Shown: positions 1 through 12,090 of the stretch, in pieces
Layout: the number at the start of each line of letters is the position of its first letter
How positions within the stretch are numbered: the first letter of the stretch is position 1
Origin: a virus
Lineage: Duplodnaviria > Heunggongvirae > Uroviricota > Caudoviricetes
Length of the DNA stretch: 12,090 nucleotides
IMG/VR virus record: IMGVR_UViG_2778261395_000003
Reading direction: 5' to 3' (one strand)
Made by a program: the position numbers and the translations under genes
Notes under the pieces: generated by a model
What the model saw: only the letters and a program-made list of their open reading frames with translations
What the model was told of the DNA's origin: nothing
The model's database searches: none

Positions 1-318
1 ATGAAAAAGATAGCTGCTATATCATTAATTAGTATTTTTATTATGTCTGGTTGTGCTGTGCATAATGATGAGACAAGTATCGGTAAATTTGGTCTTGCAT
101 ATAAAAGTAATATTCAGCGTAAACTCGATAACCAATACTACACCGAAGCCGAAGCTTCTTTAGCCAGGGGTAGAATATCTGGTGCAGAAAATATAGTAAA
201 AAATGATGCAACTCATTTCTGTGTTACTCAGGGCAAAAAAATGCAAATAGTTGAGCTGAAGACAGAAGGTGTAGGATTACATGGTGTCGCTCGTCTGACA
301 TTCAAATGTGGAGAGTGA
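1..318 (+). CDS. yegR: Small lipoprotein (105 aa), host flanking gene, YegR-like
   Basis: Complete ORF with ATG at 1. N-terminal hydrophobic signal followed by lipobox-like M-S-G-C. Size and position next to the P2 remnant and yegQ match what I recall of E. coli yegR. GC content is host-like. Confidence 0.6.
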   Translation: MKKIAAISLISIFIMSGCAVHNDETSIGKFGLAYKSNIQRKLDNQYYTEAEASLARGRISGAENIVKNDATHFCVTQGKKMQIVELKTEGVGLHGVARLTFKCGE

Positions 319-477
319 GAATATTTTTTGGTAAGCGTCAAATATGCGCGTTCTGGCTGTGCGTAGCCGGAACCTGTGGGAGCACGATGCCGATAAGTGA
401 AAGGCATCGTGCTATGAAGGAGGATTCTATCGATGTGGTCAATGGAAGACGGTTACCAGAGATAGGGCTTATGCATA

Positions 478-504
478 AAAAAATAAGCCCGTGTAAGGGA
501 GATT
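478..504. repeat. attL core: 27-bp direct repeat AAAAAATAAGCCCGTGTAAGGGAGATT, identical to 10558-10584
   Basis: Exact 27-bp identity seen at both ends of the element. It lies immediately beyond the 3' end of the int gene, as expected for a P2-type attachment site. The length matches the 27-bp P2 core as I recall it. Confidence 0.75.
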
Positions 505-583
505 TAGGGTGTCACCAGTAGGGGCTTTCAACGGTACAATGCGGGTTTGAGCGGCATAAATTACCACTGAAAGCCCTTAAACG

Positions 584-1597
584 TTACTCTACTGTGGACA
601 CTGTGTGGACACTCTCGACCTCAGTACCACCTCTTAGCGGATTAAGAGAAATGGCGTCCTGAAGGTACTCTGGCGCAAAATGAGCGTAAACCATAGTTTG
701 CTCAATCCGCGTGTGACCTAGTATCCGTTGTAGCGTGATAATACTTCCTCCATTAATCATGAAATGAGTGGCAAAGCTGTGCCTTAGTGCATGTGTAGCT
801 TGCCCCATTGGCAAATCCGGTTTTATTGCTTTCATTGTTCGTCTGAAGCGAGGGTAATCAGCATCAGGGAATAAAAAACCTCGTTTGTTATCCGCGATCA
901 TTTTGGCAACAGCCTCTGAGATCGGGACGGTGCGTGGTTTGTTTGTTTTCGTTTTAACAAACGTGACGCGGTTATGGATGATATTTTCTGCTTTCAAACG
1001 AGCAGCTTCTCCCCAACGTGCTCCAGTACTCAGGCAAAGAATCGCAATCTTTTTGTTGTCGCCGTCAAGAGCAGCAAGCAGTAAGGCAATTTCTTCCTGC
1101 GTGAGATAGCCTGTGTCTGGTTTTTCCTCCTTAAGCCTTTTTGTCCCTCTGATAGGGTGCTCACCAAAGAATAACTCCGCTTCAATCAGGGCTGTAAACA
1201 TGCCGCTAATACATGTTAAATCACGATTGATACTCGAAGGTTTAATACCCTGACTTCTTCGGGTGGCGCAGTACTGGCTGATAAGCGATTTCGTAATTTG
1301 AAATGCGCATGGGTCATTCGTTATTTTTGTGAAGATTTCAATTTTTCCAAGATTAGATTTCCCATGCTCTTCGTGTTTACCCTTTAAATCCCACCAGATC
1401 TGTGTCAGCTCCGACAGACGTCGCTTGTCTGTTGGTTTTGATAGCCATTCTTTATTGTGGTGGTTGTACAACGTGTATTTCTCGAAAGCGACAGCTTCGC
1501 TTTTCTTATCAAACTTCCTACGGATGCGTTTTCCATTACGTCCAGTAGGGCGGATGTCCACTTCATATCGACCATCATCGAGTTTTTTGATTGCCAT
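584..1597 (-). CDS. int: Tyrosine integrase, P2 Int-like (337 aa)
   Basis: 337 aa, the size of P2 Int. C-terminal catalytic region contains R...HxLRHSFAT...LGH...Y (ATHALRHSFATHF, ILGHTRIEQTMVYAHF). GGAGGG Shine-Dalgarno upstream of the ATG. Sits adjacent to the att core and is co-oriented with the C repressor gene. Confidence 0.9.
   Translation of the reverse strand: MAIKKLDDGRYEVDIRPTGRNGKRIRRKFDKKSEAVAFEKYTLYNHHNKEWLSKPTDKRRLSELTQIWWDLKGKHEEHGKSNLGKIEIFTKITNDPCAFQITKSLISQYCATRRSQGIKPSSINRDLTCISGMFTALIEAELFFGEHPIRGTKRLKEEKPDTGYLTQEEIALLLAALDGDNKKIAILCLSTGARWGEAARLKAENIIHNRVTFVKTKTNKPRTVPISEAVAKMIADNKRGFLFPDADYPRFRRTMKAIKPDLPMGQATHALRHSFATHFMINGGSIITLQRILGHTRIEQTMVYAHFAPEYLQDAISLNPLRGGTEVESVHTVSTVE
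593..611. promoter_or_regulatory. Putative Int arm-type binding sites (P-prime arm): two direct TGTGGACA repeats 11 bp apart, inside the 3' end of int
   Basis: TGTGGACA at 593-600 and 604-611. A similar pair with the same spacing sits in the opposite arm at 10499-10517. The motif matches my recollection of the P2 Int arm-site consensus. Confidence 0.45.
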
Positions 1598-1712
1598 CAG
1601 AAAACCCTCCGAGTGGTGTGTTTTTTTGCGACTACTAATCGCTTTTTTCGTGGTGGCTGAAATTTAGCCACCAATAGTAGGCACTTGTGATGAATATATT
1701 CACGATGAATTG

Positions 1713-2012
1713 TTAACCAGTCTTTTGACCGGAGTGGGGCGACGTTGTTTCGTTTTGCCCAAAGTGTGCGAGAGCGGGCGCAATTTGCCCGGACTCAGGA
1801 GCGATCTGATTGGTCATGAACCATAAAGTGTATTTGGTGAATTGTGGGGTCTGCAGGATGTTCATCATGACATCTGTTGGAGGTGTTGAACGACCACTTT
1901 CATAGTAACTCAGCGTGCCATACGGAACCCCTGTTAAATCAGCAAGTTGTTGTCTGCTCAAATACTCTGATTTTCGCATTAAGACTATCTTCTCGCTTAT
2001 CGTGTTTGACAT
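1713..2012 (-). CDS. C: Immunity repressor, P2 C-like (99 aa)
   Basis: 99 aa, the size of P2 C. Divergent from cox across a 114-bp switch region carrying direct repeats. The N-terminal segment QQLADLTGVPYGTLSYYESG looks like a helix-turn-helix. Confidence 0.85.
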   Translation of the reverse strand: MSNTISEKIVLMRKSEYLSRQQLADLTGVPYGTLSYYESGRSTPPTDVMMNILQTPQFTKYTLWFMTNQIAPESGQIAPALAHFGQNETTSPHSGQKTG

Positions 2013-2046
2013 GGTGTTTAGATCTCAATAGTATTTAGTTTAGATG
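2006..2046 (+). promoter_or_regulatory. Early promoter Pe with flanking C-repressor operator half-sites (O1/O2)
   Basis: TTGACA (2006-2011) and TAGTAT (2029-2034) are separated by 17 bp. The direct repeat TTTAGAT at 2017-2023 and 2039-2045 (22 bp centre to centre) flanks the -10. A perfect TATAAT on the minus strand at 2084-2089 would give a convergent Pc with about 35 nt of transcript overlap. Confidence 0.6.
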
Positions 2047-2126
2047 TAGATTGTTTAGTGCTTGGATGTGGGCACTAAAAGGCATTATAAGACATTAAAC
2101 GCAATTCATGAGGGCTAGAGGACGAC

Positions 2127-2402
2127 ATGAGCAAGCAAGTAACACTCATGACTGATGCGATTCCTTATCAGGAGTTCGCAAAACTAATAGGAAAATCGAC
2201 AGGAGCGGTTCGTCGGATGATCGATAAAGGAAAGCTGCCTGTAATTGATATGACCGATCCACAATCAGCTTCAGGTCGTGCAGGTGAATATTGGGTATAC
2301 CTTCCGGCATGGAATAACGGACTAAAACTGGCTTATGAAAGCCGCCCTAAAGAGATTCGTGACGGCTGGTTGATGTGGTTAGGTCTCGGTGAACCACGTT
2401 AA
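2127..2402 (+). CDS. cox: Cox-like excisionase / Pc repressor (91 aa)
   Basis: 91 aa, the size of P2 Cox. First gene of the rightward early operon, with a GAGG ribosome-binding site. Confidence 0.8.
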   Translation: MSKQVTLMTDAIPYQEFAKLIGKSTGAVRRMIDKGKLPVIDMTDPQSASGRAGEYWVYLPAWNNGLKLAYESRPKEIRDGWLMWLGLGEPR

Positions 2403-2412
2403 GGAGAACCGT

Positions 2413-2583
2413 ATGAATGAGCCTCGTTGTATTGCTCAGTTACTGCGTAACGAAAGCCCCAGGGCGATTGACTTCACCATCACCCACGGTAAGGGGCGTA
2501 AGGGAATCATTATCCGCACCAAAAAACAGAGTCCGTTAAAAAAGGCTCTGACCTTTCTGAAAAGCCGGAGGGTATGGAAATGA
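2413..2583 (+). CDS. Small basic hypothetical protein in the P2 orf78 position (56 aa)
   Basis: ATG at 2413 is preceded by AAGGAG (2401-2406) at ideal spacing. The longer track ORF starting at 2389 has no ribosome-binding site. Lys/Arg-rich. Confidence 0.55.
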   Translation: MNEPRCIAQLLRNESPRAIDFTITHGKGRKGIIIRTKKQSPLKKALTFLKSRRVWK

Positions 2584-3080
2584 CAGTGATGACGCTCAAT
2601 CTCGTTGAAAAACAGCCAGCAGCTATGCGCCGGATAATTGGCAAGCATCTTGCCGTCCCTCGCTGGCAGGATACATGTGATTATTATAATCAGATGATGG
2701 AGCGCGAACGGCTAACGGTTTGCTTTCATGCACAGTTAAAACAGCGTCACGCAACGATGCGTTTTGAAGAAATGAACGACGTCGAACGTGAACGACTGGT
2801 TTGTGCAATTGATGAATTGCGTGGCGCATTCTCAAAACGCCGTCAGGTTGGTGCAAGTGAGTATGCATATATTAGTTTTTTAACAGTCAGTCAGCGTCGC
2901 ACTTTATTTATGCACGCACGACTGACTGAAAAAGAATTCAACCAGCCATACTGGCGAATTAATGAAGAATCATGTTACTGGCGTGATGCTTTGTTCCGTG
3001 CATTACGTGAATTATTCAGCATGTTTGAGTATGCACCGACAATTCTGACGTCGGTAAAACCAGAGCAATATCTGCATTAA
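2580..3080 (+). CDS. B: Replication protein B-like (166 aa from ATG 2580)
   Basis: Position between cox and A. 166 aa from the ATG at 2580, the size of P2 B. GGAGG at 2566-2570 favours 2580 over 2574. Confidence 0.75.
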   Translation: MTVMTLNLVEKQPAAMRRIIGKHLAVPRWQDTCDYYNQMMERERLTVCFHAQLKQRHATMRFEEMNDVERERLVCAIDELRGAFSKRRQVGASEYAYISFLTVSQRRTLFMHARLTEKEFNQPYWRINEESCYWRDALFRALRELFSMFEYAPTILTSVKPEQYLH

Positions 3081-3143
3081 ATAATTAACCAGAGTTTTTA
3101 ACGCACTTAATCGTGCGGGGCTTCTTTTTGCCTGGAGAAAGTC

Positions 3144-3368
3144 ATGCATACAGTTTCTGAAAATCAGTGCGGTATATACGCATTACTGCTGCAACAGGCC
3201 AGAACCGAAGCACAGGCCGACGCTGCGACGCGCTTTTCTTCTCATCTTGACGCCATGATTCGCCACATCACAAAGGCGGAGTTATCCCGCGTGGAGATAG
3301 TCGAGCTGCTCAGTCAGGAGTCGGAAAAATTTCACAATATCGGATTGTCTCGCGGGGAGGTGCTTTGA
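3144..3368 (+). CDS. Hypothetical early protein (74 aa), P2 orf80 position
   Basis: ORF with GGAGAAA ribosome-binding site. First of four tightly packed, overlapping small ORFs between B and A. Confidence 0.55.
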
Positions 3369-3670
3369 TGTCCTGTTCTCGTTCAGTTGTATTACTGAAT
3401 AACGCCTTAAAAATCGCCGTTATGAAAAATGGCGATTTATCTCTTATTCAACTTGGTCTTGATAAAGAAAAACGCGAAATAACTGAGTCTGTTATCGCGA
3501 TTTATCAGAACGAATTAAATCTCCTGTCTGATGTGGTCAATTTACTTGTTAAACGCGCTGTATTTCACAAGCAAATCTCCTCCGTGGATGAACTGACGAA
3601 GTTAACGACAGAAATTGCCAGCTATTGCGCTGATGAATTTAAGAAACTGAACGACAAAAGGAACTGGTAA
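3368..3670 (+). CDS. Hypothetical early protein (100 aa), P2 orf81 position
   Basis: ATG at 3368 overlaps the upstream TGA (TGATG), with GGGGAGG 9 nt upstream. The track's TTG start at 3365 is less likely. Confidence 0.55.
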   Translation: MSCSRSVVLLNNALKIAVMKNGDLSLIQLGLDKEKREITESVIAIYQNELNLLSDVVNLLVKRAVFHKQISSVDELTKLTTEIASYCADEFKKLNDKRNW

Positions 3671-3894
3671 TGCCGGACAACGTAGATTTCATTCAGGAAC
3701 AACAGGCTGAATTACTGGAGCGCCAGATTAACGCGGCAAGGGTAAAACATAGCGGTGTTTCTGCGCTGGTTTGCGAAGAGTGTGACGCGCTAATACCTGC
3801 TGCCCGTCGTGCGGCTTATCCGTCAGCCACGCGTTGTGTTTCCTGTCAGTCAGTCTTTGAAGCAAAAAACAAACATTACCGGAGAACGGCATGA
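3670..3894 (+). CDS. DksA/TraR-type C4 zinc-finger protein (74 aa), P2 orf82 position
   Basis: CEEC-x17-CVSC (C-x2-C-x17-C-x2-C) is the spacing of the zf-dksA/traR family. Start overlaps the upstream stop (TAATG). Confidence 0.6.
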   Translation: MPDNVDFIQEQQAELLERQINAARVKHSGVSALVCEECDALIPAARRAAYPSATRCVSCQSVFEAKNKHYRRTA

Positions 3895-4166
3895 GTATTC
3901 GTATTGAAATTGGCGAACGTTATGTCGTTACCAGTGACAGCTTTCAGTTTATTCTCCACGAGAAAAAGAGAGCGGAAAGCGGTAAAAACGCCGGTCAGGA
4001 ATGGCTGGCGGTGGTTGGTTATTACCCGAAATTAAGCCAGCTCGTTTCCGGCCTGATGCATCACGATATTCTGACCGGAAGCGCAAAGTCTTTTGCTGAT
4101 TTAAACGCGCAGGTTGAGCAACTCAGCAGGCGTTGTTCAGAGGCTTTGGGCTCATATGGCCGTTAA
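3891..4166 (+). CDS. Hypothetical early protein (91 aa), P2 orf83 position
   Basis: ATGA overlap with the upstream gene. Its end overlaps the A start, indicating translational coupling. Confidence 0.55.
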   Translation: MSIRIEIGERYVVTSDSFQFILHEKKRAESGKNAGQEWLAVVGYYPKLSQLVSGLMHHDILTGSAKSFADLNAQVEQLSRRCSEALGSYGR

Positions 4167-6423
4167 AGCCTCCGGGCGTTTTGTCCCTCCGTCAGCATTT
4201 GCCGCAGGCATCGGTAAGACGTTTACCGGTGCTTATGCATGGAACGCGCCACGCGAGGCTGTCGGGCGCGAAAGACCCCTTACACGTGACGAGATGCGTC
4301 AGGTGCAAGGTGTTTTATCCACGATTAACCGCCTGCCTTACTTTTTGCGCTCGCTGTTTACTTCACGCTATGACTACATCCGGCGCAATAAAAGCCCGGT
4401 GCACGGGTTTTATTTCCTCACATCCACTTTTCAGCGTCGTTTATGGCCGCGCATTGAGCGTGTGAATCAGCGCCATGAAATGAACACCGACGCGTCGTTG
4501 CTGTTTCTGGCAGAGCGTGACCACTATGCGCGCCTGCCGGGAATGAATGACAAGGAGCTGAAAAAGTTTGCTGCCCGTATCTCATCGCAGCTATTCATGA
4601 TGTATGAGGAACTCTGCGATGCCTGGGTGGATGCGCATGGCGAAAAAGAATCACTGTTTACGGATGAGGCGCAGGCGCATCTGTATGGTCATGTTGCTGG
4701 CGCTGCGCGTGCTTTCAATATTTCTCCACTTTTCTGGAAAAAATACCGTAAAGGACAGATGACCACGAGGCAGGCATATTCTGCCATTGCCCGTCTGTTT
4801 AACGATGAGTGGTGGATTAATCAGCTTAAAGGCCAGCGTATGCGCTGGCATGAGGCATTACTGATTGCTGTCGGGGAGGTGAATAAAGACCGTTCTCCTT
4901 ATGCCAGTAAACATGCCATTCGTGATGTACGTGCACGCCGCCAGGCAAATCTGGAGTTTCTTAAATCGTGTGATCTCGAAAACAAGGAAACCGGCGAACG
5001 CATTGACCTTATCAGTAAGGTGATGGGAAGCATTTCTAATCCTGAAATTCGCCGTATGGAACTGATGAACACCATCGCCGGTATTGAGCGTTACGCCGCC
5101 GCAGAGGGTGATGTGGGGATGTTTATCACGCTGACCACGCCGTCAAAGTATCACCCGACACGTCAGGTCAGAAAAGGCGAAAGTAAAACCGTCCAGCTAA
5201 ATCACGGCTGGAACGATGAGGCATTTAATCCAAAGGATGCGCAGCGTTATCTCTGCCGTATCTGGAGCCTGATACGCACGGCATTCAAGGATAATGATTT
5301 ACAGGCCTACGGTTTGCGTGTTGTTGAACCACACCACGACGGAACGCCGCACTGGCATATGATGCTTTTTTGTAATCCACGCCAGCGTAACCAGATTATT
5401 GAAATCATGCGTCGCTATGCGCTCAAAGAGGATGGCGACGAAAGAGGAGCCGCGCGAAACCGTTTTCAGGCAAAACATCTTAACCGGGGCGGTGCTGCGG
5501 GGTATATCGCAAAATACATCTCAAAAAACATCGATGGCTATGCACTGGATGGTCAGCTCGATAATGATACCGGCAGGCCGCTGAAAGATACTGCTGCGGC
5601 TGTTACCGCATGGGCGTCAACGTGGCGAATTCCGCAATTTAAAACGATTGGCCTGCCGACAATGGGGGCTTACCGTGAACTACGCAAATTGCCTCGCGGC
5701 GTCAGTATTGCTGATGAGTTTGACGAACGCGTCGAGGCTGCTCGCGCTGCCGCAGACAGTGGTGATTTTGCGTTGTATATCAGCGCGCAGGGTGGGGCAA
5801 ATGTCCCGCGCGATTGTCAGACTGTCAGGGTTGCCCGTAGCCCGTCGGATGACGTTAACGAGTACGAGGAAGAAGTCGAGAGAGTGGTCGGCATTTACGC
5901 GCCGCATCTCGGCGCGCGTCATATTCATATCACCAGAACGACGGACTGGCGCATTGTGCCGAAAGTTCCGGTCGTTGAGCCTTTGACTTTAAAAAGCGGC
6001 ATCGCCGCGCCTCGGAGTCCTGTCAATAACTGTGGAAAGGTCACCGGTTGTGATACTTCGTTACCGGCTCCCACACCTTCTGAGCACGCCGCAGCAGTGC
6101 TTAATCTGGTTGATGACGGTGTTATCGAATGGAATGACCCGGAGGTTGTGAGGGCGCTCAGGGGCGCATTAAAACACGGCCTGAGAACGCCAAATCGTCA
6201 GCAAAGAAACGGAAGCTCGTTAAAACCACATGAAATTGCACCATCGGCCAGACTGACCCGGTCGGAAAGAATGCAAATTACCCGTATCCGCGTTGACCTT
6301 GCTCAGAACGGTATCAGGCCGCAGCGATGGGAGCTTGAGGCGTTGGCGCGCGGGGCAACAGTAATTTATGACGGTGAGCGGTTTAGTTATGCTGTAAAAG
6401 ACGATTGGGTGATGTTTTCTTAA
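4156..6423 (+). CDS. A: Rolling-circle replication initiator, P2 gpA / phiX174 gpA superfamily
   Basis: HUH motif H-W-H-M-M-L at 5350-5367. Paired catalytic tyrosines in Y-I-A-K-Y-I-S-K (Y codons at 5503-5505 and 5515-5517), resembling the phiX174 A active site. Start placed at ATG 4156; the track's TTG at 4114 has no spacer after its Shine-Dalgarno-like sequence. Confidence 0.9.
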   Translation: MAVKASGRFVPPSAFAAGIGKTFTGAYAWNAPREAVGRERPLTRDEMRQVQGVLSTINRLPYFLRSLFTSRYDYIRRNKSPVHGFYFLTSTFQRRLWPRIERVNQRHEMNTDASLLFLAERDHYARLPGMNDKELKKFAARISSQLFMMYEELCDAWVDAHGEKESLFTDEAQAHLYGHVAGAARAFNISPLFWKKYRKGQMTTRQAYSAIARLFNDEWWINQLKGQRMRWHEALLIAVGEVNKDRSPYASKHAIRDVRARRQANLEFLKSCDLENKETGERIDLISKVMGSISNPEIRRMELMNTIAGIERYAAAEGDVGMFITLTTPSKYHPTRQVRKGESKTVQLNHGWNDEAFNPKDAQRYLCRIWSLIRTAFKDNDLQAYGLRVVEPHHDGTPHWHMMLFCNPRQRNQIIEIMRRYALKEDGDERGAARNRFQAKHLNRGGAAGYIAKYISKNIDGYALDGQLDNDTGRPLKDTAAAVTAWASTWRIPQFKTIGLPTMGAYRELRKLPRGVSIADEFDERVEAARAAADSGDFALYISAQGGANVPRDCQTVRVARSPSDDVNEYEEEVERVVGIYAPHLGARHIHITRTTDWRIVPKVPVVEPLTLKSGIAAPRSPVNNCGKVTGCDTSLPAPTPSEHAAAVLNLVDDGVIEWNDPEVVRALRGALKHGLRTPNRQQRNGSSLKPHEIAPSARLTRSERMQITRIRVDLAQNGIRPQRWELEALARGATVIYDGERFSYAVKDDWVMFS

Positions 6424-6506
6424 ACTGATGGCATCATGATACATTAACAAATCTGAAGCAATGCTTTAGTAGTCGTGCATTAATAACTTATAAGGAATTA
6501 TTATCG

Positions 6507-7829
6507 ATGAGTGCGTTAAGGGATGAAGTATCTATGAAGGTTGCGTTCTCTAATGGCATGATAAACAAATTATGCAAAAGTTTTTTTTATAGTCATGGTA
6601 AGGAGCAGCCTTGTATCCAAGTCGGTAAAGCATTAGAAGATTTTGTTTTTTGGCTTGCATATAATGATGAGGAGATTGCAAAATGTGCTAGTAGGTTATT
6701 AAAAGCATATGGCCCCCAATTAGGTATAAGTGACCTTCACAATGCGAAAAGATTATTGTTAGGTTTTTGTTCTGAAGCCTTCAATCGCATTGATGCTGAT
6801 TTTCTGTCGCTTAATCCTGATAAGATTTGTGTTGATGATATTATAACGCAAGTTCATAGAAAAAATCTTAGTGAGATGTTTAAGTATTATATACTTTCAC
6901 GAATAAAATCCTGTCCGTATATTTATAATCTTGGGTGTGCTGGCTTTGATGGGAAGCTTGAGCTTAGAGAAAATTTATTTTTATATGGCCCGGGGCTAGG
7001 GGTGGAATTAATTTCTGATATTAAAGACAAAACTGACATCAAGGTTCCTGTTGATTTTTATGATGATGAATATATGCGGCATAAACCAATTGGGAAATAT
7101 TTTCGACAGTCAAAATCCTGCTTGGTGGTGGCATATGCTTCATCAGAGGATAAAGCGGTGAAAATGTTTGATAGTTTGTTTGGAGCTTTATGTCTTGCGG
7201 TTGATAATCCTTTTGCGATTAATCGAGTTGCTGTTAATAATCTAGTTGAGTCTTTTGGTGTCGGGAAATATCATGAAAGTGAGTTTCGGGTGAATATTCC
7301 GTCTGTATATAATTTAAATATAACGGATTCAGCCTTGGCGATACTTACAAAAATACTTTCATCACCTGATAAAAGGATGTTGTCTGCTCTTTCCTTTATA
7401 GCGCACGGGTGGAGGGATGACAAACGTGAAAGGTTTTTGAATCAATTTATAGCATTGGATGCTATGTATGGAACCAATAATGGTAATAAAAATTCAATTA
7501 TTGGCGGTGTTTGCAGAGATGCGGCGAAAATTATTGATATTGATTCAAAAATAGGAATAATCTATGAGCTTAGGTGTAAGTTTGTTCATGGAGATATTTC
7601 ATCGTTATCTGATAATGATAGCTATCGAAAGTTTATTGATAGCTATGGCGTGGACCCTATTGTTTCTCTTTTTGAAATTCTTAAAGAATGCGTCCTTAAT
7701 TATAATGGTACTTACAAAACGCCAAAAGATGTTGGAAAGGCAGATAGGTCTATTTGCGTTCCTGCTGAGTTGCTTCCAGCGGTTGAGAGGATGATAGCGG
7801 AATACAGTGGAGTTAAAAAAACAAACTAA
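6507..7829 (+). CDS. AT-rich orphan cargo protein (440 aa); candidate defence or abortive-infection effector with an R-x4-H motif
   Basis: Long ORF with AAGGAA ribosome-binding site 9 nt upstream. GC is about 25-35 percent against about 55 percent in the adjacent A gene. Occupies the A-to-cos slot. No Walker A motif. C-terminal YELRCKFVHGD contains R-x4-H (R codon 7572-7574, H codon 7587-7589). Confidence 0.75.
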   Translation: MSALRDEVSMKVAFSNGMINKLCKSFFYSHGKEQPCIQVGKALEDFVFWLAYNDEEIAKCASRLLKAYGPQLGISDLHNAKRLLLGFCSEAFNRIDADFLSLNPDKICVDDIITQVHRKNLSEMFKYYILSRIKSCPYIYNLGCAGFDGKLELRENLFLYGPGLGVELISDIKDKTDIKVPVDFYDDEYMRHKPIGKYFRQSKSCLVVAYASSEDKAVKMFDSLFGALCLAVDNPFAINRVAVNNLVESFGVGKYHESEFRVNIPSVYNLNITDSALAILTKILSSPDKRMLSALSFIAHGWRDDKRERFLNQFIALDAMYGTNNGNKNSIIGGVCRDAAKIIDIDSKIGIIYELRCKFVHGDISSLSDNDSYRKFIDSYGVDPIVSLFEILKECVLNYNGTYKTPKDVGKADRSICVPAELLPAVERMIAEYSGVKKTN

Positions 7830-7970
7830 AGATGTTCTTTTTAGCCTCGCCTGCATTAGGTGCATAAATTTGCATTCATTTTCAAATATATCTTTTGACA
7901 GCGAGCACCAGAACAGGCGCTTGCCGGGGGGATGATGCACCTGCATTAAAACCGCCCCATGAAGCGGGCG

Positions 7971-7989
7971 GGCGAGGCGGGGAAAGCAC
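7971..7989. other. cos site: 19-nt P2/P4-type cohesive-end sequence GGCGAGGCGGGGAAAGCAC
   Basis: Exact match to the P2/P4 cohesive-end sequence as I recall it. It sits in a GC-rich non-coding island (about 7895-8040) between two AT-rich blocks, at the position expected between the A side and Q. Confidence 0.65.
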
Positions 7990-8122
7990 TGCGCGCAATG
8001 ATGTCAGTTTGAGGGCATCAGGCATGGGGACACTACACAGTTTCATTTTTGTTATTAATTGTTTATCATATAAGTGTTTGTTTTTTGAACGGCATGTCGT
8101 GTGCTATATGGAGTGAATAGAA

Positions 8123-8392
8123 GTGACTAAATTTGACAAAAAAAAAGCAATTTCTATTTTAACAGAAAAAAAAGCCTTGCTCCCATGTCATCGGTGTGGA
8201 AATTCAAAGTTCATCATTTTGGATGGCATATCATCACTTCCATTAATGGAAAATATGGAAATGATTGGTAGTATTGTTGTTGGCGGAATGAATGCTCCTG
8301 TATTACATGTGGCATGTGAGAATTGTGGTGCAGTTACTTCACATTTGCTTGGGGCACTTGGTTTAATGCCGGAGATTAAATCAAATGACTAA
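8123..8392 (+). CDS. Small zinc-ribbon protein (89 aa), first gene of a two-gene cargo module
   Basis: GTG start with GGAG 8 nt upstream. Two C-x2-C pairs (CHRCG and CENCG) about 40 residues apart. AT-rich. Overlaps the next gene by 8 nt. Confidence 0.6.
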   Translation: MTKFDKKKAISILTEKKALLPCHRCGNSKFIILDGISSLPLMENMEMIGSIVVGGMNAPVLHVACENCGAVTSHLLGALGLMPEIKSND

Positions 8393-8855
8393 GGGTGTTT
8401 TTTTCTCTGATGAAGGTAGTGGTAAAAAAAGTGCTGTCTTGCATGGGGCGCAGGTTACAATAAACCCTGATTCGCAATTTACAAAAAAGATAATTAGGCA
8501 GACTGAGGTTGATGTTATTGTGATAAGTGATGATAAACTTCATATAATTTTGACGAATTGCTTATCTAAAATTGCATCATTAAACCGCTGGTCAACACCT
8601 TTGGGTATTTTAATTACCTTGGCGGTAACTATGTTAACCACAAATTTTAAGAATTTTATTCTTCAGGATTCTGTGTGGGAGGCTGTTTTCTGGATGCTTA
8701 TTTTTTTTAATATTATCTGGTTGGTGAAAAACATTCCATATAGACACTTATTTTTAACTGTTTGTCATTCTATAGGGGTTCGTAAAGATAAAAAAAGAAT
8801 TAGTGATGTATACCACATTATAGATATAATTAAACAAGGTGATACACGCTTTTGA
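8385..8855 (+). CDS. Small membrane protein (156 aa) with two predicted transmembrane helices, second gene of the cargo module
   Basis: Two hydrophobic stretches (WSTPLGILITLAVTMLTT and AVFWMLIFFNIIWLV) after a roughly 65-aa soluble N-terminal region. ATG overlaps the upstream gene's end. AT-rich. Confidence 0.65.
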   Translation: MTKGVFFSDEGSGKKSAVLHGAQVTINPDSQFTKKIIRQTEVDVIVISDDKLHIILTNCLSKIASLNRWSTPLGILITLAVTMLTTNFKNFILQDSVWEAVFWMLIFFNIIWLVKNIPYRHLFLTVCHSIGVRKDKKRISDVYHIIDIIKQGDTRF

Positions 8856-8888
8856 TTTAATATCAATATTTGATTGAGTATATAATAA

Positions 8889-8911
8889 AGCCGCCTGAGT
8901 TTATGGCGGCT
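8889..8911 (-). terminator. Hairpin downstream of the Q remnant, possible intrinsic terminator
   Basis: 7-bp GC-rich stem AGCCGCC/GGCGGCT with a 9-nt loop. On the minus strand it is followed by UUUAUUAUAU, immediately 3' of the Q stop. Confidence 0.4.
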
Positions 8912-8931
8912 AATATAGGGTGTGTGCTAAG

Positions 8932-9936
8932 TCATAATGTGTATTTGTTGAATCTAATTATTTCTTCGCCAACCCATTCATTAAGGGCAATAAAGCGAGA
9001 TTGAATAGGAGTAAGCTCATTGCGGACAAAGACCTTTGCCACTTTCTCAATATCACCCAGCGACCCGACGTTCTCCGGCTTGCCGCCCATCAACTGAAAG
9101 GGGATGCGGTGCGCGTCCAGCAGGTCAGCGGCGCTGGCTTTTTTGATATTAAAAAAATCGTCCTTCGTTGCCACTTCACTGAGCGGGATAATTTTAATGC
9201 CGTCGGCTTTCCCTTGCGGGGCATAGAGAAACAAATTTTTAAAGTTGTTGCGGCCTTTCGACTTCACCATGTTTTCGCGAAGCATTTCGATATCGTTGCG
9301 ATCCTGCACGGCATCGGTGACATACATGATGTATCCGGCATGAGCGCCGTTTTCGTAATACTTGCGGCGGAACAGCGTGGCCGACTCATTCAGCCAGGCA
9401 GAGTTAAGGGCGCTGAGATATTCCGGCAGGCCGTACAGCTCCTGATTGATATCCGGCTCCAGCAGGTGAAACACGGAGCCGGGCGCGAAGGCTGTCGGCT
9501 CGTTGAAGGACGGCACCCACCAGTAAACATCCTCCTCCACGCCACGGCGGGTATATTTTGCCGGTGAGGTTTCCAGTCTGATGACCTTACCGGTGGTGCT
9601 GTAACGCTTTTCCAGAAACGCATTACCGAACACCAGAAAATCCAGCACAAAGCGGCTGAAATCCTGCTGGGAAAGCCACGGATGCGGGATAAATGTCGAG
9701 GCCAGAATATTGCGTTTGACGTAAATCGGCGAGCTGTGATGCACGGCAGCACGCAGGCTTTTCGCCAGACCGGTAAAGCGAAACCGGTCACGCAGAAGAA
9801 AGCGCCAAAAGTACCGGAAGCGCGCGAAGGTGAATACATGGCCGGTGAGGCTGACAACGTTTTTGCCCTGACCACGGTATATGCCACGAAAGCGCAGGCC
9901 ATGCGCGCCGCTCAGGCGAAGTGGGACAAACTGCAA
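8932..9936 (-). pseudogene. Q: Portal protein gpQ-like remnant, N-terminally truncated and fused to antisense D sequence
   Basis: The C-terminal roughly 250 aa look like genuine protein. The first roughly 80 codons are R/F-rich low-complexity sequence lying antisense to the D-fragment frame, so the true 5' part of Q is probably missing. Confidence 0.7.
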
Positions 9937-10155
9937 CGGGGCGTCGCGGAGTTCTCCATCAGCCTGGCTACCGGTCGGGCTGATATTTACACGGAAACAC
10001 CGGTTAAAGTGTCAGGCTTTAAGCGCGTCATAGACGAGCAGGACTGGACAATCACTAAGGTGACACATTTTCTGAATAATAGCGGCTTCACGACGTCCTT
10101 AGAGCTTGAGGTCAGGCTTTCTGATGTGGAGTACGAAACAGAAGATTATGAGTGA
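9682..10155 (+). pseudogene. D: 3' fragment of tail gene D (gpD C-terminal region); yegZ-like remnant
   Basis: The C-terminal sequence (VSGFKRVIDEQDWTITKVTHFLNNSGFTTSLELEV) matches the conserved end of P2 gpD-family proteins as I recall it. The ORF is far too short for a full D (about 387 aa) and sits directly upstream of ogr. The first in-frame ATG within the clearly D-like part is at 9838. Confidence 0.7.
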
Positions 10156-10236
10156 TGTCTTTTGTTTATCTGTTTGTTTTGTAAGGATAAATTAACTAAA
10201 ATGGCACTATCAACAAAACCGGAAGAGGTGCTCGCG

Positions 10237-10455
10237 ATGTTTCATTGTCCTTTATGCCAGCATGCCGCACATGCGCGTACAAGCCGCTATATCACTGACA
10301 CGACAAAAGAGCGTTATCACCAGTGTCAGAACGTGAATTGCAGCGCCACGTTCATCACCTATGAGTCGGTACAGAGATACATCGTGAAGCCGGGAGAAGT
10401 CCACGCCGTAAGGCCGCACCCGTTGCCGTCAGGGCAGCAAATTATGTGGATGTAA
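10237..10455 (+). CDS. ogrK: Ogr-type zinc-finger late-gene transcription activator (72 aa)
   Basis: C-x2-C-x22-C-x4-C (CPLCQ ... CQNVNC) zinc-binding motif. 72 aa from ATG 10237. Last gene before attR and followed by a strong intrinsic terminator. Confidence 0.85.
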   Translation: MFHCPLCQHAAHARTSRYITDTTKERYHQCQNVNCSATFITYESVQRYIVKPGEVHAVRPHPLPSGQQIMWM

Positions 10456-10467
10456 TTAGAAACAGGA

Positions 10468-10493
10468 AGCCCCTCAGTCGAGGGGCTTTTTTT
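10468..10493 (+). terminator. Rho-independent terminator of ogr
   Basis: 8-bp stem AGCCCCTC/GAGGGGCT with a 4-nt loop, followed by seven T residues. Confidence 0.7.
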
Positions 10494-10498
10494 GTCGA

Positions 10499-10517
10499 TG
10501 TGGTCAATGTGTGGACG
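10499..10517. promoter_or_regulatory. Putative Int arm-type sites (P arm): TGTGGTCA and TGTGGACG, 11 bp apart
   Basis: Same motif family and spacing as the pair at 593-611. A near-consensus IHF-like site (TTTCAATTTGTTG, 10540-10552) lies between these and the core. Confidence 0.4.
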
Positions 10518-10557
10518 TGAACAGAAATAAATCCTTTTATTTCAATTTGTTGTACGT

Positions 10558-10584
10558 AAAAAATAAGCCCGTGTAAGGGAGATT
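10558..10584. repeat. attR core: 27-bp direct repeat identical to 478-504, overlapping the 3' end of cyaR
   Basis: Exact identity with 478-504. Coincides with the terminator and U-tract of the sRNA gene. Confidence 0.75.
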
Positions 10585-10644
10585 ACACAGGCTAAGGAGG
10601 TGGTTCCTGGTACAGCTAGCATTTTATGGGTTATGTTTTTCAGC
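10558..10644 (-). ncRNA. cyaR: CyaR (RyeE) Hfq-dependent small RNA, 87 nt
   Basis: The minus-strand sequence GCUGAAAAACAUAACCCAUAAAAUGCUAGCUGUACCAGGAACCACCUCCUUAGCCUGUGUAAUCUCCCUUACACGGGCUUAUUUUUU matches CyaR as I recall it. It contains the CCUCCUUAG anti-Shine-Dalgarno-like seed and a terminal hairpin (CCUGUGUAA / UUACACGGG) with a U-tract. Located between yegQ and ogrK as in E. coli. Confidence 0.85.
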
Positions 10645-10694
10645 GAAACGGATGATAACCTTAATAAATGCAGCTGTATGTGATCGGTTTCTAA
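10645..10694 (-). promoter_or_regulatory. cyaR promoter with candidate class II CRP site
   Basis: TGTGA-N6-TCTAA (10679-10694) is centred about 42 bp upstream of the inferred transcription start at 10644. A TATCAT-like -10 lies at 10652-10657. CyaR is a known CRP-cAMP-activated sRNA. Confidence 0.4.
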
Positions 10695-10728
10695 GAATTT
10701 TCCATCCGGGAAAAATAATCGAAATTAA

Positions 10729-12090
10729 TCACTTACCGTGTGGGTTACGCGTGGTTTCCCCGGAGAAATTACGCATCAGCAGAGCGTAATTGAGCTCAAG
10801 ATCCTGCGGGACCGGGAGCCACACAGTATAACCATCGCCTGGTGCGACCGGCATCGCTTCACCTTTGGCGTTTTCCATGTGCTCAAGGGTAAAGTTAATG
10901 TTGCCTTGCGGCGTCATCAGCTCAAGGCTGTCGCCAACGGAGAATTTATTTTTCACCGCTACCGCCGCGAGGTCCCCCTTGCGCTCACCGGTAAACTCAC
11001 CAACAAACTGCTGGCGGTCAGAAACTGAATAACCGTATTCGTAGTTCTGATAATCGTCGTGAGTATGACGACGCAGGAAACCTTCGGTATAGCCACGATG
11101 CGCCAGACCTTCCAGAGTTTCCAGCAGGCTGGTATCGAACGGTTTGCCCGCAGCGGCGTCATCGATAGCTTTACGGTAAACCTGTGCGGTGCGTGCGCAA
11201 TAGTAGAAAGATTTAGTACGGCCTTCGATTTTCAGCGAATGCACGCCCATTTTGGTCAGGCGTTCTACATGGGCGATGGCGCGCAGATCTTTCGAGTTCA
11301 TGATGTAAGTGCCGTGCTCATCTTCAAACGCGGTCATATACTCGCCCGGACGCTGGGCTTCTTCGATCATAAACACTTTGTCGGTTGGCGCGCCGATACC
11401 CAGCGTCGGCTCAACATTTTGCACCGGAATCGGCTCGTACTTGTGTACGATGTTGCCAACGTCATCTTCTTTCCCTTCCTGGACGTTGTACTCCCAGCGG
11501 CAGGCGTTGGTGCAGGTACCCTGGTTCGGATCGCGCTTGTTGATATAGCCAGAGAGCAGGCAGCGACCGGAGTAGGCCATGCACAGTGCGCCGTGAACGA
11601 AGATCTCGATCTCCATATCCGGCACCTGATTGCGGATCTCTTCAATCTCTTCCAGCGACAGCTCGCGAGAGAGGATCACGCGGGTCAGGCCCATTTGCTG
11701 CCAGAATTTCACCGTCGCCCAGTTTACGGCGTTAGCCTGCACCGAGAGGTGGATCGGCATTTCAGGGAAGTGCTCACGCACCAGCATAATCAGCCCTGGA
11801 TCGGACATAATCAGCGCATCCGGCCCCATTTCCACCACCGGTTTCAGGTCACGGATAAAGGTTTTCAGCTTGGCGTTGTGCGGTGCAATGTTGACCACGA
11901 CATAAAACTTTTTCCCCAGCGCGTGGGCTTCATTGATGCCGAGCTGAAGATTTTCGTGGTTGAATTCGTTGTTGCGCACACGCAGGGAGTAACGCGGCTG
12001 GCCCGCATAAACAGCATCTGCGCCATAAGCGAAAGCGTAACGCATATTTTTCAGCGTTCCCGCCGGGGAAAGGAGTTCCGGTTTAAACAT
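10729..12090 (-). CDS. yegQ: Peptidase U32 family protein YegQ/RlhA (453 aa, complete)
   Basis: Contains the U32 signature E-x-F-x2-G-[SA]-[LIVM]-C-x4-G-x-C-x-[LIVM]-S (EIFVHGALCMAYSGRCLLS). The ATG is the last codon of the window on the minus strand. Host-like GC content. Confidence 0.9.
   Translation of the reverse strand: MFKPELLSPAGTLKNMRYAFAYGADAVYAGQPRYSLRVRNNEFNHENLQLGINEAHALGKKFYVVVNIAPHNAKLKTFIRDLKPVVEMGPDALIMSDPGLIMLVREHFPEMPIHLSVQANAVNWATVKFWQQMGLTRVILSRELSLEEIEEIRNQVPDMEIEIFVHGALCMAYSGRCLLSGYINKRDPNQGTCTNACRWEYNVQEGKEDDVGNIVHKYEPIPVQNVEPTLGIGAPTDKVFMIEEAQRPGEYMTAFEDEHGTYIMNSKDLRAIAHVERLTKMGVHSLKIEGRTKSFYYCARTAQVYRKAIDDAAAGKPFDTSLLETLEGLAHRGYTEGFLRRHTHDDYQNYEYGYSVSDRQQFVGEFTGERKGDLAAVAVKNKFSVGDSLELMTPQGNINFTLEHMENAKGEAMPVAPGDGYTVWLPVPQDLELNYALLMRNFSGETTRNPHGK

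What the first reader, a model, noticed from the sequence alone, without database searches (positions are those of the whole stretch)
382..477. Host side of attL carries a second shared block and a degenerate copy of the phage P arm: possible scar of an earlier integration at this site
Beyond the 27-bp core, a 15-bp block TCGATGTGGTCAATG is also shared (430-444 and 10495-10509), and it contains an arm-type-like TGTGGTCA. The 32 nt between this block and the core at attL resemble, with substitutions and an indel, the corresponding attR P-arm sequence (GAAGACGGTTACCAGAGATA against GTGGACGTGAACAGAAATAA). For a simple single integration, the host arm should share only the core with the phage. One reading is a decayed attR relic from an older P2-like prophage. 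A perfect 10-bp inverted repeat (GCACGATGCC, loop 392-402, GGCATCGTGC; 382-412) lies just upstream and has no obvious role.
Basis: seen in the sequence. Interest (0 to 1): 0.5.

Follow-up and report, generated by a model that had tools for sequence, protein, structure and literature searches.

The report
Fossil P2-family prophage flanking attB
The "empty" E. coli landing site for phage P2, next to the small RNA gene cyaR, is the worn-down right end of a much older P2-family prophage, about 0.8 kb of which (including the gene yegR) survives in nearly every E. coli genome.

Summary
TCGATGTGGTCAATG occurs only at 430-444 and 10495-10509 (0.01 expected), and it is the first Int arm-type repeat of the P2 P arm. 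The bases between it and the core align with the P arm (z 5.5; z 8.7 in rarer long E. coli variants).

An empty-site strain carries 319-504 at 100% identity, and 5371 of 5426 complete E. coli genomes carry 1-504. That test was mis-specified, because it cannot detect a scar older than the species.

Other evidence supports the scar reading:
- In 61 of 120 Enterobacteriaceae species, including Escherichia whittamii, yegS starts 73-145 nt from the cyaR core. These species have a conserved spacer, no yegR and no P-arm-like block.
- E. coli keeps that ancestral spacer beside yegS. It is followed by a degenerate core (18/27) and a degenerate P' arm (z 6.8).
- Then come yegR, a relic of a 186-type genome right end (window 323-423), the P-arm relic and the live core. 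All four relics are collinear and co-oriented with the P2 map.

The scar is therefore an ancient, nearly species-wide fossil prophage. The 382-412 hairpin is stable, but it is neither a REP element nor a canonical terminator, and its role is unresolved.

The parts
1..318 (+). yegR, a 105-aa small lipoprotein-like gene. It lies inside the fossil element, between the fossil P' arm (upstream of the window) and the right-end relic, which is the position of accessory cargo next to the right end in P2 (where old lies).
   Evidence: Annotated yegR in RefSeq. Among 120 species loci it is present only in E. coli/Shigella and in L213. Homologues are almost all E. coli/Shigella, with rare distant ones in an IS-rich island of Enterobacter sp. 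BIDMC 29 and one other context. No phage homologue was found. P2 old sits just left of cosR.
323..423 (+). Relic of the cos-proximal right end of a P2/186-family genome. The match is strongest over 323-382. The stretch 395-423 also aligns weakly with the P2 ogr-terminator region, so its assignment is ambiguous.
   Evidence: Window 319-430 against the phage 186 right end gives score 150 against 69 +/- 12 (z 6.7, 0/1000). The homologous segment of Escherichia locus L213 hits the last 80 nt of phage 186 (E 1e-7) and the extreme right ends of about 30 other P2-family genomes. Window against L213 gives z 7.3. P2's own right end does not match (z 1.0).
382..412 (.). Perfect 10-bp inverted repeat (11 bp as folded, 381-413) with an 11-nt loop. 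It is specific to E. coli and sits within the right-end relic. Its function is unresolved.
   Evidence: dG -24.3 kcal/mol, z -5.9 on the + strand and -21.0, z -6.0 on the - strand. There is no T tract and 0 terminator-like sites, and no Rfam match. Three variable pairs stay paired by wobble on the + strand, one closing pair is broken, and there is no compensatory change. The stem is absent from the homologous place in L213 and phage 186.
425..477 (+). Fossil P arm, which forms the 'host' B side of attL and of the empty attB. It holds one intact Int arm-type repeat, TGTGGTCA, at 434-441. The second repeat is degenerate (GAAGACGG at 445-452), the IHF region is mostly lost, and the arm is 15 nt shorter than a live P arm.
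   Evidence: Long E. coli variants keep 12 more nt that match the P arm (AATCC..TATTT; z 8.7 and 7.4).
478..504 (+). 27-bp att core at attL. It is identical to the P2 attP core.
505..612 (+). Live P' arm of the resident P2-like prophage, with Int arm repeats TGTGGACA at 593-600 and 604-611. It overlaps the 3' end of int (584-1597, - strand).
10490..10557 (+). Live P arm of the resident prophage (attR). It has arm repeats at 10499-10506 and 10510-10517 and an IHF region, and is preceded by the ogr terminator.
10558..10584 (+). 27-bp att core at attR. It doubles as the 3' half of the cyaR terminator.
10561..10646 (-). cyaR (ryeE) small RNA gene, whose 3' end is the P2 integration target.
   Evidence: Rfam RF00112, 100.7 bits, E 1.2e-19. 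ryeE is recorded as a phage target in PMC3603311.

Best explanation
The host side of attL is the decayed right junction (attR) of an ancient P2-family prophage.

That prophage integrated at the 3' end of cyaR in an ancestor of E. coli. Deletions then reduced it to about 0.8 kb, and the remainder became fixed.

Reading from yegS towards cyaR, what survives is:
1. the ancestral yegS-cyaR spacer;
2. a degenerate displaced core and a degenerate P' arm (fossil attL, just upstream of the window);
3. yegR, sitting where P2-family phages carry accessory cargo;
4. a relic of the cos-proximal right end of the phage genome (window 323-423);
5. a degenerate P arm (425-477);
6. the still-perfect core (478-504).

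The core stays intact because it is part of the cyaR terminator. Present-day P2-like phages integrate into that core, so the 'B' arm of their attL is an old P arm. That is why it shares the first Int arm-type repeat and further similarity with the live P arm at attR.

The fossil arm has lost its second arm repeat, most of the IHF region and 15 nt of spacing. I infer that it no longer works as a P arm. Whether its one intact arm repeat still binds Int has not been tested.

Shown here: the homologies, their order and orientation, the ancestral state in outgroups, and the near-universal presence in E. coli. Inferred: that a single element left all four relics, that yegR was its cargo, and that the arm is now non-functional.
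For: - The 15-mer and the flanking similarity to the P arm exceed chance. The rarer long E. coli variants carry 12 more nt that match the P arm, with z 8.7 and 7.4.
- The block is the annotated Int P-arm site of P2. It is conserved in live P arms of P2-like prophages at cyaR in Citrobacter, Enterobacter and E. ruysiae, so the phage is the source of the motif.
- In 61 of 120 Enterobacteriaceae species loci, yegS starts 73-145 nt from the core. These include E. whittamii L234 and Escherichia sp. E1V33 L145, which have a conserved spacer, no yegR and no block.
- E. coli retains that same spacer next to yegS. It is followed by a degenerate core (18/27) and P'-arm-like sequence running about 170 nt. 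The score is 181 against 94 +/- 13 (z 6.8, 0/2000). The P' arm alone gives z 4.5 (1/2000). A second species, L213, shows the same fossil attL.
- The segment between yegR and the P-arm relic matches the extreme right end of phage 186 and relatives. BLAST gives E 1e-7 for L213, and the window gives z 6.7.
- All four relics are on the same strand and in the same order as in the P2 record.
- Window 1-504 is present in 5371 of 5426 complete E. coli genomes and the yegS-yegR intergenic region in 5424 of 5426. Empty-site strain 13C1065T is 100% identical over 319-504.
- K-12 shows the same decay process at a younger stage at this very site: D'-ogrK-P arm-core nested to the right of the old fossil.
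Against: - yegR has no detectable phage homologue, so its origin as phage cargo is only positional.
- The right-end relic is of the 186 type, whereas the arms are of the P2 type. P2's own right end does not match (z 1.0). The ancient element was therefore either a mosaic or more than one element left remains.
- The fossil core is only 18/27, and parts of the P' alignment are gappy.
- A 31-nt block around the arm repeat is nearly invariant among 19 E. coli haplotypes, while its neighbours vary. Pure neutral decay does not predict this, although the sample is small and the comparison was made after seeing the data.
- E. fergusonii and E. marmotae were not in the sample, so the age of the insertion is only loosely bounded.
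Confidence: 0.85

Rival explanations
1. Native host sequence. The B-side block is ordinary E. coli intergenic DNA, and the phage P arm shares it because an ancestral phage captured host DNA next to its integration site (host-to-phage transfer), or because of convergence.
For: The sequence is in every empty site examined and in 5371 of 5426 genomes.
Against: - The ancestral host flank, seen in 61 of 120 species including two Escherichia species, lacks the block. E. coli still carries that ancestral flank 0.8 kb further left.
- The block is a functional Int arm repeat that is conserved, always together with its partner repeat, in live P arms of phages from several genera.
- A matching fossil core plus P' arm marks the other end.
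Confidence: 0.04
2. Recent copying. The similarity arose in this strain or lineage by gene conversion or unequal recombination between the resident prophage's P arm (attR) and the attL flank.
For: The two copies flank the prophage as direct repeats. The 25-37 nt between the block and the core is the most variable part of the spacer and carries a 12-nt indel polymorphism.
Against: - Strains without any prophage have the identical sequence.
- The second arm repeat and the IHF region are degenerate in all 19 haplotypes, which a recent conversion would not produce.
- The block is also in K-12, to the left of its remnant.
Confidence: 0.03
3. Retained accessory site. The sequence began as a scar, but the intact arm-type repeat is now kept because it still binds P2 Int. 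It would then influence integration at the preferred E. coli site (known in the P2 literature as locI, from my own knowledge) or excision from attL. On this view the P2 attB here is not a plain core-only site.
For: TGTGGTCA and 7 flanking bases are identical to the live site. The 31-nt block has 1 variable position among 19 haplotypes, against roughly 5-6 expected from the neighbouring rate (my Poisson estimate gives P about 0.02, made after seeing the data).
Against: No binding or recombination data exist. One half of a two-repeat site sits at the wrong distance from the core and has no IHF site. The haplotype sample is small and biased towards lysogens. Low-quality Shigella and E. coli assemblies show substitutions in the block.
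Confidence: 0.1

Closest known systems
P2 remnant of E. coli K-12 (yegZ/D' - ogrK - attR next to cyaR)
   Same: It lies at the same site, comes from the same phage family and arose by the same process. A prophage lost most of its genome by deletion and left the attR-proximal end, with the P arm and core abutting cyaR.
   Different: The K-12 remnant is young. Its P arm is nearly identical to P2's, with both arm repeats and the IHF region, and it still has recognisable ogr and D. It is strain-specific and annotated. The fossil described here is older, lies to the left of the K-12 remnant within K-12 itself, and is present in nearly all E. coli. It has no recognisable phage gene and is not annotated as phage-derived (one search lists no features).
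Displaced 3' gene fragments and nested islands at tRNA/tmRNA integration sites (own knowledge: Williams 2002, 2003; the hotspot idea is cited in PMC3603311)
   Same: Integration at the 3' end of a structured RNA gene duplicates the core. Successive integration and decay leave degenerate cores and arm fragments as fossils. The RNA gene keeps a functional 3' end supplied by the element.
   Different: The target here is an Hfq-dependent sRNA gene rather than a tRNA or tmRNA gene. The fossil is fixed at species level, and it forms the flank of a classical, experimentally used attB.
Functional P2 attP P arm (Int arm repeats plus IHF site)
   Same: The first arm repeat and its flanks are identical over 15 nt, and there is residual similarity through the rest of the arm.
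   Different: The second repeat is degenerate, most of the IHF region is missing, and the arm is 15 nt shorter (12 of these nt are still present in rare long variants). It should therefore not act as a P arm.

Membership tests
Fossil prophage / scar of an earlier site-specific integration | Similarity of the host flank to a phage att arm beyond the core, above chance | tested here: met
   z 5.5 for the window and z 8.7 and 7.4 for the long variants, with 0/2000 shuffles reaching the observed score. The 15-mer has a chance expectation of 0.01.
Fossil prophage / scar of an earlier site-specific integration | Absence of that flank from the ancestral (outgroup) unoccupied site | tested here: met
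   In 61 of 120 species, including E. whittamii and Escherichia sp. E1V33, yegS lies 73-145 nt from the core, with a conserved spacer, no block and no yegR.
Fossil prophage / scar of an earlier site-specific integration | A second boundary: a displaced core copy and the other phage arm next to the original host flank | tested here: met
   E. coli L001 2096-2176 is the ancestral spacer. It is followed by a degenerate core (18/27) and P'-like sequence, z 6.8. The same is seen in L213.
Fossil prophage / scar of an earlier site-specific integration | Internal remains of phage origin, in the order and orientation of the phage map | tested here: met
   A 186-type cos-proximal right-end relic lies between yegR and the P-arm relic on the same strand.
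Fossil prophage / scar of an earlier site-specific integration | Interior gene(s) of demonstrable phage origin | tested here: inconclusive
   YegR has no homologue in 50,697 phage records apart from two records that include host flank. Its distribution is patchy and partly IS-associated.
Functional P2-type P arm | Two direct arm-type repeats (tgTGGaCa; PMC3448106) | tested here: not met
   Only TGTGGTCA at 434-441 is intact. The second position reads GAAGACGG.
Functional P2-type P arm | IHF-binding region between the arm repeats and the core, with native spacing (63 nt from block to core) | tested here: not met
   The spacing is 48 nt, and most of the region annotated IHF in P2 is missing or diverged. 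Actual IHF binding cannot be tested with these tools.
Plain core-only attB (lambda-type paradigm) | No arm-type integrase sites in the bacterial flanks | tested here: not met
   One exact arm-type repeat lies 37-44 nt left of the core in all E. coli examined. Whether it is bound or used was not tested.
REP element or intrinsic terminator (hairpin 382-412) | Match to a curated RNA or repeat family, or a GC-rich stem followed by a T tract | tested here: not met
   There is no Rfam match in the window other than CyaR and 0 terminator-like sites in 250-650. The tail after the stem is UAUGAAGG.

The most novel reading that the evidence does not exclude
The single intact Int arm-type repeat preserved in the fossil arm is still used. 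P2 Int would bind it on the bacterial side, so that the preferred E. coli attB (called locI in the P2 literature, from my own knowledge) is not a plain core-only site. An ancient lysogeny would then have left both a phage-type core and an accessory site, biasing where and how stably modern P2-like phages integrate. Conversely, a young remnant with a complete P arm, as in K-12, would make the site unusable until the arm has decayed.
Probability: 0.1. Interest if true: 0.7.

Novelty: new member of a known kind. Interest (0 to 1): 0.42.

Why it matters
- It changes how a textbook attachment site should be read. The attB used for P2 work in E. coli is the attR of a long-dead relative, and the host arm is old phage DNA.
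- It explains the extra similarity beyond the core without invoking anything unusual about the resident prophage.
- It assigns an origin to about 0.8 kb of unannotated E. coli DNA and gives the orphan gene yegR a plausible source.
- It shows three generations of decay at one site: the old fossil, the K-12 remnant, and the 10-kb defective prophage of this window.
- It gives a cheap experimental question: does the surviving arm repeat affect site preference or excision?
- As a method point, it shows that comparing with empty sites within a species cannot rule out a scar. An outgroup and the second boundary are needed.

Tried and rejected
1. I first read AAGGGAGATT/AAGGAGGATT at about 417-427 as a fossil core just left of the block, because it matches the last 10 nt of the core. 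It aligns better with the right end of phage 186 and L213 (CATAAAGTGGGC), and the true displaced core lies beside yegS. I dropped this reading.
2. The hairpin as a REP element or terminator has no support.
3. I thought L008/L056 showed a compensatory C-G to U-A change in the hairpin. The formal count shows none, only three wobble-compatible changes and one broken closing pair.
4. YegR as a recognisable phage protein: no phage hits, no Pfam hit in this copy of the library, and distant homologues are not in P2-like contexts.
5. P2's own cos region against the fossil is not significant (z 1.0). Only the 186-type right end matches.
6. A blastn of 319-504 against the phage records found only the core, plus two records that include host flank. 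The arm similarity is too short and too diverged for BLAST.
7. Literature: the primary P2 att papers (Yu et al. 1989; Barreiro and Haggard-Ljungquist 1992, recalled from memory) are not held. Five full-text searches found no description of this fossil. I therefore cannot exclude that the arm similarity was noted there.

Full report
**What the window is.** It matches E. coli strain H9Ecoli at 100% identity. The layout is:
- yegR at 1-318 (+);
- a 27-bp core at 478-504 (attL);
- a P2-like prophage: int 584-1597 (-), gpA 4114-6423, a portal gene 8932-9936 (-), a truncated D at 9682-10155 and ogr at 10162-10455;
- a P arm, then the second core at 10558-10584 (attR);
- the sRNA gene cyaR at 10561-10646 (-) (Rfam, 100.7 bits);
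- yegQ at 10729-12090 (-).

The core is identical to the annotated attP core of P2. It forms the 3' half of the cyaR terminator. ryeE/cyaR is a recorded phage target (PMC3603311).

**Checking the observation.**
- The 15-mer TCGATGTGGTCAATG is present exactly twice, at 430-444 and 10495-10509. Chance expectation is 0.01.
- In P2 this sequence lies inside the region annotated as the Int-binding P arm, GTCGATGTGGTCAATGTGTGGACGTGAC.
- TGTGGTCA fits the published arm consensus tgTGGaCa (PMC3448106).
- The bases between the block and the core also align with the P arm. Ungapped identity is 73% over 40 nt. A gapped alignment gives z 5.5, with 0 of 2000 shuffles as good.
- The block is 48 nt from the core at attL and 63 nt at attR.
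- The 10-bp inverted repeat at 382-412 is exact and stable (dG -24.3 kcal/mol, z -5.9).

I looked for empty sites. Strain 13C1065T has yegR, then a sequence 100% identical to window 319-504, then cyaR and yegQ directly, with no phage. Window 1-504 is present in 5371 of 5426 complete E. coli genomes. K-12 (DH1) has it up to position 495, inside the core. It then continues into the known D'-ogrK remnant, with its own P arm and core. That criterion only tests for a scar younger than the species.

**Evidence that the flank is derived, not ancestral.** I scanned one genome per species for the cyaR terminator plus body and obtained 120 loci.
- In 61 of them yegS starts 73-145 nt from the core.
- These span Klebsiella, Enterobacter, Kosakonia, Citrobacter, Atlantibacter, Lelliottia and others, and they include Escherichia whittamii (L234) and Escherichia sp. 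E1V33 (L145).
- The spacer is conserved (...AGTGTA..CAG....CAGAACAGGATGAAAG...). It has no yegR and nothing resembling a P arm.
- yegR occurs only in E. coli/Shigella and in one further Escherichia species representative, L213. L213 is labelled E. coli strain SCPM-O-B-8794, and its YegS is 94.8% and its YegR 90.5% identical to the E. coli proteins.
- Many other species carry live P2-like prophages at the same core. Their P arms have both arm repeats and the AGAAATAAATCC.TTTATTTCA region (L136, L163, L176, L208, L222, L237, L239, L245).

The motif therefore belongs to the phage family, and the E. coli flank is a derived state.

**The other end of the old element.**
- In E. coli the 81 nt next to the yegS start (L001 2096-2176) align in register with the whole E. 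whittamii yegS-cyaR spacer.
- Where E. whittamii continues with the core and cyaR, E. coli continues with AAAAAGTCAGTTCAAGTATGGAGGATT. This matches the P2 core at 18 of 27 positions.
- It then continues with CAGTG-GTTACCACCAGGAGCTTGCAATGG, which follows the P2 P' arm (TAGGGTGTCACCAGTAGGGGCTTTCAACGG) and not cyaR.
- The alignment to P2 core plus P' runs about 170 nt, up to the int stop codon. The score is 181 against a null of 94 +/- 13 (z 6.8, 0/2000). The P' arm alone gives z 4.5 (1/2000).
- L213 shows the same arrangement.
- This intergenic region is present in 5424 of 5426 E. coli genomes and has no annotated feature.

**An internal relic.**
- The 420 nt left of the core in L213 hit the last 80 nt of the phage 186 genome (30543-30623 of 30624; E 1e-7). 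They also hit the extreme right ends of about 30 other P2-family genomes.
- E. coli is homologous to L213 there (z 7.3). Window 323-382 aligns directly with the 186 right end, ATTTTTTGGTAAGCGTCAAATATGCGCGTTCTGGCTGTGCGTAGCCGG against ATTGTTTTGCATGCGTCAGGCTTGCCCGTTCTGGTTGTGCGTCGCCAG (z 6.7, 0/1000).
- P2's own right end does not match (z 1.0), although the 186 and P2 right ends are related to each other (z 9.1).

In a P2-family prophage the order is core - P' - int ... A - cargo - right end | cos | left end - late genes - (ogr) - P - core. The fossil has core* - P'* - yegR - right end* - P* - core, all on the same strand as in the P2 record. yegR therefore sits where P2 carries old, just left of cosR. 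I could not show that yegR is of phage origin.

**Variants that fill the gap.** Among 56 E. coli flanks (19 haplotypes), most are short like the window. The long forms carry 12 more nt: GGGA[TCAATCCGTATT]TACAGC or GGGA[TCAATCCGTCTC]TATGG. The extra bases match the P arm (AATCC..TATTT) and raise the alignment to z 8.7 and 7.4. L213 also keeps this part (AAACAAATCTTTTAATTCAATTGG) but has lost the arm repeats. The two lineages thus preserve complementary parts of one ancestral P arm, and the short form is a derived deletion. Long forms occur in 4 + 145 of 5426 genomes.

**What it does now.** As a P arm it should be dead. The second repeat reads GAAGACGG, most of the IHF region is gone, and the spacing is wrong. 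This is inference from sequence; no binding data exist.

One point is not explained by neutral decay. The 31 nt around the intact repeat show 1 variable site among 19 haplotypes, while the flanks show many more. My rough estimate gives P about 0.02, but it was made after seeing the data and on a small, biased sample. I therefore keep a 10% rival in which the repeat still binds Int.

From memory only, P2 is reported to avoid the remnant-occupied site in K-12. If so, an intact P arm may block reuse and decay may reopen the site. I did not test this.

**The hairpin.** It lies inside the right-end relic. The homologous positions in L213 and phage 186 lack it. It is not followed by a T tract and matches no Rfam family. 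Variation among E. coli gives three wobble-compatible changes on the + strand, one broken closing pair and no compensatory change. A 3' stem-loop of the yegR transcript is the most natural guess, but it remains only a guess.

**Comparison with what is known.** This is the same kind of object as the K-12 P2 remnant, and as the displaced gene fragments seen at tRNA/tmRNA integration sites (own knowledge). It is older, fixed in the species and unannotated. Full-text searches found no description of it. The primary att papers are not held, so prior mention cannot be excluded. I file it as a new member of a known kind.

**Limits.**
- The species sample was cut at 120 loci and lacks E. fergusonii and E. 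marmotae.
- Three of the Escherichia/Shigella assemblies used (L149, L229, L231) contain obvious indel errors and were left out of the haplotype analysis.
- The shuffles preserve mononucleotide composition only.
- A single origin for all four relics is the simplest reading, but it is not proven.

Noticed in passing
window 505-10557: The resident P2-like prophage is itself defective. After gpA (4114-6423) come three ORFs with no Pfam or PADLOC hit (6507-7829, 440 aa; 8123-8392; 8385-8855). These are followed by a portal gene (8932-9936, - strand) that abuts a truncated D (9682-10155) and ogr. The late genes between Q and D are missing, and no recognisable cos region was found (z 1.4 against the P2 cos region).
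   Followed up: partly
window 3530-3541: A third exact copy of the 12-mer GATGTGGTCAAT, which contains the arm-type TGTGGTCA, lies inside a conserved early gene (DUF5405 family, ORF 3365-3670). My estimate of the chance expectation for an exact 12-mer in 12 kb is about 0.001. I did not check whether it is a chance coding match or an Int site.
   Followed up: no
L002 (E. coli DH1) 2978-2995, equivalent to window 478-495: The left junction of the K-12 P2 remnant falls inside the 27-bp core. Eighteen nt of the core are kept and then gene D sequence begins. The deletion that made the remnant therefore ended within the crossover region. This could reflect an aberrant Int-mediated event.
   Followed up: no
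window 465-490: The inverted repeat GGGCTTAT (465-472) / ATAAGCCC (483-490) spans the boundary between the fossil arm and the core, with loop GCATAAAAAA. On the cyaR strand it would let the terminator's 3' half pair with downstream sequence. It is weakened in the long variants (AGCTTAT) and absent from the live P arm.
   Followed up: no
window 453-477 and homologous positions in 19 E. coli haplotypes: The 25-37 nt between the arm-repeat block and the core is the most polymorphic part of the yegR-core spacer. It has a 12-nt indel, several substitutions and a variable A run; this window has 7 A where most have 6. The adjacent 31-nt block is almost invariant.
   Followed up: partly
L130, L164, L165, L189, L191, L204, L218, L232, L235 (Enterobacter spp.): These species have a 625-634-nt insertion between yegS and the cyaR core (633 in most, 625 in L165, 634 in L204), with sequence that reads like the 3' end of an ORF (...ELIAWIEEREG) running up to the core. 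It may be another integration relic at the same site.
   Followed up: no
L174 (E. albertii) and L182 (Salmonella enterica): E. albertii has a different degenerate P arm next to the core (only one TGGAC repeat). About 330 nt further left it has a stretch resembling the 186-type right end, with transposase-like fragments in between. Salmonella has an AT-rich island abutting the core and no yegS within 3 kb. The cyaR 3' end appears to be a recurrent insertion point across the family.
   Followed up: partly
core, window 478-504 against L234/L145: The E. coli core (GCCCGTGT) differs at two positions from that of E. whittamii and E1V33 (GCCTGCGT) and equals the P2 attP core. This is consistent with the 3' half of the E. 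coli cyaR terminator being phage-supplied. The CCCGTG form also occurs in some Kluyvera and Enterobacter species, so it is not decisive.
   Followed up: partly

Follow-up and report, generated by a model that had tools for sequence, protein, structure and literature searches.

A small P2 prophage at the locI site of one Escherichia coli clone is probably a young defective remnant that retains int, cox, B, A, ogr and cos

Introduction

Escherichia coli K-12 carries a P2 remnant of about 1 kb (yegZ/D' - ogrK) at the yegR-yegQ site, which contains a D' fragment, the ogr gene and attR and lacks int, C, cox, B, A, cos and cargo. The ogr copy of K-12 is functional, and in K-12-type records the yegR flank runs into D'. 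Satellite P4 represents a widespread, conserved lineage with sid, psu, epsilon, the alpha primase and an immunity system of its own. Lambda dv, the f1 miniphage and defective interfering genomes are viral genomes reduced to replication and packaging functions, which arise and spread during active viral growth. Closer to P2, defective elements with conserved defence genes have been described, raising the question of domestication versus continued exchange (PMC13586616, NAR 2026), and in that survey the replication gene was the core gene most often pseudogenised (PMC13586616). Sp13 of O157 Sakai, a P2-like prophage lacking most morphogenetic genes, is excised, amplified and packaged at low level with help from other prophages, and its authors proposed a P4 epsilon-like gene as the cause of its inducibility (PMC2669165). 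Finally, cosmids with P4/P2 cos show that circular DNA carrying only cos is packaged by P2 proteins in trans (PMC9942202).

Here we describe an element that shares the site, the D' fragment, ogr and attR with the K-12 remnant but keeps 9.3 kb of left-end sequence. It resembles P4 in size (about 10-12 kb), in the absence of structural genes and in having a cos core of about 55 bp, a tyrosine integrase and an activator of the Ogr/Delta family. However, it lacks the P4 genes named above and is a deletion product of the helper genome itself, found in one clone. Unlike lambda dv, the f1 miniphage and defective interfering genomes, it is silent in the chromosome and shows no sign of spread in the collections searched. 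In contrast to the surveyed defective P2 elements, its A gene is intact; an epsilon-like gene as in Sp13 was not found in it. The cosmids are engineered multicopy plasmids packaged by a derepressed cos-deleted helper, whereas this element is a repressed single-copy chromosomal insert. We conclude that it is very probably a young defective (cryptic) P2 prophage at the P2 locI site of a single E. coli clone.

Results

Overall anatomy

Within the window, i.e., the whole stretch of 12,090 nucleotides that was analysed, positions 478-10584 represent a P2 prophage inserted between yegR and cyaR/yegQ, the classical site of P2. A duplicated 27-bp core, AAAAAATAAGCCCGTGTAAGGGAGATT, flanks the element at the P2 att site as a perfect direct repeat. 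Including both cores the element measures 10,107 bp, and the excised circle is predicted to be 10,080 bp long. On the P2 map it consists of three colinear blocks and one microhomology junction. The early region (window 478-6374) corresponds to P2 24356-30252 and retains the int-C-cox-B-A order of P2 in a gap-free alignment of 5,897 bp with 97.6% identity. Complete late operons, as expected of a viable phage, were not found; the prophage is defective because P2 1050-23573 is missing. The anatomy proposed in a first-pass annotation (int/cox, B/A, ogr, cos and both att cores) is real by comparison with P2, and the size of about 10 kb that it had placed close to P4 agrees with the measured values, a circle of 10.08 kb versus 11.6 kb for P4.

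Integration, immunity and regulation

The excision module had been described as retained, and indeed int and cox are intact and the arm, IHF and Cox sites have 0-1 mismatch each relative to P2. The features of this part are:

478-504: attL core, left prophage end, 27 bp, same sequence as the P2 attP core and the right-hand copy (10558-10584)
521-594: Cox-binding sites, no mismatches to the annotated P2 sites
592-618: Int P' arm site, one mismatch to P2
584-1597, minus strand: int, intact tyrosine integrase of 337 aa (Pfam Int_N and Phage_integrase)
1713-2012, minus strand: C immunity repressor, 99 aa, 100% identical to P2 C
2006-2109: Pe/Pc switch with operators O1 and O2, no mismatches to P2
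2127-2402, plus strand: cox, excision directionality factor and Pc repressor, 91 aa, 100% identical to P2 Cox
10174-10203, plus strand: ogr promoter, hexamers conserved
10237-10455, plus strand: ogr, 72 aa, protein 100% identical to P2 Ogr
10466-10490, plus strand: ogr terminator
10495-10522: Int P arm site, one mismatch to P2
10526-10559: IHF site, one mismatch to P2
10558-10584: attR core, 27 bp, no mismatches to P2

Int differs from P2 Int by two amino acids (E161D and A327V) and by one from the Int of the full-length prophage in KE50, and Cox matches Pfam Phage_Cox with E = 5.5e-48. Because C and its operators are identical to those of P2, the element probably provides P2-type immunity, as had been suggested from the retention of C. 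The reading of ogr as a responder to late-gene activation has to be reversed, since Ogr itself activates the late genes, and the element has lost all four late-operon start/activator sites annotated in P2 (P, O, V, and F). A look-up of the ogr context returned full-length prophages only, at three chromosomal sites.

Replication genes, cos and cargo

The rolling-circle replication module is likewise retained:

2413-4166, plus strand: orf78, B (2580-3080), orf80, orf81, orf82 and orf83, all open, 0-3 aa differences from P2
4156-6423, plus strand: A, rolling-circle replication initiator of 755 aa (Pfam Phage_GPA, E = 2.8e-121)
5989-6039: ori inside A, nick site near 6014, 51/51 identical to P2 29867-29917

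The orf78 and orf80 proteins are 100% identical to their P2 counterparts, B carries three substitutions, and there are no internal stops. In A, the HUH block EPHHDGTPHWH and the YIAKYISK tyrosines are unchanged compared to P2, and the protein is as long as A of the full-length KE50 prophage; its last approximately 22 codons are unlike P2 because the hotspot boundary lies at 6374. For int and A, in which the first-pass annotation allowed for a loss-of-function mutation, the alignment with P2 shows intact sequences.

Downstream of A follow the cos site and two cargo modules:

6507-7829, plus strand: cargo 1, protein of 440 aa with a C-terminal HEPN-like domain, 35% GC
7942-7996: cos, of P2 type as in P4-like satellites, matching P2 33546-33593 plus 1-26
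7997-9011, plus strand: cargo 2, 1-kb low-GC insert between cos and Q', absent from P2
8123-8392, plus strand: cargo 2 ORF of 89 aa with two CxxC pairs
8385-8855, plus strand: cargo 2 ORF of 156 aa with hydrophobic segments, overlapping the 8123-8392 ORF

The cos site contains the 19-nt cohesive end GGCGAGGCGGGGAAAGCAC at 7971-7989, and the whole block of about 55 bp common to P2 and P4 is preserved, which is consistent with the first-pass annotation's proposal of a cos kept for packaging in trans. cos does not adjoin Q; the low-GC insert with its two small ORFs lies between them. The cargo 2 segment also adjoins the portal gene in seven other complete genomes and gave weak family matches only, including phrog_32870. 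Searches of literature and databases returned no validated function for either cargo module; we regard both, the HEPN gene and the pair of small ORFs, as candidate, and probable, anti-phage genes.

The deletion and the parent prophage

A single deletion of 22.5 kb, covering P2 1050-23573, fused a fragment of the portal gene (Q') to a fragment of a tail gene (D'). The junction was read from overlapping BLAST segments and directly from both parental sequences, and its k-mer is CCAGACCGGTAAAGCGAAACCGGTCA.

8932-9779, minus strand: Q' portal pseudogene, without the N-terminal 57 codons (RefSeq: incomplete)
9775-9779: deletion junction with the 5-bp microhomology AAAGC, P2 1049 joined to P2 23574
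9775-10155, plus strand: D' tail-gene fragment, last 127 of 387 codons, within a chimeric ORF at 9682-10155

The P2-homologous part of Q' (window 9012-9779) corresponds to P2 282-1049 with 97.9% identity. Lost are P, O, N, M, L, X, Y, K, lysABC, R, S, V, W, J, I, H, G, fun(Z), FI, FII, E, T, and U. Every structural, terminase and lysis gene had been described as lost, but fragments of two genes, Q' and D', remain. An origin by reduction of a P2 genome, as had been proposed, is corroborated by strain KE50, where a full-length prophage occupies this site, measures about 30.7 kb and shares both the HEPN cargo and the 755-aa A protein with the element.

Distribution of the junction

The search for the junction covered an exact protein look-up, the complete E. 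coli genomes and exact-pattern matching in other contigs. It was present in one of 5,426 complete E. coli genomes, the GF4 chromosome, and in three NCBI draft assemblies and three Logan assemblies from different runs. All copies occupy one locus, differ by 0-1 SNP across the window, with an additional 1-bp indel in one copy, and are embedded in chromosomal flanks that are 1-3 SNPs apart over 11-16 kb; the carriers therefore represent one clone. In the L009 copy, the HEPN gene is already split by an indel. The exact pattern gave no match in viral, species-representative genome, and metagenome collections, and a search of a plasmid collection for an autonomous or plasmid form found no reduced copy. 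The collections hold few close relatives of the carrier clone, which bounds what this absence of spread shows. Population evidence that the element spreads horizontally as a unit was not found in them.

P2 remnants at the same site

To count P2 remnants of up to 12 kb at this site, we used a query made of the two att junction pieces and an artificial filler that widens the joining distance. Prophage decay is frequent and takes varied forms at this site, where 812 genomes contain the int-side junction and 1,204 the ogr-side one. About 17 independent remnants of at most 12 kb reside here, including the GF4 element, which the census itself missed because the GF4 record starts inside the element. 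Only 4 of the approximately 17 have both an intact A and cos, whereas A is lost from 13; this loss was mapped in the six remnants that were analysed in detail and taken from the census feature list in the other seven. The layout with int, C, cox, B, A/ori, defence cargo, cos and ogr is represented by at least four independent examples at this one site, and two other junctions of such mini-P2 architecture that were tested both proved to be strain-specific singletons. As most small remnants lack A and often cos, the combination of int, replication genes, cos and ogr is one chance result of decay and no conserved design. Eight reduced elements mapped at the beginning had all contained the early region; this impression was reversed by the census and the sample was discounted, since it had been ranked by a query containing that region.

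Three remnants without cox-A keep the hotspot cargo, one of them with IS5 inserted in it, so that cargo retention is independent of the replication and mobility module. Many other remnants lack the cargo as well. Remnant spans form a continuum of 1.6-12.1 kb in the census, and the earlier sample reached 18 kb. Sizes of 10-12 kb as a product of selection for P4-sized capsids were therefore rejected; about 10 kb is a mere floor once the early region and the cargo are retained.

Discussion

We propose that the ancestor was a full-length P2-like prophage with a HEPN-type gene in the A-cos-Q defence hotspot, and that the 22.5 kb between Q and D would have been lost in one illegitimate-recombination event via the 5-bp microhomology. 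This event would have taken all head, terminase, lysis, and tail genes together with all four annotated late-operon promoter regions. The rest looks intact because the deletion is recent, an explanation that does not require purifying selection for mobility. At present, the element would serve as a fixed lysogenic-conversion island in which C keeps Pe shut, giving P2-class immunity, and in which ogr would be solitary, like ogrK in K-12. Upon derepression, excision by Int, Cox and IHF and replication by A on its own ori are probably still possible, and a P2-type terminase could cut the cos. Any such mobilisation would be accidental and inefficient, and would not be how the element persists. What speaks against a decay reading is that every gene and cis site for excision, replication and cos cleavage is sequence-intact, and that three units of the 10,080-bp circle add up to 30.2 kb, a length inside the range of the P2-like phage records that we found (28.9-34.8 kb).

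Alternatively, the deletion may have been fixed by positive selection, as it disarms the prophage and stabilises immunity and anti-phage cargo for the host, with the early region kept as a passenger. The persistence of cargo in several cox-A-less remnants fits such a domestication, as do the reported defective P2 elements with near-identical defence genes (PMC13586616) and the cargo proteins of the element itself, which differ from those of the full-length prophage by only 3 aa. However, with 0-1 SNP between copies the element is too young for a signature of selection, its HEPN gene is already disrupted in L009, and cargo is also gone from many remnants. We therefore regard positively selected domestication as a tentative explanation and a somewhat doubtful one.

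The first-pass annotation favoured a helper-dependent, satellite-like lifestyle, in which infection by a P2-type helper would lead to excision, replication from the element's own A and ori, cos cleavage by the helper terminase and packaging. Normal heads would then contain a trimer, or small heads a monomer in the presence of P4 Sid; the defence cargo would be spread in this way. All parts required for this are sequence-intact, the element lacks structural genes yet carries what is predicted to be the helper's packaging signal, and both its monomer, near P4 in length, and its trimer would be of suitable size. P2 packages cos-bearing plasmids (PMC9942202), Sp13 provides a precedent (PMC2669165), and the several immunity classes among P2-like coliphages (PMC3448106) mean that heteroimmune helpers with the same cos are available.

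On the other hand, the junction is confined to one clone, the two tested sibling architectures are singletons, A and often cos are lost from most small remnants, and searches of the complete GF4 genome found the Q/D and cos/cargo stretches only once. Comparison with P4 and scans with Pfam, PADLOC, NCBIfam, and PHROGs revealed no satellite-specific genes among the element proteins. We took sid, psu, delta, epsilon, the alpha primase, an alpA-type regulator and a P4-type integrase as the hallmarks of P4; by tblastn against P4, the element proteins matched only through Ogr and delta (E = 4e-11 and 1.5e-9), with no match to sid, psu, epsilon, alpha or the P4 integrase. Nor were the marks of PICIs found (an alpA/Stl regulator, pri-rep, and terS or capsid-morphogenesis genes), the Pfam matches being to P2 families (Phage_GPA, Phage_Cox, Ogr_Delta, HTH_3, and integrase). 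All ORFs are P2 genes or cargo without matches to a helper-sensing or helper-exploiting mechanism such as an anti-repressor, a repressor inactivated by the helper, capsid redirection or interference, which leaves no unexplained ORF able to sense a helper, although the two small cargo 2 ORFs may have a novel helper-related function. Since C is identical to P2 C, the best-matched helper, of the same immunity, would be repressed on entry. Because the A protein of P2 prefers to act in cis and derepressed P2 prophages are poor at excision, it is not obvious how a heteroimmune helper could set off replication of the element. Taken together, we consider a helper-dependent satellite very unlikely.

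That the contig is an assembly artefact or a chimera joining two prophage ends is a general possibility, to which the GF4 record lends a reason only by starting inside the element, and it can practically be dismissed, as the same junction occurs in the complete GF4 chromosome, three independent NCBI drafts and three Logan assemblies.

Read as a young defective prophage, the element is, as it stands, a further case of P2 decay at a site where remnants of this phage have long been known, and it has already been published that defective P2 elements retain defence genes. At this site, natural decay of P2 can be followed through a graded series of products, in which early and late regions are both deleted and cargo often survives. 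Because the element keeps all parts for mobilisation in trans, it would be a convenient natural substrate for tests of whether a helper genome can be reduced to a satellite. It is highly unlikely, in our judgement, that single-step reduction of P2 repeatedly yields mini-P2s of 10-12 kb that are occasionally mobilised by heteroimmune P2-like phages and thus represent nascent satellites, ferrying defence genes as trimers in normal heads or as monomers with P4-supplied Sid. If this were true, mini-P2s would give some insight into the origin of satellites from the helpers themselves.

Anatomy and origin of the element

The window covers the yegR-yegQ region of an E. coli chromosome and matches contig NNZA01000002.1 (GCA_002487245.1) at 100% identity. 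A single base separates it from the complete chromosome of GF4, a strain from chicken meat (Switzerland); the GF4 record begins within the element. BLAST comparison with phage P2 (NC_001895) revealed three colinear blocks.

Features of the window
1-318, yegR, flanking gene
478-504 and 10558-10584, att core, 27 bp, perfect direct repeat
478-6374, block 1 (P2 24356-30252), ungapped, 97.6%: attP core, int, C, cox, B, orf80-83, most of A
7942-7996, cos region, matches P2
7997-9011, insert, two overlapping ORFs: one of 89 aa (two CxxC pairs), one of 156 aa (hydrophobic segments; phrog_32870)
9012-9779, block 2 (P2 282-1049), part of portal gene Q
9775-10584, block 3 (P2 23574-24382), last part of D, ogr, and the left arm and core of attP
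10561-10646, minus strand, cyaR (CyaR/RyeE sRNA gene; Rfam, 100.7 bits), overlaps right att core
10729-12090, minus strand, yegQ/trhP, flanking gene

The fragments of portal gene Q and tail gene D (Q' and D') meet at 9775-9779 in a 5-bp microhomology, AAAGC, found in both parental sequences, a feature typical of deletion by one illegitimate-recombination event. At this site strain KE50 has a full-length prophage (~30.7 kb) whose 440-aa HEPN-type cargo gene is the same but for 3 aa differences and whose A is equally long; it therefore stands for the parent type of the element. Together, the colinear blocks, the microhomology junction and the KE50 prophage confirm the proposal of the first-pass annotation that the element arose by reduction of a P2 genome. 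The deletion also made a chimeric 157-aa ORF (9682-10155) with an antisense-Q-derived N-terminus followed by the last 127 codons of D; it is a "hypothetical protein" in RefSeq, and its exact sequence is a handy clone marker. At the right end, the attR core shares 24 bp with the 3' end of cyaR, and P2 integration therefore restores the end of this gene from phage sequence.

The proteins C, Cox, orf78, orf80, and Ogr are identical to those of P2. B has 3 substitutions and Int 2; one of the two in Int is shared with the full-length prophage, whereas the other (A327V, C-terminal tail) is not. A (755 aa) has intact HUH and tyrosine motifs. No base differs from P2 in the operators, Pe/Pc, the Cox sites or ori, and none of the Int arm and IHF sites has more than 1 mismatch. 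These BLAST, protein and site comparisons bear out the parts previously listed (int, cox, B, A, ogr, cos, att cores, C) apart from three corrections. Every structural gene had been considered lost; P2 interval 1050-23573 is indeed deleted, but fragments of Q and D are still there. cos is retained with the whole ~55-bp block common to P2 and P4, but a 1-kb insert with two small ORFs separates it from Q'; like P4, the window departs from P2 directly after this block. Finally, ogr had been taken to respond to late-gene activation, whereas Ogr is the activator; the four annotated late-operon start/activator sites (P, O, V, F) are all gone, since they lie within the deleted interval.

Cargo on either side of cos

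P2 homology stops at 6374, 67 nt short of the P2 A stop codon (window 6374-6423), so that the defence hotspot has its left boundary within the final ~22 codons of A. The other mapped elements lose homology at various points towards the 3' end of A (P2 29997-30315), for the most part within the last ~70 nt. On the Q side of cos, the insert forms a second cargo slot of 1 kb with ~33% GC and no counterpart in P2.

The cargo, which comprises candidate defence genes, is a mosaic. The HEPN-gene segment left of cos occurs in ~45 complete genomes among the matches listed. The two-ORF segment adjoins the portal gene in 7 other complete E. coli genomes, which pair it with different left-of-cos cargo (DUF7380 in most), and the combination of both segments was seen in GF4 only. 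cos therefore serves as a breakpoint for recombination, with the cargo segments on its two sides exchangeable independently of each other. In one member of the clone (Logan ERR11478669, 498-1819), a 1-bp indel cuts the HEPN gene into ORFs of 132 and 317 aa; thus, at least one copy already shows cargo decay.

Independent decay of P2 prophages at the same site

In a first sample, this site yielded eight further P2 elements that are likewise reduced (10.5-18 kb); all have different deletion junctions and cargo, and all eight keep the early region and cos. The favoured architecture that this might have suggested was rejected: the sample was biased because the ranking query itself held the early region. 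We replaced it by a census whose query joined two junction pieces (window 328-627 and 10435-10734) through artificial filler, and which ranks first any genome with int and ogr ends at most 11.7 kb apart, whatever lies between; 6 elements were mapped in detail. GF4 is invisible to this census because its record starts at gene A, dividing the prophage across the record origin. Many RefSeq E. coli chromosomes begin exactly at the first base of A (e.g., GF4, X14-3, AVS0343, AVS0155, LR-51, TUM13064, and NR2550, all with cargo at record position 2220), and window position 4156 is position 1 of NZ_CP172217.1. Possibly, genome-rotation software mistakes P2 gene A for a replicon start marker.

Including GF4, there are ~17 independent small remnants, and only four (the GF4 clone, H6/H5, FT130, and 18AR0366) have intact A and cos. 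The FT130 and 18AR0366 junctions are singletons too. The other 13 have lost cox-A, A-cos or nearly everything, several with IS insertions (loss of A established by mapping in 6 and from the feature list in 7). Hotspot cargo is kept despite cox-A loss in LR-28, 1218KP, and NMBU-W12E19, with an IS5 insertion in the cargo of the last. In these three, the deletion runs from the Pe/cox region (P2 ~25995-26198) to near the replication origin, ending twice at exactly P2 29940, 48 bp past the ori nick (29892), and once at 29785; A-initiated events in situ might account for the repeated endpoint. With the int-side junction in 812 genomes against 1,204 for the ogr-side junction, at least ~390 genomes have the ogr end only, like K-12. 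The pattern at this site is one of frequent, independent, short-lived decay, not of a conserved mobile lineage. A 2026 survey takes the same general view, with defective P2 elements retaining near-identical defence genes and the replication gene being the core gene most often pseudogenised (PMC13586616).

Distribution of the junction and possible mobilisation in trans

The first-pass annotation had raised the possibility that a P2-type helper mobilises the element in trans as a satellite, which we consider unlikely. A transmissible element is expected to turn up whole in two backgrounds or more, and this one is found in one. The junction-spanning ORF occurs on 10 contigs in a collection of 153 billion gene positions; the six places among the matches listed are all this same element, and the four reaching chromosomal flank are all at this locus. 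Against the window, the copies show 0-1 SNP (and in one case a 1-bp indel as well) and their chromosomal flanks 1-3 SNPs over 11-16 kb, indicating one clone. The junction is present in 1 of 5,426 complete E. coli genomes and was not found in exact-pattern scans of viral, species-representative genome and metagenome contig collections, nor was a reduced copy found in the plasmid collection. Large plasmids of Klebsiella, E. coli, Enterobacter, and Providencia (H236-H245; mostly ~204-216 kb, one 120 kb) contain a P2-like early region, reverse-transcriptase cargo and the portal gene.

Packaging itself is conceivable: P2 proteins package cos-bearing circles in trans (PMC9942202), a P2-sized head holds three P4 genomes, albeit inefficiently (PMC6893505), and the 30.2 kb of three element copies lies between the shortest and the longest of the P2-like phage records found. 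Moreover, Sp13, a morphogenesis-deficient P2-like prophage of O157 Sakai, is excised, amplified and weakly packaged (PMC2669165). However, protein comparison with P4 revealed no anti-repressor, helper sensor or capsid-size gene. Since C and the operators are identical to those of P2, a same-immunity helper would be shut down on entry, and growth would be possible only for virulent mutants or for heteroimmune relatives, which fall into several classes (PMC3448106). Each of the Q/D and cos/cargo stretches matched only once in the searches covering the complete GF4 genome; thus, GF4 has neither a closely related helper in residence nor a P4-type cos. The P2 A protein is preferentially cis-acting and derepressed P2 prophages excise poorly, which would leave a heteroimmune helper without an obvious way to start element replication.

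For an element whose junction is confined to one clone and which has no satellite-type genes, a satellite lifestyle lacks support and is improbable in the light of these comparisons. This is a recent, defective P2 prophage: as its retained C had suggested, it probably still confers P2 immunity, and it adds another case to this known kind.

Follow-up and report, generated by a model that had tools for sequence, protein, structure and literature searches.

A single AT-rich gene, lodged between the replication gene and the cohesive-end site of a P2-like prophage remnant, encodes a protein that is very probably an RNase of the HEPN type, as predicted from its C-terminal domain. The gene is a conserved, selected and mobile single-gene cargo with an intact catalytic motif, and by analogy with characterised systems its product is probably a self-contained, prophage-borne abortive-infection protein directed against phages. 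The candidate was already catalogued in 2022 with the same prediction and bears a HEPN name in RefSeq; the idea is not new, and what we describe is an uncharacterised single-protein HEPN abortive-infection candidate that is sound but unsurprising.

The prophage remnant and its cargo slot

The window, by which we mean the whole stretch of 12,090 nucleotides that was analysed, holds a degenerate P2-like prophage adjoining yegQ. Positions 6400-8950 are 100% identical to E. coli GF4 (NZ_CP172217.1) and the remaining GF4 annotation agrees with the ORFs of the window; the integrase, repressor and early genes below are placed by that annotation together with the window ORFs.

584-1597, minus strand: integrase
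1713-2012, minus strand: C-type repressor
Between the repressor and gpA: cox, B and small early genes
4156..6423, plus strand: gpA replication endonuclease (4156 being the RefSeq start), the left border of the cargo slot
7971..7989, plus strand: 19-nt cohesive end of P2 cos, the right border of the A-to-cos slot
8932-9777, minus strand: portal pseudogene or remnant, abutting the gpD fragment
9682-10155: C-terminal fragment of gpD, running on from the portal pseudogene
10237-10455: ogrK (RefSeq CDS), beside yegQ

Every late gene (capsid, tail, lysis) has gone, and the prophage is a deletion remnant in which the cargo genes and cos are intact. The P2 cohesive end, GGCGAGGCGGGGAAAGCAC, is matched exactly at 7971-7989 and the roughly 30 nt before it match P2 cosR, so that the HEPN gene fills the A-to-cos interval, the position that the preliminary description of this DNA had assigned to it. 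The interval from A to cosR in P2 is occupied by three genes of the opposite strand, namely orf91, tin (253 aa) and old (586 aa). The arrangement in the window is that of the gpA-gpQ hotspot, namely a variable gene 3' of gpA, beside cos, in a P2-like element. It recurs in the intact P2-like prophages of ST131 strain 751 and of Enterobacter, where the gene or its homologue stands alone between gpA and the portal gene, as expected of the single-gene cassette that had been proposed; the Enterobacter copy, a homologue of 62% identity, is AT-rich too.

The slot is shared with P2 Old and Tin, both of which have a role in phage exclusion. Relative to gpA, however, the HEPN gene lies on the strand opposite to theirs, and its product is devoid of a Walker A motif (not even GK[ST] occurs) and of an ATPase, whereas the OLD family combines an ABC-type ATPase carrying Walker A with a TOPRIM nuclease. 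The preliminary description had set the protein apart from Old for want of Walker A and from Tin on account of length (253 aa for P2 Tin versus 440), and BLASTP agrees: the best E value is 6.1 against Tin and 0.26, over 8 residues, against Old, and identity with either is rejected.

The open reading frame

The features that first drew attention to the gene were a long, clean ORF, a good ribosome-binding site and a GC content well below that of the P2 backbone, and all three hold up.

6492..6496, plus strand: Shine–Dalgarno-like AAGGA, 10 nt 5' of the ATG, by direct reading
6507..7829 including the stop, plus strand: CDS of the 440-aa HEPN-domain protein (RefSeq WP_097296988.1), with an ATG start
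6534..6536, plus strand: alternative in-frame ATG (M10), the start point in most homologues

The longest stop-free run amounts to 440 codons. When the gene's own bases were shuffled 1000 times, it averaged 62 codons and never exceeded 129; so long a run is not due to chance. The GC content of the gene is 35.6% (GC3 28%) versus 52.4% (GC3 52%) for gpA, and the sliding GC profile falls from about 0.54 to about 0.35 at 6400. The start codon is ambiguous. Both candidate ATGs (6507 and 6534) are preceded by a purine-rich stretch some 10 nt upstream, residues 1-7 are disordered in the structural model (pLDDT below 50) and, since most homologues start at M10, the actual length may be 431 aa. A scan for promoters and terminators returned site counts equal to those of shuffled sequences, with no clear sigma-70 promoter and none directly upstream of the gene. 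Comparison with the Enterobacter allele yields a dN/dS of about 0.16 at a dS of 1.78, which is near saturation, and points to purifying selection.

A predicted C-terminal HEPN domain with an R-x4-H motif

The protein divides into two parts, with the following landmarks.

6507..7322, plus strand: N-terminal mixed α/β region, residues 1-272, a fold without a recognisable match and the proposed sensor or regulatory domain
7326..7706, plus strand: predicted Apea-like HEPN domain, residues ~274-400, delimited from the model and by its layout relative to Anantharaman 2013
7374..7376, plus strand: codon of R290, at least 90% conserved in the wider family
7458..7460, plus strand: codon of D318, an acidic residue in proposed helix 2, present in 97% of distant relatives
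7572..7589, plus strand: R356-C-K-F-V-H361, the R-x4-H catalytic motif, followed by G362

HEPN domains are built on a four-helix up-down core; in many of them helices 2 and 3 are separated by an insert and helix 4 is kinked (Anantharaman et al. 2013). The predicted structure follows this plan: the proposed helices are H1 (289-300), H2 (306-321), H3 (345-360) and a kinked last helix H4 (371-398), and an insert helix (328-338) lies between helices 2 and 3. In the model R356 ends helix 345-360 and H361 is the first residue of the next loop, which is the canonical position of the pair in HEPN proteins and the outcome that the preliminary description had anticipated for a HEPN fold. RCKFVH is also the sole R-x4-6-H in the whole protein, and the prominence that had been given to this C-terminal motif is justified by its conservation, R356 and H361 being the most conserved feature of the family. 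In a 60-sequence alignment with a mean column identity of 23% they are the only invariant columns; in 118 distant relatives both residues are present in all 117 that align at these positions, alongside G362 (99%), D318 (97%), G322 (96%) and R290 (90%). Typical HEPN domains have a polar residue (N, D or H) directly after the catalytic arginine and, upstream in helix 2, an acidic residue that is conserved (Anantharaman et al. 2013); here the residue after the arginine is C or S in the homologues, not N, D or H, while the acidic residue is provided by D318. One close homologue (P0026, 392 aa) has a tyrosine in place of the catalytic histidine (KFVYGEI) and may be an inactivated copy or the result of a sequencing error.

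In the structural search that had been suggested as a check, the best match of Foldseek against the PDB is a HEPN protein; at E 1.1 this match is not significant, and nor is any other. AbiA is in the top twelve of the ranked matches behind the HEPN-fold call, and HepT, AbiV and LAS1L appear further down. Searches of the PDB by sequence returned nothing meaningful with either the single sequence or the family profile. The HMMs of Pfam, NCBIfam and PADLOC match neither the whole protein nor either half (hmmscan against Pfam is negative even at E<=10, and no PADLOC family appears at E<=1), and the same holds for 13 relatives run against Pfam and 10 run against PADLOC. PHROGs returns only family 23812, which has no assigned function there. 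The alignment that does connect the protein to a named group was obtained with hhalign against a 461-aa family of the P4 hotspot (UniRef name 'Apea-like HEPN'); it extends over 170 C-terminal columns (E 1.6e-4, probability 50%) with R290, D318, R356, H361 and G362 all in register. The Pfam accession of HEPN_Apea is presumably PF18739. Taken together, a HEPN fold for the C-terminal ~125 residues, with R356 and H361 in canonical position, is well supported, and assignment to the Apea-like subtype is moderately supported.

Homologues, distribution and genomic context

The preliminary description had called the gene an orphan, and this label does not stand: full-length homologues form 26 clusters (44-99% identity), and among 1.84 billion representative proteins 233 match the family profile at E<=1e-3; RefSeq, moreover, names the product 'HEPN domain-containing protein'. 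In E. coli the gene is found at >=99% identity in 46 of 5426 complete genomes (0.85%), always on the chromosome and with the alignment covering >=80% of the gene. The cluster above 90% identity includes sequences from Salmonella enterica and E. albertii; at 44-71% identity, the protein has full-length counterparts in Citrobacter, Enterobacter, Serratia, Vibrio, Shewanella, Pseudoalteromonas and Idiomarina. Relatives in the wider family mostly measure about 400-480 aa and carry varied N-termini before a constant HEPN module. A tblastn search of 50,697 phage records gave no match, which leaves prophages as the only known source of the gene.

A survey of the homologues for defence context, as had been recommended, finds them in prophage cargo slots and in regions that resemble defence islands. 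The Serratia homologue (53% identity) is situated in a P2-like prophage between homologues of baseplate gene V and tail gene S, a position which we take to be that of the non-essential orf30 in P2. The Vibrio homologue (49%) adjoins an HNH gene, and no more than about 5 kb away lie a group II intron reverse transcriptase, a HEPN_RES_NTD1-RES gene and genes for SAVED and DncV-like NTase proteins (a CBASS-like pair). In Pseudoalteromonas the homologue shares an island bordered by an integrase with Schlafen-like and DEAD/ResIII genes, in Idiomarina amid IS21 copies and a gene with an McrB N-terminal domain, and in Shewanella it is solitary amid housekeeping genes. No neighbouring gene is conserved across the ST131/Enterobacter, Serratia, Vibrio, Pseudoalteromonas, Idiomarina and Shewanella loci, and the protein therefore appears to act alone.

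Within Vibrio, three loci (L004 7079-10521, L005 7042-10484 and L006 349-3791) have the same 222-aa protein, which has no assigned function, upstream and a 374-aa HNH_5 protein downstream, followed in two of the three by a short integrase-family gene. These may represent a lineage-specific three-gene module or a single small mobile element.

Previous records of the protein

In the P2-hotspot catalogue of Rousset et al. (2022; PMC9122126, Table S5B) the protein is system #45, 'HEPN_Apea', with the note 'Likely a RNAse'. The system comprises a single gene between gpA and gpQ, is present at 84 of 18,150 loci and received its Pfam label from HHpred/HH-suite (PMC9122126). The listed part of its representative differs from the window protein at two positions (I169L and S372G), and the two are the same protein with no biological difference between them, the earlier record being a catalogue line only. 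System #45 lies outside the set that Rousset et al. cloned; of the eight additional P2-hotspot systems that they did clone, three protected against their 8 phages (PMC9122126). Their construct pFR103, a 'Putative HEPN' from strain S88, was considered as this protein and rejected, its sequence being unrelated. In the literature covered, which leaves Brenes & Laub 2025 aside, there is no report of protection, toxicity or RNase activity for the protein. The DefensePredictor supplements contain neither its sequence nor its accessions, a domain-centric screen makes no mention of HEPN, and a 2026 paper on the P2/P4 hotspots cloned only P4 loci.

Comparison with characterised single-protein HEPN systems

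ApeA acts in abortive infection as a nuclease of tRNA anticodons, and defence is lost when its HEPN arginine is mutated (Gao 2020; Juozapaitis et al., bioRxiv 10.64898/2026.01.26.701840); it is triggered by 5'-phosphorylated deoxydinucleotides and cuts tRNA anticodon loops (bioRxiv 10.64898/2026.01.26.701840). The window protein resembles ApeA in being a single protein that has no partner gene and joins non-catalytic N-terminal domains to a C-terminal, apparently Apea-type HEPN domain. ApeA, however, is large and mainly helical, with N-terminal, Mid and split HEPN_ApeA domains, whereas the window protein has 440 aa and several N-terminal β strands. Comparison of the family profile with Ec4ApeA (9hxm) gives E 3.3 over 49 positions; given this value, the differences in size and architecture and the lack of a PADLOC match, identity with ApeA is rejected.

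DARNA/PD-T7-3 (456 aa) is likewise a single-protein abortive-infection HEPN factor with R-x4-H, and a tRNA anticodon nuclease that is switched on via its own non-catalytic domain; tRNA cleavage is set off by single-stranded DNA that the phage SSB presents (bioRxiv 10.64898/2026.02.22.705581). Its HEPN domain is N-terminal (R117/H122) and its C-terminal sensor is all-helical, Pds5-like and ssDNA-binding, in contrast to the C-terminal HEPN domain of the window protein; on grounds of this reversed domain order and the absence of a PADLOC match, identity is rejected here too. HepS, encoded by the prophage Gifsy-1, aborts infection as a solo HEPN protein; its default state is inactive, and it cuts the anticodon loops of tRNAs (PMC13043305). 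Proteins of the HepS type are stand-alone HEPN domains of <=250 aa without an extra domain (R100/H105) and sense siphovirus tail-tip proteins (PMC13043305). Since the window protein has an extra domain of 270 aa and no detectable sequence similarity to HepS, this identity is also rejected.

Close parallels are two 'HEPN_Apea' families of the P4 hotspot (Rousset Table S1B; #19, 461 aa, and #24, 318 aa), which display the same HEPN signature: a helix with R..(S/R)AL.F, a helix with AL(D/E)xL(F/Y)(G/S), and (I/F)Y.(L/I)R.K..HG. Like the window protein they lie next to cos as the cargo of a P2/P4-type element, and like it they fall outside the set cloned and tested by Rousset (PMC9122126). They differ in their N-terminal regions, which are unrelated (only the last ~170 columns align), and in residing in another element, at the psu-int locus of P4.

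Proposed mechanism and alternative explanations

Drawing on the characterised single-protein HEPN systems ApeA, DARNA/PD-T7-3, HepS and PrrC/RloC, we infer a mechanism in which the lysogen would produce an inactive form of the protein, whose non-catalytic N-terminal domain would sense a phage-derived cue. The HEPN domains of two subunits would then pair to create a composite, metal-independent active site, and this site would cut RNA, most probably tRNA anticodon loops, a substrate chosen purely by analogy. Translation would stop, the cycle of the infecting phage would fail and the lysogen population would be protected by abortive infection. That the protein is specifically a tRNA anticodon nuclease is a tentative suggestion that we would not call likely. 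It is plausible, albeit still short of probable, that the N-terminal ~270 residues form an undescribed sensor domain which couples a new infection cue to an Apea-like HEPN RNase, and that the family is a distinct, unnamed single-gene defence system and not a variant of ApeA, DARNA or HepS. These three exemplify three modes of sensing infection, by small nucleotides, by SSB-bound ssDNA and by tail-tip proteins; the window protein would share their effector logic, and the trigger of its sensor region, which has no detectable relative, could add a fourth. Since lineages of clinical importance, an ST131 strain among them, carry the gene in P2-like prophages, it may affect host range in phage therapy. 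The cassette is short and self-contained and hence easy to test; as the protein is already catalogued and its predicted activity conventional, the gain would be incremental.

Four other explanations deserve consideration. One holds that the protein is a HEPN toxin chiefly engaged in conflict between mobile elements, either in prophage addiction or in interference with P4-type satellites or rival P2-like phages. The gene sits beside cos, the packaging site common to P2 and P4, it has stayed intact in a remnant without any late genes, and hotspot cargo can act against close relatives of P2 (Rousset 2022, PMC9122126). Yet no antitoxin-like partner is conserved beside the gene at the examined loci, and some homologues are located away from P2-like phages, either in chromosomal islands or singly; we regard this explanation as unlikely, if one to be taken seriously.

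Rather less likely is a HEPN-fold protein outside defence, acting in RNA processing or regulation as a form of lysogenic conversion, or binding nucleotides without cleavage. Non-catalytic and housekeeping HEPN domains do exist (Anantharaman et al. 2013), no defence HMM matches the protein, and at about one in four P2 hotspot loci the cargo serves purposes other than defence, partition systems being an example (PMC9122126), so that position by itself is weak evidence. However, HEPN domains that have lost catalysis usually lose R-x4-6-H (Anantharaman et al. 2013), of which both R and H are invariant here, and the patchy spread (0.85% of E. coli genomes), low GC content and mobile contexts are typical of defence cargo.

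That the C-terminal region is not HEPN at all, but a helical bundle resembling it by chance and containing a fortuitous R-x4-H, is very unlikely. Finally, that the gene is a passenger without present function, inert or in decay, is highly improbable: although the window copy belongs to a defective prophage and the promoter scan found none, the dN/dS of about 0.16 (with dS near saturation) suggests purifying selection, different genera keep the ORF at full length, with 44-71% identity and the motif unvaried, and all 46 E. coli copies retain >=99% identity over >=80% of the gene.

Additional observations on the window

Two small ORFs between cos and the portal remnant constitute a second AT-rich cassette, with 33.8% GC and an 8-nt overlap between the ORFs.

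8123-8392, plus strand: first cassette ORF, 89 aa, zinc-ribbon-like because of its two CxxC pairs; its Lar-type match in Pfam is weak (E 0.004)
8385-8855, plus strand: second cassette ORF, 156 aa, with a hydrophobic segment at about residues 96-118; PHROG 32870 (E 1.7e-9)

The cassette is found in 8 of 5426 complete E. coli genomes, jointly with the HEPN gene only in GF4; in ECC-1470 the P2-like prophage is intact and has the cassette after a DUF7380 gene. The cassette is possibly a separate exclusion or defence module. The match of the window to other HEPN-carrying P2-like prophages ends about 10 nt beyond the cos cohesive end (window 7989-8000). Judging from this break just past cos, two cargo modules, A-to-cos and cos-to-portal, seem to assort independently of each other, and cos would be their junction.

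In the GF4 chromosome record, position 1 is where the P2 gpA gene begins. Ten further RefSeq chromosomes have the HEPN gene at identical coordinates (2352-3674, or matching a 2245 offset), and those records therefore probably start at gpA as well. Presumably a genome-rotation tool took gpA for the replication-start gene, which makes this an annotation curiosity and not biology.

Follow-up and report, generated by a model that had tools for sequence, protein, structure and literature searches.

A P2-like prophage remnant at the cyaR site of E. coli GF4

The window analysed here is a stretch of 12,090 nucleotides from the IMG/VR record IMGVR_UViG_2778261395_000003, and it matches the chromosome of E. 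coli GF4 (NZ_CP172217.1) at 100% identity. Pfam and PHROG assignments revealed a P2 gene order, in which int, C, cox, B and A are followed by cargo, cos, a second block of cargo, a truncated portal gene fused to the tail gene D, and ogr (Table 1). B and small early ORFs lie between Cox and gpA. The early region is full length (int, C, cox, B, A and ogr), and the two 27-bp att cores match each other exactly. As the preliminary description of this DNA had stated, the element has no terminase: no terminase gene was found in the window by Pfam, PHROG or RefSeq annotation. Measured against an intact Peduovirus, the window lacks P, O, N, M, L and the tail genes, and what is left of Q, truncated near codon 55, is joined to the 3' end of D. 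Unlike P2, the prophage has thus lost the terminase and all morphogenesis genes. On sequence grounds, we identify the element as a 10,080-bp P2-like prophage remnant at the yegR/cyaR/yegQ locus of E. coli GF4, not a satellite. The host sRNA gene CyaR/RyeE was matched by Rfam at 10561-10646 on the minus strand (100.7 bits); the prophage inserts into the end of this gene, which it restores.

Table 1. Features of the prophage remnant and its surroundings, in window coordinates
Feature	Position	Strand	Evidence and remarks
attL core, 27 bp, AAAAAATAAGCCCGTGTAAGGGAGATT	478-504		repeated exactly, in direct orientation, at 10558-10584; located between yegR and int, in other strains too
P2-type tyrosine integrase, 337 aa	584-1597	-	Pfam Int_N and Phage_integrase; 'site-specific integrase' in homologous loci L002, L003, L008 and L009
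C-like HTH repressor (immunity switch 1713-2402)	1713-2012	-	Pfam HTH_3
Cox (immunity switch 1713-2402)	2127-2402	+	Pfam Phage_Cox, E = 5.5e-48
gpA replication endonuclease, apparently intact	4156-6423	+	Pfam Phage_GPA, E = 3e-121; RefSeq 'replication endonuclease'
Left (A-side) cargo, 440-aa protein	6507-7829 (module ~6375-7934)	+	RefSeq HEPN-domain-containing; phrog_23812 over full length
Three phased TGCA(T) repeats	7852, 7861, 7871 (span 7852-7875)		candidate terminase-recognition element of cos
Conserved cos core, 62 bp	7935-7996	+	only stretch common to P4 and all P2-like loci examined
19-nt cohesive-end sequence	7971-7989	+	identical to cosL in the reference records for P2 and P4; staggered terminase cuts predicted on either side
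Right (Q-side) cargo module	7997-8885	+	ORFs 8123-8392 and 8385-8855; GC 0.28-0.34
tQ-like terminator hairpin, 3' of portal gene	8890-8910	-	gccgcc...ggcggc, then T-run; counterpart of annotated P2 tQ
Q' portal pseudogene, without N-terminal ~55 codons	8932-9779	-	phrog_68 positions 56-338 of 344; RefSeq 'incomplete; missing N-terminus'
Q'/D' deletion junction, microhomology of at most 5 bp (AAAGC)	9775-9779		homology to Q extends to 9779, that to D begins at 9775
D' fragment, C-terminal ~125 codons (C-terminal third) of tail gene D	9780-10155	+	phrog_52 and phrog_12925 tail protein
ogr late-gene activator, 72 aa	10237-10455	+	RefSeq ogrK; phrog_603
attR core	10558-10584		overlaps 3' end of host sRNA gene cyaR (10561-10646, minus strand)
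Host peptidase-U32 gene yegQ/trhP	10729-12090	-	next after ogr/attR

The cos core is shared with P2, P4 and 186

The 19-mer common to P2 and P4, GGCGAGGCGGGGAAAGCAC, occurs in the window as a single exact copy on the plus strand, for which the chance expectation, allowing up to three mismatches, is about 0.01. Its location between A and Q is that of a P2-type cos, with gpA ending at 6423 and the Q' stop at 8932. The cos junctions of P2, P4 and 186 were rebuilt from their records and then aligned to the window. In this alignment, the core consists of ATGCACCTGCATTAAAACCGCCCCATGAAGCGGGCG, followed by GGCGAGGCGGGGAAAGCAC and then by TGCGCGC, and it is identical to P2 (NC_001895), the satellite P4 (NC_001609) and 186 at 57/62, 56/62 and 55/62 positions, respectively. 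Scanning IMG/VR for the exact 19-mer yielded 120 loci, and when loci were anchored at the cut site, high conservation was observed from -36 to +26. Every position conserved in at least 90% of 124 comparison loci is unchanged in the window's core, whose few differences are common polymorphisms, with no rare variant at a conserved position. In a BLAST search against 50,697 phage records, P2-family phages matched across 7935-7996 only, while some Klebsiella and Yersinia P2-like phages matched 7838-7996 at 73-75%; one record of a P2 isolate (OU784746) is 100% identical to the window over 7936-7996. As cited in a published report (PMC9594776), the conserved P2/P4 cos site measures about 55 bp, and transduction is raised more than 1000-fold by longer flanks.

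The preliminary description had drawn a GC-rich cos island at 7895-8040 between two AT-rich cargo blocks and had considered the whole island to be preserved intact. The composition was borne out, with a GC content of 0.61 over 7895-8040, 0.356 in the left cargo ORF (6507-7829), 0.338 in the right cargo ORFs (8123-8855) and 0.32 and 0.28 in the spacers around the island (61% versus 28-36%), and the comparison that it had proposed with P2, 186 and P4 found the 19-mer and the conserved flanks free of mismatches. Preservation holds for the core at 7935-7996 but not for the remainder of the island, since 7895-7934 and 7997-8040 are specific to the adjacent cargo modules and not universally conserved. 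The canonical right flank of P2 and 186 (TGGCGGTGGTGCTGATT...CAGCGTCTCAGCGCGTCGTGA) is absent from the window. P4 and most P4-like elements also have no such flank, though they are packaged, indicating that it is not a defining requirement of a P2-type cos.

In the prophage remnant of FT130 (L003), four mismatches to the window were found across the core, and two of them (CCGCCCC to CCGTCTC) adjoin the cut; these may reflect cos decay in a remnant of greater age, or else natural variation. In the KE50 prophage (L008), the canonical right flank contains, 26-75 bp right of the 19-mer, a tandem expansion of CAGCGTCT (CAGCGTCTCAGCGTCTCAGCGTCT...), which is absent from P2 and the other loci.

Phased TGCA repeats lie at a fixed distance from the cut

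A further conserved element lies in AT-rich DNA to the left of the core, outside the island at 7895-8040, and had been missed by the preliminary description. It comprises a TGCA-N6-TGCA motif at 7861-7875, positioned at -110 from the cut, and a third TGCA at 7852. Of 102 unique sequences left of cos, 77 contain the same motif, 74 of them at -111 +/- 1 relative to the cut, as against 0 of 3,357 background windows; in P4, the TGCA cluster likewise lies about 110 bp left of cos. In P2-like and P4-like flanks (L010-L129, about -121 to -97), the spacing is fixed whatever the neighbouring cargo, and this constancy despite variable intervening sequence suggests a protein-binding architecture. The repeats are probably part of terminase recognition, a role deduced from conservation alone, and may constitute a putative binding element of the terminase small subunit. 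They extend the conserved cos region and would have to be included in a minimal cos for P2/P4 cosmids. In addition, a weaker GC-rich palindrome-like element was observed near -65 to -48 in the cut-anchored IMG/VR loci, of which the window holds a degenerate copy at about 7906-7925. Taking core and repeats together, the sequence of 7852-7996 reads as the cos packaging site of a P2-like (Peduovirus) prophage, at which cleavage is predicted.

Cargo occupies both sides of cos

The interval between gpA and gpQ adjoining cos is this phage family's published hotspot for anti-phage cargo (Rousset 2022, PMC9122126; de Sousa et al. 2026, PMC13586616), and defective P2 elements that keep hotspot genes have been described (PMC13586616). 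As in those reports, variable AT-rich accessory systems lie between gpA and gpQ beside a conserved core. Among IMG/VR loci (n = 68), at least 907 bp always separated the end of gpA from cos, with a median of 2,705 bp. The distance from cos to the Q stop was 164-184 bp in 85 of 93 P2-like loci and 946-3,209 bp in the other 8. Thus, the A side always carries cargo, and the Q side does so in 8/93 P2-like loci (~9%). In all P4-like loci (n = 20), psu lay 167-216 bp to the left of cos, with cargo exclusively on the int side. Variable sequence starts right after TGCGCGC both in P4-like elements and in those P2-like loci that have Q-side cargo, so that the junction of the Q-side slot is the same as that of the P4 hotspot. 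Comparison of Q-side P2-like cargo with P4-like cargo by tblastx gave one weak match only, none involving the window. The preliminary description had held that AT-rich foreign DNA abuts an undisrupted cos on both sides and that both flanks are permissive for insertion; the former agrees with the window and the latter with these counts, although it restates the published gpA-gpQ hotspot (PMC9122126). Whereas the two published studies treat gpA-gpQ as one hotspot, these loci suggest that the two sides of cos are independently assorting cargo slots, with Q-side occupancy as the minority state.

On the A side, the accessory cargo of P2 is orf91, tin and old, and the window has a HEPN-labelled protein instead of old/tin. 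The left module together with the core (6430-7996) was present at an identity of at least 99.3% in 39 other genomes among the matches listed, several of them ST131. The left cargo is absent in ECC-1470, H6 and FT130, where homology to the window stops at 6370-6374. No match to this protein was detected in Pfam, PADLOC or NCBIfam. On the Q side, the right module replaces the ~125-bp canonical flank that in P2 and 186 extends from TGCGCGC to tQ, and it places there a two-gene module of ~0.9 kb. ORF 8123-8392 encodes 89 aa with weak zinc-ribbon-like matches (Lar, L37e), and it is overlapped by ORF 8385-8855, which encodes 156 aa assigned to phrog_32870. Set against the published defence hotspots, the cargo of the window has no PADLOC match: PADLOC and NCBIfam gave no useful match for the three cargo proteins, and the sole pointer to an anti-phage role is the RefSeq HEPN label, which makes the 440-aa protein a candidate single-gene defence system. 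The right module (7997-8900) was found in 8 of 5,426 complete E. coli genomes, always on the Q side of cos, and in none of the phage records. At least six of the other seven genomes carry a different left cargo, mostly a DUF7380 protein.

Cargo was most likely exchanged at the cos core before the deletion

Comparison with related prophages showed that the content between gpA and gpQ is replaced in KE50, ECC-1470, H6 and FT130, with breakpoints at 6370-6374, 7935/6, 7996/7 and about 9008. Homology between GF4 and the KE50 prophage covers 323-7996 (98.2%) and ends exactly at the end of the core, and that between GF4 and the ECC-1470 prophage covers 7936-9779 (99.1%) and begins exactly at the start of the core. 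Mismatch maps placed the transitions more finely: GF4 is KE50-like to at least 7960, ECC-1470-like (0-1 mismatches) from 7961 to about 9321, and KE50-like again at 9266-9678. These maps indicate that the right module was patched into a HEPN-type, KE50-like backbone by two crossovers, one at 7961-7996 and the other at about 9266-9321, inside Q. The former interval is 36 bp long and contains the 19-nt cohesive end. The crossover fits both homologous recombination in the core and joining of cos ends, without distinguishing them. Rousset et al. 2022 (PMC9122126) speculated that cos ends promote exchange in the hotspot, and a 36-bp breakpoint that includes the cohesive end bears on this unproven idea.

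Both cargo-cos junctions of GF4 are found in prophages that are apparently intact. KE50 has the left cargo-cos junction together with portal, terminase ATPase, scaffold and capsid genes, and ECC-1470 has the right cargo-cos junction together with the same four genes and the terminase endonuclease subunit. Since the same junctions exist in these terminase-bearing prophages, the cargo would have been gained before the deletion. The most likely order, as read from these comparisons, is that cargo swaps took place first in functional phages and that the deletion came later.

A single, probably recent deletion removed the late genes

The junction between Q' and D' points to one deletion as the event that removed the terminase, head and tail genes. 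Among 5,426 complete E. coli genomes, the junction at 9775-9779 was spanned by one, namely GF4 itself; this count measures the rarity of the deletion, and its age is deduced from that rarity. Intact homologues share ~98% identity with Q', intact D genes match D' at 100% over 156 bp, and both fragments are free of indels and premature stops in their original frames. Since these dead genes are nearly unchanged, no change is to be expected in the 62-bp core either: the time elapsed has been too short for cos to degenerate, and its intactness carries no information on selection in the remnant. The contrast between a conserved core and changing flanks reflects selection acting on the phage lineage and not on the terminase-less remnant. 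In the H6 and FT130 remnants, which occupy the same locus, the deletion junctions differ from that of GF4.

The deletion produced two chimeric ORFs. In the ORF at 8932-9936 on the minus strand (334 aa), the first ~53 codons are antisense to D and the remainder is Q', and the ORF at 9682-10155 on the plus strand (157 aa) covers D' and is a hypothetical protein in the RefSeq annotation. Both are probably by-products of the fusion and of no significance.

Probable passive retention of cos and alternative explanations

We consider it highly probable that the feature is the cos of a P2-like prophage in the gpA-gpQ hotspot, with cleavage predicted, that cargo swaps were followed by the deletion, and that cos is now a passive leftover. 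In a functional phage, the gpM/gpP terminase would recognise the region and introduce staggered nicks around 7971-7989, giving 19-nt cohesive ends. Cargo modules would be exchanged between related phages by recombination, with one crossover in the cos core or at the cohesive ends and the second in a conserved gene, A or Q. This would be how the HEPN-type backbone of GF4 acquired its right-hand module (7961 to about 9320). A later single illegitimate deletion, from Q codon ~55 to D, would then have eliminated the terminase, capsid, lysis and tail genes, leaving a remnant of 10,080 bp between att sites with cos as a passive survivor. The feature is thus an already known kind of site in a known hotspot, and its value lies mainly in correct annotation, as a textbook P2 cos in a recently decayed prophage.

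The preliminary description had instead proposed that cos function, and with it packaging by a helper, has been under selection in an element without terminase. Spelled out, this alternative is a helper-dependent, satellite-like element whose cos is kept by selection because it is spread, cargo included, through packaging by a P2-like helper. Between its exact att cores, the 10,080-bp unit does keep int, cox, C, B, A, ogr and a flawless cos, and P2 machinery packages cos-carrying, terminase-less molecules of 5-12 kb into P2/P4 capsids (PMC2231350, PMC9942202). The deletion junction is nevertheless seen in just 1/5,426 genomes, which gives no sign of spread, and Q' and D', without indels or premature stops, leave no elapsed time in which selection on cos could be seen. 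In addition, the cargo junctions pre-exist in terminase-bearing prophages. The window has no genes for capsid-size control or helper exploitation, with no match by tblastn to psu, alpha or P4 int, and the GF4 chromosome contains no second cos core and no second Q/D match at megablast sensitivity, so that no such resident helper is evident. Other strains also keep int-A-cargo-cos-Q' after different deletions, which speaks for the proposal, but similar remnants were listed in order of how much of this window they cover, so that the list is biased; the frequency of int-A-cos-Q' remnants was for this reason rejected as evidence of selection. Overall, we regard selection by helper packaging as improbable. 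What stands of the preliminary interpretation is a genuine P2-type cos with both flanks used, and what falls is selection on cos after the loss of the terminase, which the recent single deletion, the near-intact Q' and D' and the cargo junctions of terminase-bearing prophages leave unsupported. Passive retention is the simpler reading, though the remnant also keeps what a helper-mobilisable element needs. By analogy with the packaging of such DNA by P2 machinery, an incoming P2-like helper could in principle package the remnant. There is a small chance that it is a newly formed mini-P2 acting as a satellite, which would be excised, replicated and packaged with a P2-like helper and would spread its cargo. 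It would then be packaged either as a ~30 kb trimer in capsids of normal size or as a monomer in capsids shrunk by Sid, and it would illustrate a route by which satellites arise from their own helpers. By the same analogy, helper-dependent mobilisation is mechanistically conceivable, if unlikely to operate; as the process that shaped the sequence, it is far less likely still.

A P4-like satellite would naturally have cos and no terminase. The unit is P4-sized (~10 kb), it shares the cos core with P4, and its variable cargo begins directly after TGCGCGC, as P4 cargo does after (T/C)GCGCGC. The window carries, however, the P2 genes int, C, cox, gpA, portal, D and ogr, and none of its ORFs matched a satellite-type family in Pfam or PHROG. 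Tblastn with P4 psu, int and alpha primase as the three queries gave no match in the window. Furthermore, 1.5 kb of cargo lies left of cos, as opposed to psu at 167-216 bp from cos in 20/20 P4-like loci, including P4 itself, where psu is 168 bp left of cos and cargo is never found there. The P4-like satellite is refuted by this gene content, and we assign it a vanishingly small probability. The core might also have been kept for some other cis function in the host or remnant, such as a terminator insulating the two cargo blocks from each other. A 6-bp all-GC hairpin followed by a T-run does lie on the minus strand at 7971-7952, within the conserved core, and it is the only terminator-like site found in 7700-8950; yet shuffled sequence gives a mean of 1.1 such sites. 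Stem changes in 186 and many other loci are not compensatory, single-strand folding of 7835-8045 is no better than that of shuffles (z = -0.30), and conservation reaches well past the hairpin, across the 19-mer and TGCGCGC. A promoter scan likewise returned sites no more frequent than in shuffles. A terminator or other cis function of this kind is therefore very improbable.

The cyaR/yegQ site presumably also holds a decayed P2-like prophage in E. coli K-12 (ogrK and the gpD pseudogene yegZ), which keeps D'-ogr-attR; we take the K-12 remnant to be without cos, the early genes and the hotspot, all of which GF4 retains.

Follow-up and report, generated by a model that had tools for sequence, protein, structure and literature searches.

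The locus and its genetic setting

The window analysed here, a 12,090-nucleotide stretch from a Caudoviricetes record of IMG/VR (IMGVR_UViG_2778261395_000003), comes from an element that is a deletion remnant of a P2-like prophage. The replication gene A (4114–6423) and the portal gene Q (8932–9936) enclose the cos site and the pair of small genes described below. The P2-type cos cohesive-end sequence GGCGAGGCGGGGAAAGCAC can be read directly at 7971–7989, at the left edge of the region, and the same motif is found in the P4/P2 cos-proximal cloned sequences of Rousset et al. (Table S2A; PMC9122126). Homology to the P2-like phage NC_041848 includes the part around cos (7935–7996), ends at 7996 and is back at 9008. 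These BLAST breakpoints delimit a swapped, AT-rich segment of 1011 bp (7997–9007), which takes the place of 254 bp in NC_041848 and holds the gene pair together with the last ~25 codons of Q. Across 8000–9000 the GC content is 0.31–0.37, against 0.50–0.56 in the flanking P2 core genes. AT-rich extra DNA between cos and Q, as pointed out in an earlier, sequence-only reading of the window, is therefore indeed present.

Both genes lie on the plus strand, convergent to Q and the late operon, and fit into 0.73 kb. ORF1 (8123–8392; 89 aa, GTG start) corresponds to the PGAP CDS WP_087891114, and a Shine–Dalgarno sequence, GGAG, can be read at 8110–8113, 9 nt before the GTG. ORF2 (8385–8855; 156 aa, ATG start) encodes a predicted inner-membrane protein and is preceded by another GGAG located within ORF1 (8371–8374). 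The two frames share the 8 nt ATGACTAA at 8385–8392, which contain the start of ORF2 and the stop of ORF1; such an overlap implies translational coupling, and homologous pairs keep overlaps of 4–11 nt or a 1-nt gap. The two-gene unit was thus described correctly from the sequence alone, with regard to its coordinates, protein lengths, two CxxC pairs and overlap. Between the convergent ORF2 and Q there is a GC-rich 7-bp hairpin (8889–8911; RNA fold z = −2.5 on the plus strand and −3.1 on the minus strand) with a U-rich tail on the Q strand, which is likely to be a bidirectional terminator, judging from the predicted fold. A scan of 8040–8122 for the sigma-70 consensus gave no convincing promoter. 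The sole consensus match nearby, at 8133–8160, was rejected as a promoter, being situated within ORF1, where it would remove the conserved N-terminus.

Several lines of evidence show that both genes are genuine. The E. coli GF4 record, which is identical to ours, has the same two CDSs in its RefSeq (PGAP) annotation. Unsaturated comparisons yielded dN/dS values of 0.05–0.24 for ORF1 and 0.12–0.36 for ORF2, so that both are under purifying selection. Taken together with the adjacent-gene homologues of both in an actinobacterial phage (see below), these low values show ORF1 and ORF2 to be more than chance open reading frames.

In its position, the pair qualifies as cargo of the cos-proximal gpA–gpQ hotspot of P2-like elements. 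Rousset et al. (2022; PMC9122126) defined the gpA–cos–gpQ interval as a whole as the defence hotspot of P2, and experiments have shown it to be a reservoir of defence systems (PMC9122126; PMC13586616), so that the insertion site of the pair is already known. Table S5A of Rousset et al. lists WP_087891114 and WP_023567683, i.e., this very pair, as 'hypothetical', and as far as the supplements of that work show, the pair is absent from the systems tested (PMC9122126). Seven other E. coli genomes carry the pair in a region 99.4–99.9% identical to ours from window base 7936 rightwards. To the left of cos, all seven have a DUF7380 gene, where our element has a HEPN/ApeA-like one; with such different neighbours beside a near-identical pair, the latter assorts independently of the left-of-cos cargo. 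Hence, of the earlier proposal that the pair is a second, independent insertion, the independence holds, while the site cannot be considered new.

ORF1, a four-cysteine zinc ribbon

ORF1 is a small soluble, cytoplasmic zinc-ribbon protein. Its only cysteines, at positions 22, 25, 65 and 68, make up two CxxC pairs with the overall spacing C-x2-C-x39-C-x2-C, and none of the four is replaced in any of 36 diverse homologues. An N-terminal helix is followed by a ribbon of three strands and, towards the C-terminus, by the conserved motif H-x-LGALGLLP, which reads LGALGLMP in ORF1; H74 is an invariant histidine. The Ogr/Delta zinc finger (PF04606), with a reference spacing of C-x2-C-x22-C-x4-C, did not match ORF1, whereas the ogr gene of the window itself scored 76 bits. 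Family-model searches for DNA-binding domains of the HTH, RHH, AbrB and Phd types gave no match in ORF1 either.

ORF1 gave a match to the model of the restriction-alleviation protein Lar (Lar_restr_allev, PF14354), aligned over model positions 2–33 of 58 at 17.8 bits (E = 0.004), which is below the gathering cutoff of 28.6 bits. Weak matches to the same model were obtained for 30 of the 36 family members, with E-values, the only measure available for these relatives, of 3e-4 or weaker. Like Lar of the Rac prophage, ORF1 is a small zinc ribbon with four cysteines that is encoded by a prophage; unlike it, ORF1 possesses the H-x-LGALGLLP motif and a partner with two transmembrane (2TM) helices, and the alignment spans half of the model. 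ORF1 may therefore be regarded, at most, as a distant zinc-ribbon relative. The recurrence of these matches speaks for an alternative in which the pair would serve some other membrane-associated function, such as Lar-like counter-defence, tethering or sequestration of a host factor, or lysogenic conversion. However, sub-threshold scores of this kind are common among generic zinc ribbons, and the mobility and hotspot context of the pair favour a role in conflict; we find this alternative unlikely, and return to it when discussing ORF2.

Zinc ribbons of the ORF1 type also occur without a membrane partner, in one setting upstream of a GNAT gene and in another alone among metabolic genes, from which it follows that they are not exclusively partners of ORF2-type proteins.

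Codons 6–17 of ORF1 contain two plus-strand homopolymer tracts within 8138–8173, A9 (8138–8146) and A8 (8166–8173), and the lengths of both differ among genomes. One complete genome, TK3889, has A8 as the first tract, with ORF1 frameshifted and ORF2 intact; an error in sequencing the homopolymer could account for this, or the frameshift could be offset by the loss of translational coupling. In an 88-aa variant of ORF1, P0014, the frame is shifted between the two tracts, which can be read as one change per tract, the second restoring the frame.

ORF2 and its family

Kyte–Doolittle analysis placed two hydrophobic segments at residues ~69–88 and 96–116 of ORF2, and AlphaFold2 modelled them as a helical hairpin with pLDDT of 80–94, in agreement with the two transmembrane helices initially proposed. 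Lysine and arginine residues number nine in the N-terminal part, one in the loop and eight in the C-terminal part, so that, by the positive-inside rule, both ends are predicted to be cytoplasmic, leaving a periplasmic loop of only ~7 residues. The order of elements is a variable disordered N-terminus, a conserved cytoplasmic segment at ~35–68 (VIVISDDKLHIIL), the hairpin, and basic C-terminal helices. The first transmembrane helix (TM1) bears a stripe of small and polar residues (S70, T71, G74, T78, T82, T85 and T86) confined to ~160 degrees, and its polar residues are strongly conserved in the family. Among 150 family representatives, D50, L56, W69, P72, F88, W98, F102 and W112 are conserved in at least 90%. 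The predicted topology and the polar stripe are compatible with an oligomeric pore regulated from the cytoplasm.

Two alternatives should be considered in view of this topology. According to the first, ORF2 would be a class II-like holin with two transmembrane helices and ORF1 its regulator, the pair acting as a lysis accessory of the holin/antiholin type. Two helices with both ends predicted to be cytoplasmic and a basic tail would fit, and in the Arthrobacter phage Shoya the homologous pair follows the endolysin and holin genes at a distance of a few genes. Yet ORF2 has 156 aa with a cytoplasmic N-terminal region of ~68 residues and matches no holin family in Pfam or PHROGs, and intact P2-like carriers have a full Y-K-LysA/B/C lysis cassette elsewhere: in the intact prophage of ECC-1470 the holin, endolysin and LysB genes are ~6.6–8 kb away, in the late operon. 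Since the pair is, moreover, transcribed convergently to that operon and kept on a small plasmid and in other non-phage contexts, we consider a role in lysis highly improbable.

The second alternative is superinfection or entry exclusion, whereby ORF2 in the inner membrane would block injection of phage DNA or plasmid entry, with ORF1 as an accessory or assembly factor. Small inner-membrane proteins of prophages are classic exclusion agents, T4 Imm and P22 SieA being well-known small inner-membrane exclusion proteins. With tail-fibre genes on one side and the immunity/integrase region on the other, the Shoya pair occupies a position typical of morons expressed in lysogens. In P2, the accessory genes old, tin and Z/fun are exclusion genes (PMC9122126). 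Against this, the very short predicted periplasmic loop weakens the case for classic exclusion, which had been among the earlier suggestions, and what is conserved in ORF2 is predicted to lie in the cytoplasm or within the membrane. Besides, Sie proteins are not known to depend so regularly on a soluble partner in the cytoplasm, the family is frequently met beyond prophages, on small plasmids as well as in chromosomal islands and on MAG chromosomes, and some members have C-terminal fusions of a cytoplasmic type (PcrA/UvrD Tudor, CarD RID). Exclusion thus appears to us improbable, albeit less so than a role in lysis.

The family profile of ORF2 collected 1131 representative clusters (E ≤ 1e-3), for which there is no Pfam or PADLOC model; ORF2 itself matched phrog_32870 (function unassigned in PHROGs) with E = 1.7e-9. 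We use the working name TEDKL-2TM, defined in this analysis by the following marks: I-x-I-T-E/D-D-K-L in the cytoplasmic segment, W-x-x-P-L-G in TM1, F-K/x-D-F in the loop, W-x-A-x-F and W-L in the second helix, and a gene for a small soluble partner immediately upstream. ORF2 belongs to the family so defined. Fusions to a DnaJ-like_C11_C domain were found in 9 of 150 members and to a PcrA/UvrD Tudor domain in 4 of 150, and further fusions involve CarD RID, a 3-keto-disaccharide-hydrolase-like domain and zinc ribbons. With regard to the other membrane functions mentioned above, this diversity of soluble fusions might mean that the 2TM unit works as an anchor or as a scaffold for oligomerisation, and not as a killer, and some loci do lie among ordinary metabolic genes. 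The strongly conserved polar residues of TM1 would, however, be unusual for a mere anchor.

As for relationships to other membrane families, 8xMP (PF24838) did not match ORF2 and was found, weakly, in only 3 of 150 family members (best E = 0.003). No SLATT models were among the families listed for the 150 members, ORF2 itself did not match the Pfam 2TM effector domains, and the scan of GTDB species representatives returned no close relatives of ORF2.

Partners, neighbourhoods and mobility

In one subgroup of the 2TM family, some small soluble partner is encoded upstream in ~49 of 52 loci: a zinc ribbon in 34 and DUF6864 in ~15. Such modularity, in which the membrane protein stays the same while its partners change, is typical of immune systems. 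Nine tyrosine integrases and two resolvases occur in 35 neighbourhoods of the family, along with HicB, AbiV-HEPN, ThsA/ThsB, GajB, bSEFIR and the candidate systems PDC-S15 and PDC-S05. Integrases thus often accompany 2TM loci, and Thoeris, Gabija or AbiV genes sometimes do; such defence neighbours concern a minority of loci, many neighbours being housekeeping genes. A search for homologues had been proposed as a check on the pair, and it does reveal conserved pairing and neighbourhoods of a mobile-element or defence type across phyla.

The pair as a whole is a self-contained, horizontally mobile, co-inherited accessory cassette of two genes, as its genomic distribution shows. Its carriers in the A–Q region are both P2-like and 186-like prophages. 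In Klebsiella P2-like prophages it is located between the tail genes S and V, and a Col plasmid of 4.6 kb carries it immediately after rep. It also resides in chromosomal islands and in elements with an integrase and a replication gene, and further carriers include Proteus, Serratia, a gammaproteobacterial MAG and Syntrophales. The homologues in Shoya, gp27 and gp28, are encoded by adjacent genes. Such a distribution is that of a cassette hopping between accepted accessory or defence hotspots (the A–Q region and the S–V tail site) and a Col plasmid.

It is at this point that the main rival explanation has to be weighed, namely a toxin–antitoxin (TA) module for addiction or stabilisation without a dedicated anti-phage role. 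Here, the toxin would be ORF2, acting in the membrane, and ORF1, as a labile proteic antitoxin, would neutralise it directly, the cassette being kept since its loss kills the cell. The gene order of the pair is that of type II TA systems, with small, adjacent, co-directional and overlapping genes of which the soluble one comes first; conserved pairing, residence on mobile elements and interchangeable partners are further likenesses. The location behind rep on the Col plasmid, survival of the cassette in a decayed prophage remnant and the presence of other TA genes (HicB, ParE and PIN/PhdYeFM) near family loci point in the same direction. The swap between unrelated partners, zinc ribbon and DUF6864, is also known for antitoxins, which in the Panacea study reportedly exchange among unrelated partners. 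On the other hand, ORF1 does not have a DNA-binding domain (HTH, RHH or AbrB) that would serve autoregulation, as a type II antitoxin does, and the candidate toxin is here a membrane protein and not an enzyme. The 2TM homologue L025 has no upstream partner at all, and TK3889 combines a frameshifted ORF1 with an intact ORF2, subject to the two explanations given above. We are therefore inclined to view a pure TA module as unlikely, keeping in mind that one and the same pair could serve both TA function and abortive infection.

Likeness to known systems and proposed function

Searches of Pfam, NCBIfam, PADLOC and PHROGs with ORF1, ORF2 and distant relatives returned only sub-threshold zinc-ribbon or transmembrane noise and phrog_32870. 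In PADLOC-DB v2.0.0, ORF1, ORF2 and eight distant relatives had no matches at E ≤ 1 except for one to Cas12a (E = 0.06), which we dismissed as spurious. Sequence searches of the PDB with the family profiles of ORF1 and ORF2 gave nothing meaningful, fold searches were uninformative and non-diagnostic, and profile and hhalign comparisons detected no homology to validated defence, toxin or channel families. Nothing relevant was found in the literature on the accessions of the pair, DUF6864, 8xMP, or zinc ribbon plus transmembrane defence pairs. The labels 'sensor-like', 'abortive infection' and 'superinfection exclusion' given to the pair at the outset accordingly came from inference only, with no family of known function matched in PADLOC, Pfam, NCBIfam or the PDB.

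Known systems nevertheless offer instructive parallels. Lambda RexA/RexB and gp30/gp31 of mycobacteriophage Sbash both combine a cytoplasmic sensor or regulator with an inner-membrane protein that, once the cell is infected, makes the membrane potential collapse. The mechanism that we propose below would share this logic by analogy, not by homology (PADLOC gave no match): RexB has four transmembrane helices, and RexA is a protein of ~280 aa with no zinc ribbon. With other cargo of the hotspot (old/tin, DprA-PRTase, AC1 TIR plus a TM protein) the pair shares a slot beside cos and the property of being AT-rich, swappable and freely combined; it has no sequence relationship to any tested system, and its place on the Q side of cos is opposite to that of old and tin on the A side. 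Membrane proteins are the presumed effectors in validated systems of this hotspot (PMC9122126). The gop-beta-cII system of P4 is similar in that a gene for a small 2-TM protein lies next to cos in an element of the P2/P4 family. Its 2-TM component is toxic unless the partner is present, and abortive infection has been proposed (PMC9122126). Unlike our pair, it comprises three genes without a zinc ribbon, and hhalign detected no homology of Gop to the ORF2 family (probability of 1.7%). The membrane protein of 'hydrolase+3TM' was likewise unrelated to this family by hhalign.

Overall, as far as sequence features allow one to judge, the ORF2 family probably acts on the membrane, as a module directed against phages or as a toxin module. 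Our best guess, to which we assign a probability of roughly 0.4, is that the cytoplasmic zinc ribbon is a regulator or sensor gating a pore-forming membrane effector, with abortive infection as the outcome. ORF1, made first and in matched amounts, would bind the conserved cytoplasmic segment of ORF2 and keep it closed. A cue derived from the phage would remove, titrate or alter ORF1, or else be sensed by it. ORF2, forming oligomers through the Ser/Thr/Gly-rich side of TM1 and in this way a pore or ion leak, would then depolarise the inner membrane and abort the infection, protecting the lysogen population and, with it, the prophage. Against this reading count the zinc ribbons that occur without a membrane partner, the low share of loci with defence neighbours, the negative outcome of the homology, fold and promoter searches, and the fact that a plain TA pair would have the same build. 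A little more tentatively, it is tempting to suppose that the pair is the E. coli member of a widespread, cross-phylum and unnamed anti-phage system, in which a 2TM pore effector is combined with interchangeable zinc-ribbon or DUF6864 sensors on prophages, small plasmids and integrative elements.

If the pair is indeed an immune module, it would represent a widely distributed defence system packed into 0.73 kb, in which a simple membrane effector is served by either of two types of sensor, as well as a convenient model for small soluble proteins gating membrane-disrupting effectors. It would also provide a function for DUF6864 and for a family of more than 1000 clusters without a Pfam model. 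Should it merely be a TA pair or an inert moron, it would be a routine passenger of the hotspot. For P2 biology, the locus demonstrates that swappable cargo is present on the Q side of cos as well as on the A side, and that the same cassette shuttles among the cos hotspot, the S–V tail hotspot and plasmids.

A Coupled Gene Pair in a Remnant Prophage

Between cos and the portal gene Q, the window carries an autonomous mobile cassette whose two genes, for a soluble zinc-ribbon protein and a membrane protein with two TM helices, are translated together, and all elements described in the sequence-only reading were found there. The product of ORF1, the zinc-ribbon gene (8123–8392, + strand), has 89 aa and exactly four cysteines, arranged as two CxxC pairs (22/25 and 65/68). 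The gene starts with GTG, preceded by GGAG 9 nt ahead, and no convincing promoter candidate was found 5′ of it. ORF2 (8385–8855, + strand; 156 aa) begins within the ORF1 stop, ATGACTAA, producing an 8-nt overlap, and has two hydrophobic stretches, at approximately residues 69–88 and 96–116. Both are real genes. The same two CDS were called by PGAP, and among Enterobacterial variants, counting unsaturated dS only, dN/dS was 0.05–0.24 for ORF1 and 0.12–0.36 for ORF2. A tblastn search with both proteins led to Arthrobacter phage Shoya, whose adjoining genes gp27 and gp28 overlap as in all other pairs examined.

The window comes from an E. coli chromosome and is identical to strain GF4 across the stretch compared (7850–8950). 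A P2-like prophage, its late genes gone, lies between a 105-aa lipoprotein-like ORF (1–318), which we take to be yegR, and yegQ at the other end; this is presumably the locus where E. coli K-12 retains only ogrK/yegZ. We recognised int (584–1597, − strand), the C repressor (1713–2012, − strand), cox (2127–2402) followed by early genes, and replication gene A (4114–6423). At 8932–10455 the prophage is a deletion remnant, in which Q (8932–9936, − strand; a pseudogene per PGAP) misses its N-terminus and continues into a remaining C-terminal piece of gpD (9682–10155), after which comes ogr, while capsid, lysis and tail genes are all absent.

On the A side of cos lies an AT-rich 440-aa gene (6507–7829, + strand), which matches phrog_23812 end to end, bears the RefSeq name ‘HEPN domain-containing protein’ and had no match in PADLOC or Pfam. 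It is system 45, ‘HEPN_Apea’, with 84 occurrences (Rousset et al. 2022, Table S5B, PMC9122126), and is probably a separate defence gene.

Mobility of the Cassette

A P2-type cohesive-end sequence (cos) was read at 7971–7989. The match to the P2-like reference phage NC_041848 stops at 7996 and restarts at 9008, so that 1011 bp in the window stand in place of 254 bp. The region of the pair is AT-rich as claimed, with a GC content of 31–37% versus 50–56% in the adjoining P2 core genes. Since this swapped segment takes in the last ~25 codons of Q (8932–9007, − strand), which differ from the reference Q, the recombination that exchanges the cassette takes place inside the 3′ end of this gene. A 7-bp GC hairpin (8889–8911) separates the convergent ORF2 and Q.

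The insertion site is not new: the gpA–cos–gpQ interval of P2-like phages is a published hotspot of anti-phage systems, several of them validated and some with membrane proteins as proposed effectors (Rousset et al. 2022, PMC9122126). In Table S5A of that work, the pair (WP_087891114 and WP_023567683) and WP_001288417 are listed jointly, all three as ‘hypothetical’ proteins, and the pair was not found among the cloned or tested systems in its supplementary tables. Thus, the position was known and the gene family catalogued but uncharacterised. Later surveys (including PMC13586616) confirm this hotspot and others within tail genes.

The near-identical pair is rare, occurring in 8 of 5426 complete E. 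coli genomes. Seven of them carry it at the same cos–Q position within P2-like prophages, with similarity beginning at window base 7936, i.e., at cos. All three carrier prophages inspected keep the terminase and capsid genes that are gone from the window, and to the left of cos they have a DUF7380 protein instead of the 440-aa gene. The two sides of cos therefore assort independently, which bears out the earlier claim of independent cargo: the left neighbour swaps and the pair stays.

Four more E. coli genomes have a variant pair, ~60% identical at the protein level, in the A–Q hotspot of a 186-like prophage. In Klebsiella P2-like prophages it lies on the opposite strand between tail genes S and V, presumably where P2 has the non-essential orf30. 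Proteus faecis and Serratia marcescens carry it on the chromosome in a non-phage context, and in K. pneumoniae it comes right after rep on a mobilisable Col plasmid of 4.6 kb.

Presence on a small plasmid, survival in a dead prophage and the gene order would all fit a plain toxin–antitoxin addiction role. Yet ORF1 has no DNA-binding domain, and in one genome, TK3889, ORF1 is frameshifted and ORF2 intact, although this could be a homopolymer assembly error; we consider such a role rather unlikely. The frameshift arises because the first of two homopolymers within the first 17 codons of ORF1 (A9 at 8138–8146 and A8 at 8166–8173) is A8 in TK3889. An 88-aa ORF1 variant loses the frame between the two tracts and regains it beyond them. 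These length differences could reflect phase variation or long-read assembly error. ORF2 variants include truncated forms.

A Large Family with Two Types of Partner

The family to which ORF2 belongs is large and unannotated: its profile matched 1131 clusters at E ≤ 1e-3 and 175 at E ≤ 1e-10 among 1.84 billion representative proteins. Most members have 115–160 aa, and the matched part corresponds to ORF2 residues ~35–117. This core, covered by no Pfam model, consists of a cytoplasmic I-x-I-T-E/D-D-K-L...L part, TM1 (W-x-x-P-L-G...T-T-x-F) and TM2 (W-x-A-x-F...W-L), with eight positions at least 90% conserved in 150 representatives. A minority carry C-terminal additions: DnaJ-like_C11_C (9/150), PcrA/UvrD Tudor (4/150), a 3-keto-disaccharide-hydrolase-like domain or zinc ribbons.

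A search of homologues for conserved pairing showed a small soluble upstream gene nearly always beside the membrane protein gene, drawn from two unrelated families. A zinc-ribbon gene lies directly upstream even of distant members with 27–30% identity to ORF2 (loci L026 and L027). Among 52 assessable loci of one subgroup, sampled from metagenomes, 34 had a zinc ribbon as partner and ~15 a DUF6864 protein of ~120 aa, likewise upstream and overlapping; ~3 had neither. Apparently, this membrane protein family can have DUF6864 as its partner instead. One DUF6864 pair with an 8-nt overlap (L028, 3020–5357) is located directly downstream of Thoeris ThsA(Macro)/ThsB(TIR).

In 36 zinc-ribbon sequences, the four Cys, F30, G69 and H74 are invariant and a C-terminal H-x-LGALGLLP motif is also kept. 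Some zinc ribbons occur without the 2TM gene (L010, 6001–6696; L019; L021): in Spirochaetia, one is followed immediately by a GNAT acetyltransferase of 148 aa; in Rhodospirillaceae, they stand alone among housekeeping genes. In a Syntrophales MAG (L020, 2149–3684 and 4263–5411), a zinc ribbon paired with a 2TM protein bearing a ~250-aa extra C-terminal domain adjoins an AbiV-type HEPN protein.

PADLOC v2, Pfam and NCBIfam gave no significant match to the pair. Lar_restr_allev was matched weakly by 30 of the 36 zinc ribbons, the window protein falling under the curated cutoff; we take these zinc ribbons to be distant relatives of that family, not members. The Ogr/Delta zinc finger gave no significant match, nor did Gop and the hydrolase-associated 3TM protein to the 2TM family.

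Among 133 flanking ORFs from 35 loci were nine tyrosine integrases, two resolvases and one Mu-type portal. Defence-type neighbours were AbiV-type HEPN (two), ThsA, ThsB, GajB, bSEFIR and the PADLOC candidates PDC-S15 and PDC-S05; HicB occurred twice, and many of the remaining neighbours were ordinary genes. Hence, the association with mobile elements is clear and that with defence genes moderate.

Predicted Structure and Possible Function

The AlphaFold2 model of ORF1 (mean pLDDT 79) shows a short N-terminal helix and a three-stranded zinc ribbon. That of ORF2 (mean pLDDT 67; 80–94 for residues 60–120) has disordered residues 1–39, a long helix into TM1, a ~9-residue turn, TM2 and two short C-terminal helices. 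One face of TM1 is lined by Ser, Thr and Gly. The distribution of K+R residues (9, 1, 8) predicts a cytoplasmic location for both termini. Classic superinfection exclusion, the other function suggested from sequence, seems quite improbable, since ORF2 has minimal exposure to the periplasm and the pair occurs in many settings outside phages.

Overall, a real, coupled and independently mobile cassette stands, while the proposed abortive-infection or exclusion function was drawn from context. We tentatively favour a scenario (probability roughly 0.4 for the whole mechanism) in which the membrane protein would oligomerise into a pore or leak, the soluble partner would keep it inactive or sense a trigger, and infection would free it, depolarising the membrane and causing abortive infection. 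Another membrane-scaffold or counter-defence role is not very probable, and a holin role is most improbable. We regard the pair as a good candidate for a small defence or toxin system that is new, though familiar in its general type.

Finally, many complete E. coli chromosome records have a cos match at exactly position 3695 (3695–3841). The first base of the GF4 record is the first base of P2 gpA, and the other records probably begin at gpA too; the start of such records may have been set to a prophage ‘replication’ gene instead of dnaA, which would be an artefact of assembly orientation.

Follow-up and report, generated by a model that had tools for sequence, protein, structure and literature searches.

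A hotspot between gpA and gpQ has been described in P2-like phages (Rousset et al. 2022, PMC9122126), and a survey of defective P2-like elements reported that they keep near-identical defense cargo and lose mobility functions (NAR 2026, PMC13586616). At one P2 integration site of Escherichia coli, between yegR and yegQ, K-12 carries the ogrK-yegZ remnant; a literature search on ogrK/yegZ gave incidental mentions only. Here, we analyzed a 12,090-nt stretch of DNA (hereafter, "the window"), whose cargo region is the gpA-gpQ hotspot and in which a portal gene and a tail gene are fused on opposite strands. Very probably, the window records one microhomology-mediated illegitimate deletion in an integrated P2-like prophage, which would have left two promoterless fragments with an overlap of open reading frames (ORFs) as its by-product, followed by clonal vertical inheritance. 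The phenomenon is of a known kind, namely, a defective prophage in the course of ordinary prophage decay, and RefSeq already partly flags the portal pseudogene.

Structure of the prophage remnant

The ORF list and BLASTN comparison with phage P2 (NC_001895) showed that the window is a P2-like prophage remnant in the E. coli chromosome, flanked on the left by yegR (positions 1–318) and on the right by yegQ (10729–12090, minus strand). The left end of the remnant is a 27-nt attL core, AAAAAATAAGCCCGTGTAAGGGAGATT (478–504, plus strand), which is exactly repeated in direct orientation as the attR core (10558–10584, plus strand). This repeat is the attP core of P2: the P2 alignment begins at P2 position 24356, the start of the attP core, and ends at attR with P2 position 24382. 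P2 24356–30252 matched window positions 478–6374 with 97.6% identity and without gaps, covering att, int, C, cox, B, orf80–83, and A. Overall, the retained parts (478–6374, 9012–9779, and 9775–10584) were 97–98% identical to P2 and colinear with the prophage map. With its att repeats, its P2 gene order and similarity, and its missing essential genes, the element is a defective P2-like (Peduovirus) prophage.

The remnant is 10.1 kb long and keeps the early region, cos, ogr, and hotspot cargo. The early region (584–6423) consists of int (584–1597, minus strand), C (1713–2012, minus strand), cox (2127–2402, plus strand), B, the homologues of orf80–83, and A (4156–6423, plus strand), and its gene calls were full-length and undamaged in E. 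coli GF4 and in one further locus that carry the same element. The 19-nt cohesive end of cos, placed from the P2 cosL/cosR annotation, lies at 7971–7989 (plus strand), where BLASTN aligned window 7942–7989 with P2 33546–33593 and window 7971–7996 with P2 1–26. At the right end, the late-gene activator gene ogr (ogrK in the PGAP annotation, 72 aa; 10237–10455, plus strand) is intact (PF04606, E-value 2e−21), together with its own promoter region; as the element has no late promoter for Ogr to activate, the gene encodes an orphan activator. The program-made ORF list gives ogr as a 97-aa, TTG-initiated ORF at 10162–10455, but the annotated, P2-homologous gene is the 72-aa, ATG-initiated ogrK.

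A 40-nt direct repeat of 73% identity was also observed between 425–464, in the bacterial arm to the left of the attL core, and 10490–10529, in the phage P arm to the left of the attR core. This likeness suggests that the attachment site here may be the scar of an older P2-like attR.

Position and extent of the deletion

BLASTN aligned window 9012–9779 with P2 282–1049 (gene Q, minus strand) at 97.9% identity and window 9775–10584 with P2 23574–24382 (the 3′ end of D, ogr, and att) at 96.9% identity. The two matches share five nucleotides, AAAGC (9775–9779), corresponding to P2 1045–1049 on the Q side and P2 23574–23578 on the D side. The joint was placed by three-way alignments in which the window was set against the Q and D sides of P2 and of the KE50 prophage, and by the ends of the BLAST high-scoring pairs (HSPs) against P2, KE50, and ECC-1470. 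The window tracked Q as far as ...CCAGACCGGTAAAGC and tracked D starting at AAAGCGAAACCGGTCA...; therefore, the crossover lies within AAAGC at 9775–9779. Colinearity with P2 was broken only once, at these positions, and the intact prophages KE50 and ECC-1470, which occupy the same chromosomal site, gave the same break point. There were no inserted or filler bases between the HSPs and no insertion sequence (IS) element at the joint, and the flanks beyond AAAGC were otherwise unrelated. A sequence-only reading of the window had placed the joint somewhere within the overlap of the two ORFs, which is where it lies, and had considered that it could not be located without references; alignment to references fixes it to 5 nt.

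The missing interval is P2 1050–23573, that is, 22,524 bp relative to P2, 21,320 bp relative to KE50, and 21,688 bp relative to ECC-1470. The break falls at position 2 of Q codon 58 and at position 1 of D codon 262. In P2, this interval carries genes P, O, N, M, L, X, Y, K, lysA/B/C, R, S, orf30, V, W, J, I, H, G, fun(Z), FI, FII, E/E′, T, and U; of Q, it includes codons 1–57 plus one base of codon 58, and of D, codons 1–261. All four Ogr-dependent late promoters also lie inside the deleted interval (pP/pO at approximately 3016–3127, pV at 10239–10308, and pF at 17555–17628 in P2 coordinates). The sequence-only reading had proposed a single deletion of the morphogenetic and lysis region, and the one colinear break relative to P2 and the two intact prophages, with the whole stretch from the start of Q up to D codon 261 missing, agrees with this. 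It was also right that D is reduced to its 3′ third (126 of 387 codons kept). Two of its details needed correction: the loss is 21.3–22.5 kb, depending on the reference, rather than about 20 kb, and the joint lies near the 5′ end of Q, at codon 58 of 339–344, rather than in its interior.

Under the formula P(k) = (k+1)(1/4)^k(3/4)^2, summed from k = 5 upward, we calculated that an overlap of 5 nt or more would arise at a random blunt joint with a probability of about 0.005. This low chance probability suggests that the microhomology was probably mechanistic, through slippage or end-joining without extended homology. With a short shared sequence, no filler, and no IS or site-specific recombination site at the joint, the event has the features of a microhomology-mediated illegitimate deletion. 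Judging from the shortness of the homology only, the mechanism may have been RecA-independent, by replication slippage or end joining.

The most probable course of events can be pictured as follows. A P2-like (Peduovirus) prophage would have integrated between yegR and yegQ, and a single illegitimate deletion at the 5-nt AAAGC, via replication slippage or end-joining, would have joined Q on the minus strand, at codon 58, to D on the plus strand, at codon 262. With this event, the prophage would have lost the beginning of Q; the genes for terminase, capsid, lysis, baseplate, fiber, sheath, tube, and tape measure; D codons 1–261; and the four late promoters, and the two fragments, Q′ and D′, would have remained as promoterless pseudogene fragments. 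The resulting 10.1-kb defective prophage would then have been inherited vertically within one E. coli clone. The deletion is probably recent, because Q′ carries no substitutions relative to the ECC-1470 portal, the clone is near-uniform, and the early region is gap-free relative to P2.

Other deletions at the locus and the number of steps

Other E. coli strains showed different deletions at the same site. Strain 18AR0366 has another Q-D fusion, with P2 628 joined to 23726. H6 and H5 have undergone two steps, with P2 1501 joined to 18756 and P2 19072 joined to 23677, and FT130 likewise has two, with P2 2117 joined to 5588 and P2 5953 joined to 23803. In K-12, the att core is joined to P2 23742 (the yegZ allele). 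The BLAST overlaps at the joints of these strains were 2–6 nt. All of them keep the 3′ end of D and ogr, and those other than K-12 also keep the early region and hotspot cargo (SIR2+ATPase, reverse transcriptase). The late-region deletions in these strains are independent of that in the window. The right-hand end points (P2 23574, 23677, 23726, 23742, and 23803) all fall in the last third of D, although this clustering is apparent and the sample is biased by retrieval. Specifically, the comparison strains were picked by their coverage of the window, and such a sample cannot support either end-point clustering or selection.

These strains bear on whether the joint in the window arose at once. 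Because later deletions wipe out earlier joints, and because H6 and FT130 demonstrate two-step decay at the same locus, a single step is favored rather than proven. Moreover, the closest relative varies by segment, with KE50 closest for the cargo between A and cos and ECC-1470 closest for the insert between cos and Q; none of the relatives compared was the exact parental prophage. This makes the element a mosaic, whose D/ogr side could in principle derive from another element. It is accordingly conceivable, but in our judgment unlikely, that several deletions in succession produced the joint, or that two P2-like elements, such as an incoming phage and an older D′-ogr remnant, recombined before a deletion took place. 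The two-step decay of H6 and FT130, the mosaicism relative to KE50 and ECC-1470, and the resemblance of 425–464 to the phage P arm, which hints at an earlier occupancy of the site, would all be compatible with such a history. However, P2 colinearity is broken at one place, no fragments of the intervening genes are left over, and there is no filler DNA, so that parsimony favors one event. In addition, a K-12-type remnant cannot have been the donor of the D side, as it keeps less of D (from window position 9943) than the window does.

Origin of the two overlapping ORFs

The minus-strand, Q-like ORF (8932–9936, 334 aa) and the plus-strand, D-like ORF (9682–10155, 157 aa) overlap by 255 nt (9682–9936), close to the approximately 250 bp of the sequence-only reading. 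The 334-aa ORF matched Phage_portal (PF04860, E-value 9e−14) in Pfam and portal_PBSX (TIGR01540, E-value 1e−68) in NCBIfam. The 157-aa ORF matched Phage_GPD (PF05954) over the C-terminal profile positions 199–304 of 305 only, and it also matched the tail protein families phrog_52 and phrog_12925. In BLASTP comparisons, residues 54–334 of the Q-like ORF aligned with portal residues 59–339, with 100% identity to the 339-aa portal of ECC-1470 and 95% identity to P2 gpQ, whereas its first 53 residues, which include 10 arginines and 8 phenylalanines, had no similarity to portals. Residues 32–157 of the D-like ORF aligned with gpD residues 262–387 at 98% identity. An intact portal would align over its full length, including the N-terminus, and an intact gpD hub would contain the whole GPD domain; the 334-aa ORF covered portal residues 59–339 only and the 157-aa ORF covered gpD residues 262–387 only. 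The full-length alignment to intact portals that would have argued against a truncated Q was looked for by BLASTP and was not found, and the protein comparison proposed by the sequence-only reading thus showed both genes to be truncated, the alignments stopping at portal residue 59 and gpD residue 262. PGAP likewise annotates a pseudogene, "phage portal protein, missing N-terminus", at window positions 8932–9777, and lists the 157-aa ORF as protein WP_395763454.1.

Each ORF can be divided at the joint. The portal fragment Q′ (8932–9779, minus strand) runs from the second base of codon 58 through codon 339 to the stop, having lost codons 1–57 together with the first base of codon 58, and it is preceded by a spurious, R/F-rich 5′ extension of 52 codons (9780–9936, minus strand), which is the codon-aligned antisense of D codons 263–315. 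The tail gene fragment D′ (9775–10155, plus strand) consists of the last 126 codons of D (262–387) and the stop, and it is preceded by a spurious 5′ extension of 31 codons (9682–9774, plus strand), which is the codon-aligned antisense of Q. In other words, beyond the joint, each reading frame continues on the codon-aligned antisense of the other gene, and the R/F-rich peptide results from reading the K/E/A-rich gpD segment 263–315 in antisense. The sequence-only reading had explained the whole Q frame of the overlap in this way; the explanation holds for the 157 nt at 9780–9936 but not for 9682–9779, where the Q frame is genuine Q coding sequence and the D frame is the antisense one.

In a codon-aligned antisense frame, stops arise only opposite TTA, CTA, and TCA codons. 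These codons are rare in the two genes: in this frame, there are 3 stops per approximately 1.1 kb in P2 D and likewise in P2 Q, compared with 12–25 in the frame with the most stops, the counts there for full-length D and Q being 21 and 25. The D frame is open upstream as far as window position 9568 and the Q frame as far as 10011, and ATG at 9682 and TTG at 9936 are the first start codons within those open stretches. The 255-nt overlap therefore exists because each frame runs into a stop-poor, codon-aligned antisense frame of the other gene. Seen from these frame relationships, the overlap is a by-product of the joint and needs no special explanation.

The fragments themselves are probably silent. 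A promoter and terminator scan of positions 8800–10700 yielded no excess over shuffled sequence and nothing placed to drive Q′ or D′. It is very unlikely that the chimeric ORFs are functional, for example, as dominant-negative decoys against superinfecting P2-like phages, even though both frames are open and undamaged, PGAP calls the 157-aa ORF a protein (WP_395763454.1), and assemblies of E. coli and Salmonella often contain C-terminal fragments of gpD. The late promoters have all been deleted and no promoter-like site rises above chance, while the N-terminal extensions are the antisense read-through expected from the frame relationship. Furthermore, the D fragments of other strains differ widely in length, many of the cluster members are partial sequences at contig ends, and the clone is too uniform for any selection test.

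Authenticity and distribution of the joint

The window was 100% identical to contig NNZA01000002.1 of GCA_002487245.1 over all 12,090 nt, and its positions 4156–12090 were 100% identical to E. coli GF4 (NZ_CP172217.1), this being the portion that follows the start of that record. When a 201-nt query was used against 5,426 complete E. coli genomes, the joint occurred in one piece in one of them, GF4, which is not a K-12 strain. With an 801-nt query, H5 and H6 reached 88% coverage through two separate pieces, which reflect their different two-step deletion. The chimeric 157-aa protein, which is possible only with this joint, was found on at least 10 contigs. The identical 30-nt joint sequence was present in seven loci, namely, GF4 and six fetched from independent assemblies (NCBI GCA_002487245.1, GCA_050920175.1, and GCA_031093765.1; Logan ERR6160685, ERR11478669, and SRR33526725), and these six were 99.96–100% identical to the window over 2.8–12.1 kb. 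The exact 30-nt joint had no matches in JGI metagenome contigs or among GTDB species representatives, where E. coli is represented by one genome.

As the same joint recurs in independent, near-identical assemblies, it is real rather than a misassembly and marks one clone. It is thus scarcely conceivable that an assembler created the joint by collapsing an intact prophage, as might be thought from its presence in only one of the 5,426 complete genomes, since the seven loci with the same 30 nt come from independent assemblies and sequencing runs, and in GF4 there is no further copy of Q or D to collapse.

Hotspot cargo and the cos-Q insert

Between A and cos, a 440-aa cargo gene (6507–7829, plus strand) stands in place of the P2 genes orf91/tin/old. 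It is annotated by PGAP as a "HEPN domain-containing protein" and matched phrog_23812, a family of unknown function, end to end. The intact KE50 prophage carries the same gene. In the Logan assembly ERR11478669, it is split into 132 and 317 aa by a 1-nt indel.

Between cos and Q, there is a non-P2 insert of approximately 1 kb (7997–9011), which comprises two overlapping ORFs and a diverged Q 3′ end. The first ORF (8123–8392) encodes 89 aa with a zinc-ribbon-like CxxC...CxxC pattern, and the second (8385–8855) encodes 156 aa with hydrophobic segments and matched phrog_32870, also of unknown function. The insert had no match in P2 and none among 50,697 phage records at blastn sensitivity, and it was found in 8 of the 5,426 complete E. 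coli genomes, among them ECC-1470 with its apparently intact prophage. It is possibly a two-gene hotspot cargo. Scans of the three cargo ORFs with Pfam, NCBIfam, and PADLOC returned nothing significant.

The insert comes with a Q 3′ end that is diverged but alignable, so that the portal has 339 aa instead of 344. We considered whether this end (8932–9011) might be a second truncation; this was ruled out because ECC-1470, whose prophage is apparently intact, has the same 339-aa variant of the portal. By this comparison, the Q 3′ end in the window is a natural variant.

It may be, although we consider it improbable, that the late-region deletion is more than decay and turned the prophage into a stable 10.1-kb "mini-P2" (int, cox, C, B, A, ori, cos, ogr, and cargo) that could still excise and replicate, as a satellite-like element or a domesticated defense island. 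If so, a superinfecting P2-like helper could package the remnant via cos, for example, as multimers, and selection for such a state would lie behind the independent late-region deletions that other strains show at the locus. Within GF4, the joint query hit a single place in the record and there was no second copy of Q or D; therefore, this strain has no resident helper prophage of this type.

The single-deletion reading has practical consequences. The 157-aa "hypothetical protein" WP_395763454.1 and the 334-aa ORF should be annotated as chimeras of a deletion joint and not as new genes, and the prophage should be scored as defective. The locus also offers a cleanly mapped case of microhomology-mediated prophage decay that spares the early region and the defense-hotspot cargo, and the P2 site at yegR/yegQ has been degraded independently in several lineages, including K-12.

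Comparison with known P2-like elements

The ogrK-yegZ remnant of K-12 has the same site, orientation, and right end as the window (a D 3′ fragment, ogr, the attR core, and yegQ). In K-12-derived and HB101 chromosomes, however, window positions 1–495 are contiguous with position 9943 onward, the deletion starting within the attL core and extending to D codon 318 (P2 23742). What K-12 retains is approximately 70 codons of D (yegZ) and ogrK; in the window, 126 codons of D are preserved along with the whole early region, cos, cargo, and Q′. On its left, the yegZ deletion of K-12 ends within the 27-nt att core (478–504) rather than in flanking phage DNA, and the K-12 remnant is thus an att-core-to-D fusion with an overlap of about 3 nt. 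The sequence-only reading had suggested comparison with the K-12 yegZ region to distinguish an ancient, shared joint from a strain-specific one, and the K-12 joint (495|9943) proved to be a different one. We also considered the joint in the window as the ancestor of the K-12 yegZ allele and found no support for this, given that the joints differ and that only one near-identical clone carries the GF4-type joint, although a later deletion could formally have wiped out a GF4-type joint. On the positions of the joints, the two events are unrelated, and the one in the window belongs to its own lineage and is not an ancient, shared event.

The intact prophages KE50 and ECC-1470 and phage P2 (NC_001895) share 97–99% nucleotide identity with the window and have an identical gene order and att core. 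KE50 has the 440-aa cargo gene in common with the window, and ECC-1470 has the cos-Q insert and the 339-aa portal variant. In contrast to the window, all three retain the 21.3–22.5 kb from the Q 5′ end to D codon 261. The defective elements surveyed in PMC13586616 resemble the window in that their morphogenetic genes have been lost and their cos-proximal hotspot genes are intact. However, replication genes were among those more often pseudogenized in that survey, whereas the early, replication, and integration genes of the window are all intact. Those elements also hold defense cargo, of which the cargo in the window, although it gave no PADLOC hit, is a putative counterpart.

Follow-up and report, generated by a model that had tools for sequence, protein, structure and literature searches.

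Integration of a phage at the 3′ end of an RNA gene has been described for phage 186 (tRNA-Ile), HP1 (tRNA-Leu) and Fels-2/SopE-phi (ssrA) (PMC3448106; PMC3603311). For E. coli, 'cyaR RNA' was tabulated as the P2 prophage insertion site in strain W (Wphi2), K-12 (ogr-D′) and B, and as empty in Crooks/ATCC 8739 (PMC3032704, Table 2). A passage in another paper states that E. coli ryeE was 'previously known to be targeted by phages', which is credited there to Wassarman et al. 2001 (PMC3603311). In the P2 literature the site has not always been presented as an RNA gene, since the P2-type integrases have been described as integrating 'between other genes', with cyaR unmentioned (PMC3448106). A literature search returned nothing more specific on the site than PMC3032704 and PMC3603311.

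The DNA analysed here is a stretch of 12,090 nucleotides from a virus of the Caudoviricetes (IMG/VR record IMGVR_UViG_2778261395_000003), which is referred to at its full length as the window and numbered from its first letter. The window carries two copies of a 27-bp sequence, which are almost certainly the attL and attR of a P2-family (Peduovirus) prophage occupying the site that P2 classically prefers in E. coli, where the CRP-dependent sRNA gene cyaR has its 3′ end. The cyaR/ryeE site is presumably the locI of the P2 literature, the preferred P2 attB of E. coli, and the P2 remnant of K-12 was reportedly described by Barreiro and Haggard-Ljungquist (1992). No evidence contradicting the placement of a P2 element at cyaR was found. 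The observation is confirmed and is real but known, since PMC3032704 and PMC3603311 had already reported cyaR/ryeE as a phage or P2 site.

The attachment core, its arms and the empty site

The 27-mer AAAAAATAAGCCCGTGTAAGGGAGATT occurs exactly twice in the window, at 478-504 and at 10558-10584, with 100% identity between the copies and a spacing of 10,080 bp; the match ends exactly at both edges with no extension on either side. Both copies are identical to the annotated attP core of P2 (AF063097, 24356-24382). When the parental attP was rebuilt from the sequence left of attR, one core and the sequence right of attL, it aligned to P2 (AF063097, 24243-24537) as a single piece with 98% identity over 296 nt. 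This segment of the P2 record contains, in order, ogr, the ogr/F-operon terminator, the Int P arm, the IHF site, the attP core, the Cox sites, the Int P′ arm and int, and the P2 arm sites align gap-free onto the window flanks of both cores (the att features are given here without a strand). The copy at 10558-10584 is the attR core (P-O-B′). The copy at 478-504, beside int, is the attL core (B-O-P′), its right flank being identical to P2 attP right of the core and its left flank being the bacterial flank found at empty sites.

Left of the attR core lie the ogr/F-operon intrinsic terminator (10466-10492, plus strand), which is supported by the P2 annotation, the fold and a terminator scan, then the P arm with its Int arm-type sites (TCGATGTGGTCAATGTGTGGACGTGA.., 10495-10522; P2 24293-24320), and the IHF site of the P2 attP left arm (10526-10559; P2 24324-24357). 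The consensus of the Int arm sites has been reported as tgTGGaCa (PMC3448106). Right of the attL core lie the Cox-binding region of attP/attL (521-594; P2 24399-24472) and the Int sites of the P′ arm (CTGTGGACACTGTGTGGACAC, 592-618; P2 24470-24496), which overlap the 3′ end of int. The initial annotation had read the sequence beyond the core at attR as phage-derived, and its identity to the P2 IHF site, P arm, ogr terminator and ogr bears this out. On the minus strand, folding places a strong 15-bp hairpin (an inverted repeat, 522-576) directly past the int stop codon and inside the Cox-binding region; this hairpin has no U-tract.

The parental attB, rebuilt from the yegR flank, one core and the cyaR-yegQ flank, gave 100% one-piece matches in many complete E. 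coli genomes, ATCC 8739 among them, and empty sites with a single core were read directly in JJ1886 and 510016. Using a 138-nt probe, the flanks were contiguous (within ~570 bp) in ~4205 of 5426 complete genomes, and using a 339-nt probe they lay within ~670 bp of each other in 4572 of the 5426. Across these 5426 genomes, estimates from coverage thresholds put the site at ~77% empty, ~7% occupied by K-12-type small remnants and ~16% occupied by larger inserts.

A direct repeat of this kind might in principle be a chance match or the target-site duplication of a transposon rather than a site-specific recombination core, a reading for which nothing speaks beyond the existence of the repeat itself. 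However, a perfect 27-mer pair is expected by chance only ~4e-9 times in 12 kb (our own arithmetic), the repeat is the annotated P2 attP core with P2 arms for flanks, and a domain search among the ORFs of the element found no transposase. The identity to P2 attP and the presence of the rebuilt empty attB in genomes rule out both versions, leaving them practically no chance of being correct. The repeat is therefore the recombination core, as the initial annotation had proposed, on the strength of its identity to the annotated P2 core, of the rebuilt attP and of the rebuilt attB.

The arrangement would have been produced by Int-mediated recombination, as judged from the sequence. In attP the core is preceded by ogr, its terminator, the P arm and the IHF site and followed by the Cox sites, the P′ arm and int; P2 Int would recombine this core with the last 27 nt of cyaR, which have the same sequence. 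Because the phage and host cores are identical, the resulting attR would rebuild a complete cyaR, with its promoter, seed region, terminator hairpin and six U, and the second copy of the core, lacking the ascending arm, would stay beside int at attL. A deletion from Q to D following integration would then have removed ~22.5 kb of late genes, and int, C, cox, B/A, cos and ogr would persist in a defective remnant of 10 kb.

The 3′ end of cyaR at the two junctions

A covariance-model search of the whole window placed cyaR (ryeE) at 10561-10646 on the minus strand (Rfam RF00112, model positions 1-85 of 85) at 100.7 bits (E=1.2e-19; gathering score 47), and the fold gave the same three hairpins. 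The mature CyaR runs from about 10644 to 10558, and the span 10558-10644 considered by the initial annotation is bounded by the GCUGAAAA... start and the last base of the U-run. The gene ends in a Rho-independent terminator, seen both by the terminator scan and by folding, with an 11-bp hairpin and a 6-nt loop (10566-10593, minus strand) and the tail UAUUUUUU at 10565-10558; the scan reads the hairpin as followed by TATTTTTT, i.e., a U-tail and an Hfq-type 3′ end. On the RNA strand (10584 to 10558) the core reads AAUCUCCCUUACACGGGCUUAUUUUUU and comprises the final 2 nt of the ascending arm, the loop, the entire descending arm and the U-tract. The Rfam match and the hairpin scan thus agree with the earlier claim that the core equals the last 27 nt of cyaR, and its wording, 'descending arm, loop and U-tract', is essentially right once the 2 nt of the ascending arm are added. 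The cyaR terminator was found to overlap the repeat, not to lie outside it, and the repeat to be the core.

Upstream of cyaR, a TGTGA half-site is present at ~10680, and the bacterial flank is formed by yegQ/trhP (10729-12090, minus strand), identified through the annotation of related loci and through synteny in at least 120 Enterobacterales loci. Both in the window and in at least 120 Enterobacterales loci, yegQ ends ~165 nt upstream of cyaR, which is the conserved position of the sRNA gene downstream of yegQ/trhP. The bacterial flank on the other side is yegR (1-318, plus strand), likewise from related-locus annotation. YegR has a full-length match to phrog_21109, and at least one 'phage' record, ON470606 (vB_EcoM-720R8, a partial genome), includes the bacterial attL flank. 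Because the 720R8 record carries this flank, phrog_21109 may stem from host sequence carried along in records derived from prophages, and yegR need not be of phage origin.

The initial annotation also described an integration into an sRNA gene in the manner in which tRNA 3′ ends are used, and this description holds, given that the core overlaps the cyaR 3′ end and that the attR copy equals empty-site cyaR over the hairpin and six U. Its further suggestion that the formation of the CyaR 3′ end or read-through could be altered needs qualifying. Since the phage and host cores are identical, the terminator is rebuilt exactly, attR restoring the hairpin, the loop and the UAUUUUUU tail base for base. 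The only change in the sRNA gene is the loss of one U: the empty-site allele of this flank type has a run of seven, and the lysogen has six followed by A, because position 477 is A and position 10557 is T. Some lineages are already at six U. Beyond the U-run the downstream sequence is new, changing from AUGCAUAAGCCC at the empty site to ACGUACAACAAA in the lysogen, and ~75 nt past cyaR it runs through the ogr terminator in reverse, which on the minus strand forms a hairpin whose U-tract is weak, and then into antisense ogr. A published reporter study put read-through at the CyaR terminator at 41% and thus found it leaky (PMC9765468), and together with the changed downstream context this makes different read-through products conceivable.

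The lost U, the replaced downstream sequence and the leaky terminator are the points in favour of a stronger proposal, namely that the phage replaces the sRNA 3′ end and thereby materially changes CyaR in its 3′ end, stability, Hfq binding or read-through. This proposal is unlikely, however, in view of the exact regeneration of hairpin, loop and tail. Furthermore, K-12, where CyaR was characterised, already has the lysogen-type attR flank, and three natural alleles of the descending arm give the same hairpin, with folding energies of -19.8, -20.5 and -20.1 kcal/mol. A lysogen with differing cores, described below, most simply keeps the bacterial allele at the cyaR side, with at most ~12 distal nt donated by the phage. 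The effect on the 3′ end would thus be minimal, and the mature sRNA should be essentially unchanged by integration, with CyaR probably expressed normally in the lysogen.

The descending arm of cyaR within the P2 core is polymorphic at core positions 13 and 15 (window 10570 and 10572). On the plus strand of the window, the allele GCCCGTGT is found in P2, in this window and in K-12. The allele GCCTGTGT, which gives a fully Watson-Crick stem, is found at the empty site of the ST131 strain JJ1886, and the allele GCCTGCGT at the empty site of 510016 and, beside a P2-like prophage, in ATCC 11775 and APEC O1. Non-canonical core alleles occur in ~10% of genomes. In ATCC 11775, where the P2-like prophage spans ~36 kb, attL carries the canonical GCCCGTGT and attR the variant GCCTGCGT. 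This difference, together with the match of the Kluyvera- and Citrobacter-type arms to the two E. coli wobble alleles, raised the question whether cyaR receives a foreign descending arm from P2-like phages. Such a donation was rejected as the simplest reading, because the attP cores of all five free phages examined (5/5) are canonical and empty sites carrying the variant exist, so that the attR variant is most simply bacterial. The simplest reading of this one lineage is that a canonical phage entered a variant attB and that both differences were kept at the cyaR side. If this single lineage is representative, the part of cyaR donated by the phage would be at most the distal 12 nt (GGCUUAUUUUUU).

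The second copy of the core, at attL, had been viewed by the initial annotation as a displaced copy of the cyaR 3′ end that could act on the minus strand as a terminator for the C-int transcript. 'Displaced' does not describe it, as the same core is present in the attP of every free P2-type phage examined. As for an intrinsic terminator at 478-504, the copy does retain a U-run (UUAUUUUUUU) and lies ~80 nt past the int stop codon on the correct strand. However, the ascending arm is bacterial and remains at attR, the attL sequence upstream (GGUGACACCCUA) is unable to pair with UUACACGGGC, and the sole local helix (GGGCUUAU/AUAAGCCC) comes after the U-run, not before it. The terminator scan found 0 terminator-like sites on either strand between 300 and 700, and minus-strand folds at attL were no better than shuffles (z = +0.09 and -0.17). 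Nor is the attL copy scored as a partial CyaR, since the search of the window against Rfam, even when relaxed to E<=1, gave no match other than RF00112 at attR. With support from neither the scan nor any of four folds, and with no GC-rich hairpin followed by a U-run found, a terminator role of the attL copy was rejected as very unlikely.

The deletion derivative between the cores

The 10,080-bp element between the repeats is a derivative of P2 from which ~22.5 kb of late genes (head, lysis and tail) have been deleted. What was earlier termed a 'prophage' is a 10-kb deletion derivative and not a full prophage. On the minus strand lie int (584-1597), whose product is identical to P2 Int at 335/337 positions and matches Pfam Int_N and Phage_integrase, and the gene of the immunity repressor C (1713-2012), which matches Pfam HTH_3 and has the length and position of P2 C. 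The plus strand carries cox (2127-2402; Pfam Phage_Cox, 5.5e-48), encoding the excision and switch protein, and gene A (4114-6423; Pfam Phage_GPA, 3e-121), encoding the replication endonuclease. A motif search found one exact match to the 19-nt cohesive end of P2 (cos, 7971-7989, plus strand; 0.01 expected by chance). Right of the AT-rich cargo described below follow Q′ (8932-9779, minus strand), a portal gene lacking ~55-60 N-terminal codons according to the alignment with P2 Q, whose PHROG portal match begins at profile position 56, and D′ (9780-10155, plus strand), a 3′ fragment of the tail gene D that matches the C-terminal part of Pfam Phage_GPD and aligns to the end of P2 D. The late-gene activator ogr (10237-10455, plus strand; 72 aa) matches NCBIfam NF007241 with 177.6 bits and is annotated as ogrK in related loci. 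With an exact cos, with int, C, cox, A and ogr all intact and with the two att sites retained, the remnant would be equipped for mobilisation by a helper P2.

The alignment with P2 places the deletion junction at window 9775-9783 (~9779), where Q (~P2 nt 1050) is joined to D (~nt 23600) with short microhomology. Other strains also carry short P2 remnants of this kind at cyaR, in which the deletion ends at other points, and among complete RefSeq E. coli genomes none covers at least 80% of the window in one place. The P2 position of cos, directly before the Q stop, was considered for the window and discarded, as no alignment was obtained there and the exact cos lies at 7971-7989 instead. The element is probably defective for particle formation.

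The AT-rich cargo (6507-8900, no strand given) flanks cos on both sides, at 6507-7829 and 8000-8900, with a GC content of 33-36%. A 440-aa ORF (6507-7829) has a full-length match to phrog_23812, of unknown function, and the cargo ORFs match only PHROGs of unknown function. The ORFs at 6507-7829, 8123-8392 and 8385-8855 gave no PADLOC defence-system match and no NCBIfam match near the cut-off, and those at 6507-7829 and 8385-8855 gave no Pfam match. In P2, tin and old lie between gene A and the portal gene Q. Because the cargo ORFs occupy this same position, they could be candidate anti-phage defence genes by analogy.

The set of functions retained raises the possibility of a satellite-like 'mini-P2', which would excise, replicate and be packaged via cos using the structural genes of a helper P2-like phage. 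The element keeps both att cores, all arm sites, full-length copies of C, cox, A, ogr and int (the last 99% identical to P2), and an exact cos 19-mer. Short P2 remnants recur at cyaR in other strains, and in Salmonella a degenerate P2-like prophage was described whose replication and integration genes are intact (PMC3632133). However, the deletion end points of the remnants at cyaR differ between strains, which looks like independent decay, and there is no sign of selection for such an architecture. The element also lacks a capsid-size determinant (cf. Sid of P4). The P2 head capacity is far above 10 kb, so that a genome of this size is far too small for it on general grounds. A packaged satellite is thus doubtful, and a defective deletion derivative is the preferred description.

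The site across genomes and its relation to known systems

A repeat search revealed a P-arm-like sequence in the 'bacterial' flank of attB/attL (425-464, without a strand; compare 10490-10529). Its 15-mer TCGATGTGGTCAATG, which is the first half of the P2 P arm, matches at 15/15 positions (18/20 with flanks) and occurs at only two places in the window (0.04 expected). The local alignment scored 21, against 8.2±1.5 for shuffles, 0 of 2000 of which reached this value. This fossil P arm lies 33 nt from the core, compared with 48 nt in attP, and is also present in empty sites and in K-12.

The surroundings of cyaR were further compared in a scan with one genome per species, which gave at least 120 loci, with yegQ-cyaR synteny throughout the loci listed. 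In most of these, yegS starts 84-150 nt after the cyaR stem, e.g., at +95 in Escherichia sp. E1V33, compared with +884 in E. coli. Relative to the other Enterobacterales listed, E. coli has ~0.8 kb of extra DNA between cyaR and yegS, most of it left of the window, consisting first of the fossil P arm, then of a hairpin, yegR (on the opposite strand) and AT-rich DNA. The extra DNA ends in a decayed copy of the cyaR 3′ end (~+796 to +830 after cyaR), which abuts the ancestral cyaR-yegS spacer. This copy matches at 18/36 ungapped positions; its score was reached by 59 of 5000 shuffles and ties for the best among ~950 positions of the interval. Because this layout matches the one expected of the scar of an ancient P2-like prophage, there is an even chance that the 'empty' P2 site of E. 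coli is such a scar, left by a much older element and marked by the fossil P arm, yegR and the decayed core. If this is true, modern P2 would integrate into a core preserved by the attR of its ancestor, and cyaR would be a pan-enterobacterial P2-type attB with host-specific terminator alleles.

Among the matches listed, P2-type attR arms follow cyaR directly in nine other species, each with its own terminator sequence. These arms consist of an IHF region (TGAAATAAAAGGATTTATTTCT), a P arm (GTCCACACATTGACCACATCGA) and a terminator hairpin, and among these matches they were found in Citrobacter youngae (two loci), Citrobacter sp. Awk 4, Enterobacteriaceae G50, Enterobacter sp., Buttiauxella sp., strain BS0013, E. 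albertii (truncated) and Salmonella diarizonae (decayed). These sequence matches suggest that cyaR is in wide use as a P2-type attB among Enterobacteriaceae. The record of Enterobacter hormaechei B56 has a yegQ 100% identical to that of E. coli and an E. coli-type cyaR core, and a 1.9-kb insert after cyaR that ends in a second, partial copy of the cyaR 3′ end with an Enterobacter-type arm (CCCTTACGCGGGCTTATTTTTT). The insert could represent another element at this site, or the genome could be mislabelled or a hybrid.

As a whole, the locus re-derives a textbook-level fact, namely that the preferred P2 site is the end of cyaR/ryeE, with a P2 remnant in K-12. The result is useful as annotation and as an instance of sRNA terminators serving, like tRNA 3′ ends, as phage landing pads. 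It raises no new question, in that the sRNA is rebuilt save for one U and the terminator role of attL fails structurally. The scar, the polymorphic arm with its unlike attL and attR, and the arms in other species are incremental and are relevant to prophage domestication and to the evolution of att sites.

The closest described system is phage P2 itself: its 27-bp core is identical to that of the window, the P arm, IHF, Cox and P′ arm sites are shared, and the integrases are 99% identical. However, P2 is a 33.6-kb phage, whereas the window holds a 10-kb deletion derivative with other cargo around cos. The bacterial side is that of the preferred P2 attB, with the same flanks, i.e., yegR on one side and cyaR-yegQ on the other. 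The cryptic remnant ogr-D′ (ogrK, yegZ) of K-12 has the same attR, including the P arm, IHF site, full core and cyaR, and the same D′-ogr right end. At the K-12-type locus, this remnant follows attR, and the left core is truncated after AAAAAATAAGCCCGTGTA and fused directly to D. The deletion there runs from inside the left core to inside D, leaving ~630 bp, so that attL is destroyed, whereas the window retains both cores and the entire early region.

Integration at cyaR also resembles integration at the 3′ ends of tRNA and tmRNA genes, in that the element carries the 3′ end of an RNA gene, the gene is regenerated and a partial copy is left at the other junction. However, the target here is an Hfq-type sRNA terminator with no tRNA-like fold, the core being made up of the loop, the descending arm and the U-tract. 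The ryeB/SdsR hotspot of Salmonella is likewise an enterobacterial sRNA locus that serves as an attachment site for phages and islands (PMC3603311; PMC3333887), although it involves another sRNA and other phages.
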